Part shown: piece by piece, positions 1-64,000 of the stretch
Layout of the letters: each line of letters starts with the position of its first letter
Position numbering within the stretch: the stretch's first letter is position 1
DNA from: a bacterium
GTDB lineage: Bacteria > Electryoneota > Electryoneia > Electryoneales > Electryoneaceae
Direction of reading: 5' to 3'
Assembly (NCBI GenBank): GCA_963675295.2
Contig: CAXXKJ010000002.1
Location: 3,552,001-3,616,000 of the forward strand
Length of the DNA stretch: 64,000 nt
The notes under the pieces: model-generated
Told to the model about the DNA's origin: nothing
The model's database searches: none
What the model saw: only the letters and a program-made list of their open reading frames with translations
Made by a program: the position numbers and the translations under genes

Positions 1-114
1 AAACCTGAAGTAATGATGCAGACACTGGTTCTGAGGGAACCGAACATCGTGTCCCGCATGAACGAACTAGACCTGCTCGGGGGGAGCTACCGTTTCGGGC
101 GGCGTGGTACCTAG
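1..114 (+). CDS. 3' end of a CDS entering the window (unknown product)
   Basis: Frame 1 is open from base 1 to TAG at 112-114 (KPEVMMQ...GRRGT*), just upstream of the next + strand gene. Confidence 0.4.
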   Translation, partial: KPEVMMQTLVLREPNIVSRMNELDLLGGSYRFGRRGT

Positions 115-153
115 ATTGTGTCAGACGATTCGATCCTAACGTGAAGATCCGCC

Positions 154-1677
154 ATGTTGCACCGTACCGTACTGCTGGTTCTGTTGCTGTTGATTTTTAT
201 CCTGCCTCCGCACGCCGCTGCTCAGGAACCTCTGCTGCAGCAATCGGTGAAGAAGCAGTTGTTCCTGTTTCCGCTGACGTACAGTCACGTTTCGCGCGAA
301 TTCAAGTCCGAACAACGGCGATATTTTGAAGCGGAACTGATGCGTGAACTGGTTTACAACTTCCCGCGGTTCGCGTTCTACGAGATGCCCGCCGACGCCA
401 ATCTGGACGACTTCCTCGACAACGCCAACGACTATCTGCTCGAACATGCGCAGGAGATCAAGCAGAAGCGTGTTGACACCGGCGGACGCTACGGCGAAGC
501 GCCGATCACGCTGGACGATCTGAAGCAGATCGTGGAAAACGGGTACGCGTTTGTTCCCCGGATAACGCGTGCGAAGTTCGAGAAGAACTCGTGGGATATT
601 GACGCCGAGCTCGACATCTATCGCACGTACGATCAGCATTTTGTCGGCACGCTGACCGGATCGACGGACAGCATGGGTGGGTTGATGTCGTTTTCGGTGC
701 AGGATGTGATCGAGTCAATCGATGACAAGGATGACCGCAAGCCCGGCCAGAAGCTGAAACCGTCGGAGATTGCCGACCAGTTCCGGCGGCGGTCGGACGG
801 TGTCGTGCAGGAGTTGCGGACGAATGTGAAACGGCACGACGAGTTCGCGATCAAGGCGATTGTGACCAAGCCCGGCATTAATGAATTCACGTTCAACCAG
901 GGCAAGGATCTCGGGGTTGAGCTCGACAAGCGGTACAAGGTGTGGTCAACCAGCGATCCGACCGAAGAGGGCAGTGTGCTGCTCGCGTTCGGCAAGGTGC
1001 GTGAGATCCGGGACGGCGAGTCGGACTTGCAGGTGTTGATCGGCGGCTGGGATCTGACATACGCAGACCAGGTGGTGGAGGACGCGCGGTTCGGGATCAA
1101 CATCAAGCCGGTGTTCGGTTTCCTGCCGATCAGCCGCAGCGGGTTTGAACCGTTCAACGAGCACCAGGTCAACATCCGCGAGATCCACAACGAGGATGAG
1201 CTGCAATTCCCTGACGACGGGCGCGCTTCCGAATTCTGGTTCGGCGCGGGTCTGGAGACGGATCTCGCGCAGTGGACCGGTTTTTCTGAATTCTACGTCG
1301 TCGGCGAGGCGGGCCTGGTTGGCGGTCTGCCGCACACCTTCACCAGCCACTTTAACGTCGGTTTCGCGAAGAAATACTGGTTCCGGCGGGTGGCGTTAAC
1401 CCTGTCCGGCCGGTACGGAATGCTGCTGATCAACTTCAGCGACGTGGAAAAGATCGAAGTGGACGGGGACGACCTCAGCGTCGGCTCGGTACACGGCCTG
1501 ATGGCGATGGCCGATCTCGAGATGCTGCTCAACCCCGATTGGGCGATCCAGGCCGGTGTTGGCTACAGTATGATGCCGGAACAGACGGTGTTCTCGTCCA
1601 AGCGTGACGACGGTTACGAAGCCCGCATCGGCATGACGGGGTTGACGTTCCGGTTTGGGGTGTTGTTCAGTCTCTAG
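154..1677 (+). CDS. Secreted hypothetical protein, probable C-terminal outer-membrane beta-barrel
   Basis: 507 aa with a signal peptide (LLVLLLLIFIL..AAA-Q). The C-terminal half has alternating amphipathic beta-strands and ends GLTFRFGVLFSL. Confidence 0.7.
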   Translation: MLHRTVLLVLLLLIFILPPHAAAQEPLLQQSVKKQLFLFPLTYSHVSREFKSEQRRYFEAELMRELVYNFPRFAFYEMPADANLDDFLDNANDYLLEHAQEIKQKRVDTGGRYGEAPITLDDLKQIVENGYAFVPRITRAKFEKNSWDIDAELDIYRTYDQHFVGTLTGSTDSMGGLMSFSVQDVIESIDDKDDRKPGQKLKPSEIADQFRRRSDGVVQELRTNVKRHDEFAIKAIVTKPGINEFTFNQGKDLGVELDKRYKVWSTSDPTEEGSVLLAFGKVREIRDGESDLQVLIGGWDLTYADQVVEDARFGINIKPVFGFLPISRSGFEPFNEHQVNIREIHNEDELQFPDDGRASEFWFGAGLETDLAQWTGFSEFYVVGEAGLVGGLPHTFTSHFNVGFAKKYWFRRVALTLSGRYGMLLINFSDVEKIEVDGDDLSVGSVHGLMAMADLEMLLNPDWAIQAGVGYSMMPEQTVFSSKRDDGYEARIGMTGLTFRFGVLFSL

Positions 1678-1728
1678 GCTGCGGGCCCTCGTCTTACGTT
1701 CTGGGCTGTGGGCTGTGGGCCGCAGAGA

Positions 1729-1825
1729 TGTGTCATTCTGAATGGAACGCAGTGAAATGAAGAATCTCCAGATACGCGAATGGTCGGATAATCTGGAGAT
1801 CCTTCACTTCGTTCAGGATGACACA
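1729..1825. repeat. REP-like long imperfect palindrome between convergent genes
   Basis: TGTGTCATTCTGAA...GAAGAATCTCCAGAT pairs with ATCTGGAGATCCTTC...TTCAGGATGACACA. Confidence 0.75.
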
Positions 1826-1927
1826 CAGGTCGCAATGGTTACGGTGGACAAGTATCCCGCCACGTGAGCTGGTTGACGCAGACGCATACCTTCACGTGTG
1901 GCTGAAGCCACACGCTAACCACGCGTC

Positions 1928-2118
1928 ACCGCTACACGGTGAGAACTACGCCGCGCGGTGGGTCGCATCGCGGTCACCTCAGCCATCCCTTTTACCGCTA
2001 CGTGGTGCAGTACGATGCAAAACCCCGCTTTTTCCTGCGTACGATAATCCTGACCAGCAAGCTGGTCAGGGCAAACACCCGATACCCGCTATGCGGTGAG
2101 AACTATGCTGCGCAGTGG
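1928..2118. repeat. Degenerate ~34-bp direct repeat pair plus a perfect hairpin
   Basis: CCGCTA(C/T)(A/G)CGGTGAGAACTA(C/T)GC(C/T)GCGC(G/A)GTGG at ~1929 and ~2086. Hairpin CCTGACCAGC-AA-GCTGGTCAGG at 2049-2070. Confidence 0.6.
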
Positions 2119-2125
2119 ATGGTAC

Positions 2126-3079
2126 CTACGCGCTGGCTTGTGTCGTCGTCTCCTCTTCCACGCCAAACACGACCGGTGGGGCGAGCTGCTCGGGGAACCG
2201 CTTCCGCAGTTCCTTCCGTGCCTTGTAGCACAGTTCGCAGGCGTCGAGGTAATCCCCTTTCAGATCGAGGTTGTATTCCTTGACCAGTCCGGCTGGACCG
2301 CTGCGTGCAAGCGGGCCGATGATCGGATGGGCGAAGGGTTCATAGTCGGCGAGAACGTGCGCCAGCGGCTTGTTCTTCATGTTTCCGATGACGACACCCT
2401 GGCAGGTGAAGAGGTTGCCGTAGCCATCGAGGTGGACACGTCCGAGGTCGGTCCAGTTTTCGTCCGGGCATTCGCTGAACTCCATCCACGGCCGGCGTGG
2501 CAGCACCGGATCATCCGCCAGTTTTTCCGCCGCGCGTCCCCGGAAGCGTACTCCCCCACCGAGGATCGGCTCGCCCTTGATCTTGTCATGCTCAACGACG
2601 CACGGCTGATCGATGGCAATCGAGCTGACCTCGATGCCCAGGCGTGAAGCCGCCTCGCGCGCATGCTCCGCCGGACTGTCGAACCCGCCGCCGTGGTACT
2701 CGTCATCGCTGACAGATAGGCTCAGCTTGGATGCGAAGCCGGAATCGTCTTCGTCGAAGATCTGTTTCAACGGACGCAGGTATTCCTCGGCGTCCTCAAC
2801 GGAGGTGGCGAAATAGCCGTTGCTGACGAGTGCGACGTCGAGACCGTAGTCCACGGCCTCCCGCACCGCCCCGAGCAGGATCGGGTAGAACAGGAACGGT
2901 TCGCCGCCCTCAATGGCGATGTCGCTGAAGCCTCCCATCTCCGCCGCCTGACGGATGGCGGATTTGGCGAAGTCGAGCGTCATCGTGCCGCGCGCCCGTG
3001 GGGACGACTGTACGAAGCAATGATCGCATTCATAGGTGCACTGGTAGGACAGCAGCAGATGCAAACCGGTGAGGTTCAT
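2126..3079 (-). CDS. Radical SAM protein with Cys-rich C-terminus
   Basis: CTYECDHC (CxxxCxxC), EGGEPF, SNGYF and C-terminal DACELC. Start reassigned to ATG at 3079 (MNLTGL). Confidence 0.9.
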   Translation of the reverse strand: MNLTGLHLLLSYQCTYECDHCFVQSSPRARGTMTLDFAKSAIRQAAEMGGFSDIAIEGGEPFLFYPILLGAVREAVDYGLDVALVSNGYFATSVEDAEEYLRPLKQIFDEDDSGFASKLSLSVSDDEYHGGGFDSPAEHAREAASRLGIEVSSIAIDQPCVVEHDKIKGEPILGGGVRFRGRAAEKLADDPVLPRRPWMEFSECPDENWTDLGRVHLDGYGNLFTCQGVVIGNMKNKPLAHVLADYEPFAHPIIGPLARSGPAGLVKEYNLDLKGDYLDACELCYKARKELRKRFPEQLAPPVVFGVEEETTTQASA

Positions 3080-3220
3080 CGCAAACTCCATCTGTTGGTT
3101 CACGGATGGAACTGCTTTGGTGGTTCGTTTAATGTAGCGAAGGAAAATCCTAAAGAGCCGAAACGCGCCGGAAAATAGCAAATCCGACGCGTTCCCTCCT
3201 GCAGAGGATATGCGCGACCC

Positions 3221-5269
3221 CTACTTGATCAATGTCAGTTTCCGCAGCACAGGTGCGTGTCCGGCCATATGCACGTGCGCGAAGTACATCCCGCTTGCCA
3301 GACCATTTCCGTCAATCTGGATGCGATGATGCCCGGCGGAATACGTGCCTTCGGCAAGCTGTTCGATCTCACGGCCCATCACGTCGTACAGGGTAACGGT
3401 CAGTTCGCCGGTCGCCGGTAACGACACCATCAACTCGGTGCTTGGATTGAACGGATTTGGCATCGCCTGCGATACCTCGAATCCGGTTGGAAGTTCCGAC
3501 GGATGCTCCTCACTCACGCCCGCCGTGGCCTGAACAATGACCGTCGTGCCGTCGAACGCTTCCAGTTCAACCGGCGTTTCCCCGACCTTGAGCCGGAAGA
3601 CACAGGTGCCGTCCGGATAGCTGATCGGGATCGCCTGCACCTGGTTGCCGAGGTTGTAGGCATTACCCGGGGTTAACGTAATCGGACCAAACACCTGGAG
3701 CGGGCCGAAGAACGTACCGTCCGGCCACACCATTTCGGTCCAGGCGTAGACCGTAATCGATTGGTTCAACGTGTTTTCGATGTTTGCGTTCCAGGTGAAC
3801 TCGTCACCCGGCGCAAGAATCACCGGGGTCGCGGAGGTGGTCAGGTTGACCGTCATGTTCTCCGCTTCGTCTGGGTATTCAAAGTTGACATGCACCAGCG
3901 GCTTCCCGGCGATGTCGAAGTTGAGGTACCACTGGTTGCCATCGGTGAGCATGAACGCAGGCGGCATCTCGGCGTTTTCAACGATCACCGGGTCACTTGT
4001 GTCGACCGGGATGGCGAAATCATTCATGCCGTGAATAACGACGGACACCGCGTGGTTCACGTTCAGGGCTGGCGAAACGATCGGGAATAGATTCCACCCT
4101 TCCATTACCGGACCGCTGTAGCTCCAGAACTCGCTAAAGTTACTGTTGAGATAGGTGTAGGCCTTCAATTCGACATTGTCGTAGTCGTCGAGGAAGTAGA
4201 TGTTTGCACAACTGGCGACTGCACCTTCGACGGGCGGCTTGAACATGATCGACAAGCCATTGCCGTCGGCGATTGTCTCGCTGGATTCGTACGAGCCGTC
4301 ATCGTAGCTGAGCCAGTCGCGCGGATCGACAACCTGTTGGAACAGGACAAACTCGTTGTTGGCCGGGTCGTCGGTACCATCACCAATGACGGTCATGGTG
4401 GCGGTGTAGTCACCGACCGCAGTTGGATTCCACTCGGTTGGGGTGGTGAAAGTGTAGCTCGAACCTGAGGCAAGTGTGGGTACATCAACGGTTGAGGTGA
4501 ACACGGTTGAACCGCCACTGTTCGTCACCTCGATAGTGCAGTCACCCTGCGGTGACGAGGTGGTGCCGGCGTTGAGAATCCGGCCTTGGAATGCGATGCC
4601 GTTCTCTGTCGTGACGTGGTAGCGATTCTGATCGTTCCAGGTGCGATACGCGACGAGGTCGTAGATCCCCGCGCCGTATTCCCCACCGGCTTCGATCACC
4701 CAGTCGCCTTGGCTGTCCAGTGAGAATGGACCGCCGCCGGCGCTGGACGCGACGAGGTTGGATCCGGACGATCCGTCCGTATCCTCGCAGACATTCCAAG
4801 CGAACACGTTCGCCGTGCCGACACTGATCCAGAACTCTTCGTTGGCGTCGAAAAACAGCACATCTTCACCTGGAAGCTCGAGTTCGAGCCAGACCGTCGT
4901 CGCTGTAACAACCTCCCGCGACACGGTACCATTGTAAGCCAACAGTTGGCTGCCGGGAGATCCGCCGTCATCGGCGTAGACACGAATGGTCATCGAGTTG
5001 ACTTCGGTGGTGTACTCTTCAATGAGTACGCGGGCGCCGCGCAGAATGAAATCGTCGTCCGGAATGAACCGTGTCAACGACCATTGCGGGTTGAAAACGG
5101 CTTCTGTCATCACCCCGGCGCCAGGGAAGCTGTGGTTGGCCAGTACGACGTCGAATTCATCGATCTCGTTGGTCGAAAATTCGCCGGGACCGACGTTTGC
5201 GAATGATGGAGTTAGAAGGAATAAGAACGCGATGGTGCAACTGAACACAAGGGTGGCAGGAAACTTCAT
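3221..5269 (-). CDS. Secreted protein with CARDB/Ig-like domains and T9SS-type-A-like CTD
   Basis: Signal peptide; C-terminal PNPFNPST...LASGMYF...RKLTLIK. Confidence 0.85.
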   Translation of the reverse strand: MKFPATLVFSCTIAFLFLLTPSFANVGPGEFSTNEIDEFDVVLANHSFPGAGVMTEAVFNPQWSLTRFIPDDDFILRGARVLIEEYTTEVNSMTIRVYADDGGSPGSQLLAYNGTVSREVVTATTVWLELELPGEDVLFFDANEEFWISVGTANVFAWNVCEDTDGSSGSNLVASSAGGGPFSLDSQGDWVIEAGGEYGAGIYDLVAYRTWNDQNRYHVTTENGIAFQGRILNAGTTSSPQGDCTIEVTNSGGSTVFTSTVDVPTLASGSSYTFTTPTEWNPTAVGDYTATMTVIGDGTDDPANNEFVLFQQVVDPRDWLSYDDGSYESSETIADGNGLSIMFKPPVEGAVASCANIYFLDDYDNVELKAYTYLNSNFSEFWSYSGPVMEGWNLFPIVSPALNVNHAVSVVIHGMNDFAIPVDTSDPVIVENAEMPPAFMLTDGNQWYLNFDIAGKPLVHVNFEYPDEAENMTVNLTTSATPVILAPGDEFTWNANIENTLNQSITVYAWTEMVWPDGTFFGPLQVFGPITLTPGNAYNLGNQVQAIPISYPDGTCVFRLKVGETPVELEAFDGTTVIVQATAGVSEEHPSELPTGFEVSQAMPNPFNPSTELMVSLPATGELTVTLYDVMGREIEQLAEGTYSAGHHRIQIDGNGLASGMYFAHVHMAGHAPVLRKLTLIK

Positions 5270-5390
5270 CTTGATTCTCCTCCAGGTGAAATAATGGATT
5301 ATGGCTGGCTGATAGGTACGTCCTATCCTCCGGTTTGAACTGCAAATAGCACATCCAGAACGCGCGGATTATTTGCTCCGCAACGTTTGT

Positions 5391-7454
5391 TTACTTGATC
5401 AGGGTAACCTTCCGCAAGACCGGCGCGTGATCGTTCGCGAGCACAGTGACAAAGTAGACGCCGCTTGCGAGTTCGCGGCCATCCACGGTCACCACCAGTT
5501 CGCCCGGTGCATAGTGTCCATCAGCCAGGGTCTGGACTTGCCGGCCAAGCACGTCAAACAGCATCACCTGCAACTGAGACACCTCGCGCAGGTTGATCCG
5601 CAGTGAGGTGAGCGGGTTGAATGGATTCGGGCTCGGCTCACTGACGGTAAACGCCGACGGTTGCTCGGCGTGACTGGTTATCGTTTCGTCGACGGCCACC
5701 TCGATACGGGCGTTCACGTTGAATGCGTTGAACGTCGCTGTAACCGTCGGATAATCGCCGACATTCATCCGGAACATGTATAGCCCCTCCGGGGCGCTGG
5801 CCGGGATCAACTGGTCGGAGTGTGGCAGCTCGAAGGGCGTATTCGGCACGAGCGTTACATTATTCTGCAATTGCAATGGTTCGAAATGGTCGCCGTTCGG
5901 CCAGGTCATTTCGGTCCAGACATCAACGGTGTAGATCGTTTGCAATGAGTTGTAGATCGTTCCCGAATAGCCGAACGATTCGCCCGGCTCGATGTAGGGC
6001 TGTGTTTCATCCGGGACCAGCTCCAGATGCAGCAAGTTGTCAGCGGTTGGATGCTCATAGAGAATCTGCACCAGCGGCTTGCCCGGCAGGTCCGGATCCG
6101 GTGTCCACGTCGATCCGTCTGTGAGGAAATAGCTGAACGGCATGCGATCATTGGGGATGATCAGCGGTTCAGCGGTGTCCACCGGGACGTGCAAGCCGGA
6201 CTCGTTCTCGAGTACGACGACGATGCTGCCGGTGCTCAGTGGCGGTGAGGCGAGCGCGAACCGCATCCAGCCGCTGTCCACCGGGCCGGCATATTCCCAG
6301 AATTGGCTGAAGGTAAAGCTCTGGAAGGTGTACGCTTTCACTCGAACGGCGGGGTATGCCTGGTCAAACCAGATCCGCGCCTCGGCGGATTTTGCGGGAT
6401 GCTGGGCCGGGATCATCAACACACCGAGACTCTGTCCCAGCGGCATGTCGTAGATGTCTTCCATTGTCTCATCGTCAAAGCTGTAGTAGTCCCCGGTGTT
6501 GATCACCTGCTGATAGAGTACCGTCCGGTTGTTGCTGAAATCGACATCTCCATCGACAAGCACGATTACGGACGCCATATACTGCCCGCCAGCCGATGCC
6601 GACCAGGACTCGTCGAATACGAGTTCGTGCACACCGTTTCCGGGCAGCGGATTGAACGCCTCGGTAGTGCTGAAGATGAGCTGGCCGAGCATGTTCTCGA
6701 CCGCGAGGCTGCAGGTGCCACCGGGAGCCGGAGTGTCATTCAGGTTTTCCACTTCCACACTGAATTCGACCGTTGAACCGGCCTGCAGGTGGTATTTCCC
6801 GTTGGTGTTCCACAGTTGCGATGCGCGCAGGTCGACATTCTGCCAACTGGTTGATCCGCCCGCCGCGAGGATCCAGTCGCCGCTGCTGACAGAGTGGTTC
6901 GGGCCGCCGTTCATTCCGTCACCGGTCCAGCTGAGTCCGGCGAGGCCATTATCGTCCTGCACGACTGTCCAGTCGTTGTAATCTGGCACTTCTACGCTGA
7001 TCCAGAAGATGGAATCTTCCTGGAACACCCACCAGTAGGGTGCGCTCATCGGCACTTCCGCCCAGACCAGGTTGTCGATTTCGACGATGCGGATCACATC
7101 GTCGTTGTACGTGAACAGGAAATCGCCCGGGGTGTTGTTGCCGGAATCTTCGTAGACGTGGAAGGTCAGGGAAGAAATCTGCTGGTTGCCTTCCAGCACC
7201 AGCGCCCTGATTCCCTGCAGGTAGAAGCCTTCGGTGCAGTGGAACTGGGTCAGCACATACTGCGGAGTGTGTTCGTTTTCGGTCTGGTAGCCAGCATCGG
7301 GATAGGAATGGTAGGCGATGGTGTCGTCGAATTCCTCGAGATCATCGAGGCCACGGTGATATGCCTCTGCCTGAACCGGACCTGCCCAGACGGACAGTGC
7401 CAGCAGCAGTAGCAGAGTCAGGATCCGATTTAGAGGTCGAGACAAATGGGTCAT
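5391..7454 (-). CDS. Secreted protein paralogous to 3221-5269, with T9SS-type-A-like CTD
   Basis: Collinear similarity (AYHSYP/ANHSFP, GDWILAAGG/GDWVIEAGG, GKPLV, WTEM.WP.G) and PNPFNP CTD. ATG at 7454 follows a GAGGGG RBS. Confidence 0.85.
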   Translation of the reverse strand: MTHLSRPLNRILTLLLLLALSVWAGPVQAEAYHRGLDDLEEFDDTIAYHSYPDAGYQTENEHTPQYVLTQFHCTEGFYLQGIRALVLEGNQQISSLTFHVYEDSGNNTPGDFLFTYNDDVIRIVEIDNLVWAEVPMSAPYWWVFQEDSIFWISVEVPDYNDWTVVQDDNGLAGLSWTGDGMNGGPNHSVSSGDWILAAGGSTSWQNVDLRASQLWNTNGKYHLQAGSTVEFSVEVENLNDTPAPGGTCSLAVENMLGQLIFSTTEAFNPLPGNGVHELVFDESWSASAGGQYMASVIVLVDGDVDFSNNRTVLYQQVINTGDYYSFDDETMEDIYDMPLGQSLGVLMIPAQHPAKSAEARIWFDQAYPAVRVKAYTFQSFTFSQFWEYAGPVDSGWMRFALASPPLSTGSIVVVLENESGLHVPVDTAEPLIIPNDRMPFSYFLTDGSTWTPDPDLPGKPLVQILYEHPTADNLLHLELVPDETQPYIEPGESFGYSGTIYNSLQTIYTVDVWTEMTWPNGDHFEPLQLQNNVTLVPNTPFELPHSDQLIPASAPEGLYMFRMNVGDYPTVTATFNAFNVNARIEVAVDETITSHAEQPSAFTVSEPSPNPFNPLTSLRINLREVSQLQVMLFDVLGRQVQTLADGHYAPGELVVTVDGRELASGVYFVTVLANDHAPVLRKVTLIK

Positions 7455-7712
7455 TGACCACATCCCCTCACCGTACTCCTCCACAAGTATTCCCAACGTA
7501 CGGGAAAACAGGGCGATCCACCATGAGCACGAGCACATTGATACGAAATTTGTGCCCTCGTGCAGGCGGGATCGCGGAATACGGTGCATTGATCGCAGTT
7601 GCATAGGCTCGGACGCACTTCCCGGCTCACTGCACGAGTTTGATAGTACACAAAACGGCCCGCAATCTACGGGCCGAAAAGTTCGGAGAGCCACTTTAAA
7701 CCAAACATGTAC

Positions 7713-8321
7713 CTACGCAGCAACATCCTCGGCAACAGCTTTGCCACGTGCGAACGCCGCGAGGTTCAGCTCGATCGTCTTCGGCGGGACCATCGCGCGG
7801 ATGGTCTCATTCCAGATGTCGTCGCTGATGTCGAGGCCGGTCGAGAGGGCACCGAGCAGGATGGTGTTGGTCAACCGGGAATTGCCCAACTCCTCGGCAA
7901 TCTTCTCCGCTTCGATCGGTACCACACGTCCCTTGCAGACGCTTTTCGCGTCCTCAAGCGGCGTTTCCGGGTACTGCAATCCCTTGACCTTTTTCTTCTG
8001 CGGCCCGCGTGGCGGCGGGATTTTCTGGGTTGCGGAGAGTAGCAGTCCGCCCTCTTTCACCTCATGGGCGAAGCGCAACGCCTCGGCCGATTCGAAGCCG
8101 AGCAGAACATCCGCCTGGCCGTGCTGAATCAACGGACTGTAGACTTTTTCGCCGAAGCGGACGTGACTGGTGACGACACCACCGCGCTGGCTCATGCCGT
8201 GAATTTCGGATTTTTTTACATCGTATCCGGCGCGCAACGCCACTTCGCAGAGGATGTTCGATGCGAGCACGACGCCCTGACCACCGACTCCCACGATGAG
8301 CACATTGACGACTTCGCTCAT
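7713..8321 (-). CDS. iorB: Indolepyruvate ferredoxin oxidoreductase beta subunit
   Basis: GVGGQGVVLAS and SEIHGMSQRGG.V.SHVR; coupled to iorA. Confidence 0.93.
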   Translation of the reverse strand: MSEVVNVLIVGVGGQGVVLASNILCEVALRAGYDVKKSEIHGMSQRGGVVTSHVRFGEKVYSPLIQHGQADVLLGFESAEALRFAHEVKEGGLLLSATQKIPPPRGPQKKKVKGLQYPETPLEDAKSVCKGRVVPIEAEKIAEELGNSRLTNTILLGALSTGLDISDDIWNETIRAMVPPKTIELNLAAFARGKAVAEDVAA

Positions 8322-10150
8322 GCCTCCACCTCCTCTCCATGACGCTTTTTGAACTCAGTCAACGACAAAATCGCGTCATCCTTGCACACCTGTTGGCAAA
8401 GTGTGCACCCCGTGCAGGCGGTCGGGTCGATGTGAGCGATGGCCAGACCACGCTTCGTTTTCTTGCCTGATGTACTGATCGCGGGGCAGCCAATCCGGAA
8501 GCAGTTCCCGCAACCGGTGCAGTCTGCCTCGACCACCACGTACGGGTCGATCTTCCGTTTCTTCGGGAACAGTGCGCACTGTTTGCGTGCGATCAGGACG
8601 GACGGTCCGTCGTAATTGACTGCTTCCTTGAGCTGATCGACGGTTTTGTTGTAGTCGTAGGTGTCGGCGACAATCATCTTCTTGACGCCAAGGCCTTCGA
8701 CGACCTGTTCGATCGGCACCTTGACGTTGACGTTGCCCATCAGGTTCGTGCCGGAACCCGGATGCTGCTGGCCGCCGGTCATCGCGGTGATGCTGTTGTC
8801 GACGATGACGACGGTAATGTTCGCTTCGGAGGCGACGGCGTCGAGCAGGCCGGTCATGCCGCTGTGGTAGAAGGTTGAGTCCCCGATGACGGCGACTGCC
8901 GGGTGTTTGCGGTCGTTTTCGGCCAGCGCGGCACCAACGGCGCTGCCGATGGACGCGCCCATGCAGAAGCAGGTGTGCAGCGTTTCCAGCGGCGGCAGGG
9001 CGGCGAGGGTGTAGCAGCCGATATCGCCGTAGACGTCCGCGTTGATCTTGCGCAACGCCATGTAGATCCCGCGGTGCGGGCAACCGGCGCAGAGCACCGG
9101 CGGACGGGCGACGACCGGTTCGCCAACCGGCACGACCGGCGCGCTGTCGAGCAGCCCCGCTTCATGCAGGCCTTTGCCGACGGTGTCGAGGTCCAGTTCG
9201 CCTTCGCGCGGGAAGAATTCCTTGCCCTGCACGTTGATCCCGGCGATCTTCGCCTCTTCTTCCATGAACGGCTCGAGTTCTTCGATGACGAGCACGCGGT
9301 CGCAGTGTTCGGCGAGCTGGCGCGCTTTCTCCGCCGGGAACGGCCACGGCATGCCGACTTTGAGCAGGCTGGCGTCCGGCATCAGCTCCTGCACGTAGTT
9401 GGAGGCGACGCCGGCGGTGATGATCCCGATCTTCTTCGACTTCAGCTGCAGATCGTTGCCGTCCCAGTTGTTCGAGAACTCGAGCAGGTCGAGGGCCCGC
9501 TTCTCCGCGAAGGTGTGACGCGGACGGGCAAAGTTCGGCATCATCACGAAACGTTCGATCTCACGCTTCATGTGTGGTCCACGAACCGGCTCAGCCCACT
9601 CGCCGAGTTGGACAAGGCCCTTTGCGTGCGCGATGCGGGTGGTTTCGCGCATCATGACGAAGGTGTTGAACTGTTCGGAGAAATCGAACGCCATCTTCGT
9701 GAAGTCGTGCGCCTCCTGGCTGTTCGCCGGATCGAAGACAGGCACCTTCATGAACTTGGCGAGGATGCGGCTGTCCTGTTCGTTCTGGGACGAATGCATC
9801 GCCGGATCATCCGCCGCGACCAGCACAAACCCACCGACCACGCCGGTGTAGGTAAAGGTCATCAACGGGTCCATCGCGACGTTGACGCCGACGTGCTTCA
9901 TCGTGCAGAGAACACGTGTGCCGGTGAGACAGGCACCGATGCCAACCTCGACCGCGACCTTTTCGTTGGGGGCCCACTTTGCGAACACGCCGGGGAAGGT
10001 GTGGAAGATCTCGAGGATCTCGGTGGACGGTGTTCCGGGATACGCCGTCCCGAAATAACAGCCCGCCTCCCGCGCACCGTGCGCGATCGATTCGTTGCCG
10101 AATTGCAGAACCTTGTTCGGCTTCTCCTTCTGTCCGTTCGGTACGTTCAT
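8318..10150 (-). CDS. iorA: Indolepyruvate ferredoxin oxidoreductase alpha subunit
   Basis: GNE.IAHG, YPGTPSTEI, MKHVGVNVA, RPPVLCAGCPHR, GDIGCYTL, GDSTF.HSG (TPP) and C-terminal 2x[4Fe-4S] motifs. Confidence 0.95.
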   Translation of the reverse strand: MNVPNGQKEKPNKVLQFGNESIAHGAREAGCYFGTAYPGTPSTEILEIFHTFPGVFAKWAPNEKVAVEVGIGACLTGTRVLCTMKHVGVNVAMDPLMTFTYTGVVGGFVLVAADDPAMHSSQNEQDSRILAKFMKVPVFDPANSQEAHDFTKMAFDFSEQFNTFVMMRETTRIAHAKGLVQLGEWAEPVRGPHMKREIERFVMMPNFARPRHTFAEKRALDLLEFSNNWDGNDLQLKSKKIGIITAGVASNYVQELMPDASLLKVGMPWPFPAEKARQLAEHCDRVLVIEELEPFMEEEAKIAGINVQGKEFFPREGELDLDTVGKGLHEAGLLDSAPVVPVGEPVVARPPVLCAGCPHRGIYMALRKINADVYGDIGCYTLAALPPLETLHTCFCMGASIGSAVGAALAENDRKHPAVAVIGDSTFYHSGMTGLLDAVASEANITVVIVDNSITAMTGGQQHPGSGTNLMGNVNVKVPIEQVVEGLGVKKMIVADTYDYNKTVDQLKEAVNYDGPSVLIARKQCALFPKKRKIDPYVVVEADCTGCGNCFRIGCPAISTSGKKTKRGLAIAHIDPTACTGCTLCQQVCKDDAILSLTEFKKRHGEEVEA

Positions 10151-10223
10151 ACCGTAACTTCCTTCTTCCAGTCGTTTTAAGTCCGGAACGCCGGTTCCGG
10201 AACGGTACCAGCAACCTACAGAG

Positions 10224-11279
10224 TCAGTACACCAACACCTTTTCTTCTCCGTGCAACGCGCGGAGACCGCCTTCGGCCAATGCCAGCATCTCTTCTTCGC
10301 CGGGTTGCAGGTGGACACCGCCGGGAATCCACTTGATGTAGCCTTCGAGTGTGCGGCGGAGCTTGCCGCTGTGCACGAGGCCGCCGGTGAGGATGACGCC
10401 GTTCAAGTTGCCGCTCAACGCTGCGGCCATTGCGCCGATTTCTTTCGCGATCTGGTAGATCATCGCCTCGAAGACCAGTTCGGCGAGTTCGTCACCGGCG
10501 GCGATCTTCGCCTCAATATCACGCAGGTCGGAGGTGCCGAAATAGCCGACAAATCCGCTTTCCTTGCTGAAAATGCGCTTGGCTTCGTCGTACCCCTTGT
10601 CGCGCACGAGGTCGATCACCCCTTGCAGCGGCAACGCACCGGAACGTTCCGGGCTGAACGGTCCCATGCCGAGCAGGCCGTCGTTGACGTCCTGGATGCG
10701 TCCCTCCGCCAGCGCGGCGATGGAGATGCCGCCACCAAGGTGCGCGACGACGAACCGTGATTCGTCGAACGGGATACCCAGATCTTTCGCGGTGCGGCGC
10801 GCGACGGCCTTGATGTTCAGCGCGTGTGCACGGCATTTGCGTTCGATACCCGGCACGCCGGAAATGCGCGGAATCGGGCCGAATTCGTCCGTGGTGACTG
10901 GATCGACGACGTACGCCGGAACTCCAGCTGCCGTAGCGAACCGGTTCGCCAGCATCGAGCCGAGGTTGGACGCGTGCTCGCCGAACTCGGCGTGGCCGGC
11001 GTCGTGCAGCATGCTGTCGTTGACGGCGTAAATGCCGCCTTCGAGGGGGCGCAGCAAGCCACCGCGGCCGACGACCGCGGTCCAGCCGCGCGCATCGTCC
11101 GGGATATCCTTGTCGATCAGTTCGTAGCGGTAGTCGAGTTGTCCGGCGACGGTGCCGAACGAGTGCAGGGTGGCGGCGTCATGGCCGATGGATTCCTGCC
11201 AGAGACAGTCGGTGCCGTCGAAGACGGCGACTTTGGTGCTTGTGGTGCCTGGGTTGAGCACGAGAATGCGCTCGCTCAC
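10224..11279 (-). CDS. buk: Butyrate kinase
   Basis: ILVLNPGTTSTK, VVGRGGLL, HASNLG, HALN.KAVAR, HLGGGIS and GPFSPERSG. GTG start after GGAGGGG. Confidence 0.93.
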   Translation of the reverse strand: MSERILVLNPGTTSTKVAVFDGTDCLWQESIGHDAATLHSFGTVAGQLDYRYELIDKDIPDDARGWTAVVGRGGLLRPLEGGIYAVNDSMLHDAGHAEFGEHASNLGSMLANRFATAAGVPAYVVDPVTTDEFGPIPRISGVPGIERKCRAHALNIKAVARRTAKDLGIPFDESRFVVAHLGGGISIAALAEGRIQDVNDGLLGMGPFSPERSGALPLQGVIDLVRDKGYDEAKRIFSKESGFVGYFGTSDLRDIEAKIAAGDELAELVFEAMIYQIAKEIGAMAAALSGNLNGVILTGGLVHSGKLRRTLEGYIKWIPGGVHLQPGEEEMLALAEGGLRALHGEEKVLVY

Positions 11280-11467
11280 AGCCCCTCCGCAGTGAAGCGA
11301 TTGTTGGAATTCGTGTTTTACTCTTGGATTGGGACGACTGCGCAGAGCCGTCCCTCCCGCACTTGAGCTCGGGAAGAGCAAAATAGCGGCCTGCGTTCTG
11401 TGGGCAAAACGCACCAGAGACGCCTAACATTTCCGCAAGCTCTGCAAAACCAGAAGAGTGACTGCCT

Positions 11468-12847
11468 CTACAGCTTGATCGTGATGACGCCGGAGCGGTC
11501 GGAAATCTGCGCGTTGAGCAGACGGATTTCGCCTTGATTCCAGCGAACGATCAGCGTGTCACCGTGCTCGCTGACATCGGGTGGCGATCCCATGCCGGCG
11601 ATCTCGAAGCGGGAGATGCCACTGAAGAGCGGATGTTCGCCCGCCGGAGAGGTCAGCATCCACTGATTGCGTGCTTCAATCGTTCCGCGATTGTTGGTCA
11701 ACCGGAGCCACTTTTCGTGCAGCAGTCGATTGTCCTCGAGACGCAGGATATGGTACAGGTCGAAGCCGGTGGCGATCATCGGGAGGTCGCTGAGGTCGAC
11801 GTTGAGGTGATACCCCTGAGCGTGACTCCACTCATGCGCCAGGGTGCGGCGGCGGGTATTGAAGGAGCGGATTCGTCCGCCGGCACGTTGGTCGTATTCA
11901 CGGATCAGGCCTTCCGGCAGCGGATCGTCCAGCAGACCGCGGCGGTTGACTACCGACCGCAGCAGATCGTTGAGGTCGGCATTGGTGTTCGCCCGGCGGT
12001 TGAGGATCGTTTTCCAGTCGGGGAAGAATTCGTCCAGCAGATACGCCCTCGCGGCGCCGGACACCTGTGCGCGACGTCGGATCTCGTTGGCGTTGGCATA
12101 CATTGAGTTCATGTACAGCATGGCGGGCTCAAGCTGCCGGGCACGCATGTCAATGTACCAGGGCAGCCCTTCCTGCAGCTCGATCATGCGCACGTATTCG
12201 CTGGCGATTGGCGGCGCTTCCGCATCGAAGTTCAAACGCGACTTGACAGCGTGCGCAATCCAGGTCACCGCGTCATCCAACTCTTCTTCTTCCACCGCTT
12301 TCAGCGCTTCCTGCAGGCCCTCGCTCTCGATCATCTGCCACTTGAGCAGGGACTTGTCGTTGTATGGATAGAAGAACAGCTCCTCGTCGTTGGCGGTCCA
12401 GGTGTAGTAGTGTTCGCGGATGAAGTCGTCGAAATCTTCGTGCAGCGCGCGTGCGGCGTACCCGTTGATGGAATCGTGGTCCGCGCTGTCGATGTAGACG
12501 ACGGACGTTGGAATCTCGTTGATCAGCAATGTCCCGTCGTCAGCCACACCGAATGGATTCCCCGGAGCGGTGATGGCTGTGTCCCAGCCGTCAACCGGAG
12601 ACCAGCCGTCCGGCGGGTTGGGATGGCTCATCAGCCACGATTCGGTGCGTTCGATCAGCAGGATCGGACGTCCGGTTGGATCGAACCCGGGCCAGTAGTC
12701 CTCGGCGGTGGCGAGGCTGTCATGAACCTGTTGGACCCGGACACCGTCTGGTGGAACAAGCGGGTCCAGATTGAGCGAACAGTTGAAGACGATGATCGCG
12801 GATACGGCGATGATGATGAGGGGAGCAATGGCGCGTGGACGGATCAC
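11468..12847 (-). CDS. Hypothetical lipoprotein, possibly peptidase-like
   Basis: Hydrophobic N-terminus ending in FNC. Degenerate HExxH-like ALHEDFD and a later ELQEGLP.Y. Confidence 0.6.
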   Translation of the reverse strand: MIRPRAIAPLIIIAVSAIIVFNCSLNLDPLVPPDGVRVQQVHDSLATAEDYWPGFDPTGRPILLIERTESWLMSHPNPPDGWSPVDGWDTAITAPGNPFGVADDGTLLINEIPTSVVYIDSADHDSINGYAARALHEDFDDFIREHYYTWTANDEELFFYPYNDKSLLKWQMIESEGLQEALKAVEEEELDDAVTWIAHAVKSRLNFDAEAPPIASEYVRMIELQEGLPWYIDMRARQLEPAMLYMNSMYANANEIRRRAQVSGAARAYLLDEFFPDWKTILNRRANTNADLNDLLRSVVNRRGLLDDPLPEGLIREYDQRAGGRIRSFNTRRRTLAHEWSHAQGYHLNVDLSDLPMIATGFDLYHILRLEDNRLLHEKWLRLTNNRGTIEARNQWMLTSPAGEHPLFSGISRFEIAGMGSPPDVSEHGDTLIVRWNQGEIRLLNAQISDRSGVITIKL

Positions 12848-13407
12848 GGTTCCTCATCCTCCGTTTGATCAGCGGTATTTTTCTGAGGGCGGCTGGCTTC
12901 ATCGATTTGCGTAAACACCAGGGATACCGGATCCCAGGCGAAGGCGAATTCGCGGACGATCACGGGCGGATCGGCGATCGCGCGGTCTGCGTCCGGGAGC
13001 ACCCGGATCTCGTGCTTGCCGAAGGGGACGTGCAGCACGTCATCGGTGCGGCCAACCTCTTCCCCATCAACGACCACTGTTCCCTGACCGCCGTCCAGAT
13101 GCACAATCACGCTCGGTCCCATCACCCGCGTCGCGAGGAATACGACCATCGCGAGGAAAGCGAAGATGGCTCCGAGTACCGTAGATTGTTTCCGCAGGCG
13201 GGCGCGTCGTGCAGCTTGAACCTCATCATCGCTTAGCCAGTTCGGGATGCGGGGTTTCCGTTCCTCCGGCTTCGCATGGAGAGAGGCACTGCGCACCCAC
13301 GGGTCGCCTCCGGTAACCTGGATCCGTTGTCTCCCGGGCTCGGATCCCGACTCCGAGTGTTCGTGTGGAACATCGTGAGAAGGCGAATTTTGTCTCGGGT
13401 CGCTCAT
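12844..13407 (-). CDS. Membrane-anchored PEGA-like domain protein
   Basis: One TM segment, then VVVDGEEVGRT...VPFGKHEIRV; 4-bp overlap with the downstream gene. Confidence 0.7.
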   Translation of the reverse strand: MSDPRQNSPSHDVPHEHSESGSEPGRQRIQVTGGDPWVRSASLHAKPEERKPRIPNWLSDDEVQAARRARLRKQSTVLGAIFAFLAMVVFLATRVMGPSVIVHLDGGQGTVVVDGEEVGRTDDVLHVPFGKHEIRVLPDADRAIADPPVIVREFAFAWDPVSLVFTQIDEASRPQKNTADQTEDEEP

Positions 13408-13408
13408 C

Positions 13409-13424
13409 TGGCAAACCATTTGCA
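13409..13424 (+). promoter_or_regulatory. Candidate sigma-54 (-24/-12) promoter for the 13632 operon
   Basis: TGGCAAACCATTTGCA = GG-N10-GC with TGGCA and TTGCA boxes. Confidence 0.45.
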
Positions 13425-13631
13425 TGATGAACAGCAGACACTGGCACGCGGACCGGGTAAAGCCGCACCAGCACAAGCGATCAGGATGTCTACCCCAAGT
13501 TGGAGTTGTGGGCTGAACGTCACAGGTGTGATAGCAGCCCCGACACTACGGGCACAGGAAAGCGGCTTCAACGCTTCCGCCTGATCGACAACCAAGGTAA
13601 GTAAAGTAAGCACGTTGAGGGGGTTCAACCG

Positions 13632-14846
13632 ATGAAACGGATACAACAGTCACTGATCTGGGTGCTCGCGATCGTGTTCATCGCCGGCGGGTTCGGAAAG
13701 GTTCTCGCCCAGGTGGAGATGCTTGACGAGCGCACGGCAATCGTCACCGCGCGCGGTGTCGCCGAAGGCATGAAGAAGAAGAAGGATCGTGAAGCGGTCG
13801 CATTCGAACGTGCGATGGACAACGCGGTAATCATGGTCGTTAACGACATGCTGCGTGAGTCGGACGAGCGGAAACGGTTCGAAGAGATTCAGGACCAGTT
13901 CCTCGTCAAGCGTGACGAAGTGATCCAGAACTTCAGCTACATCAGCAAGAACAACTACGACAAGCCGCATTACAAGACCACGATCACGCTGGAAGTCCGC
14001 TTGAATCGTGACCGTCTGCGGCAGATGCTGATCGACTGGAACATTATCAAGGCGGCGGACGATGTCCGCGAAGAGCTGGATCGTTTCAGCATCATGCCGT
14101 ACATCGACACGGCGAATTCCGATCCGGAAGCGCTCGAGTACAAGGATTTGTTCTACACCCGCGTGCGCGTCTTCTTCGAGGATCAGAACATTCCGACCAT
14201 CGGTCTGGATGAAGCGACCGCGCTGGAGGCGGACGAACAGTTTGTCGCGTTGCAGAAGAGCAGCACGGGCGAGGAAGGGGTCGAGGATGCGATCCTGACG
14301 ATCTCGCGCGCGACTCCGGCGGACATTTTCGTCAAGATTACCCCGCGCATCGAAACCGGCAAGTACGGTGGTGCGACGACCAAGAAGGTGATCTTAAGTG
14401 TCGGTGCGTACAGCGCGATGACCGGCGAGTTCATTGGCTCAAACCAGGGCTTCAGCGAACCTCTGGCGATGAGCAGCGATGGCGCAAGTGTTGGCGCGGC
14501 GATTGACCAGGCGATGAATGCCGCGATGCCGCGTGTGATGGACGTGATCACCTCCTTCTGGCGCGATTATGCGAAGAACGGCCGTCCGGTCAAGCTGATC
14601 TTCACCGATTTCAGCTTTGACGACATCCGGAATGTGCGTTCCGCGCTGCAGGACATGACCAACGACCAGAAGCGCCTGAAAGCCGCCGGGAATGTCACTG
14701 AGTACATGGTTTGGTACGATGGCGACGTTGAAGAGCTGATGTACGATCTGTATGATGCACTGCGAGCGTACAACATCCCGTTGTCGGAGGATCCGGCGAT
14801 GGTTGCAAACAGCATCCGTTTCTATCGCGACACGATGTCGCAATAA
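13632..14846 (+). CDS. Secreted hypothetical protein (FlgT-N/LPP20-like N-terminus, possibly DUF6175-like)
   Basis: Signal peptide; 'VTARG...A.ERAMDNAV' N-terminal pattern. Confidence 0.65.
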   Translation: MKRIQQSLIWVLAIVFIAGGFGKVLAQVEMLDERTAIVTARGVAEGMKKKKDREAVAFERAMDNAVIMVVNDMLRESDERKRFEEIQDQFLVKRDEVIQNFSYISKNNYDKPHYKTTITLEVRLNRDRLRQMLIDWNIIKAADDVREELDRFSIMPYIDTANSDPEALEYKDLFYTRVRVFFEDQNIPTIGLDEATALEADEQFVALQKSSTGEEGVEDAILTISRATPADIFVKITPRIETGKYGGATTKKVILSVGAYSAMTGEFIGSNQGFSEPLAMSSDGASVGAAIDQAMNAAMPRVMDVITSFWRDYAKNGRPVKLIFTDFSFDDIRNVRSALQDMTNDQKRLKAAGNVTEYMVWYDGDVEELMYDLYDALRAYNIPLSEDPAMVANSIRFYRDTMSQ

Positions 14847-14862
14847 AGGGGAGTGTCTGACG

Positions 14863-15969
14863 ATGAAGAGTGGACGAATCGCGATCCTGCTGATCCTGGT
14901 GATCTCGTTCCTGCCGGTCCTCGCGGCACATGCGGTTGAAGTCACGGCTGTCGGATTCGGCAACGACAGGACGACAGCGATTGTGGACGCGAAGCGGAAC
15001 GCGATCGCGCGTGTTGTCGGCGAATATGTCGACAGCCGGACCCTGGTCGAGAATTTTGCCCTGGTTTCGGATAAGATCCTCAGCAGCTCCAGCGGCTACG
15101 TCAAATCGTACGAACTGCTGAACACGGAAACGTTCCCGACCGGCGAAGTGAAGGTGGAAATCCGTGCCGATGTCACTCGTGACATGCTGACCGAGGACAT
15201 AGACCGGATCCAGGTGCTGTCCGCCAAACGTGGCGACCCCCGTTTCGTGGTCATCCCCGACCCGCAACTGAAGACCAGTGGCATCGACCCGGCAGTGATC
15301 GAAGCAACCGGCAACGGCATCAAGAACTACCTCAGCGAAAACGGGTACAGCACGGTGCATGCGCCGTTTCACAACATCACACGCAACCTGGACGATCCAG
15401 CGGTGCTGCAGGACCTGAGCCAGTGGGCGGCGGGTGTCGGCGCGGAATTCGTGATCTACTTCGACGTGGTGCAGGTGGAAGAACCAGCTGGGCGCGTCTT
15501 CCAGCGGGCGAGCGCATTGGCGAACGTGACCGTGGTGCATACCGGCAGCTACCGGATCATCGCGAACACGGACGCGCGCGGCTCCAGCGGCGACCAGTAC
15601 TCGGAATTCGCGTTCCGGGAAGCGTGCAAGGTTGCTGGCAGCAACGTTGCCCACAAGGCGATGGGCATGGTGCTGTCCGACTGGAACCGTAGCGGTTCAG
15701 TACAGGGCAACCGTCTCATGCTCGAGATTGAGAACATGCCCGCCGACGCGAATGTCGCGTTCGAACAGAAACTGGGCAGCACCGGCGCGGTCAAGCAGGT
15801 GCAACTGAGCTCGAAAGCCGACGATCTGACGGTCTATCAAGTTACCGTGGACGGCAGCACGCACGACCTCAGCTCCGCGATGATGCAGGTCGCGTCCGAT
15901 CTGAACTGGCAGGTTTGGCTGACCGAAGCGTCCCGCACGCGGATGAAGTACGCGCTGGTGTTCGACTGA
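14863..15969 (+). CDS. Secreted FlgT-N/LPP20-like hypothetical protein
   Basis: Signal peptide; VTAVGFG...AIVDAKRNAI..VVGEYVDSRTLVENF..VSDKI.S.SSGYVKSY; GGGGAG RBS. Confidence 0.7.
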   Translation: MKSGRIAILLILVISFLPVLAAHAVEVTAVGFGNDRTTAIVDAKRNAIARVVGEYVDSRTLVENFALVSDKILSSSSGYVKSYELLNTETFPTGEVKVEIRADVTRDMLTEDIDRIQVLSAKRGDPRFVVIPDPQLKTSGIDPAVIEATGNGIKNYLSENGYSTVHAPFHNITRNLDDPAVLQDLSQWAAGVGAEFVIYFDVVQVEEPAGRVFQRASALANVTVVHTGSYRIIANTDARGSSGDQYSEFAFREACKVAGSNVAHKAMGMVLSDWNRSGSVQGNRLMLEIENMPADANVAFEQKLGSTGAVKQVQLSSKADDLTVYQVTVDGSTHDLSSAMMQVASDLNWQVWLTEASRTRMKYALVFD

Positions 15970-16442
15970 GCGGGCGCGGTCGGAACCTGCGGAAGTGGTG
16001 TAGGAGAACGCAGGATCTACCATCATCACGCGGGTGTTGTGGTTGTAACCGTGCGGATTGCCTGACAGAACGCGTCTTCGTCGAATCGGTGGCTTGGTTG
16101 TTATGGCGGATCAGATGCAGGATCGGGGTTGTATCCGTTTGGGTTTCGAGGTTGAAAGCGTAGGTCAGTGAGAGCTAGTGTGATTACTGTCACTAGTTAG
16201 TAGCAGAATTTTTACTATTATGCATGTGCGGTTGCATGCCGCACAGTGGGTTGTTTCGCAGGTCGAATCGCCTGTGAAGCTAACCCCCTCCAAGGTTGCG
16301 CCCATGGGAAACCCGGTCCTGTGGGCGCTTCTATGCTCTGTGGGCTATGGGTTATGGGCTGTAGGCTGTGGTCTGCGGGCGACGGGTTGTGAGCTCGGGG
16401 CTCGGGAAGGAAGATGTGCCCCTGCGGACTTGGTCAGCAGGG

Positions 16443-16600
16443 GTCATCCGCTGGTGGATCATCCCTGCTGGCGGAGCCATCAGGGGCACATCAACAGACC
16501 GTGCCCGGGTTTGCTTGCAAACGCGGACACTCCACCCACGGAACAAACCCCACTCGTTTTACCTGCTACCAATCCCTGCTGGCGGAGCCATCAGGGGCAC
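16443..16600. repeat. Cluster of REP-like palindromes (families A and B)
   Basis: CCCTGCTGGCGGAGCCATCAGGGGCAC at 16463 and 16574; GTGCCCGGGTTTGCTTGCAAACGCGGACAC at 16501. Confidence 0.75.
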
Positions 16601-16613
16601 AAAACCTGCCGAT

Positions 16614-16645
16614 AAAAAAAAGCCGCTCCCGGAACCGGAAGCGGC
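16614..16645 (-). terminator. Rho-independent terminator of the tectonin-repeat gene
   Basis: Minus strand GCCGCTTCCGG-TT-CCGGGAGCGGC followed by a T8 run. Confidence 0.8.
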
Positions 16646-16692
16646 CAAATGATCTTTGTCAGAAATCTACCGTCAGGCAGATACCTTGTGTG

Positions 16693-17424
16693 TTACTTGC
16701 GGAGGCGGAAGATCTTGCCATCATCGCCCTTGGTGACCCAGGCCTGTCCATCCGGACCGGCGGCGATGTTGCGGAAGTCGTCGCTCGGGAGCTTGGTCCA
16801 CGCGCCATCATCCCAGCGATAGGCGTTGTTGCCCTTGCTCGCGCTGCCGATGATGAACAGGGTGCCGTCCGGGCCGACGGCGATGTCTGTCGCCGCGCCA
16901 GCGAGTTCCTGCCACGTATCGTTACGCCAACGGTAGATCTTGTAGTCCTGGCTCACGACGTACGGGTTGCCATCGGGACCAACCGCGACACGCTTGTAGT
17001 TCGATCCGGGGAAATCAGCCCATGCGCCGTCATCCCACTTGTAGATGCGATGGCCCTTGGATTCCGACCCGATGATGAATACGGAGCCGTCGGCACCGAC
17101 GGCAATGTCGGTCGCCGCGCCGGCCAGTTCCTGCCAGTCGTTGTTGCGCCAGCGGAAGATCTTGTAGTCGCGGTCAATGGCGTATGCGTCGCCATCTTTG
17201 CCGCAGGCAATGCGGCGCCAGCCTTCACGCGGGGCCTTGACCCACGCACCATCATCCCAGCGGAACGCGAGGAAACCGCGCGATTCCGATCCAACGATCC
17301 ATACTGTGCCGTCCGCGCCGACCGCGATGTCGTTGGCAATGCCCGGAATTTCCGCCCAATCCTGTGCTACCGCGAAGCCCGCGGTTAGTGCCAGAGCCAT
17401 GATCGCAAAGACGATCTTCTTCAT
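16693..17424 (-). CDS. Secreted tectonin-type six-repeat beta-propeller (putative lectin)
   Basis: Six repeats W..x.G.A.DIAVG.DG..(W/F/Y)II.....Y(R/K)W after a signal peptide. Confidence 0.8.
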   Translation of the reverse strand: MKKIVFAIMALALTAGFAVAQDWAEIPGIANDIAVGADGTVWIVGSESRGFLAFRWDDGAWVKAPREGWRRIACGKDGDAYAIDRDYKIFRWRNNDWQELAGAATDIAVGADGSVFIIGSESKGHRIYKWDDGAWADFPGSNYKRVAVGPDGNPYVVSQDYKIYRWRNDTWQELAGAATDIAVGPDGTLFIIGSASKGNNAYRWDDGAWTKLPSDDFRNIAAGPDGQAWVTKGDDGKIFRLRK

Positions 17425-17670
17425 CTCAACTCTCCTTCGTTTTGAAATCCGGAGATTTCAGCGGAGGATTGCTCCCCCCTTGTTCACACAGCTTTTGTGG
17501 TGTATTGCACGCTTGCGAACGCGCCCGGTTGCAAGGTGCATCGGTTTCTCTTCTTGACCCGCCGAAAAATGCCGTTACCACAAGGCTAAACGCAATCCTG
17601 CCTCCCCGATGTCGTCACGCGGAGAGGCGTACGCCCTGCCAGTGCAGATACCGGGTGCGCGACTGTACGG

Positions 17671-19884
17671 TTATCTCCCCAAGGGTGACCGTGCCAGCTT
17701 CATGCGGAACGCTTCGATCGAATTGGGTTCACCCCGCGTATCCATGCCGATGCCGTAGTAGTTGGTGTTTGATAGCATCATCCGTTCCCCCGGATCGGGC
17801 ACAAGCAGTGTGCGATCATCGTTGAAGCGTGGGTCGGAATGCCGATCCGCCAGATCGTCCTCGGTCTGGTAGGTATCGTAGCCGTCCGTATCGAGGAAGA
17901 CCGCGACCTGGTTGCTGTACAAGTGTGGAAATGCACCCGGCGGCGGCGGATTGTACTGCTGGTAGTTGTTCCAGCCGTAGTTTCGGCCTTTGCGGGTGAC
18001 ATAGGCATCGCGCCCGCCGGTATCGACAAAGAACACTTGCGACATGTTGATCGCGTAGCCGAGTCCATCCCCCATGACACGGTAAAGGTCGTCCCCGCTG
18101 CGGTTGTAATTGAGCGCAACGCTGTAATCGTGTCCGAACGCGATCCCGTAGGCTTTCTCGTCCCAGAGATGGATTTCGTCGTCGCCGCCATCGTCAATCA
18201 TTGCCCCGATGGCGAAATGGGCTCCGGCTCCGGCGGCCCAGGCAGACGCGCGGTAGTAATCGTCACCTTCGCCATCGTAAAGGAATCCCATGCCGTACCA
18301 GTAGCCACAACCGAGCGACCAGTTGGCTGAGGTGTAGCGATCATTGCCGTAAAGGTCGATCAGCACACCCATGCCGCCGGCCCAGGAATGCCCGTCCGTG
18401 ATGTCACCGCGCCGTCCTACTCCGCAGCCCTGCGCGTACGAATAGTTGAGGTAGCTCTTGTGCGAATGGTAGTCGGGCCGGAAGACGGAATCGGAGACCA
18501 CTGGCTCGGCGTAGTATTCATCCCAGCCGGAACGGTTCAGTAACGCGCCGACGCCGCCGACGCCGCCGTAGCCCTGCCCGTCGCCGTGGATGCTGTACTT
18601 ATCGTCCCCACCGCCGTCCAGCGCGACACCGAGGCCGAAGTAGGACGCTCCCTGGCCGGAAGTCCAGAGGTGGTAGGTATCGTCGCCATCGTAGTCGGCG
18701 AGGACGCCGTAGCCCAGCATCGACGCGCCCTGTGCCAGCCGTTTCGCGGAATAGGTGTCGTTGCCCTCCATGTCGATCAACACACCAGCGCCGAGGATCG
18801 CGGCACCCTGTGACGGGAGATACTCTTCGTCGTTCTCGTAGCGGTCATGGCCGGACAAATCGATGGCGAGGCTGACGGGAATGTCCAGCGAGGGCGTCGC
18901 GCCAGCAGCACCTTTCCACGTGTCGTTGCCACCGAGATCGACCACGAGGCAGGCGTCGCTGTAGTCGTGAACGTTGTCGAACGCGTCACCGATTACGATC
19001 CGGCCGATCGGAGTCTGCAGGTTGAGAGTCTGCCGGTACGGGTCGACACGGTCGGCCTCGATCAGTGCTGCGAGCGAATCCGCCAGCTTCCAACCGCTCT
19101 GCAGCAGCTTGGACCCGGCGTAATAGATGGAATTCCTGTCGATGTTCTGCGCGCAATCCTCGAGCTCGGGATAGTATTCAAGGCCGTCGAATTGCGTTTC
19201 ACCGAGACGTCGGATGCGCCAGACCGCCTGCATGTCGGCCGGATCGATGTTTCGCCGCCCGGTTTCCGCATACTGGTAGGCATGGAGCAGGTGCAGCACG
19301 GTCTCAGCCATCAATCCGCGTACCTTGAGGTCGAGGCGATCCACCTGACGCAGCACGTCCGCTTCGTTCAGCGGAAAATCGGACGCTTCCCCCATCGCGT
19401 TGTAGCGCCAGGTGCGTCCGGTCGCCTTGTAAATTTCCCGGATCGCCGCCATCAACGGCTGGCCGGGCTCCGGTTCAGCCCAGAGAGAGGCACTATAAGC
19501 CCGCATCTGGCCGGTGGACTGCCGCACGCCGACGTAATAGACCGCACGCAGCAGCGCCTGTTCATCGTTGGCGAGCGCATCGGGGTGGAGATACTGGTCG
19601 GCGGCAACGGCCATCACCGAGGTGAAGTCATACAGTTTCAAGGGTTCGGCGAACAGATCGGTAAACGCGAGATTGATATACGGGATGTCATCCGGATCTG
19701 GAAACCGGGTCCAGTATCCTTTCGGCTCGAATCCGAGGTCCATCTCTTCCAATCCCGTCTGCTGCAGGATGGCGAGCAGGAGATCGTCCTCGGGTTGAAC
19801 GGGTTGAGCGAGCGGAATCGAGGTCAGGATGAGCAGGGCAAGCAAGTTCAGACAAAGGTGGCGAAAAACTCGCGATATGTTCAT
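17671..19884 (-). CDS. Secreted protein with Gly/Asp-rich D..G.D.Y...QG.G..G.G.L.D repeats
   Basis: Signal peptide and about nine such repeats in the C-terminal half. Confidence 0.8.
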   Translation of the reverse strand: MNISRVFRHLCLNLLALLILTSIPLAQPVQPEDDLLLAILQQTGLEEMDLGFEPKGYWTRFPDPDDIPYINLAFTDLFAEPLKLYDFTSVMAVAADQYLHPDALANDEQALLRAVYYVGVRQSTGQMRAYSASLWAEPEPGQPLMAAIREIYKATGRTWRYNAMGEASDFPLNEADVLRQVDRLDLKVRGLMAETVLHLLHAYQYAETGRRNIDPADMQAVWRIRRLGETQFDGLEYYPELEDCAQNIDRNSIYYAGSKLLQSGWKLADSLAALIEADRVDPYRQTLNLQTPIGRIVIGDAFDNVHDYSDACLVVDLGGNDTWKGAAGATPSLDIPVSLAIDLSGHDRYENDEEYLPSQGAAILGAGVLIDMEGNDTYSAKRLAQGASMLGYGVLADYDGDDTYHLWTSGQGASYFGLGVALDGGGDDKYSIHGDGQGYGGVGGVGALLNRSGWDEYYAEPVVSDSVFRPDYHSHKSYLNYSYAQGCGVGRRGDITDGHSWAGGMGVLIDLYGNDRYTSANWSLGCGYWYGMGFLYDGEGDDYYRASAWAAGAGAHFAIGAMIDDGGDDEIHLWDEKAYGIAFGHDYSVALNYNRSGDDLYRVMGDGLGYAINMSQVFFVDTGGRDAYVTRKGRNYGWNNYQQYNPPPPGAFPHLYSNQVAVFLDTDGYDTYQTEDDLADRHSDPRFNDDRTLLVPDPGERMMLSNTNYYGIGMDTRGEPNSIEAFRMKLARSPLGR

Positions 19885-20096
19885 TCGCGATCCGTCCTCA
19901 GGTTGAATGTGAGAAGAAACTCACTCTAAAAGTCTAGCTTAATAAAGCTATTGTAAGATAAGCAGGGAAGCGTGAGGGGTAAAACATTTTGGAGTCGGAG
20001 GAAGAAATGTAACTATTTGAAGTTGCTCAAGTTACAGGAGGACGACGAGAGAGAGCTCGCCGTAGCGCACGGTTATCGCTGGCTTTCCGTGGCGGG

Positions 20097-20393
20097 CTAG
20101 AATTCGTACAAGCTGTCGGACGAGTCAAAATCGGCCGTGTCGAAATCGGACAGGTCCGGTTCGTTGTAGATACCGGCGACTCCTGCCCCCGACCGAATCA
20201 TCTTGCGTGCGCGCTGCAGATCATGCGGGCGCACCATGATGCGGATCACAGTGTTGTCACGTCCTGACTTCATTCCCCGCGGACGTTCCTGTTCCAGTTC
20301 AGCGTCGATGTCCGCGTCAAACAGTGCGGATTGCACCATCTGCGCTTCCAGATCATCACCATACTCAGCGAGGACCACGAATTCCTGATTCAT
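20097..20393 (-). CDS. DUF2007-like putative signal-transducing protein
   Basis: EAQMVQSALFDADI...IRIMVRPHDLQRARK pattern; GGGAGG RBS. Confidence 0.7.
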   Translation of the reverse strand: MNQEFVVLAEYGDDLEAQMVQSALFDADIDAELEQERPRGMKSGRDNTVIRIMVRPHDLQRARKMIRSGAGVAGIYNEPDLSDFDTADFDSSDSLYEF

Positions 20394-21347
20394 GGGGACC
20401 TCCCTTCAACTGGGTTCGACTTCACCCCCTTGTCGACGCCCAACTATCCCTCGAAAGTGAGTTTACGCACAGGCTAAGAAGCAAGGCAAGAGGAATTGTC
20501 AAAATGATAAAAATTAGTCATGCGATGGACTCCACCTCGTTGGGACAGCAGCGGTCCTCCCTGCCTCCGGTCGAGTTGCATACGTAAGACGCTTTAGTTA
20601 TTTTTGGAATATTCTGATATTTCGGTTCTAATAATTGATGAGAAATATCGGCTTCACCTGTCAGTACGATGTTGGAATCCGAAGAGGACGGAATGAGTGA
20701 ACGGGAGCACTTGGGGTGTCGCGAAGCGAACCTGTTGAAACGTAAGAATTTGCATTAGACTAATACGTTTCGCCTCTGGGAGCGCGAATTCCCGAATATC
20801 AAAAATTGAATTGCATTGACGCAACTGGATCGTTATCCTTTTTGTCCCGAGTAAGGGGAACCTTATTTTTTGAGTGGCTGTTGTCAGCGGCGAACAGAGT
20901 TGAACGCGTACAAGGGGTTCCACACACCACCTTCCAAACCAGCCGCTGAAAGATGTCAGCCGATACGTGAGGACCAGCCAAACTGGATTGTTGCCACCAC
21001 ATGACGAGAAGCTCTCACGGAATTCGAGAGCAGTAGATCAAGCCCGAACATTTTCTTGCTTTTCTTAAACATTTCAAACGATTTAGCAGTTACGAGCGTT
21101 TTGGCATGAGCTTTGATTTTTCGATAGACGTGGAGGAATAAACATCGTTCACGAACGAAAAACCTCCGGAGCAGGGTAACGAGTTTTGTTGGAACGTTGA
21201 GTTCTGGTTGAGGGTACCCGGAACGAAGATGCTCCGGTTTTCATTCCCGGGACACGAGACCAGGTAACAGTAGTTCGGTTTAAGCCTGTAGGGTTAAACC
21301 CGATCAAGTAGCCAGTCAAGGTAGTTAGATCCAGGAGAGAACAAGAG

Positions 21348-23594
21348 ATGAAAAACCATTGGTTGTTGCTTTTCTGCCTTCTGTTCGTCGTTGGTACCGC
21401 CTTCGCGCAGACTCCGCCGCGCGCGTTGCTCGGTTCGTTTGACGATCAGACCGGCGCAGTCGATCTGATGTGGTCGGTTCCGACCAGTGAATCCGAATGG
21501 ATGGAAGATTTTGAAGATGGTACCGCGGATGATTTCTCTTACGACAACGCTGCGAACTGGATGGTTTCCGGTGGCATGCTGTCGGGTACCTTCACCCCGG
21601 CCTCCTCGGCTGACCAGTGGGAAGCTGCTTCCTACTCGGGCATGACCTGGGGCGACGGCATCTTCGAAGCCGAAATGACCCGTTCGCAGGGTACGGACAC
21701 GTTCTCGCTGGGTACCTTCGTTCATGGTACTGGCGCGTACGATGCGACCTACAGCGGTTACATGTTCAACATCGCTCCGTCGGCGAGCCTCGGTGGTGCG
21801 ATCTTCGTCGCCCAGATTAACTCTGGCGTGGTTGGCACTGTTTACGCGTCCTGGGTGGATGCCGACATGAACCTCGGCGTTGGCGCGACCAACAACGTGG
21901 CGATTGTTGCTGATGGTAGCGATTACTACATGTTCATCAATGGTGCTGAAGTCTTTGCGTTCACCGACTTCATGTACACCACGGGTGAATTCGGCGTTGG
22001 TTTCGCGGAAGATATCGCGGTAACCGGTGCTGTCGATTACGAATACATGGCGTATGATGGTGGCATGACTGTCGCGACCAACATGGTTCCGCAGGAAGGT
22101 GGCATCATTGGTATGGCTGACGCGATGCGTCTGCCGGAAGGTTTCCGTGGCCAGCAGACGAAGTCGCAGGTCAAGGGCCTCCTGTATGCCAACGGCGTGT
22201 TCCAGGGTCAGAGCCAGAACGTGACGGACGACTTCATCGAGTTCCGTGTTTATCGTGATGGTACGTTCCTCGACGCCACGACCAACACCAACTACAGCAC
22301 CAACCTTCCGGGCTTTGGTGCGTTCGACTTCACCGTGACCGCGTTCTTCGATGAAGGCGAATCCGATGCGATTGGTCCGTACTCGGTGAACTGGCTGGAT
22401 CCGTCGTTTGTCCGTCTGAGCGAGAACTTCGACGACGGTCTCCCGGGCGACTGGATGGTTGAAACCACGATCGCTTCCGGTACCTGGCAGCTTGATGATG
22501 GTACCCTTCCGAACAGCCGCGGCATCTTCGCGACGCCGTACATGCTGGTTGACTCCGACTATCCGGGCAGTGGCGTCCACCTGATGGAACGTCTGATCAC
22601 GCCGGAAGTCAACGTCGACAACTCGACCTACAAAGAGTTCAGCTACCGTTACTATTTCGAAGAATACGAAATGGAACAGATGGACGTTCAGTGGTCCATC
22701 GACGGTGGTTCGAACTGGAATACGATTGTCACGTACGATGCGACCAGCGGCCCGGCGGTTGAGACGTTCGACGTTTCCGCTCCGCTTGATGGTCAGCCGT
22801 CCGTGTGGTTCTCGTGGTACTATGATGACCTCGGTAGCTGGGGTTGGTACGCCGCGGTTGATGATGTCCAGGTTTACTGCGAAGGCGAAGCTGGTCCTGT
22901 GACCCTCGACCTGATGCCGACGAACGTCGACATCCCGGTTGGCGGTGGCGATGTGGTTTATGATGCCAGCGTTGTCAGCACCATCGGTGCTTCGATGATG
23001 GGTCTGCGTTACCAGACCTTCGTGACCATCCCGAACCAGCAGGTCTTTGGTCCGCTGTCGAACATCCCGTGGAACCTGACTCCGTTCATGGATGTTACGG
23101 TTACCGGTCTGACGCAGTCGATCCCGGCCAACGCTCCGGCTGGCGACTATGTCTTCACCGGCATTGCCGGCGTCCCGAACAACCCGAACCTTCAGATCTC
23201 CGACAGCTTCAACTTCAACAAGGCTGGCGCTGCGGCTGATGGTACGTTCGAATTCAACCCGGAAGACTGGGCTGCCACCGGTTCGTTCATTATTGCTGAC
23301 GATGCGGCGCAGACGGTTGAGCTGCCGAAGGAATTCGCTCTGCAGCAGGCGTATCCGAACCCGTTCAACCCGACGACCAACGTCGCGGTTGCCCTGCCGG
23401 AAACGGCTGACCTCAAGGTCACCGTCTTCAACGTGATGGGCCAGCAGGTTGCGACCCTCGCGAACGGCCAGATGAACGCCGGTACGCACAGCTTCGTGTT
23501 CGACGCTTCGCACCTCGCCAGTGGCCTGTATTTCATCCAGGCGCAGGTCCCGGGTCAGCTGAACGCGATCCAGAAGGTCACCCTGATGAAGTAA
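21348..23594 (+). CDS. Abundant secreted protein (lectin-like and cleaved-adhesin-like domains, Ig-like domain, T9SS-type-A-like CTD)
   Basis: Signal peptide; EDFEDG, FRVYRDG and ENFDDGLP.DW motifs; AYPNPFNP...IQKVTLMK; strongly biased codon usage. Confidence 0.88.
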   Translation: MKNHWLLLFCLLFVVGTAFAQTPPRALLGSFDDQTGAVDLMWSVPTSESEWMEDFEDGTADDFSYDNAANWMVSGGMLSGTFTPASSADQWEAASYSGMTWGDGIFEAEMTRSQGTDTFSLGTFVHGTGAYDATYSGYMFNIAPSASLGGAIFVAQINSGVVGTVYASWVDADMNLGVGATNNVAIVADGSDYYMFINGAEVFAFTDFMYTTGEFGVGFAEDIAVTGAVDYEYMAYDGGMTVATNMVPQEGGIIGMADAMRLPEGFRGQQTKSQVKGLLYANGVFQGQSQNVTDDFIEFRVYRDGTFLDATTNTNYSTNLPGFGAFDFTVTAFFDEGESDAIGPYSVNWLDPSFVRLSENFDDGLPGDWMVETTIASGTWQLDDGTLPNSRGIFATPYMLVDSDYPGSGVHLMERLITPEVNVDNSTYKEFSYRYYFEEYEMEQMDVQWSIDGGSNWNTIVTYDATSGPAVETFDVSAPLDGQPSVWFSWYYDDLGSWGWYAAVDDVQVYCEGEAGPVTLDLMPTNVDIPVGGGDVVYDASVVSTIGASMMGLRYQTFVTIPNQQVFGPLSNIPWNLTPFMDVTVTGLTQSIPANAPAGDYVFTGIAGVPNNPNLQISDSFNFNKAGAAADGTFEFNPEDWAATGSFIIADDAAQTVELPKEFALQQAYPNPFNPTTNVAVALPETADLKVTVFNVMGQQVATLANGQMNAGTHSFVFDASHLASGLYFIQAQVPGQLNAIQKVTLMK

Positions 23595-23617
23595 GCTTCA
23601 TCATCAGATGATCATTC

Positions 23618-23651
23618 AACGGGATCCCGCATGTGCGGGGTCCCGTTTTTT
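23618..23651 (+). terminator. Rho-independent terminator
   Basis: AACGGGATCCCGC-ATGT-GCGGGGTCCCGTTTTTT. Confidence 0.85.
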
Positions 23652-23825
23652 CTTGCCCGGGCAGAATCTGCCTGCTTCCCTCGACTTCCACGACTTGCTC
23701 TCAGTTGTACGTAAACACCCATTTCTTCCGAACAATCCACCAAACTCATTACTATTACAGCGGTTAGACCGTTACCCTGAGACATCATCGCAATCCGGGC
23801 TCTGAATTCCTCGCCAACTGGGCAT

Positions 23826-23841
23826 TGGAACAGGAGTTGCT
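23826..23841 (+). promoter_or_regulatory. Candidate sigma-54 promoter for the TagF-like operon
   Basis: TGGAACAGGAGTTGCT = GG-N10-GC, about 50 nt upstream of the ATG at 23891. Confidence 0.45.
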
Positions 23842-23890
23842 CACGTTTCAGTGGATCATAGTCTCGGAATACGAAGCGAACTGGAGAATC

Positions 23891-25927
23891 ATGCTTCGCG
23901 CGATTGTTCATCTGCACCGGGCGTCGCACTTGCCGCATGCGATTCCGCTGCTGCACGTGCTGCGCCAAGCGAAAAACTGGCAGTTGGTGGTAACGCGTTC
24001 GGCGTACGACGCTGCGGAGAAGGTTGGCCTGCCGCCGTTGTACGAGGAGCGCCTGCACCGGCTGGGGCTGCGTGTGCTGCCGCTCGACGAAGCCGGGCCG
24101 GCGGATATCTGTTTCACGTTCGAACCGGTGCGTGAGCTCGTCGGCTGCGCGGACAAGATCGTACAGCTCCCGGCAAGTTTGATCGGGAAAGGGCTGCGTT
24201 ACGGTGGCGGCAGCACGGTCGCCCGTGACAACCTCGCCGACCTGCAGATCGTGCCGGGCCGGTGGCACGCCGACCGGATGCAACGCAGTGGTGGAGTCTT
24301 CGTGCCGGTGATCGCGGCTGGTTTGCCGGCTCTTGACCCGATCCTCGGCGGGTGGGTCGCGCAACGGGAAGTATTGCGCCAGCAGCTGCGGATCGAACCG
24401 CACCAAAAGGCAATCCTCTACGCGCCGACGTGGAATCCGGAACTGTCCTCCGCCCCGCTATTGTGGACACGGGTTCGCGCCTTGGCGACACCTGAGCGGG
24501 TGCTGATACTGCGGCCGCATCCGTATCTGCCGGACGAATATCAGCAGGCGTGTGCCGACCTCGAGAAGGGCGACGCGAACATCCGTGTCGCGCGCGAGCC
24601 GGACCTGCAGCCGTACCTGCACGTGGCGGATGTGGTCATCTCGGACCTCTCCTCGGTGGCGTGGGAAGCGGCGGTGCTGGACAAGCCGGTGGTGCGTTTC
24701 GACACGCCGAACCATCGTGAATACACACAGTTCGACGACAGCGACCCCGAGTACAAGCTGACGGACATCGGACCGGTGGCGCGTACGCTGGACGAGCTGC
24801 GCGCGGCGGTGGATCAGGCGCTGGCGGAACCGCTGCGTGGAGCGGAACAGCGCAGAGCGGTGCGCGACCAACTGCTCGCGGACACGCAGGGAACAGCCTG
24901 CGCGCGCATCTTGCAGGCGGCAGGTGAGCTGGTGCAGCAGGATGCGTCGTCAGCCGCGACAAATCAGGCAACGGTCAATGTGCTGGTCGATGCGCGGGGA
25001 GCGTCGCTGAACGCTGTCGATGGCACGATTGAGGCGGTGCTCGATCGTGGCCGGGAACCGGCTGCGGTTCATCTGCTTGGCGTGGCGAATTTCTCGCCGG
25101 ATGTCATCTCCGGGTGGGAGACTCGTTGGCCGGGACGAGTACGCACCGATCAACTGCCAAAACAACTGGCGGCGGACCCCAAGGCGCACCTGTTGCTGCT
25201 GAAAGCGGGTACGGTCGGGACGCACGGCTGGCTGTTCCGTCTCGTGAACCATGTGCGGCGTCATGCGGGGTTGGATGCGGTCGCGCCGCTGGCGGTCGGT
25301 GGACGGCCGGTGCAGGAACCGGACGTCCGCATTCAACAGGGTGATGGGATTGATCCGGCGTATGAGTCGCTTGACGCTCGTCTCCAGTTTCACCAGGCAG
25401 GCGAGCTGCTTGAGCCGACGCAGGCGCCTGCGCCGGACGCCATTCTGCTGCGTACCGGATCGCCGCTGACCACCGCGTTATTGCCTCGTTGGCGCAAACG
25501 CGAGTGGCCGGACACAGCGGAAAAGATCCCAGTCGGCATTGCGCCGGATGTGGTGCTCGAGTTCAGCGGACGGCGAGTGGATGTGACCCGCGTAGCAACA
25601 TCGCTAAACGAGGATGATCGTGCCCGTGCGGAAGAACGGGTGCGTGAGTTGAGCCAGTGGATTCAACGTGGCATGCCGCAGCGGATTCGGAACGTGAAGG
25701 CGGATGCGATTGCACAACCCGCCGCAGTGACACTTGATCCCGCAACTCTGCCCGGCCCGTTACGGCTGGCGCATCACTACATCGAGCAGGGCAAGCTGGA
25801 CCGTGCCGGGAAATTGCTCGAACGCGTATTGCATGAGTCCCCCGGCGATCCGGCGGCGATACAATTCGCACGGCAGGCGGGGATTTCGGTCAACGGATTC
25901 GTTTCGGCGACGGGAGGCCGGTCATGA
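23891..25927 (+). CDS. CDP-glycerol glycerophosphotransferase (TagB/TagF-like) domain with degenerate GT2-like and TPR-like C-terminus
   Basis: ILYAPTW, LRPHP, DVVISDLSSV.WEA..LDKPVV; C-terminal LAHHYIEQGKLDRA..LLERVL. Confidence 0.8.
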   Translation: MLRAIVHLHRASHLPHAIPLLHVLRQAKNWQLVVTRSAYDAAEKVGLPPLYEERLHRLGLRVLPLDEAGPADICFTFEPVRELVGCADKIVQLPASLIGKGLRYGGGSTVARDNLADLQIVPGRWHADRMQRSGGVFVPVIAAGLPALDPILGGWVAQREVLRQQLRIEPHQKAILYAPTWNPELSSAPLLWTRVRALATPERVLILRPHPYLPDEYQQACADLEKGDANIRVAREPDLQPYLHVADVVISDLSSVAWEAAVLDKPVVRFDTPNHREYTQFDDSDPEYKLTDIGPVARTLDELRAAVDQALAEPLRGAEQRRAVRDQLLADTQGTACARILQAAGELVQQDASSAATNQATVNVLVDARGASLNAVDGTIEAVLDRGREPAAVHLLGVANFSPDVISGWETRWPGRVRTDQLPKQLAADPKAHLLLLKAGTVGTHGWLFRLVNHVRRHAGLDAVAPLAVGGRPVQEPDVRIQQGDGIDPAYESLDARLQFHQAGELLEPTQAPAPDAILLRTGSPLTTALLPRWRKREWPDTAEKIPVGIAPDVVLEFSGRRVDVTRVATSLNEDDRARAEERVRELSQWIQRGMPQRIRNVKADAIAQPAAVTLDPATLPGPLRLAHHYIEQGKLDRAGKLLERVLHESPGDPAAIQFARQAGISVNGFVSATGGRS

Positions 25928-27045
25928 AAAGCGCGCCGCGCATTCTGTTTTATATCAAGCGCAACCTGCACCTGCCGCATGTCGAACCGATCCTGCGCTG
26001 GATGGAGACACAAACGCCCGAGGTCCAGGTGCGGGTTTCCGCGCCGCCGTGGATTGCGCCCACCGAGGGCCTGCCCGGCACCGGCCTGACCGCGACCGAA
26101 ATCGAGGCGGTCAAGGCGAAAGGGCTGGAATGGTTGCCATACGACGAGATCGCGGACTGGTCGCCGGACGCGACGATCATGGCGGACGCTGATTACGCCG
26201 GGCTGCATTGGCCGGGCAAGCTGGTCAATGTCAACCACGGCCTGATCTCGAAGGGCTGGTATTACACGAACAAGCCCGGTGTGCAACGCGAGAACCAGGG
26301 CGATCTGATCTGTGTGCCGGGTCCGTACCACGCCGAAGTTTTGACCCCGATGCTGAGCAAGCCGGTGGTCGCGACGGGGCTGGTCAAATTCGATCCGGTC
26401 GGGCGCGGTGAGCTCACGCAGCAGTCCGCGCGGACGATGCTCGGTCTGCCGCTCGCGGCGGAGGTGGTGCTGCTCGCGCCGACGTTCAACATGGAGCTGT
26501 CCGCGGTGCCCGTGCTGGCCGACCGTGCGCGGGAGCTGGTGCATGCGGCGGCGGGACGGGGGGAACGTCACCTGCTGATCAAGCTGCACGGCATGGCGCC
26601 GCCGGTGTGGCAGGAGATGTACCGGCTGCTGGCGGCGTTGGAGCAGCGAATTCACTACGTCGACAGCCCGGACCTGACGCCGTCCCTGATGGCGGCGAGT
26701 GTGGTCATCTCGGACGTGTCGAGCGCGTACATGGAGGCGATCGCGTTGGATCGGCCGGTGGTGCTGGTCGACAACCCGTTGCAGACACGCTACTTCAACT
26801 ACGATCCCAACGACATCGAGTACCGTTGGCGGGATGTCGGCATACGGGCGAAGACGGCGGACGATGTCCTCGCGGCGGTGGACCACTGCTTCGCGCATCC
26901 GGAGGAAAAGGTCGATGCGCGGCGTACCTACGGCCGGAAACTGGTTGGCGCGATTGACGGGCGGGCGTCAGAACGGGCCGCGCTGGCGATTCTGACACTG
27001 CTGGAACGGGAAGAACTGGTGATGAAGGCCGCGGCGAACGGCTGA
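25924..27045 (+). CDS. CDP-glycerol glycerophosphotransferase family protein
   Basis: VNHGLISKG, LLAPTFN, IKLHG and ISDVSS.YMEA..LDRPVV; ATGA overlap with the upstream gene. Confidence 0.85.
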   Translation: MKSAPRILFYIKRNLHLPHVEPILRWMETQTPEVQVRVSAPPWIAPTEGLPGTGLTATEIEAVKAKGLEWLPYDEIADWSPDATIMADADYAGLHWPGKLVNVNHGLISKGWYYTNKPGVQRENQGDLICVPGPYHAEVLTPMLSKPVVATGLVKFDPVGRGELTQQSARTMLGLPLAAEVVLLAPTFNMELSAVPVLADRARELVHAAAGRGERHLLIKLHGMAPPVWQEMYRLLAALEQRIHYVDSPDLTPSLMAASVVISDVSSAYMEAIALDRPVVLVDNPLQTRYFNYDPNDIEYRWRDVGIRAKTADDVLAAVDHCFAHPEEKVDARRTYGRKLVGAIDGRASERAALAILTLLEREELVMKAAANG

Positions 27046-28498
27046 ACGGCGACTCAACCACGGAATACACGGAATAAACGGAACTGACTAACTGACGACG
27101 GGTGGCCCGGGGCTTTAGCCTCGGGTCTCACATCCGTTCGAGCTGTGAGCCGTGAGCGATGAGCAGTGAGCAAACCAACAGGGGACATCTGGCGGTACTT
27201 GCGGACGGTGGATCGGTGCGTTGAGGTTGGATCGCTATCCGACGTGGATTCAACGTGACTACAGGTTCTGTGCCGACAGGTGTCCCCGGAATCTTCAGAC
27301 AAGCCTTGCTGGCGGAGCCATCAGGGGCACATTTTTCAAGATGCCCGCAGGAGCTTCAGTTGGCTACCGCGGCTTACGGACGGTTGACCCCTACGAACCG
27401 CCGAAACAGACCGTCGGGTCACACGGACATGAGCGGACAGATTCACTCCTTGCTGAAGCTGAGGCTATCGCCGGGGACGAACCCATACCCTCCCGCTGCG
27501 GCACGGACAGTCATCCGGTAGTCGCCGACGGGTAGTCCGCCGGGAACGGTCAATCCGAGATCGGGCCAGGTCAGCCACTCGCCGTTGGTGACCGTCATGC
27601 GACGGTGCCAGACACGGGCGCGGTTGCCGTTCGGGCCGGTGACGTCGGCCCACAGATGGCCGTTAATCGGCTGCGGGAACTGGTTGTAGACCATGCCGTC
27701 GAAGACGACCTCGCCGCCGGCGGACGGAACCGTCGTATGACGAGGAACCAAACGGATGATGAATTGCGGCGGGTCATTGGACGGGTTTTCGTACCAGTAG
27801 ATGTGTTCGTTGAACAGGTCGATGTCGCCGTCGTTGTCGGTGTCGGCTTTCTCGAGGATCTCGAAATCGTAGGGATCGTCGGGTTCGAATTGCTGCTGGA
27901 CGAAGGTCTCGTCATCGCCTTGATTGACGAAGAAGATCCCGCCAACTGCTACGTCCATATCGCTGTCGCCATCGATGTCGAGCATACGAAGGGGCCGTGA
28001 GGCATTCATTTCTTCATGGTCAATTGGATACAGTATTGTGTGGCGTGAAAATGCCATGCCGCCTTGATTTTCCCACCAGGCAATCTCACCAAACCAAAGT
28101 GTTGTAAATGCATAACGTTGTGTGACGAAATCAAGGTCGCCGTCCCCGTCAAAATCGTCGATATCGTAGTAATCGAAGAAAAACGCGAATCCGCCGGGAA
28201 GTGGATCGAGTTCGATCGAAGTCCACCCATTGGCGGAACCGAAGTGAGCTTCCAGACCGTCCTCGGTAGCCATCAGGAAATCAAGCCAGCCATTCCCATC
28301 GAAATCGACGAGCTCTGAGGGACGGGTACCGCCAAGACTTGTGTTTACCTCAATCTCGAAGGTGCCGTCTGGTTGTTGCAGCCAGAGGTGAATCGCACCA
28401 ATCAGATCTGGATCAGGACCAAACCGGGTCAAGAAATCGATATCTCCGTCGTTGTCAAGATCGCCGGGGTGGATCGTGCCAATGTTTTCAACATGTGT

Positions 28499-29033
28499 AA
28501 TGAAATAAACTACCCCGCAGCAAGCTACGGGGTATCGACTACTCACAGCTCAAGTCGACTTTGATGTAGCGGCTGGTAGTTAGCTTCTGTACCTTGGTTC
28601 ATAACGTATTTTCTGATTGTATTTTCGTCACCGTGCGGACCTACGGTGGATATATAATAACCTTTTGTCCAAAATTCCCCACCCCAGAGCTGCTTTTTAA
28701 CTTTGGGTTGTCGGATAAACATCTCTCGTGCTGTTATGCTCTTTATAGTTCGTACTAATTTTGTAGCACTCATGGTTGGCACGGATTGCACTAAGAAATG
28801 CACATGATCTCTATCTATTCCAATTTCTATAAATTCTATTTCATAACGTTTTTGGATTTCAAAGCAGATATCCTTTAATGTTAAATCTATCTCAGGTTCA
28901 TCAAATACAACACGACGGTATTTCGCTACACATACAAGATGGTATAGCAATATCGATACGTTGTGTTGTTTTCGGATCAGCTCAGACATTCCACAAGAAA
29001 CCAACTGCAGCTGGCCGAAGCAAGCTTCGGGGC
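28499..29033 (-). mobile_element. IS200/IS605-family insertion sequence (tnpA only, 535 bp)
   Basis: Subterminal hairpins CCCCGCAGCAAGCTACGGGG and CCGAAGCAAGCTTCGG. Inserted 3' of TTGAT on the minus strand, with no target duplication; AT-rich. Confidence 0.88.
28543..28989 (-). CDS. tnpA: IS200/IS605 Y1 HUH transposase
   Basis: YHLVCVAKYRR, DHVHFL (HUH), LWGGEFW..GYY and IRKYV (catalytic Tyr). Confidence 0.95.
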   Translation of the reverse strand: MSELIRKQHNVSILLYHLVCVAKYRRVVFDEPEIDLTLKDICFEIQKRYEIEFIEIGIDRDHVHFLVQSVPTMSATKLVRTIKSITAREMFIRQPKVKKQLWGGEFWTKGYYISTVGPHGDENTIRKYVMNQGTEANYQPLHQSRLEL

Positions 29034-29882
29034 ATCAACCGCACTGGAGTGAATTCGATACTCGGGATAGCCAAGATTTTCCAACCAACCGACTGAAATC
29101 ACATCTGGAGTCGAACCAAGGATCCAGCCATTGAAGATGTAATCCTGGTCGCCGTCTGAGTCTAAATCAGTCATTGCCGACCGGTAAAAATAGGCGGAAT
29201 CCGAGATCTCGTCGTCGTGGTGAAGAACCCAGTCTTCCGGTAACGTGTTCTCCACGATACGGAAATGGGAGCGAAGTATGATGGGATCAAGGTCGCCATC
29301 GAAGTCGACGTCATCCATCCCAAGATAGCCGCCGCTGGCACTCATAGCACCAGTCGGCAACTCATGTCGCTCCCACTGGGCATGGGATGGCAGGGACAGC
29401 AACAGTGTGATCAGCAGGATGAGGGGAAGTGTGAGCAGAAAGCGTGTCATTGTGGACCTCAATGGAACCGTGATGGGTCAATATACGACGGGAGAGTGGG
29501 CGCTGGTGCCCGTGATTGTCCGTCACGTGTGTTTGTGACGGCTATCGCGGGTCATCCGAGGGTGGATCAACCCGTCCATCAGAGGCACGTGAGAGCTTCG
29601 GATCAGCCCTGTGAACCGCGCGCACAGACGCGCGAGTCACAGGGGCATTCACTTGCGGATGATCCGCGGTAGCGAACAGAAGCTCCCGCGGTCATTGGTG
29701 CTGCACACGGTCATTCAACGGTTGATGATCCACGACATGAATGTCGTGGGCATCAGGCGGGGACACTTTGGGGACAATGTGTCCCCCGTATTTATCCAGC
29801 TCCCGTTCGTCCGCGTTTGCAAGCAAACACGGGCACTTCTTTTCCTCACACCTCACACCTCAAACCTCACACCTCATACCTG

Positions 29883-30461
29883 TCAATCATCCAGGCTCCC
29901 TTCCATGTACGGTTTGAGGCGTTCGTGGAGGAAGTGATGCCAGACGCCGTCGACGATACCGGCCAGCTCTTCGTCGATCTGGCCGACGATGTGTGCCTCG
30001 ACGGTGACGCGTGTGCTGTCCGATGTCGCGTCGCCGGACGCTCCGGGCTCGACCTCTTCCCCATCGGCGCTGACCGAAGTGAAGGTGATTGTGCTGACCA
30101 TATCCACCGCGAGGCCGCTGAGGCCGAACGGGCCGTGCAGGCGCAGCAGTTTGCCGGGCATGGCCATGATGACGCGGGCGTGTTCAACGGTCCCCTGCCC
30201 GTTGGACATTTTCTCGTAGAATTGGCCGCCGGCGTACGGGTCAATGCGGAGCACGTCCGGGTTTTCCGACATCGAATGGTCCCACCAGGGGCGGATGTCG
30301 CCGGTGAAGGTGGTGAACGCGTCCATCGGGGTGCCCGGGACGGTCACGGTTTGCGTGATGGTGAAGCCGTTGATCTCGAACGTTTCGGTTTTGGCGTAAG
30401 CGGTGGTAACGGCGGCGATTGCCAGCAGGACAAGGACGACGGCGGAACGTTTGTTTTTCAC
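29883..30461 (-). CDS. Secreted SRPBCC/Aha1-like domain protein
   Basis: Signal peptide; FT.DI..WW, GGQFYE, PGKLLRL.G and W..FL..RLK.Y.E. Confidence 0.75.
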   Translation of the reverse strand: MKNKRSAVVLVLLAIAAVTTAYAKTETFEINGFTITQTVTVPGTPMDAFTTFTGDIRPWWDHSMSENPDVLRIDPYAGGQFYEKMSNGQGTVEHARVIMAMPGKLLRLHGPFGLSGLAVDMVSTITFTSVSADGEEVEPGASGDATSDSTRVTVEAHIVGQIDEELAGIVDGVWHHFLHERLKPYMEGSLDD

Positions 30462-30677
30462 GGGGATCTCCTCTCGTGGTCGAGTTGAAGGGAAAATAGG
30501 GGGTGAACCGGAGCATCGCGAGATGTAGTTTCATGCCTCGTGGAAAAAATCGTGCAGTGACCCCTGTCACTGGTTTTTCAGACTTTCGGTCTTTACTTCC
30601 CTCTTCCGATCCATCAATTTTTCACGGGAAGAGGCATGCAACCCTTTGCGATAGACACTGTACTTCGGATAGCCGCT

Positions 30678-31580
30678 ATGACAGGCACAAATCCTGATCC
30701 CCAGGTACAAGAGAACATCGATATCAACCCGGCGTGCGAGGTGTCGTTAAACACGCTCGCCGATTTGTTCACCCGCAGTTATACGAACTATTTCGTGCCG
30801 ATCGAAATGGACGCCAGCAGCCTGTCGTGGTTGCTGTCGACGCAGACCATCGACCTCGCGTCCAGCGTGGTGCTGGATGTGGACGGCGTGCTCGCCGGGT
30901 TCACCTTCATCTCGGTGCGCGGGCTGAGCCAGCGTGTCGCGGCGATGGGCGTGCTGCCCGAATTTCGCGGCCGCGGCTTCGGACAGAAGATGCTGAAGCA
31001 ATGCATCGAAAACGCGCGTGAGGTGGGTGTTCACAAGATCGTGCTCGAGGTGATTGACCAGAACGCGCACGCGTTGGCGATCTATCGTCAGCTTGGGTTT
31101 GAGGTCCGGCGGCAGTTGGTTGGTTATCAGCACGCTCCGGCGACGGCTGACCGCAGCTTCGACGATGAGCTGCACGAAATCGACCCGCGCGAAGTGGCGA
31201 AAGCGGCGGTGCATGAGGGAGTTGGCAAGTTGCCGTGGCAGATTTCGGCGGAAAGCTGGTATGCCACACGTCCCCCGAGCCGCGCGTACACGTTGGAACG
31301 GTCGGTTTACGCGATTGTCAGCCAGGTTACGGAAACGTCCGCTCGCCTGAATGCGATACTTGTGCCTCGCACGAAACGCCGGAAGGGTTGGGGCCGTCGT
31401 ATGCTTAGCGCGCTGTACCGCGAGTATCCGAATCGCGAGTGGTTGATTCCGGCGGTGATTCCGGAAGATGTCGGCAGCGATTTCTTCCTCGCGAACGGGT
31501 TCCAGCGCCACGAGATCCGCCAATACGAAATGGTGCTCCGGCTGGATGAAGCCAGTACACGATACCCCTACGAAGCCTGA
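30678..31580 (+). CDS. GNAT-family acetyltransferase (tandem GNAT domains)
   Basis: MGVLPEFRGRGFG, LEVI.QN..A..IY..LGF and a second RRKGWG motif; start codon uncertain (30636 or 30678). Confidence 0.85.
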   Translation: MTGTNPDPQVQENIDINPACEVSLNTLADLFTRSYTNYFVPIEMDASSLSWLLSTQTIDLASSVVLDVDGVLAGFTFISVRGLSQRVAAMGVLPEFRGRGFGQKMLKQCIENAREVGVHKIVLEVIDQNAHALAIYRQLGFEVRRQLVGYQHAPATADRSFDDELHEIDPREVAKAAVHEGVGKLPWQISAESWYATRPPSRAYTLERSVYAIVSQVTETSARLNAILVPRTKRRKGWGRRMLSALYREYPNREWLIPAVIPEDVGSDFFLANGFQRHEIRQYEMVLRLDEASTRYPYEA

Positions 31581-32277
31581 CGGCACGTTGCCGTTGTTAC
31601 GAGTCCGCAACCTCGTCCGTCGCTACTCCAGTGGCGCGAACGAGGTTGTTGCGCTCAGTGAGCTCACGGTCGATCTGCATCGCGGCCACAGTCTGGCACT
31701 GGTCGGACGGTCCGGTTCGGGCAAATCCACGTTGCTAAACCTGCTCGCAGGGTTGGACCGTCCCAGCTCCGGTTCGATTGAAGTCAATGGACGCGACCTC
31801 GCCAGTCTCAACCGTAAGGAGCTGGCGGCGTACCGGGCGTCCGAGGTCGGGATCATTTTCCAGGCGTTTCAGCTGATTCCGCACCGGACGGCGTTGCAGA
31901 ATGTCGAACTCGGGCTGGCGTTTCTCGGCAACGGCCGTTCGGAACGAACCGACCGTGCGAAAGCGGTGCTGGACCGTGTCGGCCTCGGCGACCGCATCCA
32001 CCACAAGCCGGACGCCCTGTCCGGCGGCGAAAAGCAGCGTGTCGCGATTGCGCGGGCGCTGGTGAAAAATCCCACCTTGCTGCTCGCGGACGAACCCACC
32101 GGCAACCTCGACCGTGAGAACACGGCGGAAGTCGAGCGGCTGCTGGCCGACACCCGTGACGCCGGCATATCGTTGATCCTCGTCACGCACGACCTCGAAC
32201 TCGCGGAATCGTTGTGCGAAACCATCCTCGAACTTGAATACGGCCGTGTGGTGCAACGGCGGGAGGCGGTTCGATGA
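31546..32277 (+). CDS. ABC transporter ATP-binding protein (LolD/MacB type)
   Basis: GRSGSGKST, LSGGEKQRVAIARAL, LLADEPTGNLD and VTHD. Confidence 0.93.
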   Translation: MKPVHDTPTKPDGTLPLLRVRNLVRRYSSGANEVVALSELTVDLHRGHSLALVGRSGSGKSTLLNLLAGLDRPSSGSIEVNGRDLASLNRKELAAYRASEVGIIFQAFQLIPHRTALQNVELGLAFLGNGRSERTDRAKAVLDRVGLGDRIHHKPDALSGGEKQRVAIARALVKNPTLLLADEPTGNLDRENTAEVERLLADTRDAGISLILVTHDLELAESLCETILELEYGRVVQRREAVR

Positions 32278-33722
32278 GTTTTGGTGAACTGTTCCGTGAT
32301 GCGTTGCACACCCTGTGGCGGCAGAAGCTGCGGTCCTCGTTGACCATTGGCGGTGTGTTGGTGGCGATTGCCGCGCTGGTGGCGTTGCTGTCGTTTGCGG
32401 GCGGGATGAGCAAGAATGTGCGCGACCAGGTCGAAAAATTCAGCTTGTTGCAGACGATGGCCGTCTCCCCCGCCGCCTCGGACAGCACACAGGCGGAGCT
32501 GGATTCGACGGCGCTGGCGTGGATGACGACGTTGCCGGGTGTGTTGCAGGCATACCCGCAGGCGCCATTCCCGGTGCACGTCGTGCTGGGCGATGACACG
32601 ACCACATGCGACGCGCAGGCGATTCCGCCGAACTCACGCGGGTCGTTGCTGTTCTCGCAGATGAAGGCGGGGGACGTATTCGCGCCAGAGGATACGAACC
32701 ACGTGCTGATCACCACCAGCCTGCTCGACCGGTTCGACATCGAGGATGCTGACTCGTTGATCGGGAAAGAACTACTCGTGTACAGTCAGCACGGCCATCC
32801 GGACAGCGGCTATGCGGCGGTGCGGGATACGTTCATGACCAGCCTCTCCGGCCGGGGCATCACCGGGATCGCAGAGATGCTGCGCGGGGGACGGATGGAC
32901 AGCCTGTCTGCGATGATGTTCGGACAGTTCGTCAGCGCGTTTTTCGATGGCTACATGAACCGTGTCAGCATCGTGCGGGATACTCTGATCGTGTCCGGCG
33001 TTGTGGACGGTGGCGAGGGTTGGACAGACCGTCTGCGGCCGGTTGTGCTGCCGGAAGTGTCGGCTCGGCGGCTGAATCCGGGTTCGTTCACCCAGGACCC
33101 GCTGAGCCTGATCGGGTCGATGCAGAGCGGGGAGGCGTTCAACCCGGCGTCGATGCTGATGGAAACTGATACGGCGGACCGGGTCACGCTGGAGCTGGAC
33201 GCCACCGCCGACCACGAAGCGCTCGCGGATACGTTACGCGCGCACGGCTATTACGTGCAGGATTTCGCCGAATTTTACGCGGAATTCAGGAAGATGGTGG
33301 TGCTGTTCACCGCCGGAATGTCGTTACTCGGCTTCATCGCGATGTTCATCGCCTCGCTGGGGATCGTGAACACGATGGTGATGTCGATTCTCGAACGGCG
33401 GCGTGAGATCGGCGTGCTCAAGGCGCTGGGCGCACAAGACAAGGACATCCGCATCCTGTTCCTCGTCGAAAGCGGGACCATCGGTTTTGTCGGGTCGCTG
33501 CTCGGACTACTGGTCGGTTGGATCGGTGTTGAAATCGTCGGCTTCGCGATGCAGGAATACCTGCGACGGCAGGGAGTCGGCGACGTCGAGCTGTTCTACC
33601 TCGGCCCGGAAACGGTGCTGATCGCAATCGGTTTCGGGATTGTTGTCGCGACGGTCGCGGGGTTGTATCCAGCCTCGCGCGCGGCCGGGTTGGATCCGGT
33701 GGTTGCCCTCCGGGAGGAATAA
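32274..33722 (+). CDS. ABC transporter permease (MacB/FtsX family)
   Basis: KLRSSLT.GGV.VAI, GIVNTMVMSILERRREIGVLKALGA and YPASRAA.LDPV.ALR.E. Confidence 0.93.
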   Translation: MSFGELFRDALHTLWRQKLRSSLTIGGVLVAIAALVALLSFAGGMSKNVRDQVEKFSLLQTMAVSPAASDSTQAELDSTALAWMTTLPGVLQAYPQAPFPVHVVLGDDTTTCDAQAIPPNSRGSLLFSQMKAGDVFAPEDTNHVLITTSLLDRFDIEDADSLIGKELLVYSQHGHPDSGYAAVRDTFMTSLSGRGITGIAEMLRGGRMDSLSAMMFGQFVSAFFDGYMNRVSIVRDTLIVSGVVDGGEGWTDRLRPVVLPEVSARRLNPGSFTQDPLSLIGSMQSGEAFNPASMLMETDTADRVTLELDATADHEALADTLRAHGYYVQDFAEFYAEFRKMVVLFTAGMSLLGFIAMFIASLGIVNTMVMSILERRREIGVLKALGAQDKDIRILFLVESGTIGFVGSLLGLLVGWIGVEIVGFAMQEYLRRQGVGDVELFYLGPETVLIAIGFGIVVATVAGLYPASRAAGLDPVVALREE

Positions 33723-33815
33723 GTCAACGAGTCGTGTTTCCCGTTTGGACCGACCTGTCCTCCGCCCTATCTTCTGAACATCTATTCAGTCGGCCACTCG
33801 AGTTGTGAGGGACAT

Positions 33816-34301
33816 ATGGAGCAGATGCATCGCTGCGTGATCAGCAGCCCGGCGGGACCGTTACGGATCGCTGTTGACGACGGCGGCGTGTTGTGCGAAT
33901 TGTTTTTCGGGTCGGAAACGGACACGGTGAACGGCGACCCGGTGCCGGAGAAATGCCGGCCGGTGGTGGACCAGCTGGGCGAGTATTTCGCCGGAAAACG
34001 GACGGAGTTTGATCTGCGGGTCCGTCCCAAGGGCACGGAGTTCCGCAAGAAGGTGTGGCAGGCGTTGACCGAGATTCCATACGGGGAAACGTGGACCTAC
34101 GGCAAGCTGGCGAAACATGTCGGCTCGCCAGATGCGGCACGTGCGGCAGGGTCAGCCTGCGGCGCGAACCCGATCTCGATTGTGATCCCGTGCCACCGTG
34201 TGGTCGGCTCGAACGGATCGTTGACCGGCTTCGGCGGCGGGATCGAGACGAAGAAGCGGCTGCTGGCGTTGGAATCCGACCAGGTGGCGATGACGCTTTA
34301 A
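33816..34301 (+). CDS. ogt: Methylated-DNA--protein-cysteine methyltransferase
   Basis: GT.F...VW..L..IPYGET.TYG, ARAAG and active-site IPCHRV. Confidence 0.93.
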   Translation: MEQMHRCVISSPAGPLRIAVDDGGVLCELFFGSETDTVNGDPVPEKCRPVVDQLGEYFAGKRTEFDLRVRPKGTEFRKKVWQALTEIPYGETWTYGKLAKHVGSPDAARAAGSACGANPISIVIPCHRVVGSNGSLTGFGGGIETKKRLLALESDQVAMTL

Positions 34302-34305
34302 GGAC

Positions 34306-34354
34306 GGGCTCGGGGCTCGGGGCTCGGGGCTCGGGGCTCGGGGCTCGGGGCTCG
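34306..34354. repeat. 7-bp tandem repeat (GGGGCTC) x7
   Basis: Read directly, immediately after the ogt stop codon. Confidence 0.95.
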
Positions 34355-34641
34355 AAAGATAAAGCATGCCCTGGACTCTCATGTCTGGGGTTATCCGACA
34401 GGATCATTACGTGGCGTCAATGGTGCCTGATGGCTCTGCCAGCAAGGATCATCCGACGTCGGGGGCACACGCGGATTTGTCTTGAACATGGAATCCGCTA
34501 CTCGCCCCGTGAACTCTTCTGCGGGCGTTTCCCCACCTCCTGCATCCGCACCTTGCCACATTTCGGGCAGATCCACTTACGCTGCTTGTGGAAGGATCGC
34601 TTTTCCTCCCGCATTTTGACTCGGCACTTCGGGCAATGCAT

Positions 34642-35070
34642 CTACGCGTTCCCGAGTTGAGCAGCGACCTGCTGTTTCATCGTCAGCAGGATGTTGCCGA
34701 TGGCGTTGGCACGTGTCGGGATGACGCTTTCCGCGAGGTTGGTGCGCTGGAGGAAGTCGGCGACAATCGGTTCGGCGTCCGTGATGAACGTCTCAGCGTT
34801 CCACCCGTCAAACGCCGCGAACAACGCCTGCACGTAGCCGCGAGTGATGAACGCGTCCGACGAACCGCGGAAATGGATCTTCCCGTCCTCGTCGATGCTG
34901 GCGGCGATGTGCACATTAGAGACACAGCCCTGTACGCGGTTCGCCTCGGTGCGTTGTTCGGGCGGGAGTTCATTCAGCTCCTTGCCCAACGCGACCATCA
35001 GCTCGAGCACCTCGCGACGGTCCGGGATCGCCTCGATGTCTTCCGCCAGTTCCTTCAGGTAGTCACTCAT
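34642..35070 (-). CDS. sufE: SufE-family Fe-S assembly sulfur acceptor
   Basis: NRVQGCVSNV, F.GSSDAFIT.G and PTRANA. Confidence 0.88.
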   Translation of the reverse strand: MSDYLKELAEDIEAIPDRREVLELMVALGKELNELPPEQRTEANRVQGCVSNVHIAASIDEDGKIHFRGSSDAFITRGYVQALFAAFDGWNAETFITDAEPIVADFLQRTNLAESVIPTRANAIGNILLTMKQQVAAQLGNA

Positions 35071-35147
35071 ATCCGATGAAGTCCTTCAAGTCGTTGTGCT
35101 GGTACGTGCCAGTGTCCGCTTGCGAACTTGGGCACAACTGCTTCCTT

Positions 35148-35377
35148 ACGTCCGCGTCTGCAAGCAGACACGGGCACATACAACATCCTGCTTCCTCACG
35201 TCCGCGTCCGCAAGCGGACACGGGCACATACAACATCCTGCTTCCTCACGTCCGCGTCTGCAAGTAGACACGGGCACATACAACGTCCTGCTTCCTCACG
35301 TCCGCGTCTGCAAGCAGACACGGGCACTTACAACATCCTGCTTCCTCACGTCCGCGTCCGCAAGCAGACACGGGCAC
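35148..35377. repeat. Tandem array of about 4.6 x 50-bp units, each containing a family-B REP-like hairpin
   Basis: Units start at 35148, 35198, 35248, 35298 and 35348: ACGTCCGCGTCYGCAAGYRGACACGGGCAC-ATACAACATCCTGCTTCCTC. Confidence 0.92.
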
Positions 35378-35512
35378 TTCTGTTCTCGATTCTCCGTCGA
35401 AGATAACTGGGATGCAGGAGGAGACAAAACCGCCCAGCGATTCGGGAATCACCAGGCGGAGAATTTTGTGTCTGGATGCCGAAGCCGGCATCATGCGGAC
35501 GAACATAGCGGG

Positions 35513-38500
35513 TTATTTCAGGAACGTCACCCGTTGTGTCGCGATCAGCTGGTTGTCGGCGTGCATCTGGATGAAGTACGCGCCGGACGAGTGCCCGGTC
35601 ATGTCGAAGCTGACCGGCTTGTAGCCGGCGGCGACGGGACGCCAGCTGGCACGCGCGACCTCACGGCCGAGGATGTTATGCACGGTCAGTTGCACGTTCG
35701 CGCCGGGTTTCGGGGACGCCATCACCACGGTCAGCACCTGGTTGAACGGGTTCGGGTAGCTGCGTGCGATGGCAAACTCGGTCGGCACGCCGCTATCCCA
35801 CTCGGCGACATAGGAGTAGTTGTTGTACACGCTCCACGTCTGCGTCGAGAGGGTCGTCATCTGGGTCGCGTCCTCGGCAACCACCCGCCACCACCAGTCA
35901 CCCACATTCAATAGACCGGCCTGGATACCGGCGGTCGTGTCCTCGCCGGCGTCAAACTCCATCGGGTCGGTGAAGTTCAGATCCTGCGCGAATTCGACGG
36001 TGTAGGTCACCGGCCCGGCGAGATCCGGGTCTTCACTCGGCTGCCAGGTCACGTAGAACAGCGGTGCTTCGATGACGGTTCCGCTATCCGGCGAGACCAG
36101 CGCGAACGGTGTCGGCGGATCGTCAATATGAACAGTGAAATGGAAGCCGGACTGGTTCGCCCAACGTCCATCACTGTTGGTATCGACCGCGCGCACATTC
36201 CACCAGACCTCGTCGTTGTCGGCAAGGCCGATGTCGAGGCCGAATGCGGTGGTGTCAACGGCTGCCGCCGAATCGCTGCTGGCCCAGTTGTCACGGGACC
36301 AGTAGACGGTGTAGCTGACCGCGTCGAACAGGTCGGTATCGACTGCTTCCGACCATTCGAGTGTCGGCTGGGTGTACGGTGTCAGGCCGTCGTTTTCCGG
36401 GCTGGTCAGCTCGAAGTCCGCTGGCTGATCCATGTGCGTGACGAAGAGGTTTTGGACGCCGTTGTGCATCCACGTCGTGTCGCCACCCGCCAATGCGCGG
36501 ACGGTCCATTTCCACGGGACGTCGTCCTCGTCCCCGCTCGGCAGCACGAAACTGGTCTCGCTGATCCCGGCGGCGTAGATGTCGAAATCGTCCGGATCGG
36601 TGAGCACCGGGTTGGTTGTCGCGAGGACGTCGTAGCTGACCTCCTCACCGGTATCGGCGTCGGTGGAAACGGTCCAGCTCAATGTGACGTCGCGCTGATC
36701 GTAGACGACCGTCTCATGCGCCGGCGCGATGGCGTCAAAGCCGCTCGGCAGGTTTGGCGCATCGACGGTGAACGTGTTCATCGACGTCGACGCCGCGCGG
36801 TTGCCGGTCGCGTCCACGACCTCAACGTACCACAGTATCTGGGCGTTGTCGGGGACGTCGTCGATAACCGGAATCTCGTTCACCGGCGCGGCCTCGAGAC
36901 GGGTCGCGGTACGGCTGGCGGCGACGCCGGATTCAGCACGCGATCCATCACGGGCCGACATCGCGGTACCGGTGGATTTCTTGCCACGGATGGCGCGTGT
37001 GTTCACGGCGACCAGTTCATTCCCGATCACGGCGGGCGGTGCCGGGGTGGTATCCACCGAGCGGCGTTCGTTCTGCCGCTGTGCCTCAGTGACGAGCCAC
37101 TTGCGGAAACGACCGGCGCCGTCAAAATCGAGATCCTCGCCGGTCATATCAAACACGGTGTCCGGGATCGCGAAGATGGTGTCGCTTGTCGTGCCGCCGT
37201 CCGGCGACCAGATCAGGTCGTACCGCAGGGTGTCGTTGATGTCCGGATCGTACGATCCGCGCCAGCGGAACACCGGCTCGAGCGTGGACACGGTAGCCTC
37301 ATCCGCCGGATCGAGCAGCACGAACGGTTGCGGCAGGTCCGGGCGTTCGGCGACAGCAGACTGGATCGCGGAATAGCGCTGCGTGCCATCGGTCGCGACC
37401 GCGCGAACCACCCAGTAGTAGGTATCCCCGATCTCGATGTCGGTGTACACCGGCGTGTTGTCGATGTGAGGTTGCCCGCCGTCAAACGGATCGACGGTGT
37501 CAGTTCCAGCCGGTTTCTTGCGATCCGAGTCGGACCGGGAGTCGTCCAGGGCGAGGAGGCCGTCACTTTGGATCGTGTTGCGAGTACGGCGACTTATGTC
37601 ACCGGCGAAGGATTCAACCGATTGCTCGGAAACACCCTTTGCGTTGCGCTGGGATGCACCGGTGTTATCCGTCACAGGTGTGCGAGTCCGGTTCAACGCG
37701 ATCAGGTCTCTTCCGCCAACGGCTTGCGGCGTTGATCCGTCCTGGTAGTAGAGCATCACACCGGGTTCGGTCAGGCCGTCCACCGAATCGGGATCGCTGA
37801 ACTCCTCGGTGTCGGACCAGTAGAAGGTGTAGGTAACGTCGAGTTGCTGTGGATGGATGGACTCCTGCCACGTGGTCACGCCCTCTTCCCAGGCCGTGCC
37901 GCCGTTGATTGGGGCAATCGGTTGGAACGCGGACGGACGCAATTCCGGCGAAATCACGGTCACCGGGATGACGGTTGTGGTGTAGAGGTCACCGTCAAAC
38001 ACCAGCACCTCAAACGTGTGATCGCCGACCGCATCCCACGGCACAGCCCAGCGCACGAGGACGTTGTTCTCGTCCTCGTCATCAATCAGGACGCTTTGCG
38101 GTCCACCGGGCAGGTCGAGCGCGGGCACGGACACCGTGCCTGGCTCGTCATCGCTGATCTGCACTGTCAGGGTCAGGGTTTCGCCCGCGGCAACGGTCGG
38201 TTCGGGCGGTGAAACAAACACGTTCGGCGAACCGTTTCCGATATAGCCGGCCATGCGGCGCGGGAACTCGACGACAGTCTGCGCGGAATGGGCAAAGTCC
38301 GGCATTGGGAAGACGACGGAGTTGACGTAGCGCGTGCCGAGTTCGAGATCCATGTCCTCGAAAACACGCACGTAGTACTGGCCGTCCTCGGGCAGCGGAT
38401 CCTGCACCAGATCAAACGTGACGAACACGGTAAACACGCCGGGCGGATTCCAGTATTGCGTCGGCGCGGTCTGCGTCGCGAACAGCACCAGTTCGTCATC

Positions 38501-38740
38501 ATCGCCGGGCTGGCCGATTTGCGGTCCGCTCTCGATGACCGGGTCGGGGCCATCCCCCTCAGCGTCATACACGATGTGAACGCGGAAGGTGCCGGTCAGT
38601 GGCGAGCCGGACGGATCGTGAATCACCGTGCCGCCGCCGTTGGGGTCGAGGTTGCTGAAGGTCCACGGTCGCGGTTCAGCGTTGGCCGTCGCCGCGATGA
38701 TCAGCAGACAGAGCGTCAACAGGAGCAGGGTGCGTTTCAT
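35513..38740 (-). CDS. Large secreted protein with repeated FN3/Ig-like domains and T9SS-type-A-like CTD
   Basis: Repeated P..F.L..P....W..S.D.D....Y...W.V.A.D units; SYPNPFN...QRVTFLK. Confidence 0.87.
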   Translation of the reverse strand: MKRTLLLLTLCLLIIAATANAEPRPWTFSNLDPNGGGTVIHDPSGSPLTGTFRVHIVYDAEGDGPDPVIESGPQIGQPGDDDELVLFATQTAPTQYWNPPGVFTVFVTFDLVQDPLPEDGQYYVRVFEDMDLELGTRYVNSVVFPMPDFAHSAQTVVEFPRRMAGYIGNGSPNVFVSPPEPTVAAGETLTLTVQISDDEPGTVSVPALDLPGGPQSVLIDDEDENNVLVRWAVPWDAVGDHTFEVLVFDGDLYTTTVIPVTVISPELRPSAFQPIAPINGGTAWEEGVTTWQESIHPQQLDVTYTFYWSDTEEFSDPDSVDGLTEPGVMLYYQDGSTPQAVGGRDLIALNRTRTPVTDNTGASQRNAKGVSEQSVESFAGDISRRTRNTIQSDGLLALDDSRSDSDRKKPAGTDTVDPFDGGQPHIDNTPVYTDIEIGDTYYWVVRAVATDGTQRYSAIQSAVAERPDLPQPFVLLDPADEATVSTLEPVFRWRGSYDPDINDTLRYDLIWSPDGGTTSDTIFAIPDTVFDMTGEDLDFDGAGRFRKWLVTEAQRQNERRSVDTTPAPPAVIGNELVAVNTRAIRGKKSTGTAMSARDGSRAESGVAASRTATRLEAAPVNEIPVIDDVPDNAQILWYVEVVDATGNRAASTSMNTFTVDAPNLPSGFDAIAPAHETVVYDQRDVTLSWTVSTDADTGEEVSYDVLATTNPVLTDPDDFDIYAAGISETSFVLPSGDEDDVPWKWTVRALAGGDTTWMHNGVQNLFVTHMDQPADFELTSPENDGLTPYTQPTLEWSEAVDTDLFDAVSYTVYWSRDNWASSDSAAAVDTTAFGLDIGLADNDEVWWNVRAVDTNSDGRWANQSGFHFTVHIDDPPTPFALVSPDSGTVIEAPLFYVTWQPSEDPDLAGPVTYTVEFAQDLNFTDPMEFDAGEDTTAGIQAGLLNVGDWWWRVVAEDATQMTTLSTQTWSVYNNYSYVAEWDSGVPTEFAIARSYPNPFNQVLTVVMASPKPGANVQLTVHNILGREVARASWRPVAAGYKPVSFDMTGHSSGAYFIQMHADNQLIATQRVTFLK

Positions 38741-39588
38741 CGTCCACCTCCCGAGTTACGGGCGGAGGTTCCGGCGGAAGTTGACCATGGAGCGGTGTTG
38801 AAGTCGATCGCCGGTGCCTGCAGCAGGCCACGCATGCCGCTGGGAACTTTTGCCTCGAAGCCGCCGCGCGGCGGTTCCGCGCCGACGATCAATTCGGGAC
38901 GGGTCCAGATGATATCCTGGTCACCGTGCGCAACTTCAAACAGGTAGCCTTTGCCCGGGTGGAAGGTGAATTCGGTTCCCTGCCAGCCTTCGATCGGGTG
39001 CCGCCAGGTGGGTGTCACCAGGCCCCCAGTGTAGGTAAACACACGGTCGGCAAGGGCTGCGTATTGCGCGCTGCGGTAGCCGGAATCATCCAGGCCGGAC
39101 CCGGCTAACGTTACCGGTACCACGGCTGGACAGGCGACCATGTTGACGCCGGGATGGAGCGTGTCAATCACGGTTGCCGCCATGGTCAACGCGCCGCCGA
39201 TCAGCCGCATTTCGACCGGCTGCGAGCCGTCCGGGATGATCAGCCAGTACGAACGTTTGACCTGTAACACGTCCAAGGTGCCAAGCCATGCCGATTCGAT
39301 GCTGCTGTAGTACGATCCGATCACGTCGCCGTTTTCAACGGTTATGATCCGTGTCGCGGTCGCCCACTCTTCCCCGCCGGGAAAACGGTCGGCGAGGATC
39401 CCGGTGACGGTCGCGCCAGCGGGCAGCACGGGGAACGACATCAGGTGCGTTCCCGGCGTGAATTCCGTCTCGATCACACCGGCGGGGTTGGACGGCAGAC
39501 CGAACCCGGCGGCGTGTCCCGCAACCGGCAGTAGTGCCAGCAGCAGCAGGAGCAGCGGAATCGCGATAGGTGTTGTACGAAATCTCAT
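38737..39588 (-). CDS. Secreted hypothetical protein with two internal repeats
   Basis: Signal peptide; PGTHLMSFP and PGVNMVACP repeats; overlaps the downstream gene. Confidence 0.7.
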   Translation of the reverse strand: MRFRTTPIAIPLLLLLLALLPVAGHAAGFGLPSNPAGVIETEFTPGTHLMSFPVLPAGATVTGILADRFPGGEEWATATRIITVENGDVIGSYYSSIESAWLGTLDVLQVKRSYWLIIPDGSQPVEMRLIGGALTMAATVIDTLHPGVNMVACPAVVPVTLAGSGLDDSGYRSAQYAALADRVFTYTGGLVTPTWRHPIEGWQGTEFTFHPGKGYLFEVAHGDQDIIWTRPELIVGAEPPRGGFEAKVPSGMRGLLQAPAIDFNTAPWSTSAGTSARNSGGGR

Positions 39589-39611
39589 GTCCAGTGTGCC
39601 TCGTGACGCGT

Positions 39612-42600
39612 TCATTTCATCAACACGAGTTTGCGGGTGAAGGCTTTATCGCCGGTCTTCAGGTGCAGCAGGTAGACGCCGCTCGCGAGCCCGTGCGCAC
39701 GCCAGCTCATCCGGTGGCTGCCGGCAATGTGCCGCGCGTTCTCGAGCACCGCGACCCGTTGGCCGAGCACGTTGTAGAGGATCGCCTCGACGTTCGCCGG
39801 CTTTGGCAGATCGTAGCTCAGCGTTAGCGTTGAGTTGAACGGATTTGGCCACACCTCACGCAACGCGAATTCACCGGGGAGGGTGTTGTCGTTGTCGTTT
39901 ACGTCCGAATACGGATTCAGCAGCGTAAACGGTTGGTCGCTGTAGACCGTGTCACCCTGCGACACCGCCATCACCGACCAGGTGATTTCCGGCGACCCGT
40001 TCCACGTCAAGTCGAGATCGTCGAAATCGACGGTCAGCTGCGGATCGGTACTGCCTGAAACCTCGATGGTCTCGTTGTAGGAGGTGAGGCTCAACGTGTA
40101 CTCGGCGAAGGCGTACGGATCATTATCGACGCACTCATCCCACGTGAAGGTGACAACCTCATCCTGCATCGCGGTACCATCTTCCGGCGTGGCGAGTGCG
40201 AATGGCAGCGGCTGCTGGAAGTTGACCTCGCGGACCATGCGGACATCATCGATGTACCAGCCGGCCTTGCCGAGATCGCCGTGCGTCTTGCTTTCGAAGA
40301 CGAGGTTCGCGGTCGCGCCGTGCAAGTCGCGCAGATCAACGACGACGGTTTCCCAGTCGCCGGTTTCGCCGCTGTAGACATCGGTCCCGTTGTCGACACC
40401 CGATCCGGGAATGCGGTAGTTGTAGCCACCGATCGGTTCCACCTTCTCGTAGCCGGGGGCGTCAGTTCCGATTTCACCGCCGTCAATGGCGGAACCCGGA
40501 ACGTCCGGATCGACCGCGTACTCGAGCCACTGTTCGTACACCAGCAGCAGCGGTCCGTATTCCGGCGCGAGCATATCGTTGATGATCAGGAAGGAGGGGA
40601 CTTCCTGCGTGTACGGTCCGTCGAGAATGGTGCCGACGACATTTTCACCGCTGACTGCGCCGGTCGGGCCGAATGTCGGCACGCCGATCTGCCATTCTCC
40701 CAGCGGGACAACTTCACCGCCGGTGTTCTCGAAGTCGATCAGCTCAAAGACGGACGACGTGTTGGAGATGGTCGTTTCGTACCAGCCATCTTCGGGATAC
40801 GTAAGTGGATTCCCGGTCGCGGACAGGTCCTCGGACTGCAGCTTGTACTCGATCAAATCGCATGCCTGCACGGGAACATTGTCCGGCAGGCTGACTGACC
40901 ACAGGCCGTTCTCACCGACCGGTTCGAGTTCAAGCGTACCCTGCGCCGCGCCGTTCATCCGCCACAGCACCGTGATGCTGGAGATATCCGTTTGCTGCGG
41001 TGCGGCGTTGATCCACAGCGGCCAACCGGTGCGCGGGAAAGTATCGGTGTTAAGCACAGTCAGCTCGATGCCGGTGACATCGTCCGGCGTCACCTGCAAC
41101 GGGAGCGACAGCGGCCCATAGTTGCCGCCGAGGTCCCGGATACGCACTGCGACGTAGCTTTCTTCCTGATACGGGAGCGTGGTGACGTAGGTCCAGTCAT
41201 CGAGGCCGATCGCGCGCAGCCACGGGTCATCGTCCGAGGTCCAGATGATCGGCGAATTTTCGGTTGGCGGATCGGTGTCGGCTAGAATTTCGTAGGTGTA
41301 TTGATGACCGTCGACAATCGGCTGCCAACTGATAGCGACCGATCCCTCGCCGTCCTCATGCACTTCCAGCCCCTGGATTTGTGGTGGCATGGCGACCGAC
41401 ACCGGGTTATCCCACCAGTCCAGCCAGTTCGCGATGGAATTCAGGAACGGAGCGTAGAACTCAAGCATCGGGGTGTAGGTGGTAATCTCCGGCGGAATCA
41501 CCTGCAGGTTGAACATGTTAGTGCGCGGGTAGTTGTTGTCCTCGAGGTAGGACGGCCACTCATCCATCTCAACGTGCAGGAATGGCTGAATCGCCTGGAA
41601 CGCGATGTAGTTATGCGATTCGTCGTACAAGTACTGATCCTGCTGATTGTTCGGGTCCCCGCGCAGAGTCGTCGCCTGGGGAACACGCAGCGAGTCGTTC
41701 GGCCCGACGTGCACGTAGTAGTTGAGCGTTGTGTTCATCGCGTAGTAGTCGTTGACCGGCATCGCGGGCAACGGGCCGTCGTTACCAACATAATCGCCCG
41801 CCGCGAACACCGGATGCGGGGTCATGTGCGCCAGGTCGCGGCCTTCCTGCCGCATGTCGCGCATCGGCAGGTAGGGCACGGTGTGCGTGTATCCGGCAGA
41901 CAGGATGTTCGGCGTGTGCAGATCATGGCTCGGATCGAAGCTGTGCAACTGGATGACGAACGCCGGGTGCGGATAATAGCCGATGAACTCGTCGGCAAAG
42001 CGTTCGGTGTAGCGCTGCAGCGGCAAACGCGGATTGCGGCTCGGATCGGACAGCGACTTGCTGTTGGAGTAGCTACCCTGCCCGGTCCACAACACTTCTC
42101 GCCCGGAACCGTTGATGCACAGCGCAGCGGCATCAATATCCAGGAACAGTTCGACGGCGGCGAATGGGGCAAAGAAGTCGTCGCACGGATGCACCACCTG
42201 CACCATGATGTTGGCGCGAGTTGCGTTGGGGTTAAAGATGAACACGCCCCAGCCGTTGTCGAAGGACCCGTAAATGTCGTCGGCTGGGTCTGAGGTGCCG
42301 GAGGTGTCCACGTAGTCCATGTTCAGCTGTTCGCGGAGGATGTAGAAGGTGCGGCCGTAGTCGCTGTCCTCAAACTGCACGGTCTCGTAGTGAAATGTCG
42401 CGGCGGAATCCGCAACCATTGCCGCTGCGGCACTCAGATCATCCTCGAACATGGCGAGGAAGATGTTGTCCCAGTGGTCGAGCGCCTGATCGCCAAACGG
42501 AGTGTCCGGAATATAGCGGAAGGAACCGAAGCCACTGGTCTGTGGGTCGATTAGTTCCGGGCCGTAATCGTTGTAACCGGGATCAGCGATTCCCTCAACG

Positions 42601-42746
42601 ATGTGGCTGACCCAGTTGTCGTAGGCCGACCCCGGGTTGCTTCCGGCGAGAAAGCCTCTCAGGCTTCCCGTCTCTTGAATAATCTGTCCCATGGCCGGAA
42701 CCGCCAGAAGCCACGCAACACACAACGCACTGACAAACGTCCGCAT
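39612..42746 (-). CDS. Large secreted protein (unknown N-terminal domain, FN3, jelly-roll, T9SS-type-A-like CTD)
   Basis: Signal peptide; WQIGVP..GP and GWYIDDV; WPNPFNS...RKLVLMK. Confidence 0.87.
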   Translation of the reverse strand: MRTFVSALCVAWLLAVPAMGQIIQETGSLRGFLAGSNPGSAYDNWVSHIVEGIADPGYNDYGPELIDPQTSGFGSFRYIPDTPFGDQALDHWDNIFLAMFEDDLSAAAAMVADSAATFHYETVQFEDSDYGRTFYILREQLNMDYVDTSGTSDPADDIYGSFDNGWGVFIFNPNATRANIMVQVVHPCDDFFAPFAAVELFLDIDAAALCINGSGREVLWTGQGSYSNSKSLSDPSRNPRLPLQRYTERFADEFIGYYPHPAFVIQLHSFDPSHDLHTPNILSAGYTHTVPYLPMRDMRQEGRDLAHMTPHPVFAAGDYVGNDGPLPAMPVNDYYAMNTTLNYYVHVGPNDSLRVPQATTLRGDPNNQQDQYLYDESHNYIAFQAIQPFLHVEMDEWPSYLEDNNYPRTNMFNLQVIPPEITTYTPMLEFYAPFLNSIANWLDWWDNPVSVAMPPQIQGLEVHEDGEGSVAISWQPIVDGHQYTYEILADTDPPTENSPIIWTSDDDPWLRAIGLDDWTYVTTLPYQEESYVAVRIRDLGGNYGPLSLPLQVTPDDVTGIELTVLNTDTFPRTGWPLWINAAPQQTDISSITVLWRMNGAAQGTLELEPVGENGLWSVSLPDNVPVQACDLIEYKLQSEDLSATGNPLTYPEDGWYETTISNTSSVFELIDFENTGGEVVPLGEWQIGVPTFGPTGAVSGENVVGTILDGPYTQEVPSFLIINDMLAPEYGPLLLVYEQWLEYAVDPDVPGSAIDGGEIGTDAPGYEKVEPIGGYNYRIPGSGVDNGTDVYSGETGDWETVVVDLRDLHGATANLVFESKTHGDLGKAGWYIDDVRMVREVNFQQPLPFALATPEDGTAMQDEVVTFTWDECVDNDPYAFAEYTLSLTSYNETIEVSGSTDPQLTVDFDDLDLTWNGSPEITWSVMAVSQGDTVYSDQPFTLLNPYSDVNDNDNTLPGEFALREVWPNPFNSTLTLSYDLPKPANVEAILYNVLGQRVAVLENARHIAGSHRMSWRAHGLASGVYLLHLKTGDKAFTRKLVLMK

Positions 42747-43022
42747 ATCCCCGATCCCCTCGATGTGTGTGGAATAGAGGAACTTAGGCAACGAACGTTT
42801 CCCGTACAAGCGAGGGCCCGGATTCTCTGCAAATCTTTCTGTTTGCGCTCCTCAGCCAAACAGCGTCTCCAGACCTTGTTTGGACCTTGAGTTGAAAGGC
42901 AAAAACGGGGGCGGTCCGCTTGCTTCGTGAACGAGCGCTCGGTACGTTGCAGAGTTATGGAGGTGGATCCTCGCGTGCCTCTTCTCGCGAGGCAGGGTCG
43001 CTGTATTCGGGGGAGCTCGAAC

Positions 43023-46016
43023 ATGCTGAACTGCACAGACTACACACACTTCACCCGTTGGATCGGTTTAGGGCTGCTGTTGATCGCCGTGGCGGTGGTT
43101 TCCCAGCCGGTACCAGTCGTTGCGCAAACCGAGGCGCCGCAGCTGACGGCGGTCGAGGAGGACGGCGGTATCCGTCTCATCTGGACGCGTCCCGGTGAGG
43201 GCGGACGCTGGGCGGTACTCCGCAGCTTCGATGAGTTTGGCCTGATCGAGGATACGCTCGCGTACACCAGCGACACGACGTGGTTCGATCCCGAAGGGTT
43301 TGAGTATCCCGGCACGCGGGCGTTTTACCGTGTCGTGCCGTGGGAACCGGACGATCCACCGAACGATTGGGTCGGGATCGAGGGCTATGAAGCACCGATC
43401 ACCCTCGAAGTGTTTGACACTGACCGCGACCTGGATCCTGTGTGGAGCCTGGAAGACGGCGGCGCGTTCGGCGAACCCGGCCAGCACCTGCTGCTCGGCG
43501 GGGACACGTGGAAAACCCAGATGCTGGACGATCCGCTCCAGCTCGACCGCGATATCATCTGGGCAGTGGACGCGATGAGCGACACCACCAGCCGTTTGCA
43601 GATGATCGGTTTCGGTGATGGCACGGACGAGATGTGGTACGTCCTCTGGGGTCAGTATGCACCGAACACCGACAGCCTGATCTGGACCTACCAGGGCTGG
43701 TTCCCGGAGTTTGAGTGGAACACCTTCAACCTGCCGATCGGCGAGGACTGGTATGGCCGGTTCGGTGGCAATCCGGAAATCGACCGAGTATTCTACGTCA
43801 ACGATTCCTCCGACGATGACGACCAGGGCTGGCTGCGGATCGACAACCTGCGCGACGCGACCAACGCCCAGCCGAACCGTCCCGAAGTCAGCTTCGAGTG
43901 GCAGTGGATTGAGCACCCTGATCCGGATTCGGTGACGGTGCAGTTTGTCAACTGGTCGATGGACCAGGACAGCGACGATCTCACGTTCCTCTGGATCTTC
44001 GGCGACGGCACCAGCAGCGTGGTCGAACACCCGCGCCACACCTACCCGATTGAAGGCGAATGGCCGGTCACGTTGCGTGTTGCAGACGGCTACGAGCGCT
44101 GGGACATGCTGACGCAGACGATCAGCAACGGAATCATCACCCAGCCGCGCGGCAACTTCACGATTGGCAACGTAGGCGATGTGATTCTCGCACGCGGGAT
44201 CATCAACCGCATCAACGATCTTGGGCAGGACGCGATTTTCGCCGGTGTGCAGGATCTGCTCGACCAGTTCGACATGAATTTCGGCAATTTCGAATGCCCG
44301 TTCACGGTGTCCAATGACGGTCACCCGACAAAGGGTATCCTGTTCAAGGCACGCCCGAGCGACTCGCCGATCCTGCAGAACGCCAGGTTCAACTGGGTGT
44401 CGCAGGCGAACAATCACAGCATGGACTACATGCTGGAAGGGATGCTCGAATCGGGTGAGGTCCTGGACAATGCCGGCATTGCGTGGAACGGCATGGGGAT
44501 CAACGACATCATGGCGCGTCAGCCGGTGCTGATGAACTACAACCGGATGAAGCTCGGCATTATTGCGATGTGCAACCGTGACGGGCATTACAACAACTAC
44601 CAGCCGTACCTCGATGCCGCCCGTGACCGGCCCGGCTTCGCATTGTGGAACCGCACCGGGATTGAGGCTACCGTCGGGCTGCAGGACTCGGTGGACATCC
44701 TGATGTATCAGGTTCACTGCGGCAGCGAATACTCGTTTTTCCCCCGAGACGGCGACAACTTTGAGGAACCACGGTTTGCGGACGAAGTCGAGATCGATGA
44801 TCCGTACGTAATCTTCTCGCTCGAACCGGATTCGGGCGAGGTGGCGCTGCGGCATTATGCGATCGACCAGGGCGCGGACGTCGTCATCTGCCACCATCCG
44901 CACGTTATCCAGGGCGTGGAAGTGTACAACGGGAAGTTCATCGCGCACAGCCTTGGCGACTTTGTTTTCGATCTCACGTACAACGAAACGCTCCCCTCAA
45001 TGCTCGTCGAACTGATTGTTGGCGACGAGGAAATTGAGGGTGTAACCGTTTACCCGATCTGGGTTGAGGATGATCTTCCAGTCCGACCGACCGGCGAGCT
45101 GGCCCGGGCGATCACCGACTACCTGACTCATTACTCCCGGCTGCTGAATACGCATTTAACCCGCCCGCCGGACAACGAGGTCGCGGACGTGCAGTTTGAC
45201 ACGACGTATGCACGCGATTCCTCCATGGGTGTCCGCCAGGTGACGCTGAACGACCATCCGGATGATATGAAGCGCACCGCACCGATCTTCCTCAATTGGG
45301 AAGGCTACGTGACCAACATCCGGGTCGAGGATTATCCGGATGGGACGCAGATCCGGTATGGCCGTGACATTCTCCTCTGGGCGAATATGGAGGAAGAGGG
45401 TGCGGACGTCTGGGTGACAAACAGCCAGTACGAAGGCTACAGTACCGAAGTCTTCTACAAGGGGACGCGTAGCCTGCAGATCGAACTTCCAGACGGCGTC
45501 TGGAGCAATTACATCAGTGACTTCCGCCGCAAGGTGAAGCTGCAGAGCGAGCTGTCGCACAGCTTCTCCGGCTACATTCGCACGCAGAATGTGTCAGAAG
45601 CTTCATTCCAGATCCGATTCCATAACAGTCGAGACGGCAACTGGGTGAGCAACGACGAGATCAGCCAGTACGGCACGGAAGACTGGACGCAGCTGTACAT
45701 GGACTTCGACGAGATCGAGAATGACTGGAATTTCCTCAACGTGCGCTGCAACCAGGAACCTCCGGACGGGTCGACGGGTACAGCATGGTATGACCAGTGT
45801 TCGTTTGTCGAGTGGCAGCCGTGGGAAGATGTAGCCGCGGACGGTTCGGTGGATCTGCCGTATCCGAATGGCTATCGTTTCGCGCAAATCCAGATTCCCG
45901 CCGCCAACGCGCCGCCGGACAACGAGATTGTGATCTACTACGAGCGTGAATGGCCGGCGATGTATGATCCGCCCCGAAACCTGCCAGACGGTGAAATGGT
46001 GCAGGCGTCCCGTTGA
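43023..46016 (+). CDS. CapA (PGA_cap) family metallophosphoesterase-like protein with a PKD domain
   Basis: W.FGDG...P.HTY (PKD); GDVILAR, NFECP, ANNHSMDY, VHCGSEY, CHHPHV.QG.E and HSLGDFVFD. Confidence 0.88.
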   Translation: MLNCTDYTHFTRWIGLGLLLIAVAVVSQPVPVVAQTEAPQLTAVEEDGGIRLIWTRPGEGGRWAVLRSFDEFGLIEDTLAYTSDTTWFDPEGFEYPGTRAFYRVVPWEPDDPPNDWVGIEGYEAPITLEVFDTDRDLDPVWSLEDGGAFGEPGQHLLLGGDTWKTQMLDDPLQLDRDIIWAVDAMSDTTSRLQMIGFGDGTDEMWYVLWGQYAPNTDSLIWTYQGWFPEFEWNTFNLPIGEDWYGRFGGNPEIDRVFYVNDSSDDDDQGWLRIDNLRDATNAQPNRPEVSFEWQWIEHPDPDSVTVQFVNWSMDQDSDDLTFLWIFGDGTSSVVEHPRHTYPIEGEWPVTLRVADGYERWDMLTQTISNGIITQPRGNFTIGNVGDVILARGIINRINDLGQDAIFAGVQDLLDQFDMNFGNFECPFTVSNDGHPTKGILFKARPSDSPILQNARFNWVSQANNHSMDYMLEGMLESGEVLDNAGIAWNGMGINDIMARQPVLMNYNRMKLGIIAMCNRDGHYNNYQPYLDAARDRPGFALWNRTGIEATVGLQDSVDILMYQVHCGSEYSFFPRDGDNFEEPRFADEVEIDDPYVIFSLEPDSGEVALRHYAIDQGADVVICHHPHVIQGVEVYNGKFIAHSLGDFVFDLTYNETLPSMLVELIVGDEEIEGVTVYPIWVEDDLPVRPTGELARAITDYLTHYSRLLNTHLTRPPDNEVADVQFDTTYARDSSMGVRQVTLNDHPDDMKRTAPIFLNWEGYVTNIRVEDYPDGTQIRYGRDILLWANMEEEGADVWVTNSQYEGYSTEVFYKGTRSLQIELPDGVWSNYISDFRRKVKLQSELSHSFSGYIRTQNVSEASFQIRFHNSRDGNWVSNDEISQYGTEDWTQLYMDFDEIENDWNFLNVRCNQEPPDGSTGTAWYDQCSFVEWQPWEDVAADGSVDLPYPNGYRFAQIQIPAANAPPDNEIVIYYEREWPAMYDPPRNLPDGEMVQASR

Positions 46017-46088
46017 AGTTGAGGGGACGATTTCGCGGATGTGAGTGATTGCGTGGAAGCATGCGTCCTGCTACATTTCGGGCGCTTT

Positions 46089-46170
46089 GCGCGAGTGGTG
46101 GAATTGGCAGACACGCAGGTTTTAGGCACCTGTGCCGAAAGGTGTGGGGGTTCGAGTCCCCCCTCGCGCA
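46089..46170 (+). tRNA. tRNA-Leu (anticodon TAG)
   Basis: GCGCGAG/CTCGCGC acceptor stem, CAGGT-TTTAGGC-ACCTG anticodon arm, long variable arm and GGTTCGAGTCC T arm; followed by CCG rather than CCA. Confidence 0.95.
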
Positions 46171-46289
46171 CCGTGTTAATAATCACGGAATTACAACGAC
46201 AGCTACACTACATCCAGCTAGGAATAAACCATGTTCAGGTAACACCCGGGTAACACTGTTAACCTTCAGATCTTGGACTTAAGCAAAAA

Positions 46290-47372
46290 TCAATATGGCG
46301 AACGCACGACACGTTCGCTTTCGCTGAACGTCGCCAGCAGTGCTGAATAGTATTTTTCCAGCGTCGTTACGCTCGACCATCCCCCGATAGCTTGAACCAA
46401 TGTTATCGGTGTTCCTTGTAAGAGTTGCCAAGTGCACCACGTGGCCCTTAGGGTGTGCAATTTGTAATTTGGGTTAAACCCCAACTTTTTGAACATCCGT
46501 TTTACACGCTTGCTCATGGTTTGGGGATCATACGGGGCACCTTTAGTACCGGTAGTAGCACCGGTTTCAGAAAACACATACTCGCCCTCCAGCTTCAACC
46601 CTTCAATCAGTTCTTTCAGTTGTGGTAGTTGACGGAAACTTAGTACCCTGGCCTTTCTTGACTTGGCAACATCACCACGAATTGTAACTGTACCTGCGTT
46701 CATATTAATATCAGTGACACGCAGGGCTAGGGCTTCTGAACGCCTACATCCCGTATATAAGTAAAATTTAATCAGATTTTCTAGTTCCTTACCCTTTACT
46801 TCCTCAAGTAGTTTTTGAATTTCTTCTAAAGATAGATACAGTGGAACTTCCTTAATTACTTTTATCTCTTTTCCTTCCCAAGGATTAGTAGTTATCAGCC
46901 CCCAATCCACACCTTTACTGAAACAAGCTTTTATTGCTCCTACTTGAGTTTTTATTGTCACAGGTTTAACTTTTCCAAGCCTATAACTAACATAATCATC
47001 TACAAATGCTTTATTAATTATTGTTAATTGTATATCACCACCGCTACCTTTATATTTTACTTTTATATACTGCACCATCTGCTTCAAACTATTAAAAGCT
47101 TTATCATAAGTGGCTTCACTTTTATTAGTTTTGCAGTGTTTAAGATAGCGATCTGTTAACGCAGATAATTTTATACCTGTTTTTACACTTGGTTTGATTC
47201 CTAATTTCTTTTCCTGAACTTCCTGTATCACAGCATTCAATGCTTGCTGTGCCTGATCTTTTGTTCCTTCCCAGCTGAATTTTCGCTGTTTACCTGTTTC
47301 ATCACGGTACCTGGCAACATATTTAACTCTACCGTTCTTCTTAACTTCCCTGATTAGTTTGGGATTCTGCAT
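46290..47372 (-). CDS. Tyrosine recombinase / phage-type integrase
   Basis: TGCRRSE (R), AKSRK (K), LHTLRAT (HxxR), GGW and EKYY (Y), plus N-terminal arm-binding and SAM-like regions. Confidence 0.92.
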   Translation of the reverse strand: MQNPKLIREVKKNGRVKYVARYRDETGKQRKFSWEGTKDQAQQALNAVIQEVQEKKLGIKPSVKTGIKLSALTDRYLKHCKTNKSEATYDKAFNSLKQMVQYIKVKYKGSGGDIQLTIINKAFVDDYVSYRLGKVKPVTIKTQVGAIKACFSKGVDWGLITTNPWEGKEIKVIKEVPLYLSLEEIQKLLEEVKGKELENLIKFYLYTGCRRSEALALRVTDINMNAGTVTIRGDVAKSRKARVLSFRQLPQLKELIEGLKLEGEYVFSETGATTGTKGAPYDPQTMSKRVKRMFKKLGFNPNYKLHTLRATWCTWQLLQGTPITLVQAIGGWSSVTTLEKYYSALLATFSESERVVRSPY

Positions 47373-47487
47373 GGTAACCACCACCGTAGTTGCGAACCAA
47401 TACCTGAGTAACAAAATAACCTGTGGCTGTCGATAATTCAATAATAACGTTTTAAAATCGACTTCATTTCCGATCAGCCGCCTGGAT

Positions 47488-50418
47488 CTATTCGTCAGAC
47501 TTTTTCACCCGGTATTTTCCCTGGGCAACCCGTTCAGTGATCGTCTTCAAATCCCGCTCTACAGTTTTCACAGCCACAGCAATGCCCGCTTCTTTAAGAG
47601 CTGCGCGTACCCCCTTGATAGTCACAACTTCACCACCAAATGTACGCTGAATGAACTCATGTCTGAGGTCGTGAAGTGATTTGGGTTTCTCGACAACAGG
47701 AATCTCACCACGAATTTGCAGCACGGTTCGCAGTTTCGTTTTGATGAAAGGTATTGCCCCGTCAACGTCTTCCTCTGTTGCGACTGTGCCAAGTGAAGCT
47801 GATGTAATGGCTCGCACATACTTGTGCGCCGATATGGCTGCACGAGTGGAAAAATCGGTAATTGCCTTCTCGTCAGGGAATTCATCCTGCATCTCTTTCC
47901 AGACAGCATCCATCCTCCCGACCAAACACTCGCGCACATTTTCAGGGAGTGGTTCGACTTTGCGGAAATATGTCCTGACGTAAGCGACGATGCGCTTCAG
48001 CGTACGTTTCCATTCACCTGCTGTGGCCGAATCTGAGGTGACGTCAGCTTTACCCCACTCACGCAATATTTCTTCGGCCACCTTTAGCTGAGATTGCCCA
48101 CCCCGTTCAAGCTCAACGATAAAATCGAACCTGGAGAGAACGTTTACGGGTACATCAATATCCTGTTTTCCTTGCGGCAGTGGTCGAACCTGGGATAAGC
48201 GATTCATATCAACGTGGATTGCCGTCAGGGCTTTGAATATCACCCGGGATGTGGTTGAGTCGATTACCTCTCCATCTTCCATCAGTTTGGAGAACATGGC
48301 GAAAATCGGCTGTCTGTCATGCCTGATCTCGTGGAAATCCTGAATGCAGAGCACACCGTGGGACGCCCTCGGTACATAGCCTGGGCGAATTTCATGACCC
48401 CGCGAGGATGTACTCTTATTCCCTATCAGCCCTGCAACCGTCAACTTCCTGTCAACCGATGCGACTTCCTCACCAACCGGGTTCAGAATTAATGCGGCCG
48501 TTGTCAGCAGCTTTTTACCCGCACCGGGGGGACCAATTACCAGCGAATTGAGTTTCATCGAACTGTTCTTCTCGTACCCATCGGAAAAGCTCTGATAGAT
48601 AATGAAGTCGAGGGCTTGGTCCAGACCTTCGAGTTTGTCTAATCCCTGAATATGAAGATTTTCAACAAGTTGGCTCTTAATGTAGTTGACGATGCCTTTC
48701 GGCTTCCTTGCATGTTCCCTGAAGATTGCAGCGATAGTCTCATCAGGATCAGGTTTGACCTGAATCAAGTCTTCCGCTGTTGGTTGATCCTTGACCCCCG
48801 TGATATAAAAAGCGAAGAACGGATCTGGAACCCTTCCCCTTCTATCGGCCGGAACTGGGACAACGGGGAATACAGCTCCTTCCAAAACAACCATTTGAAC
48901 AGGGAAGTCGGTATTCATGAATTTTCCGAGAACAGCCTCGTACCGGTCGCTCGACATCGGGATAGCCGGAATCCTGTCTCCACGCTGATCTCGGAGCATC
49001 ACCTCCCTGTACCCCAACTCCATACCCTGAAATGTCTGAAGCTTTGGTGATGATACCTGATGGATCCACGCTAGCAATCGGGCAGGCTTCTTACGGTACT
49101 GTGGGCTTATCAGCTCCCCAATCGACTGTGCAAATGTGTCTTTCCAGGTTGGATTGCTTGCAATAAACGCTTCGATATCCTCACCAATCTTGTGGGATGA
49201 CAGAGCTTCCGTTATTATCGGTTTTTCGTGGGCTAAATCATATTGATCCTGTACTTGCGTCGTGTCGGTCTGCCTGTTTGTCGGTTTGACGTCTGTCACT
49301 TTGATTTCTCCCGCTTCACGAATTATCTGTTCAGCAAAATCTTCCATCTCCATGCTCAAGTAGTATTCCACCTCAGGGAAACCGGCCTGCATTCTGGGGA
49401 GGACGTGGTGGTACATCTCGCGTCGCTCTTCTTCAGACGGTGCCCTTTTCTTTGACCGTAGGTCTGAATAATCAAAGTGCCACAATCCTGAATCTGGGAA
49501 CATCTTCCGACATAGTTTCAGATTCTTCGTGCCCCATCGAAGTACGCCAACAGCATAGTGATGCACCAACTTGGGATTCAGTGTGTCTGCCAGTCGATCA
49601 ATCAACTCGGTGTACGCATCCTGCCATCCTGCAAATGGAATTACAGGATCAAGTTTCAGCGAGACCGGATATCCCCATTCCTGGCATTGGCGAACTGCTA
49701 CTATTCGATCTTCGAAGGGAACCGCGTTTTCACCTTCAGAATTGTCAATCACCAGCTGTGGCGACAGCGTAAAACCAACAATCGTCCTACCCTGATGATC
49801 GAGACCCTTCAGGTTCTGAACATTGGCGCTTTTCGTGCGAAGTTCGATCTGGCTGTTTGGAAGCGTCGTGACAAACGGGATGAAGTCCGTCGTCATTCTG
49901 GTCAGGTGGTCCAGTGCCAGGCTGTCAGTGTGTTCGCCCAGGTTGAACGTGGATAGCTGGTCACCTGTTTCTTCTGCAAATTGCGTCATCTTGCGTTGAA
50001 TTTGGTGCACATCAGCATTCACGGCAACGGGATAGCTGCTCACGTTTGCGCCGTCTAAGTAGCAGTAGTGACACTTGAACATGCACATGCCACCAATTAT
50101 TGCTTCGAAGACCCGTCCGGAATTCTGCTTGTAGACGTCCATTGATATGCGCCGACCGTGACGGGGTTCTTCTTTTACACGCCCATCACTAGATGCCCTC
50201 AAGTAGAGCACTTTGCGACCGCGTAGAATGTTAATTGGGGCATAGTCGTAATAATCACCAGCTTCCGGGAATTCAATTTGCTTCATTTGAGTGGCATTTT
50301 CTACATATTCGACGGGGATTCCCTTCATTTCAGGTGAACCAAGGACTCGTTGCGTCACTTCTTCATCCCGGACTTTGTTTAGGACATAGATGCGTTCGGG
50401 ACGAAAGTCAGAAATCAT
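47488..50418 (-). CDS. Fusion of an SPL(SplB)-like radical SAM domain with an MCM-family OB/AAA+ helicase module
   Basis: SPL-like: CMFKCHYCYL, GEHTDSLALDHLT, ELRTKS, GYPVSLKLDPVI..GW. MCM-like: LNSLVIGPPGAGK, LTVAGL, GVLCIQDF, VLSRFDFI, STRA, EEDVDGAI. ATG at 50418 follows a GGGGG RBS. Confidence 0.85.
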   Translation of the reverse strand: MISDFRPERIYVLNKVRDEEVTQRVLGSPEMKGIPVEYVENATQMKQIEFPEAGDYYDYAPINILRGRKVLYLRASSDGRVKEEPRHGRRISMDVYKQNSGRVFEAIIGGMCMFKCHYCYLDGANVSSYPVAVNADVHQIQRKMTQFAEETGDQLSTFNLGEHTDSLALDHLTRMTTDFIPFVTTLPNSQIELRTKSANVQNLKGLDHQGRTIVGFTLSPQLVIDNSEGENAVPFEDRIVAVRQCQEWGYPVSLKLDPVIPFAGWQDAYTELIDRLADTLNPKLVHHYAVGVLRWGTKNLKLCRKMFPDSGLWHFDYSDLRSKKRAPSEEERREMYHHVLPRMQAGFPEVEYYLSMEMEDFAEQIIREAGEIKVTDVKPTNRQTDTTQVQDQYDLAHEKPIITEALSSHKIGEDIEAFIASNPTWKDTFAQSIGELISPQYRKKPARLLAWIHQVSSPKLQTFQGMELGYREVMLRDQRGDRIPAIPMSSDRYEAVLGKFMNTDFPVQMVVLEGAVFPVVPVPADRRGRVPDPFFAFYITGVKDQPTAEDLIQVKPDPDETIAAIFREHARKPKGIVNYIKSQLVENLHIQGLDKLEGLDQALDFIIYQSFSDGYEKNSSMKLNSLVIGPPGAGKKLLTTAALILNPVGEEVASVDRKLTVAGLIGNKSTSSRGHEIRPGYVPRASHGVLCIQDFHEIRHDRQPIFAMFSKLMEDGEVIDSTTSRVIFKALTAIHVDMNRLSQVRPLPQGKQDIDVPVNVLSRFDFIVELERGGQSQLKVAEEILREWGKADVTSDSATAGEWKRTLKRIVAYVRTYFRKVEPLPENVRECLVGRMDAVWKEMQDEFPDEKAITDFSTRAAISAHKYVRAITSASLGTVATEEDVDGAIPFIKTKLRTVLQIRGEIPVVEKPKSLHDLRHEFIQRTFGGEVVTIKGVRAALKEAGIAVAVKTVERDLKTITERVAQGKYRVKKSDE

Positions 50419-50534
50419 AGCCACGTCAATACCCCCAGTGACACCAGCTTTTTGCCGATGAATTCCTAAGCTCGGAAACACGTAAATAATCCGGCATAAG
50501 AACATGTACCCAGACAAAGCAAACAGGAGGACGT

Positions 50535-51293
50535 ATGACCGATTCGAAGGCGGCGATAACGCCGTTTGCACCAGTCGAACTACAACCACTTCGCAGGGCG
50601 AACGGGGATCACAGCAGCCGTTTGGCTGTGGTGTTGAATCCCCACGCTGATGCCACGGAAGTGGGAGTAGTATCCCCCGAATACAAGCTCGTGAAAAACA
50701 GTGACGTTGTGCAAGTCGCGGAAGACCTGCTTGGCAGGACGAGGATGCCCATCGAAGAACATCAGACGTTATGGAACGGGAAGAAGTTCCGGCAGCGATA
50801 TCTGCTGACCCAGACCACGGGTGAAGTAAAGGTCGGTGATGTTGTGGCATGCACGTTGGATGCTGTCAACAGCTACGATGGAAGTACCACCTTCGGCTTG
50901 GAATTCAACGCAGTCCGTCTGGTATGCAGCAACGGCATGATGTTGTCGTTCATGCTTGGTGGATTCCGCTTCAAACACTGGGGTAGCCAGAATTTCGACC
51001 GGGAAATGCGCGTTGCGGCGCGTCAGTTGGATCGTGTTGGCAATCGTCTGCATGTGGTTCTTCCGATGCTGGTCGATCTGACACACAAGCGGATGCGACG
51101 TGCGGACATCCAGAAGTTCTTCCGTGAAACCAACCTGCCGATCACTACCCAGGCGAAGGTATTCAACGGCATCGAAGACGACACAGCCTGGGGAGTGTAC
51201 AACGCAGCAACGGATGTGCTGACCAAGCAGGAACGCTTCAGCGCTGAAAACCTGAACCGTCGTGTGTCGCAGTATTTCCTGTCACCCAACTGA
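50535..51293 (+). CDS. DUF932/DUF945-family phage/plasmid protein
   Basis: VVS..Y.LV.N, NSYDGST, RLVCSNGM, F.HWG and TAWGVYNAAT; AGGAGG RBS. Confidence 0.85.
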   Translation: MTDSKAAITPFAPVELQPLRRANGDHSSRLAVVLNPHADATEVGVVSPEYKLVKNSDVVQVAEDLLGRTRMPIEEHQTLWNGKKFRQRYLLTQTTGEVKVGDVVACTLDAVNSYDGSTTFGLEFNAVRLVCSNGMMLSFMLGGFRFKHWGSQNFDREMRVAARQLDRVGNRLHVVLPMLVDLTHKRMRRADIQKFFRETNLPITTQAKVFNGIEDDTAWGVYNAATDVLTKQERFSAENLNRRVSQYFLSPN

Positions 51294-51313
51294 CCGAGAG
51301 GAGGTGATCATCT

Positions 51314-52219
51314 ATCGACGTTCTACGTCAGTCCCTCATCAAATCCTACCTGTGGTGCCCTGCCAGCTTCAAGTACCGTTACATCGATCAAACCCCTTCA
51401 GCCTTCCGGTCAGTGGCTGCACTGCATGGCCGTGTGCTACACCAGCTGATCGAAGAAATGCACCTGGTCCACTGGGATCTGGACATTGCGAAGCGGTATC
51501 GCGAACGGTTCGATCACGAGGAATTCAGTGGGGATGAATCGGATACACCCGTTTTCTATAAGGAAGAGCGGGATGCGACCTTGTCCAGCCTGGTCGAAGA
51601 AGCGGTGCGGATGCTCGGCAACTACAGGGACAAAGACTACAACCATGATGCCGACGTCATCCTGTCCGAAACCACGTTCATGCTGAAGGTGGGACGAAAC
51701 GTCTTCAGCGGAACGGTTGATCAGATTCGCCGTGATGGCGATAGTTGGCAGCTACTGGACTTCAAGTCATCCAAGTTTCCGCCGAACCAGCAGTTCCTCG
51801 ACCTGGACTACCAGCTTGGTCTGTACGCACTCGCCTGCTGGCGTGGTGTGTTCAAGATGCCTGACGGCACGATGAGAATGCTGGAAATCCCGCCTGAAAA
51901 GCTGGACATCGTGTACTACCAGCTGCGGGATCACATCCCCTACAAGCGCAATAGCAACGGGTTTGTCGCCGGTGATGAACGTGGTGATCCCCGTCGTTTC
52001 ACCAGTCGAAGTCGCAAGCAGTTGGTTACCCTGAAGCGTGATCTGGCTGCGATTGCCAGCAACATCAACCGAGGTGTGTTTCCACGAAATCCGGGGATGA
52101 TTAACTGTCCGGCTTGTGCCTTCATGGACATCTGCTTGTCAGATGCACAGGGAGCTGGTCTGTCATCCCGGCAGGTACGATCCATCGAATCCTTGACCAT
52201 AACGGGAGAAGCTGCATGA
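51314..52219 (+). CDS. PD-(D/E)XK nuclease (RecB/AddB/Cas4-like) with a 4-Cys Fe-S motif
   Basis: N-terminal S.IKSYLWCP..FKYRY, G...H, E, GTVDQI, DFKSS, QL.LY and C-terminal CPACAFMDIC. Probable ATC start after AGGAGGTGA. Confidence 0.85.
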   Translation: MDVLRQSLIKSYLWCPASFKYRYIDQTPSAFRSVAALHGRVLHQLIEEMHLVHWDLDIAKRYRERFDHEEFSGDESDTPVFYKEERDATLSSLVEEAVRMLGNYRDKDYNHDADVILSETTFMLKVGRNVFSGTVDQIRRDGDSWQLLDFKSSKFPPNQQFLDLDYQLGLYALACWRGVFKMPDGTMRMLEIPPEKLDIVYYQLRDHIPYKRNSNGFVAGDERGDPRRFTSRSRKQLVTLKRDLAAIASNINRGVFPRNPGMINCPACAFMDICLSDAQGAGLSSRQVRSIESLTITGEAA

Positions 52220-52965
52220 CACAACAAAACACAAAAACACGAAACGGTACACCTGCACGACGAAAGCCTGGTTCTGATGAATCAGGCGTTGTTGTCCTGG
52301 ATGCCATTAGCCAACTGGATAGTATCGACATCGAATCCGAAGTTGAAGCGATGATGGAAAACATCCCGCCATCATTGGTACGTGTCCGCATCGACCACAG
52401 TCCGTCTGGTCGGCATCGCATGTTCATCGACAATGGTGAATCCTACGACGAACTCCAGGAAGATCAGGTTGATGTACCGGACAACGTCTTTAGCGGGATT
52501 GTCGTGTTCAGTCAGACAGTCAGCGCGTTGTGGGTAGAAGGTGAACAGATCCCACGCTACAGTGCCATAGACGGAAAGATCACCAGCGGGGACGGTTCAC
52601 TGCACCTGGCTTCACAGGCCAAGGACAAAGTGCGCCTGTTCGTTTTGACGTACCTGGAAACAAAGCCACAGTTGGTGGTTTTCAACCTGTCGCCGACCAG
52701 CATAAAACACTGGCGGAATCACCTGCAACGCCTTGCCCGTTCGAAGGCACCAGCCATCGCTGTCATCACACGGTTCAGCTTGTCCGACGTTCAACGCAAC
52801 GGCTACCGATGGGCAGAGGTGAACTGCAGCATTGACCGTGTCGTGACGCAGCAGGAACTGGATGTTGCCATGCAGCTTCGCGAGGAATGCCGTCAGGCGT
52901 TTGGCGTGATCCAGGAGCAGGATTTCGATGATCCTGGCGACCGTGTAGCCGGGGAGGATAACTGA
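52216..52965 (+). CDS. Hypothetical phage/plasmid-type protein (possibly ssDNA-binding or recombination)
   Basis: ATGA overlap with the nuclease; beta-rich core (VFNLSPTSIK.W) and acidic C-terminal tail. Confidence 0.7.
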   Translation: MTQQNTKTRNGTPARRKPGSDESGVVVLDAISQLDSIDIESEVEAMMENIPPSLVRVRIDHSPSGRHRMFIDNGESYDELQEDQVDVPDNVFSGIVVFSQTVSALWVEGEQIPRYSAIDGKITSGDGSLHLASQAKDKVRLFVLTYLETKPQLVVFNLSPTSIKHWRNHLQRLARSKAPAIAVITRFSLSDVQRNGYRWAEVNCSIDRVVTQQELDVAMQLREECRQAFGVIQEQDFDDPGDRVAGEDN

Positions 52966-53066
52966 TGATACTGGCACGACTCCCCTGGCGTGAAATCGGG
53001 AAGGGTGTGGAAGCAGCCCTTGAAGGTGCGTCCGTCCTGATGAAATGGATCAAGTCGAAGTGGTGA
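52965..53066 (+). CDS. 33-aa small peptide
   Basis: TGATG overlap with the upstream stop, GGGGAGG RBS, and it ends just before the terminator: MILARLPWREIGKGVEAALEGASVLMKWIKSKW. Confidence 0.55.
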   Translation: MILARLPWREIGKGVEAALEGASVLMKWIKSKW

Positions 53067-53072
53067 ACAAAC

Positions 53073-53102
53073 AAGGGGGGCGATTACGTGTCGTCCCCTT
53101 TT
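53073..53102 (+). terminator. Rho-independent (possibly bidirectional) terminator
   Basis: AAGGGGGGCGA-loop-TCGTCCCCTTTT between convergent genes. Confidence 0.75.
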
Positions 53103-53134
53103 AGCCTATCGGAAGATCACCTTGCGGATCGGGC

Positions 53135-54973
53135 TCAGCGGACTAGCATCACCTTCTGGGTGGCGTTCAATTCGCCCGGCACGGTTGCGCGGACGAAGTA
53201 CAGACCGCTCGCCACGTGAGATCCGTCAAACGTAAACGTATGCTCTCCGGCGGAATATTGACCGTTCGCCAGCTCTGCAACCTTCTGCCCAGTTACGTTG
53301 TACACGTTCACCTTAATGTTCGCAACCTCAGGTAACGTGACAGAAACACTCGTTGCTGCGTTAAACGGGTTAGGATGCGTTGATAGTGAGAAACCACCCG
53401 GCCTCGCTGGATCACTGAACGAATCCAGTGAGGGCTCCGGTCCGGATGCTCTACTGAATTCAGGTGCCGATGAGGTCTCAAACCAGTCACAGGATGGTAT
53501 GGAATAGGCAAAATCAGCCGCATCTGCGCCCTGTCCCTGCTTTTCAAACTGGAACGAGTCGCCGATGATGTCAAGTTGGTCCGGATCGCCGAAGTGGACG
53601 GTGAAGGTGTATGTGCCCGGCGGTGCGGCGGGTGGGATGTACTGCTGGATCGTGTCGGCTTCGTAGACCTGGTCCGGCTGGAAGACACGCCGCATCGACC
53701 AGACGGTGGACTCGTTGCCGCCGGGGAAGGTGACCGTTGACCACACACGCAGATAGCGTGGATTCGCCATGTTGTTCAGCAGCGCGCCGTGGTAGGTGAT
53801 GAAGCCGCCGTTCGCGGGGACGTCGGTCTGCAACGCGTCCAGCCCGATCTCGATACGGCGGCTGATGAACGGGTTAACGAACCAGCGCACTTCCTGGTTC
53901 AGGATGTCCATGTCGCCGTCACCGTCGATGTCAGCAGCTTTCAACTGAGTGTACAGGTTGTCATTGTTTTCAGCATAATTCCGGATGATGAAATGCAAGT
54001 TATCGCCCACATTGAACAACAGTTGGTTACCAACAGCAAGGTCCATGTGTCCATCGTTGTTCAGATCTAGCGGGACAAAAGCTGGAATATTGCCATAGTA
54101 ATCGTCCCAGAGTTCATGAATTGTCACAGTGGAACCATCCTCATTCTCAAACCAGAGCAAGCGAATGCCGTCCTGATCAGTACCAAAGAAGAAGTTAAGA
54201 CAGACGAGAAAATCCACATCACCATCATAATCAAAATCCACTGCAATTGGTGGACGAAAAGATCGATTCCGGCCATCATCGATCAGGGGAACTTCCGTAA
54301 ATGTCTGATCAGGGTTAGCTAGGAACATCAGAAGTCTGTTGACTTGAACCGCCGCAAAATCCAACAATCCGTCCTCATTGAAATCGGTAAGGGTTGATAG
54401 ACGGAATCCACTACTACTCGATGGATGATCCTGTACTGTGAAATTGCCGCTTCCGTCGTTGATCCAAATCGAAAATCCAGGTTCGTTTATCCCGGTGCCG
54501 GCAATAAAATCGTTGTCGCCGTCACCGTCAAGATCACCAGCTGAAACATCACCACCCAGGTAGTTGGCAAATCCCTGGACCTGGGCGGCCAGAATGTGTG
54601 TTACGAATTGTGACTCTCCCTGAAATTCGATCCAACCAACCACATCACCCTCACCGTCCGTACCGGTGAAGAGGAAATCCAGGTCACCGTCCATATCCAG
54701 ATCGACGAAGCGGCCATCGTGACCTGTCGACACATCTGGTGACGGATTGTAGTCCAAAAATTCCCATTCTCCGGGGTATTGGTTGTAGCTAAGCTTCAAC
54801 GAACCTAAGAATACAGCGACATCAAAATCAGAGTCTCTGTCAAGATCACTGATGTCAAAGGGACCATGACCATCACCTTGCCAGCTTGGGAGTATTACTG
54901 TTTCCCATAGTTCTGCCTTAACTTGAACAATTCCAATAAGTAAGGCTAGAGTCACTGTAACTAAGATTTTCAT
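53135..54973 (-). CDS. FG-GAP/VCBS-repeat secreted protein with Ig-like domain and T9SS-type-A-like CTD
   Basis: DLDxDGDxD repeats; HPNPFN...TQKVMLVR; GGAGG RBS. Confidence 0.88.
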   Translation of the reverse strand: MKILVTVTLALLIGIVQVKAELWETVILPSWQGDGHGPFDISDLDRDSDFDVAVFLGSLKLSYNQYPGEWEFLDYNPSPDVSTGHDGRFVDLDMDGDLDFLFTGTDGEGDVVGWIEFQGESQFVTHILAAQVQGFANYLGGDVSAGDLDGDGDNDFIAGTGINEPGFSIWINDGSGNFTVQDHPSSSSGFRLSTLTDFNEDGLLDFAAVQVNRLLMFLANPDQTFTEVPLIDDGRNRSFRPPIAVDFDYDGDVDFLVCLNFFFGTDQDGIRLLWFENEDGSTVTIHELWDDYYGNIPAFVPLDLNNDGHMDLAVGNQLLFNVGDNLHFIIRNYAENNDNLYTQLKAADIDGDGDMDILNQEVRWFVNPFISRRIEIGLDALQTDVPANGGFITYHGALLNNMANPRYLRVWSTVTFPGGNESTVWSMRRVFQPDQVYEADTIQQYIPPAAPPGTYTFTVHFGDPDQLDIIGDSFQFEKQGQGADAADFAYSIPSCDWFETSSAPEFSRASGPEPSLDSFSDPARPGGFSLSTHPNPFNAATSVSVTLPEVANIKVNVYNVTGQKVAELANGQYSAGEHTFTFDGSHVASGLYFVRATVPGELNATQKVMLVR

Positions 54974-55084
54974 AATTCCTCCAAAAAACCTTGCATCGCT
55001 GCTACTTTCTAGTCTAGTTTACAAAAAAAAAGCAGAAACAACTTCTGCACGTTGGCAATTGCTTGATGACTCTTGGAGGCAATA

Positions 55085-55579
55085 ATGAGGCTAATTTCAC
55101 TTTCTGATGTAGCTACTTATAATGATACAGATGACATCTATTTTCTGACAGAAAGCAATCTAAATTCTATTAATAGTGAACCGGGTTGGTTGTATGTAGA
55201 CATTCCTGTCCACATTGGAGAAAATTTAGAGGATGAAGGCCAAGATGATAGCCTTTACTTGGTTGAATTGGACGATTCGATTCAAATTCTGTTTCAACAG
55301 GACGGTAGTTTTATTCTTAGAACAAATACTTTGGTTGTAAGCGAATTGGTAGTAAATAGTTCAATTATGACACCTCGTGCTGTTACTACATATGATGATG
55401 ACTATCCTGGGGGATTTTTCAGATTCCAAAGTGATCCTAGTAATCTATATGACAGCCAAGTGATTATCCAAGGTAATGTTTCTATTGATGTGACTTGGTT
55501 TGGTTTACCTAATACAGCGGATAATAATGCTTGGCTATTGCGTAAGGCGATCCTAGCCGCTTCTTCAAACGATGACCGC
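55085..55579 (+). pseudogene. AT-rich hypothetical gene, 3'-truncated by the IS3 element
   Basis: GGAGG RBS and ATG at 55085; the frame runs into the IS inverted repeat at 55580. Confidence 0.6.
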
Positions 55580-55588
55580 TGTATGTCT

Positions 55589-56629
55589 TCAAAGCCTTTG
55601 GGACAGAAGCTTAGTTATGGTTCCGGTCTTTTCAGTGTAGTGGTTTTCTCGTGTTGATCTCAAGTTTTGTCGTCTTCTTTCCTGCAGTGTTTTCCGTTTG
55701 ATCTCCTCGCGTTTGGTTTGAATTTCGTGGTAGCGGCCGCTGTACATGTCGGCCGGTGTGATGTTGTCCAGCGATTCGTGGACACGTTCGTGGTTGTACC
55801 AAGTGACGAAGGCATCGATCTGATGTCGTAAGTCGTCCGGGAACCAGTAGTTCTGCAGCTTGATAAGGTTCTTCATCGTGCGGTGGTAGCGTTCGATCTT
55901 ACCCTGTGTCATCGGGTGATACGGCTTGCCGCGCGTATGGTCCATCTTCTGATCTGACAGGTACTTCGCCAGTTCTTTCGACACATAGCACGGCCCGTTG
56001 TCCGACAGCAGCCGGGGACGGTGACGCACGGTCACCTGGTCGATTCCGGCATGTTCAAGTGCCAGATCGAGGGTTTCCTTCACGTCATCCGCTGACATGG
56101 TCGTAAACAGCTTCCACGACAGGATGTAGCGGCTGTAATCGTCCATCACCGTCGACAGGTAATACCACCCCCAGCCGACCACCCGGAAGTACGTGAAATC
56201 CGTCTGCCACAGCTCGTTGATCCGGCGGGTCGGATTCTTGAATTTATCCGCCGCCTTCAGCACGATGTAATTCGGGCTGGCAATCAAATCATACGACTTA
56301 AGTATCCGGTATACACTGGATTCCGAGATGTACCAGCCGTGCTCGTCGGTAATGTGCCAGGCCAGTTCACGGGGTGTCTTGTCCGGATGGTCCAGCGCCA
56401 GGTCACGCACCCGTTTCTTCTCCTGATCCGGGATCTTGTTCCAGAACTGGCGCACGACGGGCTTCCGATCGACCAGACCGTCAAAGCCATCATCCACGTA
56501 CTGGCTATACCAGCGATAGAACGTGCTGCGCGGGATGTCCAACTGCTCCAGCGTGCGTTTCACACCCAGATCGGACTGCTCCACCAGACGGATGATTTCC
56601 AGCTTCTCTGAAGCGCTGTGTCGCATCAT
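55589..56629 (-). CDS. IS3-family transposase OrfB (DDE integrase core)
   Basis: WQTDFTY, DDYSR, SDNGPCY, GKIERYHRT.K and YNHERVHESL. Confidence 0.93.
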   Translation of the reverse strand: MMRHSASEKLEIIRLVEQSDLGVKRTLEQLDIPRSTFYRWYSQYVDDGFDGLVDRKPVVRQFWNKIPDQEKKRVRDLALDHPDKTPRELAWHITDEHGWYISESSVYRILKSYDLIASPNYIVLKAADKFKNPTRRINELWQTDFTYFRVVGWGWYYLSTVMDDYSRYILSWKLFTTMSADDVKETLDLALEHAGIDQVTVRHRPRLLSDNGPCYVSKELAKYLSDQKMDHTRGKPYHPMTQGKIERYHRTMKNLIKLQNYWFPDDLRHQIDAFVTWYNHERVHESLDNITPADMYSGRYHEIQTKREEIKRKTLQERRRQNLRSTRENHYTEKTGTITKLLSQRL

Positions 56630-56997
56630 TCGTCCGGGTCGATACCCTGATCGATGCAGCTTTTTTTTAGGTACTGATTCTGCAGATACAGATCCGAAAC
56701 ACCACGCCGAAGCTCTTCGTTTTCACGTTTCAGCTGCTTCACTTCGTCGCTGCTGGCTTCACGTTTCGTGTCGCCCTGCAGACGCTTCTTCCCGGCTTCC
56801 AGAAATTCCTTCGACCAGCTATAATACTGATTTGCGTGAATCTCTTCGATCCGGCACAGCTCGGCGATGCTCATCTCGCCACGCAGACCTTCCAGCACGA
56901 TGCGGATCTTCTCTTCGGACGAAAACTTCCGGCGGGTACGACGCTTCACTTCGCGTACGGCTTCTTCGGATGGCGACTTCTTTGGCCTTGGGCTCAT
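56626..56997 (-). CDS. IS3-family transposase OrfA (HTH)
   Basis: RRKFSSEEKIRIVLEGLRGE.SIAELCR. CTA AAA AAA AGC at 56660-56670 places the -1 frame in register with orfB. Confidence 0.93.
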   Translation of the reverse strand: MSPRPKKSPSEEAVREVKRRTRRKFSSEEKIRIVLEGLRGEMSIAELCRIEEIHANQYYSWSKEFLEAGKKRLQGDTKREASSDEVKQLKRENEELRRGVSDLYLQNQYLKKSCIDQGIDPDE

Positions 56998-57083
56998 GAC
57001 TGACCTCCTCATTCGTCAATCTAAGACCAAAACCATAACTAACTACAGACCTACAAATGTCCCACTTCCTCTGACGTCAGACA

Positions 57084-57461
57084 GTGATGGAGTACCCATG
57101 ATTGACCGCTCCCATCAACATTTTCCCACCAGGATATTTCAAATGCAAAATCAGCTGCGCCTACCACGTCCGTGTCGCCATCGCCATCCATATCGATTGC
57201 GTATATGCTGAACGCTGAGCCAAAGTCGGCATCAATAATGTGTTCCGTGAAGTTCTGCGCACCATCATTTTCCCACCATCCGACCGCATTTGCTGTGTTT
57301 GCAGCACCAACTACATCTACATCACCGTCGCCATCGATGTCTGTGGCATACACATCAAATGCGCCATCGAATCCCTGCGCGATGGTGTGATCTTCCCAAG
57401 TGATAATCGCCGAAGCGACCAATGGGAAAAGGATGGTCAGGACAACTGTCAGCGTACGCAT
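57084..57461 (-). pseudogene. FG-GAP/VCBS-repeat gene truncated by IS3
   Basis: Signal peptide and two DIDGDGD.DV.GAA repeats, then it runs into the IS inverted repeat. Confidence 0.85.
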
Positions 57462-57485
57462 GTTTCCCCCATAGTATCTTAAGAT

Positions 57486-59291
57486 CTACTTCAGCAACAT
57501 AGCTTTTTGGACAATGGCAGCCTGGTCTTTTGTCGTCGCACGAATCAGGTACAGCCCGGAAGCTTGACCTTCGGCGTTGAATGTCAGCTGATGCAAACCG
57601 GCTGTGAACTGACCGTCCGCGAGCACAGCGACTTGCTGACCCACGATGTTGAAGACTTCAACCTTCAGGTCTGCGGATCTTGGCAGGATCACCGTGATCG
57701 ATGTGGACGGATTGAACGGATTGGGGTAAGCCCCACTGACACGGAATTCCGTGGGAATCAGCTCCACAGGAATCTCCTCGGCGATCTCCCAGATCACTCG
57801 CCCATCCCAACTGTTATCGATGGATCCCGGATCAGCGCCTTCCTTCATGAATTCGAACGAATCGCTAATGTTTATACCGCCTGGATAACCCACGTACCCG
57901 ACGAATTCATAGCCGCCAGCTGGTGCAAAACCAGGTATGCTCTGGGTAAACCCCGTTCCTGTGTAATCCATGAACGGAAGTAACGTGAAGATGTGTTGGT
58001 GTGGAGGTGAAACGATATCGCCGTCAGGAAGAATTACATTCGTCCAGTAGTAGACTCCCGGATAGGTATTCGGTAACGTGCTTACCAGATGTGCGTCGTA
58101 GACAAGTGTTCCACCTTCAGCGGGGATTGTTGCTGATGATGTCAGCGTAAGGGTGAGTTGAACCGGATACGGTACTTGCTCCCACCATGTGATCGAATTT
58201 TCAAACTGGGCAGCCCCGACAACGTCTGGATCACCATCCTGGTCCAAATCGGTCGCAACTACGCAACGGGCACCGTTGAAATTACCATCGATCGTATGTT
58301 TGACCCAGTTCTGACTATCACCATCTAAATCTTCCCACCAAGTGATGTCGTCTGCGAACGCCGCTGCGCCCAGCACATCAATATCACCATCGCCATCTAT
58401 GTCTTCCGCTGTGACAGACCAGGCCCCGTTGTAATTGCCATCAACTGTGTGTTTTTCCCACAAGCTGCCATCACCGTTGACGTTCTTCCACCAGGCGATT
58501 TCGTCAGCCTGATATGCTGCACCAAGCACATCAAGATACCCGTCCAGATCGACATCCGTTGTATGAATGAAATACGCCCCAGTGAATTCAGCATTGACAA
58601 CGTGTCCAGACCAGGTGATGCCATCACCATCAACGTTTTCCCACCAAGACAATTCACTTGCGAGGGACGCTGACCCAAGTATGTCAAGATCGCCGTCCAA
58701 GTCTACGTCCGCAGCAATGGCGCAATTGGCGCCGTCAAATCCAGTAGCAACGTTGTGTGGAATCCAAGACTGACCATCGCCTTCAACGTTTTCGTACCAT
58801 TTGATCTCATCCCCGACCCAAGCTGCACCGATCACGTCCTGATCCCCATCCCCATCAATATCAGCTGCCCGTGCTGATTCGGCGTTGACCAGATTTGTTT
58901 CGATGGAATGCTTTACCCAGCTCGTGCCCATCCCATCTAGATTTTCCCACCAGGCTATTTCGTTCAAAGCGTCTGCAGATGCGACTATGTCAATGTCACC
59001 GTCACCGTCGATATCGGCTGCATCTGGACTTGTGGCACCTGTGAATGCTGTATCTATTGTACAAGGGGACCACTCCAAGCCTGACCCGTCGAGATTGCTG
59101 TACCAGACCACATCATTACCGTAATAGGCTGTTCCGATTACGTCGAGTGTTCCATCGGAATTCACATCAGCAACGCAGACTTCAAACGCCCCTTCCAATC
59201 CTGCATCGATGATATGATCTTCCCACATCACCTGGCCCATGGAGGCAACGGGGAGCGACAAGAGGATGAGAATGAACATATACGTGCGCAT
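57486..59291 (-). CDS. FG-GAP/VCBS seven-repeat beta-propeller with Ig-like domain and T9SS-type-A-like CTD
   Basis: Seven D.DGDGD.D..GAA...I.WWEN repeats; AYPNPFNP...QKAMLLK. Confidence 0.9.
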   Translation of the reverse strand: MRTYMFILILLSLPVASMGQVMWEDHIIDAGLEGAFEVCVADVNSDGTLDVIGTAYYGNDVVWYSNLDGSGLEWSPCTIDTAFTGATSPDAADIDGDGDIDIVASADALNEIAWWENLDGMGTSWVKHSIETNLVNAESARAADIDGDGDQDVIGAAWVGDEIKWYENVEGDGQSWIPHNVATGFDGANCAIAADVDLDGDLDILGSASLASELSWWENVDGDGITWSGHVVNAEFTGAYFIHTTDVDLDGYLDVLGAAYQADEIAWWKNVNGDGSLWEKHTVDGNYNGAWSVTAEDIDGDGDIDVLGAAAFADDITWWEDLDGDSQNWVKHTIDGNFNGARCVVATDLDQDGDPDVVGAAQFENSITWWEQVPYPVQLTLTLTSSATIPAEGGTLVYDAHLVSTLPNTYPGVYYWTNVILPDGDIVSPPHQHIFTLLPFMDYTGTGFTQSIPGFAPAGGYEFVGYVGYPGGINISDSFEFMKEGADPGSIDNSWDGRVIWEIAEEIPVELIPTEFRVSGAYPNPFNPSTSITVILPRSADLKVEVFNIVGQQVAVLADGQFTAGLHQLTFNAEGQASGLYLIRATTKDQAAIVQKAMLLK

Positions 59292-59458
59292 GGTAAATCC
59301 CCCTACGAGACGAGCAATTTGTCAACGTTGACGTAGAAGATAATGCACCCGGTTAGAAATATCATCAATTCAGCGGATATTTATGGATTGGGACTTGCTC
59401 CCGGAGACCATCGAAAAAAGCTGTGGAAAGTGGTGTAGAAACTGGGGTGGTGTGGACA

Positions 59459-59704
59459 TCACCCAGTATTCCGCCGATTCTGCCACAGCTCTTCCAGCAG
59501 CGCCTCCACCTGCTTCTCCTGAAACGCCGTTGATCCGGGCGTGTAGGACGCGTGTGCACCAGGCAAATCTTCTGCATACGCAGGTTCGATACGCGCTTTT
59601 TCTTCGTTGTTTTTCTTGAATTTAGAAATCTGGATTCCCAGTGCGCGTAGCAAACGTGCGCGTTCTTTTTGTTGTTGTTTTGTGTCGCCGAAATCCAGTC
59701 TCAT
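59459..59704 (-). CDS. Small hypothetical protein
   Basis: ATGA overlap with the upstream gene and GGAGG RBS. Confidence 0.5.
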   Translation of the reverse strand: MRLDFGDTKQQQKERARLLRALGIQISKFKKNNEEKARIEPAYAEDLPGAHASYTPGSTAFQEKQVEALLEELWQNRRNTG

Positions 59705-60207
59705 AGCGCCTCCACCAGTTCATCCAGAAATCCCAGTGCGAGGTCTCGCAGCAAAGCAACGTTCAGTGCCCGGCGTATCTGCGGTAGATTTATCGAGTAC
59801 CGCACCTTCAGATATTGCCCGTCCAGTTTCGTGAGAGCCAGCACGTGAAACTGGTACTCCTGGTCGGGCTGGTTCTGCACGAAAAACCAGCTGATATAAA
59901 ACTGGTGCTGATCGTACTTCAGTATCTGGAGGTTCAGTAGCTTGACGAAATAGCGGTACTCGTCTTCGGAATCCAGGATTTCGTTCACACAGGAGAAGTA
60001 GTGTGGTAGGATGTCTGGCGTATCATCCGCACCCGCGTATTCGCAGATGTTCGCATGGCACCGGTGTCCGTCGTCGTAATGAATTTCAATTCCAGTAGAT
60101 GGGTCGGCGTATTCGGTTCGACCCTGGTATGACAGACTTGCGATATCCAACGGTAGGGGAATATCGGTGCCAGGCAGATGGGGTTGTTGTTTTTTGTTTT
60201 CTTGCAT
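59701..60207 (-). CDS. Hypothetical protein
   Basis: ATG at 60207 follows AAAGGA; coupled to the downstream ORF. Confidence 0.6.
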   Translation of the reverse strand: MQENKKQQPHLPGTDIPLPLDIASLSYQGRTEYADPSTGIEIHYDDGHRCHANICEYAGADDTPDILPHYFSCVNEILDSEDEYRYFVKLLNLQILKYDQHQFYISWFFVQNQPDQEYQFHVLALTKLDGQYLKVRYSINLPQIRRALNVALLRDLALGFLDELVEAL

Positions 60208-60609
60208 TGGTATTCCTTTTGATAGATTTGTTTTGTTTTTTGTGTTGTGCCACCCCACCCCCAGCTGATCCCATCCTGATACTGCTAGTGCGAGTTCGCG
60301 ACGCGCGAGCGCGGCGCAGCGAAACAACACAACAAAACAAGTTGTGAAAATCAACCTTTCGCAGAATCGGTACCCCGGTGGAAAATACCGGATCGAGGAA
60401 ATACGGCTAAGATCTAGTACCTGTGGAGCCCCGGGGCCGAACGCGTAACTATATATTATTACCAGAATTTTTCGCAGGGGCACATAGGGCGGTTTGACCG
60501 GCACTTTCCATAAAATTCCCTTTAAATCCCTACGTATACGAAGTTACAGAACAAGGCGCCTGATCCGACCCAAGCGCCCCAACACAACAACAAACAAAAC
60601 AGCGTATCG

Positions 60610-63159
60610 TCAGAATGGCAGGTTGTCCTGGTGATCCTGCCTGCCGGTTTGGTCAACGCTACCGCTACGATCCGGTAGCAGGCTGATCCCCTTCCATCCA
60701 CGCGTCTTGTTACCCAGCAACTGACGCTGCTCGGGTTCACACCCCAATTCACGTAGACTGGACGCAAGCTTCCTGTCTGACAGGAAGACAGTACCATTTT
60801 TTTCGCGCCATTCACCGTAGGCTGATCGTACGTTCGACGTAGCTTCCCAGAAGTTCGGATCATTCAGATCAAGCTGACAGTAATCCGCAATGAAGTCCTT
60901 CAAGGGATTCATTTCCGCACGGTATTCTTCCGTTGCGCGCGTGACTACTGCTGGGATTTGCAACCTGTTCTGTTGCCAATCAAGGCATCCCTGCACAGCC
61001 CACGCCAGAATTGCTGATCCCGCTACATTCGGGTCCACAAGTTGTGCTTTCAACTTCGGATCACGCTTCGATTCCGGCACAACTTTATCGAACGGTACAC
61101 GCAGGATGCGTCGCCACATGGCAGCATCACTGGATTTCACGTCAGGAGCATCGTTCGCAACCAGCCATAGTTTGAACGTCGGCAAGAATTCGAACGCTTC
61201 CTTATACAGAAACCTTGCAGTCACAACTTCCCCACCAGTAATAGACTTGACCAGACCTTCTGCCAATGCCTTACCTTCATCGACTTCCCCAGAAGCAACG
61301 AAGCGTGATCCCACGAGACGTGCGATATCATTTCGTGTTCCACCGGTACTTTTGCGTTTCAGGAAGGTTTCAAAATCAGCTTTGCAGCCATAATTGCCTA
61401 ACGCGACCCGAATCGCTTCTATGAATGTGCTTTTTCCTGCTGCGGTGGGACCATGGACGAAAAACAACACTTCTTCGCTGGCATCGCCGGTGAATGAATA
61501 TCCAACTGCACGTTGCAGGAACGCCTGCAAGTCTTTGTCACCATCAGTAGCATCATCCAGAAACTGTTCCCACAGTGGTAATTTCGCTGCCAGTCCCTGC
61601 CATTCGACCGGTGCCAGCTTGGTAATCATGTTGTTGCGGTCATGGTCCAGCATATCACCAGTTCGAAGGTCGACTGTTCCGTTCTTGACGTTCAGCAACC
61701 AGTGCGACTGGTCGAAATCATCCACCGTGGACGCGATCCCTTCTTCGCTACCGGCCAGGTTGACCATCGCCTTCAATCGGAATTCGGATTCCGACTGCAG
61801 AATCCACTTCATCGCTTTTTCGCGGTCATCCGAATCTGGGATCTGTTCCGCTTCCAACAACATCTTGCGTACTGTGTGCTTCGCACGACGCATGATTTCT
61901 GCTGTGTCATCTGCCTTCCAGCGACAACCATCCCAGATAAACCACGTTCTTTGGCTGGTGCAGTAACGAATGTCGTCCCCGTGACGAGCGGCCAGACGTT
62001 CGGCATTGCCCAGGTCCGTCAACGGGTATCGTTGACGATCCAGCCATCCGGGTTCGACGATATCGCGTAGATCGTGCCACCCCTTGCCCTGGCAGCCGTT
62101 GTGATGGCAACCCGCGCCGATTGCGCCATCTTCGCGCTGAACGATGAACGCACTGCCGTTCGTGTGATCAGAATTCCACGGGCAGACGTGCATCACCCAT
62201 CGTTTACCCGTCGCCTGTCTGTTTTGTTGTGTGTCGTAGTAGCCCCACGGTTGTGGGCCGGACAACGCGAACTGGGATAGCTGACCCTGATGATTTTCAA
62301 TCCATTTCAGCAGATCGAAGTTACCGCGATACGTCTTGAACGATAGCACAGATAGGGATGCTTGCGCTGTGACCGCCGGTTCCACAGCTTTCAGCTGATC
62401 ATCCGTGACAACCTGGATTTCGTCAGGCGTTTCATCCCATAGGATGTGGCTTTGACGATGCGGACGTTCAGGGGTGTCTTCACCTTTTCTCGCCCAGGTA
62501 CCGTACAGACGCCAGATTCTGGCTGGGTTCGCCACGGACGTATCGATGACAACAGCATCCGTGTTAAACTGCCGTGCCAGGTCTTCCAGAATTAGCTTGA
62601 TTCGGATGGAATCGCTGATCGGTAGATCAACACGGTACATCAAGTGGTTACCGTTACCCGAATCCGCAAAGACTGGATCCGGCCATCCCTGATCTCGCAG
62701 GTGTTGACGGACCGTATTTGCTAGATCAAAGGCAAGTGAGTGTTCAGCTTCGGTGGATGATGTGTCCGTGTCACGCACTGGATCGAAATCTATCAGCAGC
62801 CAGTGGATTCGCTGGATATCACCGTCACCAGCCGACATTCCTTGCTCGGCAGGCTGTATCTGGTTCGGAGATCGTTCCAGTAAATCAGGTTTAACGGGAT
62901 TAGGGGTGAAATAAACACCGTAGGCGTGTTCGCCGATGCTAACAGCTTCCTTCGCCATAGCTTCAGGGTCCGTGAAAAATCCAGCGTGTGTGCGCGTTTT
63001 GCCCGTTTCAAGGTCTCGTACCCTTAGGGCGCGTAGTTCGCTGACCTGTCCCTGCTGACAGATAAGTTGGATTGATTTTTCAATATCATTCGGTGCAACA
63101 TTACAGTAAGATTGTTTTTGTATTTTATTTCCAGCATTAGTACTAAGTCTAGTTTTCAT
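60610..63159 (-). CDS. AEP-type primase + Zn-binding domain + D5/P4-family SF3 helicase
   Basis: LLIDFD, DSGNGNH and NPARIWRLYGT (AEP motifs); CP...H...CHH..C; TDLGNAERL (D5_N); GPTAAGKST; K.ITGGE...ARFLY and WRRI..VPF. Confidence 0.92.
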   Translation of the reverse strand: MKTRLSTNAGNKIQKQSYCNVAPNDIEKSIQLICQQGQVSELRALRVRDLETGKTRTHAGFFTDPEAMAKEAVSIGEHAYGVYFTPNPVKPDLLERSPNQIQPAEQGMSAGDGDIQRIHWLLIDFDPVRDTDTSSTEAEHSLAFDLANTVRQHLRDQGWPDPVFADSGNGNHLMYRVDLPISDSIRIKLILEDLARQFNTDAVVIDTSVANPARIWRLYGTWARKGEDTPERPHRQSHILWDETPDEIQVVTDDQLKAVEPAVTAQASLSVLSFKTYRGNFDLLKWIENHQGQLSQFALSGPQPWGYYDTQQNRQATGKRWVMHVCPWNSDHTNGSAFIVQREDGAIGAGCHHNGCQGKGWHDLRDIVEPGWLDRQRYPLTDLGNAERLAARHGDDIRYCTSQRTWFIWDGCRWKADDTAEIMRRAKHTVRKMLLEAEQIPDSDDREKAMKWILQSESEFRLKAMVNLAGSEEGIASTVDDFDQSHWLLNVKNGTVDLRTGDMLDHDRNNMITKLAPVEWQGLAAKLPLWEQFLDDATDGDKDLQAFLQRAVGYSFTGDASEEVLFFVHGPTAAGKSTFIEAIRVALGNYGCKADFETFLKRKSTGGTRNDIARLVGSRFVASGEVDEGKALAEGLVKSITGGEVVTARFLYKEAFEFLPTFKLWLVANDAPDVKSSDAAMWRRILRVPFDKVVPESKRDPKLKAQLVDPNVAGSAILAWAVQGCLDWQQNRLQIPAVVTRATEEYRAEMNPLKDFIADYCQLDLNDPNFWEATSNVRSAYGEWREKNGTVFLSDRKLASSLRELGCEPEQRQLLGNKTRGWKGISLLPDRSGSVDQTGRQDHQDNLPF

Positions 63160-63175
63160 AAATTATTCCTTTGGT

Positions 63176-63361
63176 TTAACCTTTAATATCCCAGCCATCA
63201 AGATATTCATCTTCATATCTTTCGTTTTGTAGTCCGTAATCCCGTTGACAGGCATCATACCAGTCTTCTTCAGTGTCATACAGATTCTGTTTCAACCATT
63301 CAGGCTTTTTCTGATTCTTGTTCTTGGGTTCATCCCTCTGCTTCGATTTTTTCCATTTCAT
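63176..63361 (-). CDS. Small hypothetical protein
   Basis: Co-oriented just upstream of the primase gene. Confidence 0.45.
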   Translation of the reverse strand: MKWKKSKQRDEPKNKNQKKPEWLKQNLYDTEEDWYDACQRDYGLQNERYEDEYLDGWDIKG

Positions 63362-63572
63362 AATAAATCCTTGGTTTATTTTCGTTTAAGTAGTAGATAC
63401 GCTTGATGTGATCAACTTGTCGTCGACTGATACCGTATCTGTTCTGGATGTAGCGCCGTGATAAATCCATATCCAGGGCACGGCATACATTGCTACAAAG
63501 TCTTGTGTCTTCCAGTACTTCCGCTGTCGTGGTATGTAGTCCCATTGGTTTTGTCCTTAGTTCGTTCAACAT
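63330..63572 (-). CDS. Small HTH-like protein (possible regulator or excisionase)
   Basis: SRRYIQNRYGISRRQVDHIKR helix-turn-helix-like segment, upstream of the primase. Confidence 0.45.
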   Translation of the reverse strand: MLNELRTKPMGLHTTTAEVLEDTRLCSNVCRALDMDLSRRYIQNRYGISRRQVDHIKRIYYLNENKPRIYYEMEKIEAEG

Positions 63573-63785
63573 TCAGTAGTTTGCTTTCCAGTATCGGTGC
63601 ATGTCATCCCGACAAAAACCGCCGTAGCGGTGTCTGCCGTAGACTTTGTTCAATACTGGAAAAGATATGTAATATCTGATAATTGTATTATAACATATTT
63701 TGGTTTATTTGTCAATAGCTGGACAAAAATATACCGGAACGCGTGAAAGTCGAATACGACGAAATAAAGATGTTACTACCCACCA

Positions 63786-63867
63786 AATGTCGGAATGTCG
63801 GAATGTCGGAATGTCGGAATTTAGCTGTCCTGGGTCGGCGCGGGTTATAGATATCGCCCGACATTCC
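63786..63867. repeat. 8-bp tandem repeat (AATGTCGG) x4 plus an inverted copy
   Basis: Tandem at 63786-63817; CCGACATTCC at 63858-63867. Confidence 0.85.
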
Positions 63868-64000
63868 TACACCCCTATTCGGATGCCTTGATTTAGAAAT
63901 TCGGGAGTCGAGGTTTCGTCAACTACCAAGCGGGATACAGCAAATGATGATTCCCTAAAATACATGATCAAGCCTCTCACCAGATACCGCGTCCATGTGC

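Follow-up and report, generated by a model that had tools for sequence, protein, structure and literature searches.

One gene of an integrative element inserted at tRNA-Leu in a bacterial genome encodes a single polypeptide in which a radical SAM domain resembling spore photoproduct lyase (SPL), here called the head, is joined to an MCM-type motor. The gene is a backbone gene of this element, and its MCM module falls into a bacterial family that has not been described. Judged by their sequences, the heads borne by this motor are exchangeable, being SPL-like, other radical SAM, NADAR or DnaJ domains. We tentatively favor the explanation, at slightly under even chances, that a DNA motor belonging to the island itself bears a tethered enzyme which reverses a DNA lesion or modification. 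The window, which is the whole stretch of DNA analysed, comprises 64,000 nucleotides of contig CAXXKJ010000002.1 (positions 3,552,001 to 3,616,000; assembly GCA_963675295.2), and its features are collected in Table 1.

Table 1. Features of the fusion gene and its surroundings, in window coordinates (aa, residues of the fusion protein).
Feature	Position	Strand	Basis or remark
tRNA-Leu (anticodon TAG), integration target of the island	46089..46172	+	ARAGORN
attL, 3' half of tRNA-Leu	46117..46171	.	Perfect 55-bp direct repeat; genome pattern search
Tyrosine integrase, 383 aa	46290..47441	-	Phage_integrase E 3.5e-24, Phage_int_SAM_5 E 3.4e-8
SPL-like radical SAM / MCM fusion gene	47488..50418	-	976 aa + stop
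C-terminal winged helix (predicted), aa 915-971	47506..47676	-	H-E-H-H-E-E at model residues 536-592
AAA+ ATPase core + lid, aa 552-905	47704..48765	-	Pfam MCM, PDB profile, VIA-align Z 27-31
SRFD arginine finger (R763), aa 762-765	48124..48135	-	Aligned to LSRFD of MCM7
Walker B region IQDFH	48331..48345	-	Q693-D694 align to MCM7 D-E (HMMER)
Walker A GPPGAGKK, aa 629-636	48511..48534	-	Lys where Ser/Thr is usual
MCM N-terminal domain (predicted): two helices + beta (OB-like) domain, aa 391-550	48769..49248	-	Strands at model residues 67-164
Linker, aa 373-390	49249..49302	-	Low confidence in both models
Head: SPL-fold radical SAM domain, aa 1-372	49303..50418	-	AF2 model, Foldseek, phmmer
G161-E162; Glu162 at the position of H-donor Cys140 (Geobacillus SPL)	49933..49938	-	Ungapped phmmer alignment, C140S + C140A chains
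Y120, codon directly after CMFKCHYC	50059-50061	-	Translation
CxxxCxxC [4Fe-4S]/SAM motif (C112, C116, C119; CMFKCHYC), with Y118	50062..50085	-	Translation
Divergent intergenic region, fusion gene / DUF932 gene	50419..50534	.	116 bp
DUF932 protein	50535..51293	+	Pfam E 2.2e-21; 94% aa identical to L001 counterpart (tblastn)
PD-(D/E)XK nuclease (Cas4/phage-exonuclease-like)	51413..52219	+	PDDEXK_1 E 3.2e-17; PHROG 'exonuclease' families
Conserved protein, about 249 aa	52216..52965	+	94% aa identical to L001 (tblastn); phrog_23155 E 4e-7
D5_N / P4-type primase-helicase, 849 aa, within the island	60610..63159	-	D5_N E 1.9e-33, DUF5906, TIGR01613 E 6.8e-80
attR	64205-64259 (G000:C2:3616205-3616259)		About 205 nt beyond the window end

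First, the fusion is a real single gene encoding one polypeptide. As an earlier note on this DNA had claimed, its frame is translated over 976 codons with neither a stop nor a frameshift, and the places which that note gave for CMFKCHYC, GPPGAGKK and SRFD agree with the frame arithmetic. The frame stays open upstream of 50418 to an ATG at 50850 (1120 aa). This extension overlaps the divergent DUF932 gene, and no homologue of it was found. The start is placed at 50418 because four relatives (P0006, P0074, P0078 and P0150) align from residue 2-4; the public gene call P0003 (884 aa, beginning at M93) is too short. A same-genus relative carries the headless MCM part as a separate gene of 607-608 aa, which would fit a chimera made in assembly, or two neighbouring genes read through as a pseudogene. 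However, three runs (from one sample, possibly the window's own source) each gave one 4378-nt contig that bridges the junction, where the earlier note had considered a misassembly, with 0 differences at a depth of 40-106, and the contigs of these runs cover 48300-50400 without differences. The junction region is also covered by P0004, a 73% identical homologue from another source that spans query residues 144-973, and by P0007, which is 37% identical and covers 99% of the query. The same fusion was found in 12 other protein clusters (ENA, JGI, NCBI and Logan), and Pfam confirmed the SPL+MCM architecture of eleven further fusions. An artefact is therefore very improbable, and this reading is refuted as far as sequence data allow.

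The head has the fold of SPL, as had been proposed. Its AF2 model (pLDDT 91.6, pTM 0.90) was matched by Foldseek to the SPL structures 4k9r/4fhc (4FHC series) at E 2.5e-21, with a TM of 0.83 on the target over 360-367 columns, whereas the next radical SAM enzyme family reached only E 1.2e-6; phmmer found SPL chains at E about 1e-16. Pfam assigns SPL (PF20903; E 2.4e-26, 92.9 bits, cut-off 27) and MCM (PF00493; E 2.2e-5, 24.1 bits, cut-off 23.3) to the protein, and by these scores both matches lie far beyond chance. C112, C116, Y118 and C119 are invariant among 28 SPL-like relatives (alignment A3), and the Tyr after the third cluster Cys is present, CHYCYL being identical in the query and SPL. 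In SPL, the Cys that donates the H atom is Cys140 in Geobacillus and Cys141 in B. subtilis, and it lies at the Cys77 position in Clostridium, according to the account in PMC3467042. In the head, the first of these positions is taken by Glu162, which, like G161, is conserved at 90% or more in A3, and the Clostridium-type alternative is absent, as residues 60-111 of the protein contain no Cys. The models of SplB orthologues are also far from satisfied (TIGR04070, 95.1 bits against a cut-off of 400; TIGR03886, 73.7 against 437.55). Thus, the head is not an SplB orthologue, and the claim that it follows SplB "motif by motif" was overstated. Since both known donor-Cys positions lack Cys, the head may act on something other than spore photoproduct. 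Of the aligned fusions, 16 cover the stretch with the Fe-S motif (P0004 and P0114 do not), and 15 of these have the motif intact. The exception is the full-length relative P0007, where the CxxxCxxC loop is lost entirely, so that catalysis is not universally required.

Between head and motor, the linker is, in the models, flexible and roughly 20 residues long (pLDDT 39-49 at aa 381-400 of the head model and below 50 at residues 1-8 of the tail model). The MCM-type module then spans aa ~391-971 and consists of an N-terminal beta (OB-like) domain, an AAA+ core and a winged helix (AF2 pLDDT 92.7). A sequence-profile search of the PDB with the motor returned 33 matches, all of them MCM proteins, and in Foldseek every one of the matches listed (ranks 1-50) was an MCM subunit, the best at E 1.4e-25. 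VIA-align gave Z 30.9 to human MCM5 (model residues 12-521), Z 30.0 to SsoMCM (6mii_B; rmsd 5.9, 410 aligned) and Z 28.9 to the M. kandleri MCM (3f8t; rmsd 3.6). PF00493 is likewise matched by 38 of the 45 relatives scanned, at 25.7-52.4 bits. An AAA+ module of the ComM/Mg-chelatase type was rejected: Mg_chelatase (PF01078) scored 18.6 bits, below its cut-off of 20.3 and below the MCM score, and no such protein is among the 33 PDB matches. As the tail is MCM and the fusion recurs elsewhere, neither of these two grounds on which the earlier note would have given up its reading was found.

The OB region that had been read from the sequence also held. The models place an OB-type beta domain immediately in front of the AAA+ core: alignments beginning at model residue 11-12 comprise 407-431 residues, against 301-330 for those from 173-181, so that they gain about 80-110 residues over AAA+-only rows, although VIA-align reports only the first and last aligned residues and the assignment rests on these and on the model strands. 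Pfam MCM_OB and MCM_N had no match in the window protein at E<=1 or in any of the 45 relatives at E<=1e-4, and a Zn-binding subdomain is absent, with no Cys in the first 200 module residues. At the other end, several MCM chain alignments extend to model residue 593-595, into the winged helix, where relatives match the Arg_repressor or HTH_DeoR models. The motor motifs claimed earlier stood only in part. Among 92 relatives, the P-loop Lys, the sensor-1 Asn (N739) and the arginine finger (R763) are each kept in 92, and the sensor-2 Arg (R859) in 91. However, GPPGAGKK and Q-D replace the canonical Walker A GxxGxGK[ST] and Walker B D-E, besides the missing Zn finger. These departures belong to the family, with Lys after the P-loop Lys in 77/92 members and, in the Walker B columns, Q in 78 or E in 13 followed by D in 89 or E in 3. 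Because of them, the motor may hydrolyse ATP in an unusual way, or it may serve as a switch instead of translocating.

The location on a mobile island, also proposed earlier, was borne out by the att repeats (55 identical columns in alignment A5), which bound an island of about 18.1 kb, and by the adjoining tyrosine integrase. The integrase gene follows the fusion gene after 46 bp in the same orientation, and the two are probably co-transcribed. GC falls from about 0.60 to 0.44-0.53 past tRNA-Leu, and the PD-(D/E)XK nuclease shares 87% aa identity with its counterpart in the related locus L001.

The motor family, marked by its "GKK" P-loop and "QD" Walker B, has 136 representatives at E<=1e-30, SPL-only matches included. 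In 17 of 20 related loci (L001, L003 and 18 others), an HTH_17 protein and/or a recombinase is encoded one to three genes downstream of the MCM gene; HTH_17 occurs in 11 loci and a tyrosine or serine recombinase in 8. In the other three, the contig breaks off no more than about 500 bp after the MCM gene or after a NADAR gene that follows it. The heads vary. The 45 long relatives include five NADAR+MCM, six DnaJ+MCM and three generic Radical_SAM+MCM proteins, and head types are interspersed on the MCM tree. In L029, SPL (452 aa), MCM (621 aa) and NADAR (172 aa) are three adjacent separate genes. In P0006 and P0008, SPL heads 71% and 65% identical to the window's are fused to a homologue of the HTH_17 partner (47% and 44% identity; E 2e-60 and 3e-55). 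NADAR is found at either end of the motor or as a separate gene, which disfavors a fixed 'leading-edge' geometry. No relative was found by tblastn among 50,697 phage and 72,556 plasmid records, or in IMG/VR with two peptide patterns, so that an extrachromosomal replicating form is without direct support in the records searched.

What the protein does for its island can be read in several ways. The earlier note had offered, among others, a defence function. As host-protective cargo, the protein would track invading DNA and damage or mark it by radical chemistry. Mobile islands are frequent carriers of defence genes, and in relatives BREX (L024/L025) or restriction-modification genes (L003, L027) adjoin the MCM gene; the distribution is patchy, the MCM part occurring in 7 and the SPL-MCM fusion in 0 of 78 other genomes of the phylum. 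Still, no family of PADLOC-DB 2.0, a library dating from 2023, matches the fusion protein at E<=0.01. Even among relatives that share only 30-40% identity, the MCM gene keeps its position next to genes for Xis-like proteins and recombinases, as expected of a backbone gene and not of cargo, and in L024/L025 and L003 it is the defence genes that vary around a constant MCM gene. Moreover, the known SPL and NADAR enzymes are described as removing lesions, not making them (PMC3467042; PMC11833690). A defence function is thus unsupported, and we consider it improbable.

The non-canonical Walker motifs could instead indicate a damage-sensing switch, in which the MCM-like AAA+ would bind DNA and, depending on ATP, regulate or remodel excision and integration. 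Its partners would be the Xis-like HTH_17 protein and the integrase, and the SPL-like domain would be mainly a lesion-binding sensor coupling DNA damage to excision. The constant adjacency of HTH_17 and recombinase genes and the HTH_17 fusions in P0006 and P0008 speak for such a switch, as do the separate primase-helicase within the island and the cluster-less head of P0007, which implies a non-catalytic role in at least one lineage. On the other hand, the full MCM architecture with its invariant arginine finger and sensors points to a working ring ATPase, the Fe-S motif is kept in nearly all fusions and in 28/28 SPL-like relatives of A3, and DnaJ and NADAR heads are ill-suited to a sensor role. 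This reading is therefore quite unlikely.

In the explanation that we favor, a lesion-reversing enzyme tethered to the island's own motor, a functional link of head and motor is supported by the 12 fusion clusters, the adjacency in L029, the HTH_17 fusions of P0006 and P0008, and the interspersed heads. That the motor carries the radical SAM head along DNA is a reasonable inference from sequence. The MCM module would assemble into a ring and translocate on the DNA of the element, most likely as a replication or maintenance helicase or initiator after excision, with the winged helix supplying site recognition. It need not be the replicative helicase, since the island and L028 both carry a P4/D5-type primase-helicase. 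The tethered head would use the 5'-deoxyadenosyl radical to reverse a replication-blocking lesion or adduct met by the motor, possibly a spore-photoproduct-like thymine adduct or a related modification. Its chemistry may be SPL-like, with the last H-atom transfer made otherwise than by the canonical cysteine. DnaJ recruits Hsp70, and the sister architectures, with NADAR or DnaJ on the same motor, would fit a motor with a road-clearing or remodelling accessory.

A special case of this explanation is counter-defence, where the lesion would be made by an enzyme and not by UV. To our knowledge, no defence system creates an SPL-type substrate, which weighs against it. Here motor and head would erase DNA modifications imposed by host defence, namely ADP-ribose by the NADAR head and a radical-labile base adduct by the SPL-like head, and thereby let the element replicate or gain a foothold in a new host. 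NADARs are described as undoing the ADP-ribosylation that DarT-type toxins place on guanine in DNA, a modification that is directed against phages and stalls replication, and phage T4 has a NADAR (PMC11833690). In accordance with this, NADAR heads take the same position on the same motor in 5/45 relatives, L029 encodes NADAR and SPL together with the motor, and the SPL-like head is not an SplB orthologue. We nevertheless hold counter-defence to be unlikely. A broader and still doubtful proposal is that the MCM ring is a chassis with exchangeable 'road-clearing' heads, be they a radical SAM lyase, other radical SAM enzymes, NADAR or a J-domain, which would erase replication-blocking base adducts, including those imposed by host defence, while the DNA of the element is being unwound, and that the Glu-for-Cys head performs an undescribed DNA de-modification.

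So far as we know, bacterial MCM helicases have been seen only as rare genes of mobile elements, with fusions, if any, to primases, and radical SAM DNA repair only in one enzyme, SplB, acting solo in germinating spores. The present data point to a sizeable unnamed bacterial MCM family, tied to integrases, that repeatedly gains and loses heads for direct-reversal DNA repair, and the gene may serve as a marker of an integrative-element family in poorly studied lineages with the type IX secretion system (T9SS). An active head would give an entry to new radical chemistry on DNA without the canonical donor cysteine, and a physical model of how a repair enzyme receives lesions from a translocating motor. 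Should defence systems be the source of the lesions, a new class of counter-defence would follow, and if the chassis proposal is true, this would be the first helicase-coupled radical SAM machine for DNA repair or counter-defence.

In the literature, we found no description of an SPL-MCM fusion or of a radical-SAM/MCM pairing, and the protein is best compared with the relatives of its parts. SplB of Geobacillus and Bacillus (4FHC series; PF20903, TIGR04070) shares with the head the whole-domain fold, CxxxCxxC with the Tyr that immediately follows its last Cys (Tyr98 of the Geobacillus protein, here Y120), the motifs DxLT and TK, and a conserved beta-hairpin whose tip is basic (K324). It differs in sequence (about 18% identity) and in its donor cysteine, and the present head belongs to a non-spore-former and is fused to a motor protein. 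Archaeal and eukaryotic MCM proteins (SsoMCM 6MII, M. kandleri 3F8T and MCM2-7; Z 29-31) share with the motor the domain order from beta domain to winged helix, the SRFD arginine finger and sensors 1 and 2. At 14-20% identity, however, the motor differs in its Walker A GKK and Walker B QD, in lacking the Zn finger and a MCM_OB/MCM_N Pfam match, in a helical subdomain A cut down to two helices, and in being encoded by a bacterial mobile element. Cch of staphylococcal SCCmec was reportedly presented by Mir-Sanchis and colleagues in 2016 as an 'MCM-like helicase', a ring helicase with an MCM-like structure, and is said to have been read as evidence that the element replicates after excision. Cch is likewise encoded by an integrative element that is not a phage, next to the recombinase genes, but it has no repair-enzyme head. 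It is described as a DUF927 protein and not a member of PF00493 (PMC10061031). NADAR antitoxins and phage NADARs resemble SPL in the direct reversal of a base adduct, and NADAR occurs as a head in the corresponding place of this motor family and adjoins SPL and MCM in L029; as their fold and chemistry are other than those of the SPL-like head, they are relevant by analogy only. Finally, the primase-MCM fusions, such as the MCM of a B. cereus prophage and the PrimQH AEP-MCM proteins as described by Kazlauskas et al. 2018 (PMC5862659), also place an MCM helicase on a bacterial mobile element and resemble the window protein in having an enzyme as their N-terminal head and a winged helix at the C terminus, but their head is a primase, whereas here it is radical SAM lyase-like and, in relatives, NADAR or DnaJ.

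The fusion gene consists of 976 codons open without a stop on the minus strand (translation), and the motifs CMFKCHYC, GPPGAGKK and SRFD all lie where the earlier note had placed them. The frame is open farther upstream, to an ATG at 50850, and this extension overlaps the divergent DUF932 gene. No homologue of the extension upstream of 50418 was found, and the relatives P0006, P0074, P0078 and P0150 conserve residues 2-92 of the 976-aa protein (the alignment to P0006 covers residues 4-375 at 71% identity), so the start at 50418 is the right one. Judged by its sequence, the public gene call P0003 (884 aa) is truncated. The junction of the two halves is bridged in each of three runs by one contig of 4378 nt, which covers 48300-50400 with 0 differences at a depth of 40-106; these are assembled contigs, not raw reads, and the three runs represent one sample, possibly the source of the window. 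The fourth run, on a second sample within the study, gave only four fragments of 151-584 nt, identical to the window, and none of the four bridges the whole junction. Pfam finds SPL together with MCM in 11 of the 45 long relatives scanned (P0075, P0077, P0083, P0084, P0089, P0056, P0114, P0007, P0033, P0043 and P0055), and P0004 is a further SPL-MCM fusion according to precomputed annotation. The public record of P0056 is named 'spore photoproduct lyase family protein'. A gene for a 1140-aa SPL-MCM protein is also present in an Ignavibacteriaceae MAG (L003); the protein matched a retained row of the redundancy filter at 70% identity or more and is presumed to belong to the P0043 cluster. Since contigs span the junction and the fusion recurs in independent clusters, it is not the assembly chimera against which the earlier note had cautioned.

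The own genome has one copy of the gene. The fusion is absent from the phylum's other 78 species-level genomes, of which seven match the MCM part and four only the SPL part; its nearest counterparts are in metagenomes, Ignavibacteriaceae MAGs and Bacteroidota MAGs. A tblastn search with the MCM module (E<=1e-5) gave no match among 50,697 phage and 72,556 plasmid records, and a scan of IMG/VR with patterns from alignment A4 matched 65 pattern stretches, none of which encodes a relative. The best structural match in BFVD is I1TI69, an unnamed viral protein of 560 aa (E 2.4e-23).

The head (aa 1-372) matches the Pfam SPL family at E 2.4e-26 and Geobacillus SPL chains at E about 1e-16 (phmmer). 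Its AlphaFold2 model, made from 28 relatives, has a pLDDT of 91.6 and a pTM of 0.90; the six best PDB matches are all SPL structures (E 1.5e-20 to 2.5e-21, TM 0.81-0.84 on the target), and the next radical SAM enzyme follows at E 1.2e-6. As in SPL, the CxxxCxxC motif is followed by Tyr (CHYCYL). The head is nevertheless not an SplB orthologue, because it scores 95 bits against a TIGR04070 cut-off of 400, has Glu162 opposite position 140 when aligned without gaps to the C140S and C140A crystal constructs, and contains no Cys in residues 60-111 (translation). Cys140 is described as the residue from which the thymine allylic radical receives its last H atom, and in clostridia, which have Ala in its place, a Cys at the Ser76 position is said there to take over (Benjdia et al., 2012; PMC3467042). 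G161-E162 is at least 90% conserved in the 28 SPL-like relatives, and the site is also retained in those SPL-type fusions that cover it (GEHTD, SEFxD). Glu162, about 50 residues past the cluster in a 'G-E' context, matches the common radical SAM 'GGE' motif for SAM binding. It may be the ancestral state, swapped for Cys in Bacillus SplB; the idea of a novel catalytic role was put aside for want of proof. One full-length SPL-MCM fusion, P0007 (901 aa, 37% identical; a metagenome cluster of 4 members), lacks the whole CxxxCxxC loop, and its radical SAM head is, as read from these residues, catalytically dead. Separately, at three of five Desulfobacterales loci a staphylococcal-nuclease (SNase) homologue directly follows a chromosomal stand-alone SPL-like gene.

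The MCM module (aa ~391-971) passes the Pfam MCM threshold only just (24.1 bits against 23.3); the match is stronger in relatives, where 38 of the 45 scanned hit PF00493 with 25.7-52.4 bits. A model from 92 relatives (pLDDT 92.7, pTM 0.88) shows, in order, two helices, a beta domain (model residues 67-164), an AAA+ core, a helical lid and a winged helix. In the Foldseek search of the PDB, MCM subunits occupy all listed ranks (1-50; best E 1.4e-25). VIA-align gave Z 30.9 with human MCM5 (model 12-521 on chain 70-652), Z 30.0 with SsoMCM (rmsd 5.9, 410 aligned) and Z 28.9 with M. kandleri MCM (rmsd 3.6). Alignments that start at model residue 11-12 include 407-431 residues against 301-330 for those that start at 173-181, so the N-terminal beta domain contributes to the MCM match. 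A profile of 14 family members likewise retrieved 33 PDB sequences at E<=1e-3, all of them MCM2-9 or archaeal MCM. Thus, the MCM identity with an OB region proposed in the earlier note holds, and the alternative set against it, a ComM- or Mg-chelatase-type AAA+ protein without an OB fold, fails, since structure and sequence comparisons agree on MCM including the beta domain. The family differs from canonical MCM. Its N-terminal domain has no Cys and hence no Zn finger, and the residue after the P-loop Lys of Walker A is Lys in 77 of the 92 relatives and Ser in only 6. In addition, the Walker B D-E of MCM7 aligns to Q-D (Q in 78 and E in 13, then D in 89 and E in 3, of 92). All 92 relatives have the P-loop Lys, the sensor-1 Asn and the arginine finger, and 91 of them have the sensor-2 Arg. 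A predicted complex of the head (aa 1-372) with the module (aa 395-905) scored 0.00 in both runs, a value that counts neither for nor against contact between the two.

The mobile-island setting is borne out by a tRNA-Leu gene, a drop of GC past it from ~0.60 to 0.44-0.53, a tyrosine integrase and 55-bp att repeats. The attR copy lies about 205 nt past the end of the window, where a whole-genome search located it; for this reason it was absent from the direct-repeat search restricted to the window. The perfect repeat pair delimits an element of 18.1 kb with both att sites intact. Its gene order begins with the integrase and the fusion gene, after which genes for DUF932, a PD-(D/E)XK nuclease and a conserved 249-aa protein follow on the opposite strand. 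Then come cargo proteins of the FG-GAP type that end in T9SS sorting tails, with an IS3 element interrupting one of them, and finally a 267-aa protein of unknown function and a P4/D5-type primase-helicase. A 136-aa FG-GAP ORF looks like a remnant of the gene split by IS3. Upstream of the primase-helicase gene, about 400 nt inside attR, the 8-bp unit AATGTCGG stands in 3.5 tandem copies, which may serve the island as an iteron or origin-like site. Homology of DUF932 to its counterpart at L001, a locus of the same genus, starts 45 nt before the first ATG/GTG/TTG in the window frame; the window gene may have a non-standard start codon or a lost N-terminus.

Features of the island and of related loci (window positions unless a locus is named)
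Feature	Position	Remark
tRNA-Leu	46089-46172	
attL	46117-46171	last 55 nt of tRNA region; perfect repeat at G000:C2:3616205-3616259 (own genome)
Tyrosine integrase	46290-47441	
Fusion gene	47488-50418	minus strand
SRFD	48124-48135	
GPPGAGKK	48511-48534	
CMFKCHYC	50062-50085	
DUF932 homology before first start codon	50490-50534	
FG-GAP/T9SS-tail genes	53135-54973, 57051-59291	
IS3-family element	55589-57012	two ORFs (HTH_Tnp_1, rve), among the FG-GAP/T9SS-tail genes
136-aa FG-GAP ORF	57051-57461	
8-bp tandem repeats	63786-63825	
HTH_17 partner	L001:11809-12519	
BREX genes	L024/L025, 3-7361	
Loci with sigma-54-activator-type AAA+ gene	L028:2844-11034, L032:2092-8579	
SPL-like, MCM-like and NADAR genes	L029:3416-7264	
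Desulfobacterales SPL-SNase sites	L005:11182-11865, L006:10830-11552, L007:10828-11502	L005 SPL-like N-terminally extended

Similar settings are found around related MCM genes. In 20 loci (L001, L003 and 18 metagenome/MAG loci; the counts come from short metagenome contigs), the MCM gene is followed at a distance of one or two genes by that of an HTH_17 protein in 11, a tyrosine or serine recombinase lies within three genes of it in 8, and one or the other is near it in 17; the other three contigs stop about 500 bp or less past the MCM gene, or past its following NADAR gene. These counts leave out L013-L015 and L025 as near-copies of L016 and L024, and L009, L010, L012, L026, L033 and L034 as short. 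At L024/L025, a DnaJ-MCM gene and a tyrosine integrase are immediately preceded by BREX genes (PglX-type methylase, PglZ, BrxL), and L003 and L027 have restriction-modification genes in the corresponding place; these elements carry defence cargo. In the integrase-bearing relatives L028 and L032, a sigma-54-activator-type AAA+ gene precedes the MCM gene by two to three genes, and L028 also has a DUF5906 primase-helicase.

The motor occurs with exchangeable heads. A 50%-identity representative library yielded 1795 proteins at E<=1e-3 and 136 at E<=1e-30, SPL-only matches included, and the typical relative among the best 150 of the 1795 is a headless protein of 550-680 aa. Besides the SPL fusions, the 45 long relatives include generic Radical_SAM with MCM (3), Radical_SAM alone by Pfam (2, one C-terminal), NADAR (5; four N-terminal, one C-terminal) and DnaJ (6). 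At L029, SPL-like (452 aa), MCM-like (621 aa) and NADAR (172 aa) proteins are encoded by consecutive separate genes, a split counterpart of the fusions. The SPL head of the window shares 71% identity with that of P0006 and 65% with that of P0008, and the C-terminal half of each of these proteins is a homologue of the HTH_17 partner of L001 (47% identity, E 2e-60, for P0006; 44%, E 3e-55, for P0008). Together with the fusions, these cases show the SPL head in four states: free, motor-fused, partner-fused and beside the motor. The first ~175 residues of the L001 partner (~230 aa) match no Pfam family, and no homologue of it was found within the window (tblastn, E<=1e-2). The genome of L001, probably G001, shares the DUF932-nuclease-249-aa block at 85.5% nucleotide identity, whereas its MCM gene, followed by the HTH_17 partner, is headless and only 71% identical in nucleotides (66% in amino acids); thus, the module was exchanged within one element backbone. 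An approximate tree (FastTree) built from 123 MCM modules shows the head types mixed among each other. When well-supported branches alone are counted, the SPL label changes at least 7 times, a number inflated by headless rows that are N-terminally truncated fragments and by the quick tree method. Four placements are robust: the clade of the window, with two SPL fusions and the verified headless P0005; P0007 adjoining the headless P0017; the main long-insert SPL clade; and P0033 and P0077 amid NADAR- or Radical_SAM-headed proteins. P0046 (681 aa), deposited as 'minichromosome maintenance protein MCM [Candidatus Woesearchaeota archaeon]', groups with DnaJ-headed proteins; either it belongs to a mobile element in a DPANN archaeon (a superphylum of small-celled archaea) or it is a binning error.

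Domain architecture, conservation of catalytic residues, membership of an integrative element and the recurrent link between this motor and direct-reversal heads are matters of observation. The MCM module would act as a ring ATPase on the DNA of the element, with site recognition coming from the winged helix and, in relatives, from the HTH_17 partner, and the flexibly tethered radical SAM head would clear a base adduct that blocks the motor or a trailing polymerase. A J-domain-helicase arrangement is known from the large T antigen of polyomaviruses. NADAR enzymes are reported to remove the ADP-ribose that DarT-type toxins attach to guanines in DNA, and these toxins are used to fight phages (PMC11833690). 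With these two parallels, a motor for replication or maintenance that carries a road-clearing accessory is the most economical reading. However, the unusual Walker motifs, the lack of the donor Cys, the absence of the cluster from P0007 and the second helicase of the P4 type, in the island and in L028, count against it, as does the position of NADAR, whose variation speaks against any fixed geometry. The lesion may be made by UV or by a defence system, and the sequence is compatible with both. The earlier note had also suggested that the fusion may serve host defence. This is the least supported of the live options: PADLOC gave no match, and the gene behaves as a backbone gene, with the BREX and restriction-modification genes as its variable neighbours.

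The reader of the earlier note knew of no described SPL-MCM fusion, and a search of the full-text literature, with subscription journals largely outside it, likewise turned up no account of MCM fused to SPL or to a radical SAM enzyme. According to the account of Kazlauskas et al. (2018; PMC5862659), bacterial MCM-family helicases were until then known only from phages, to which they add AEP-primase-MCM fusions of integrative plasmids. In SCCmec, Cch, an 'MCM-like' helicase of the DUF927 family, adjoins the recombinase genes (PMC10061031). Aravind and co-workers tie SplB-like radical SAM enzymes to SOS-type repair operons and not to helicases (PMC3765255). Compared with these systems, the fusion is a mobile-element MCM helicase, from a family still without a name, joined to an enzymatic head.
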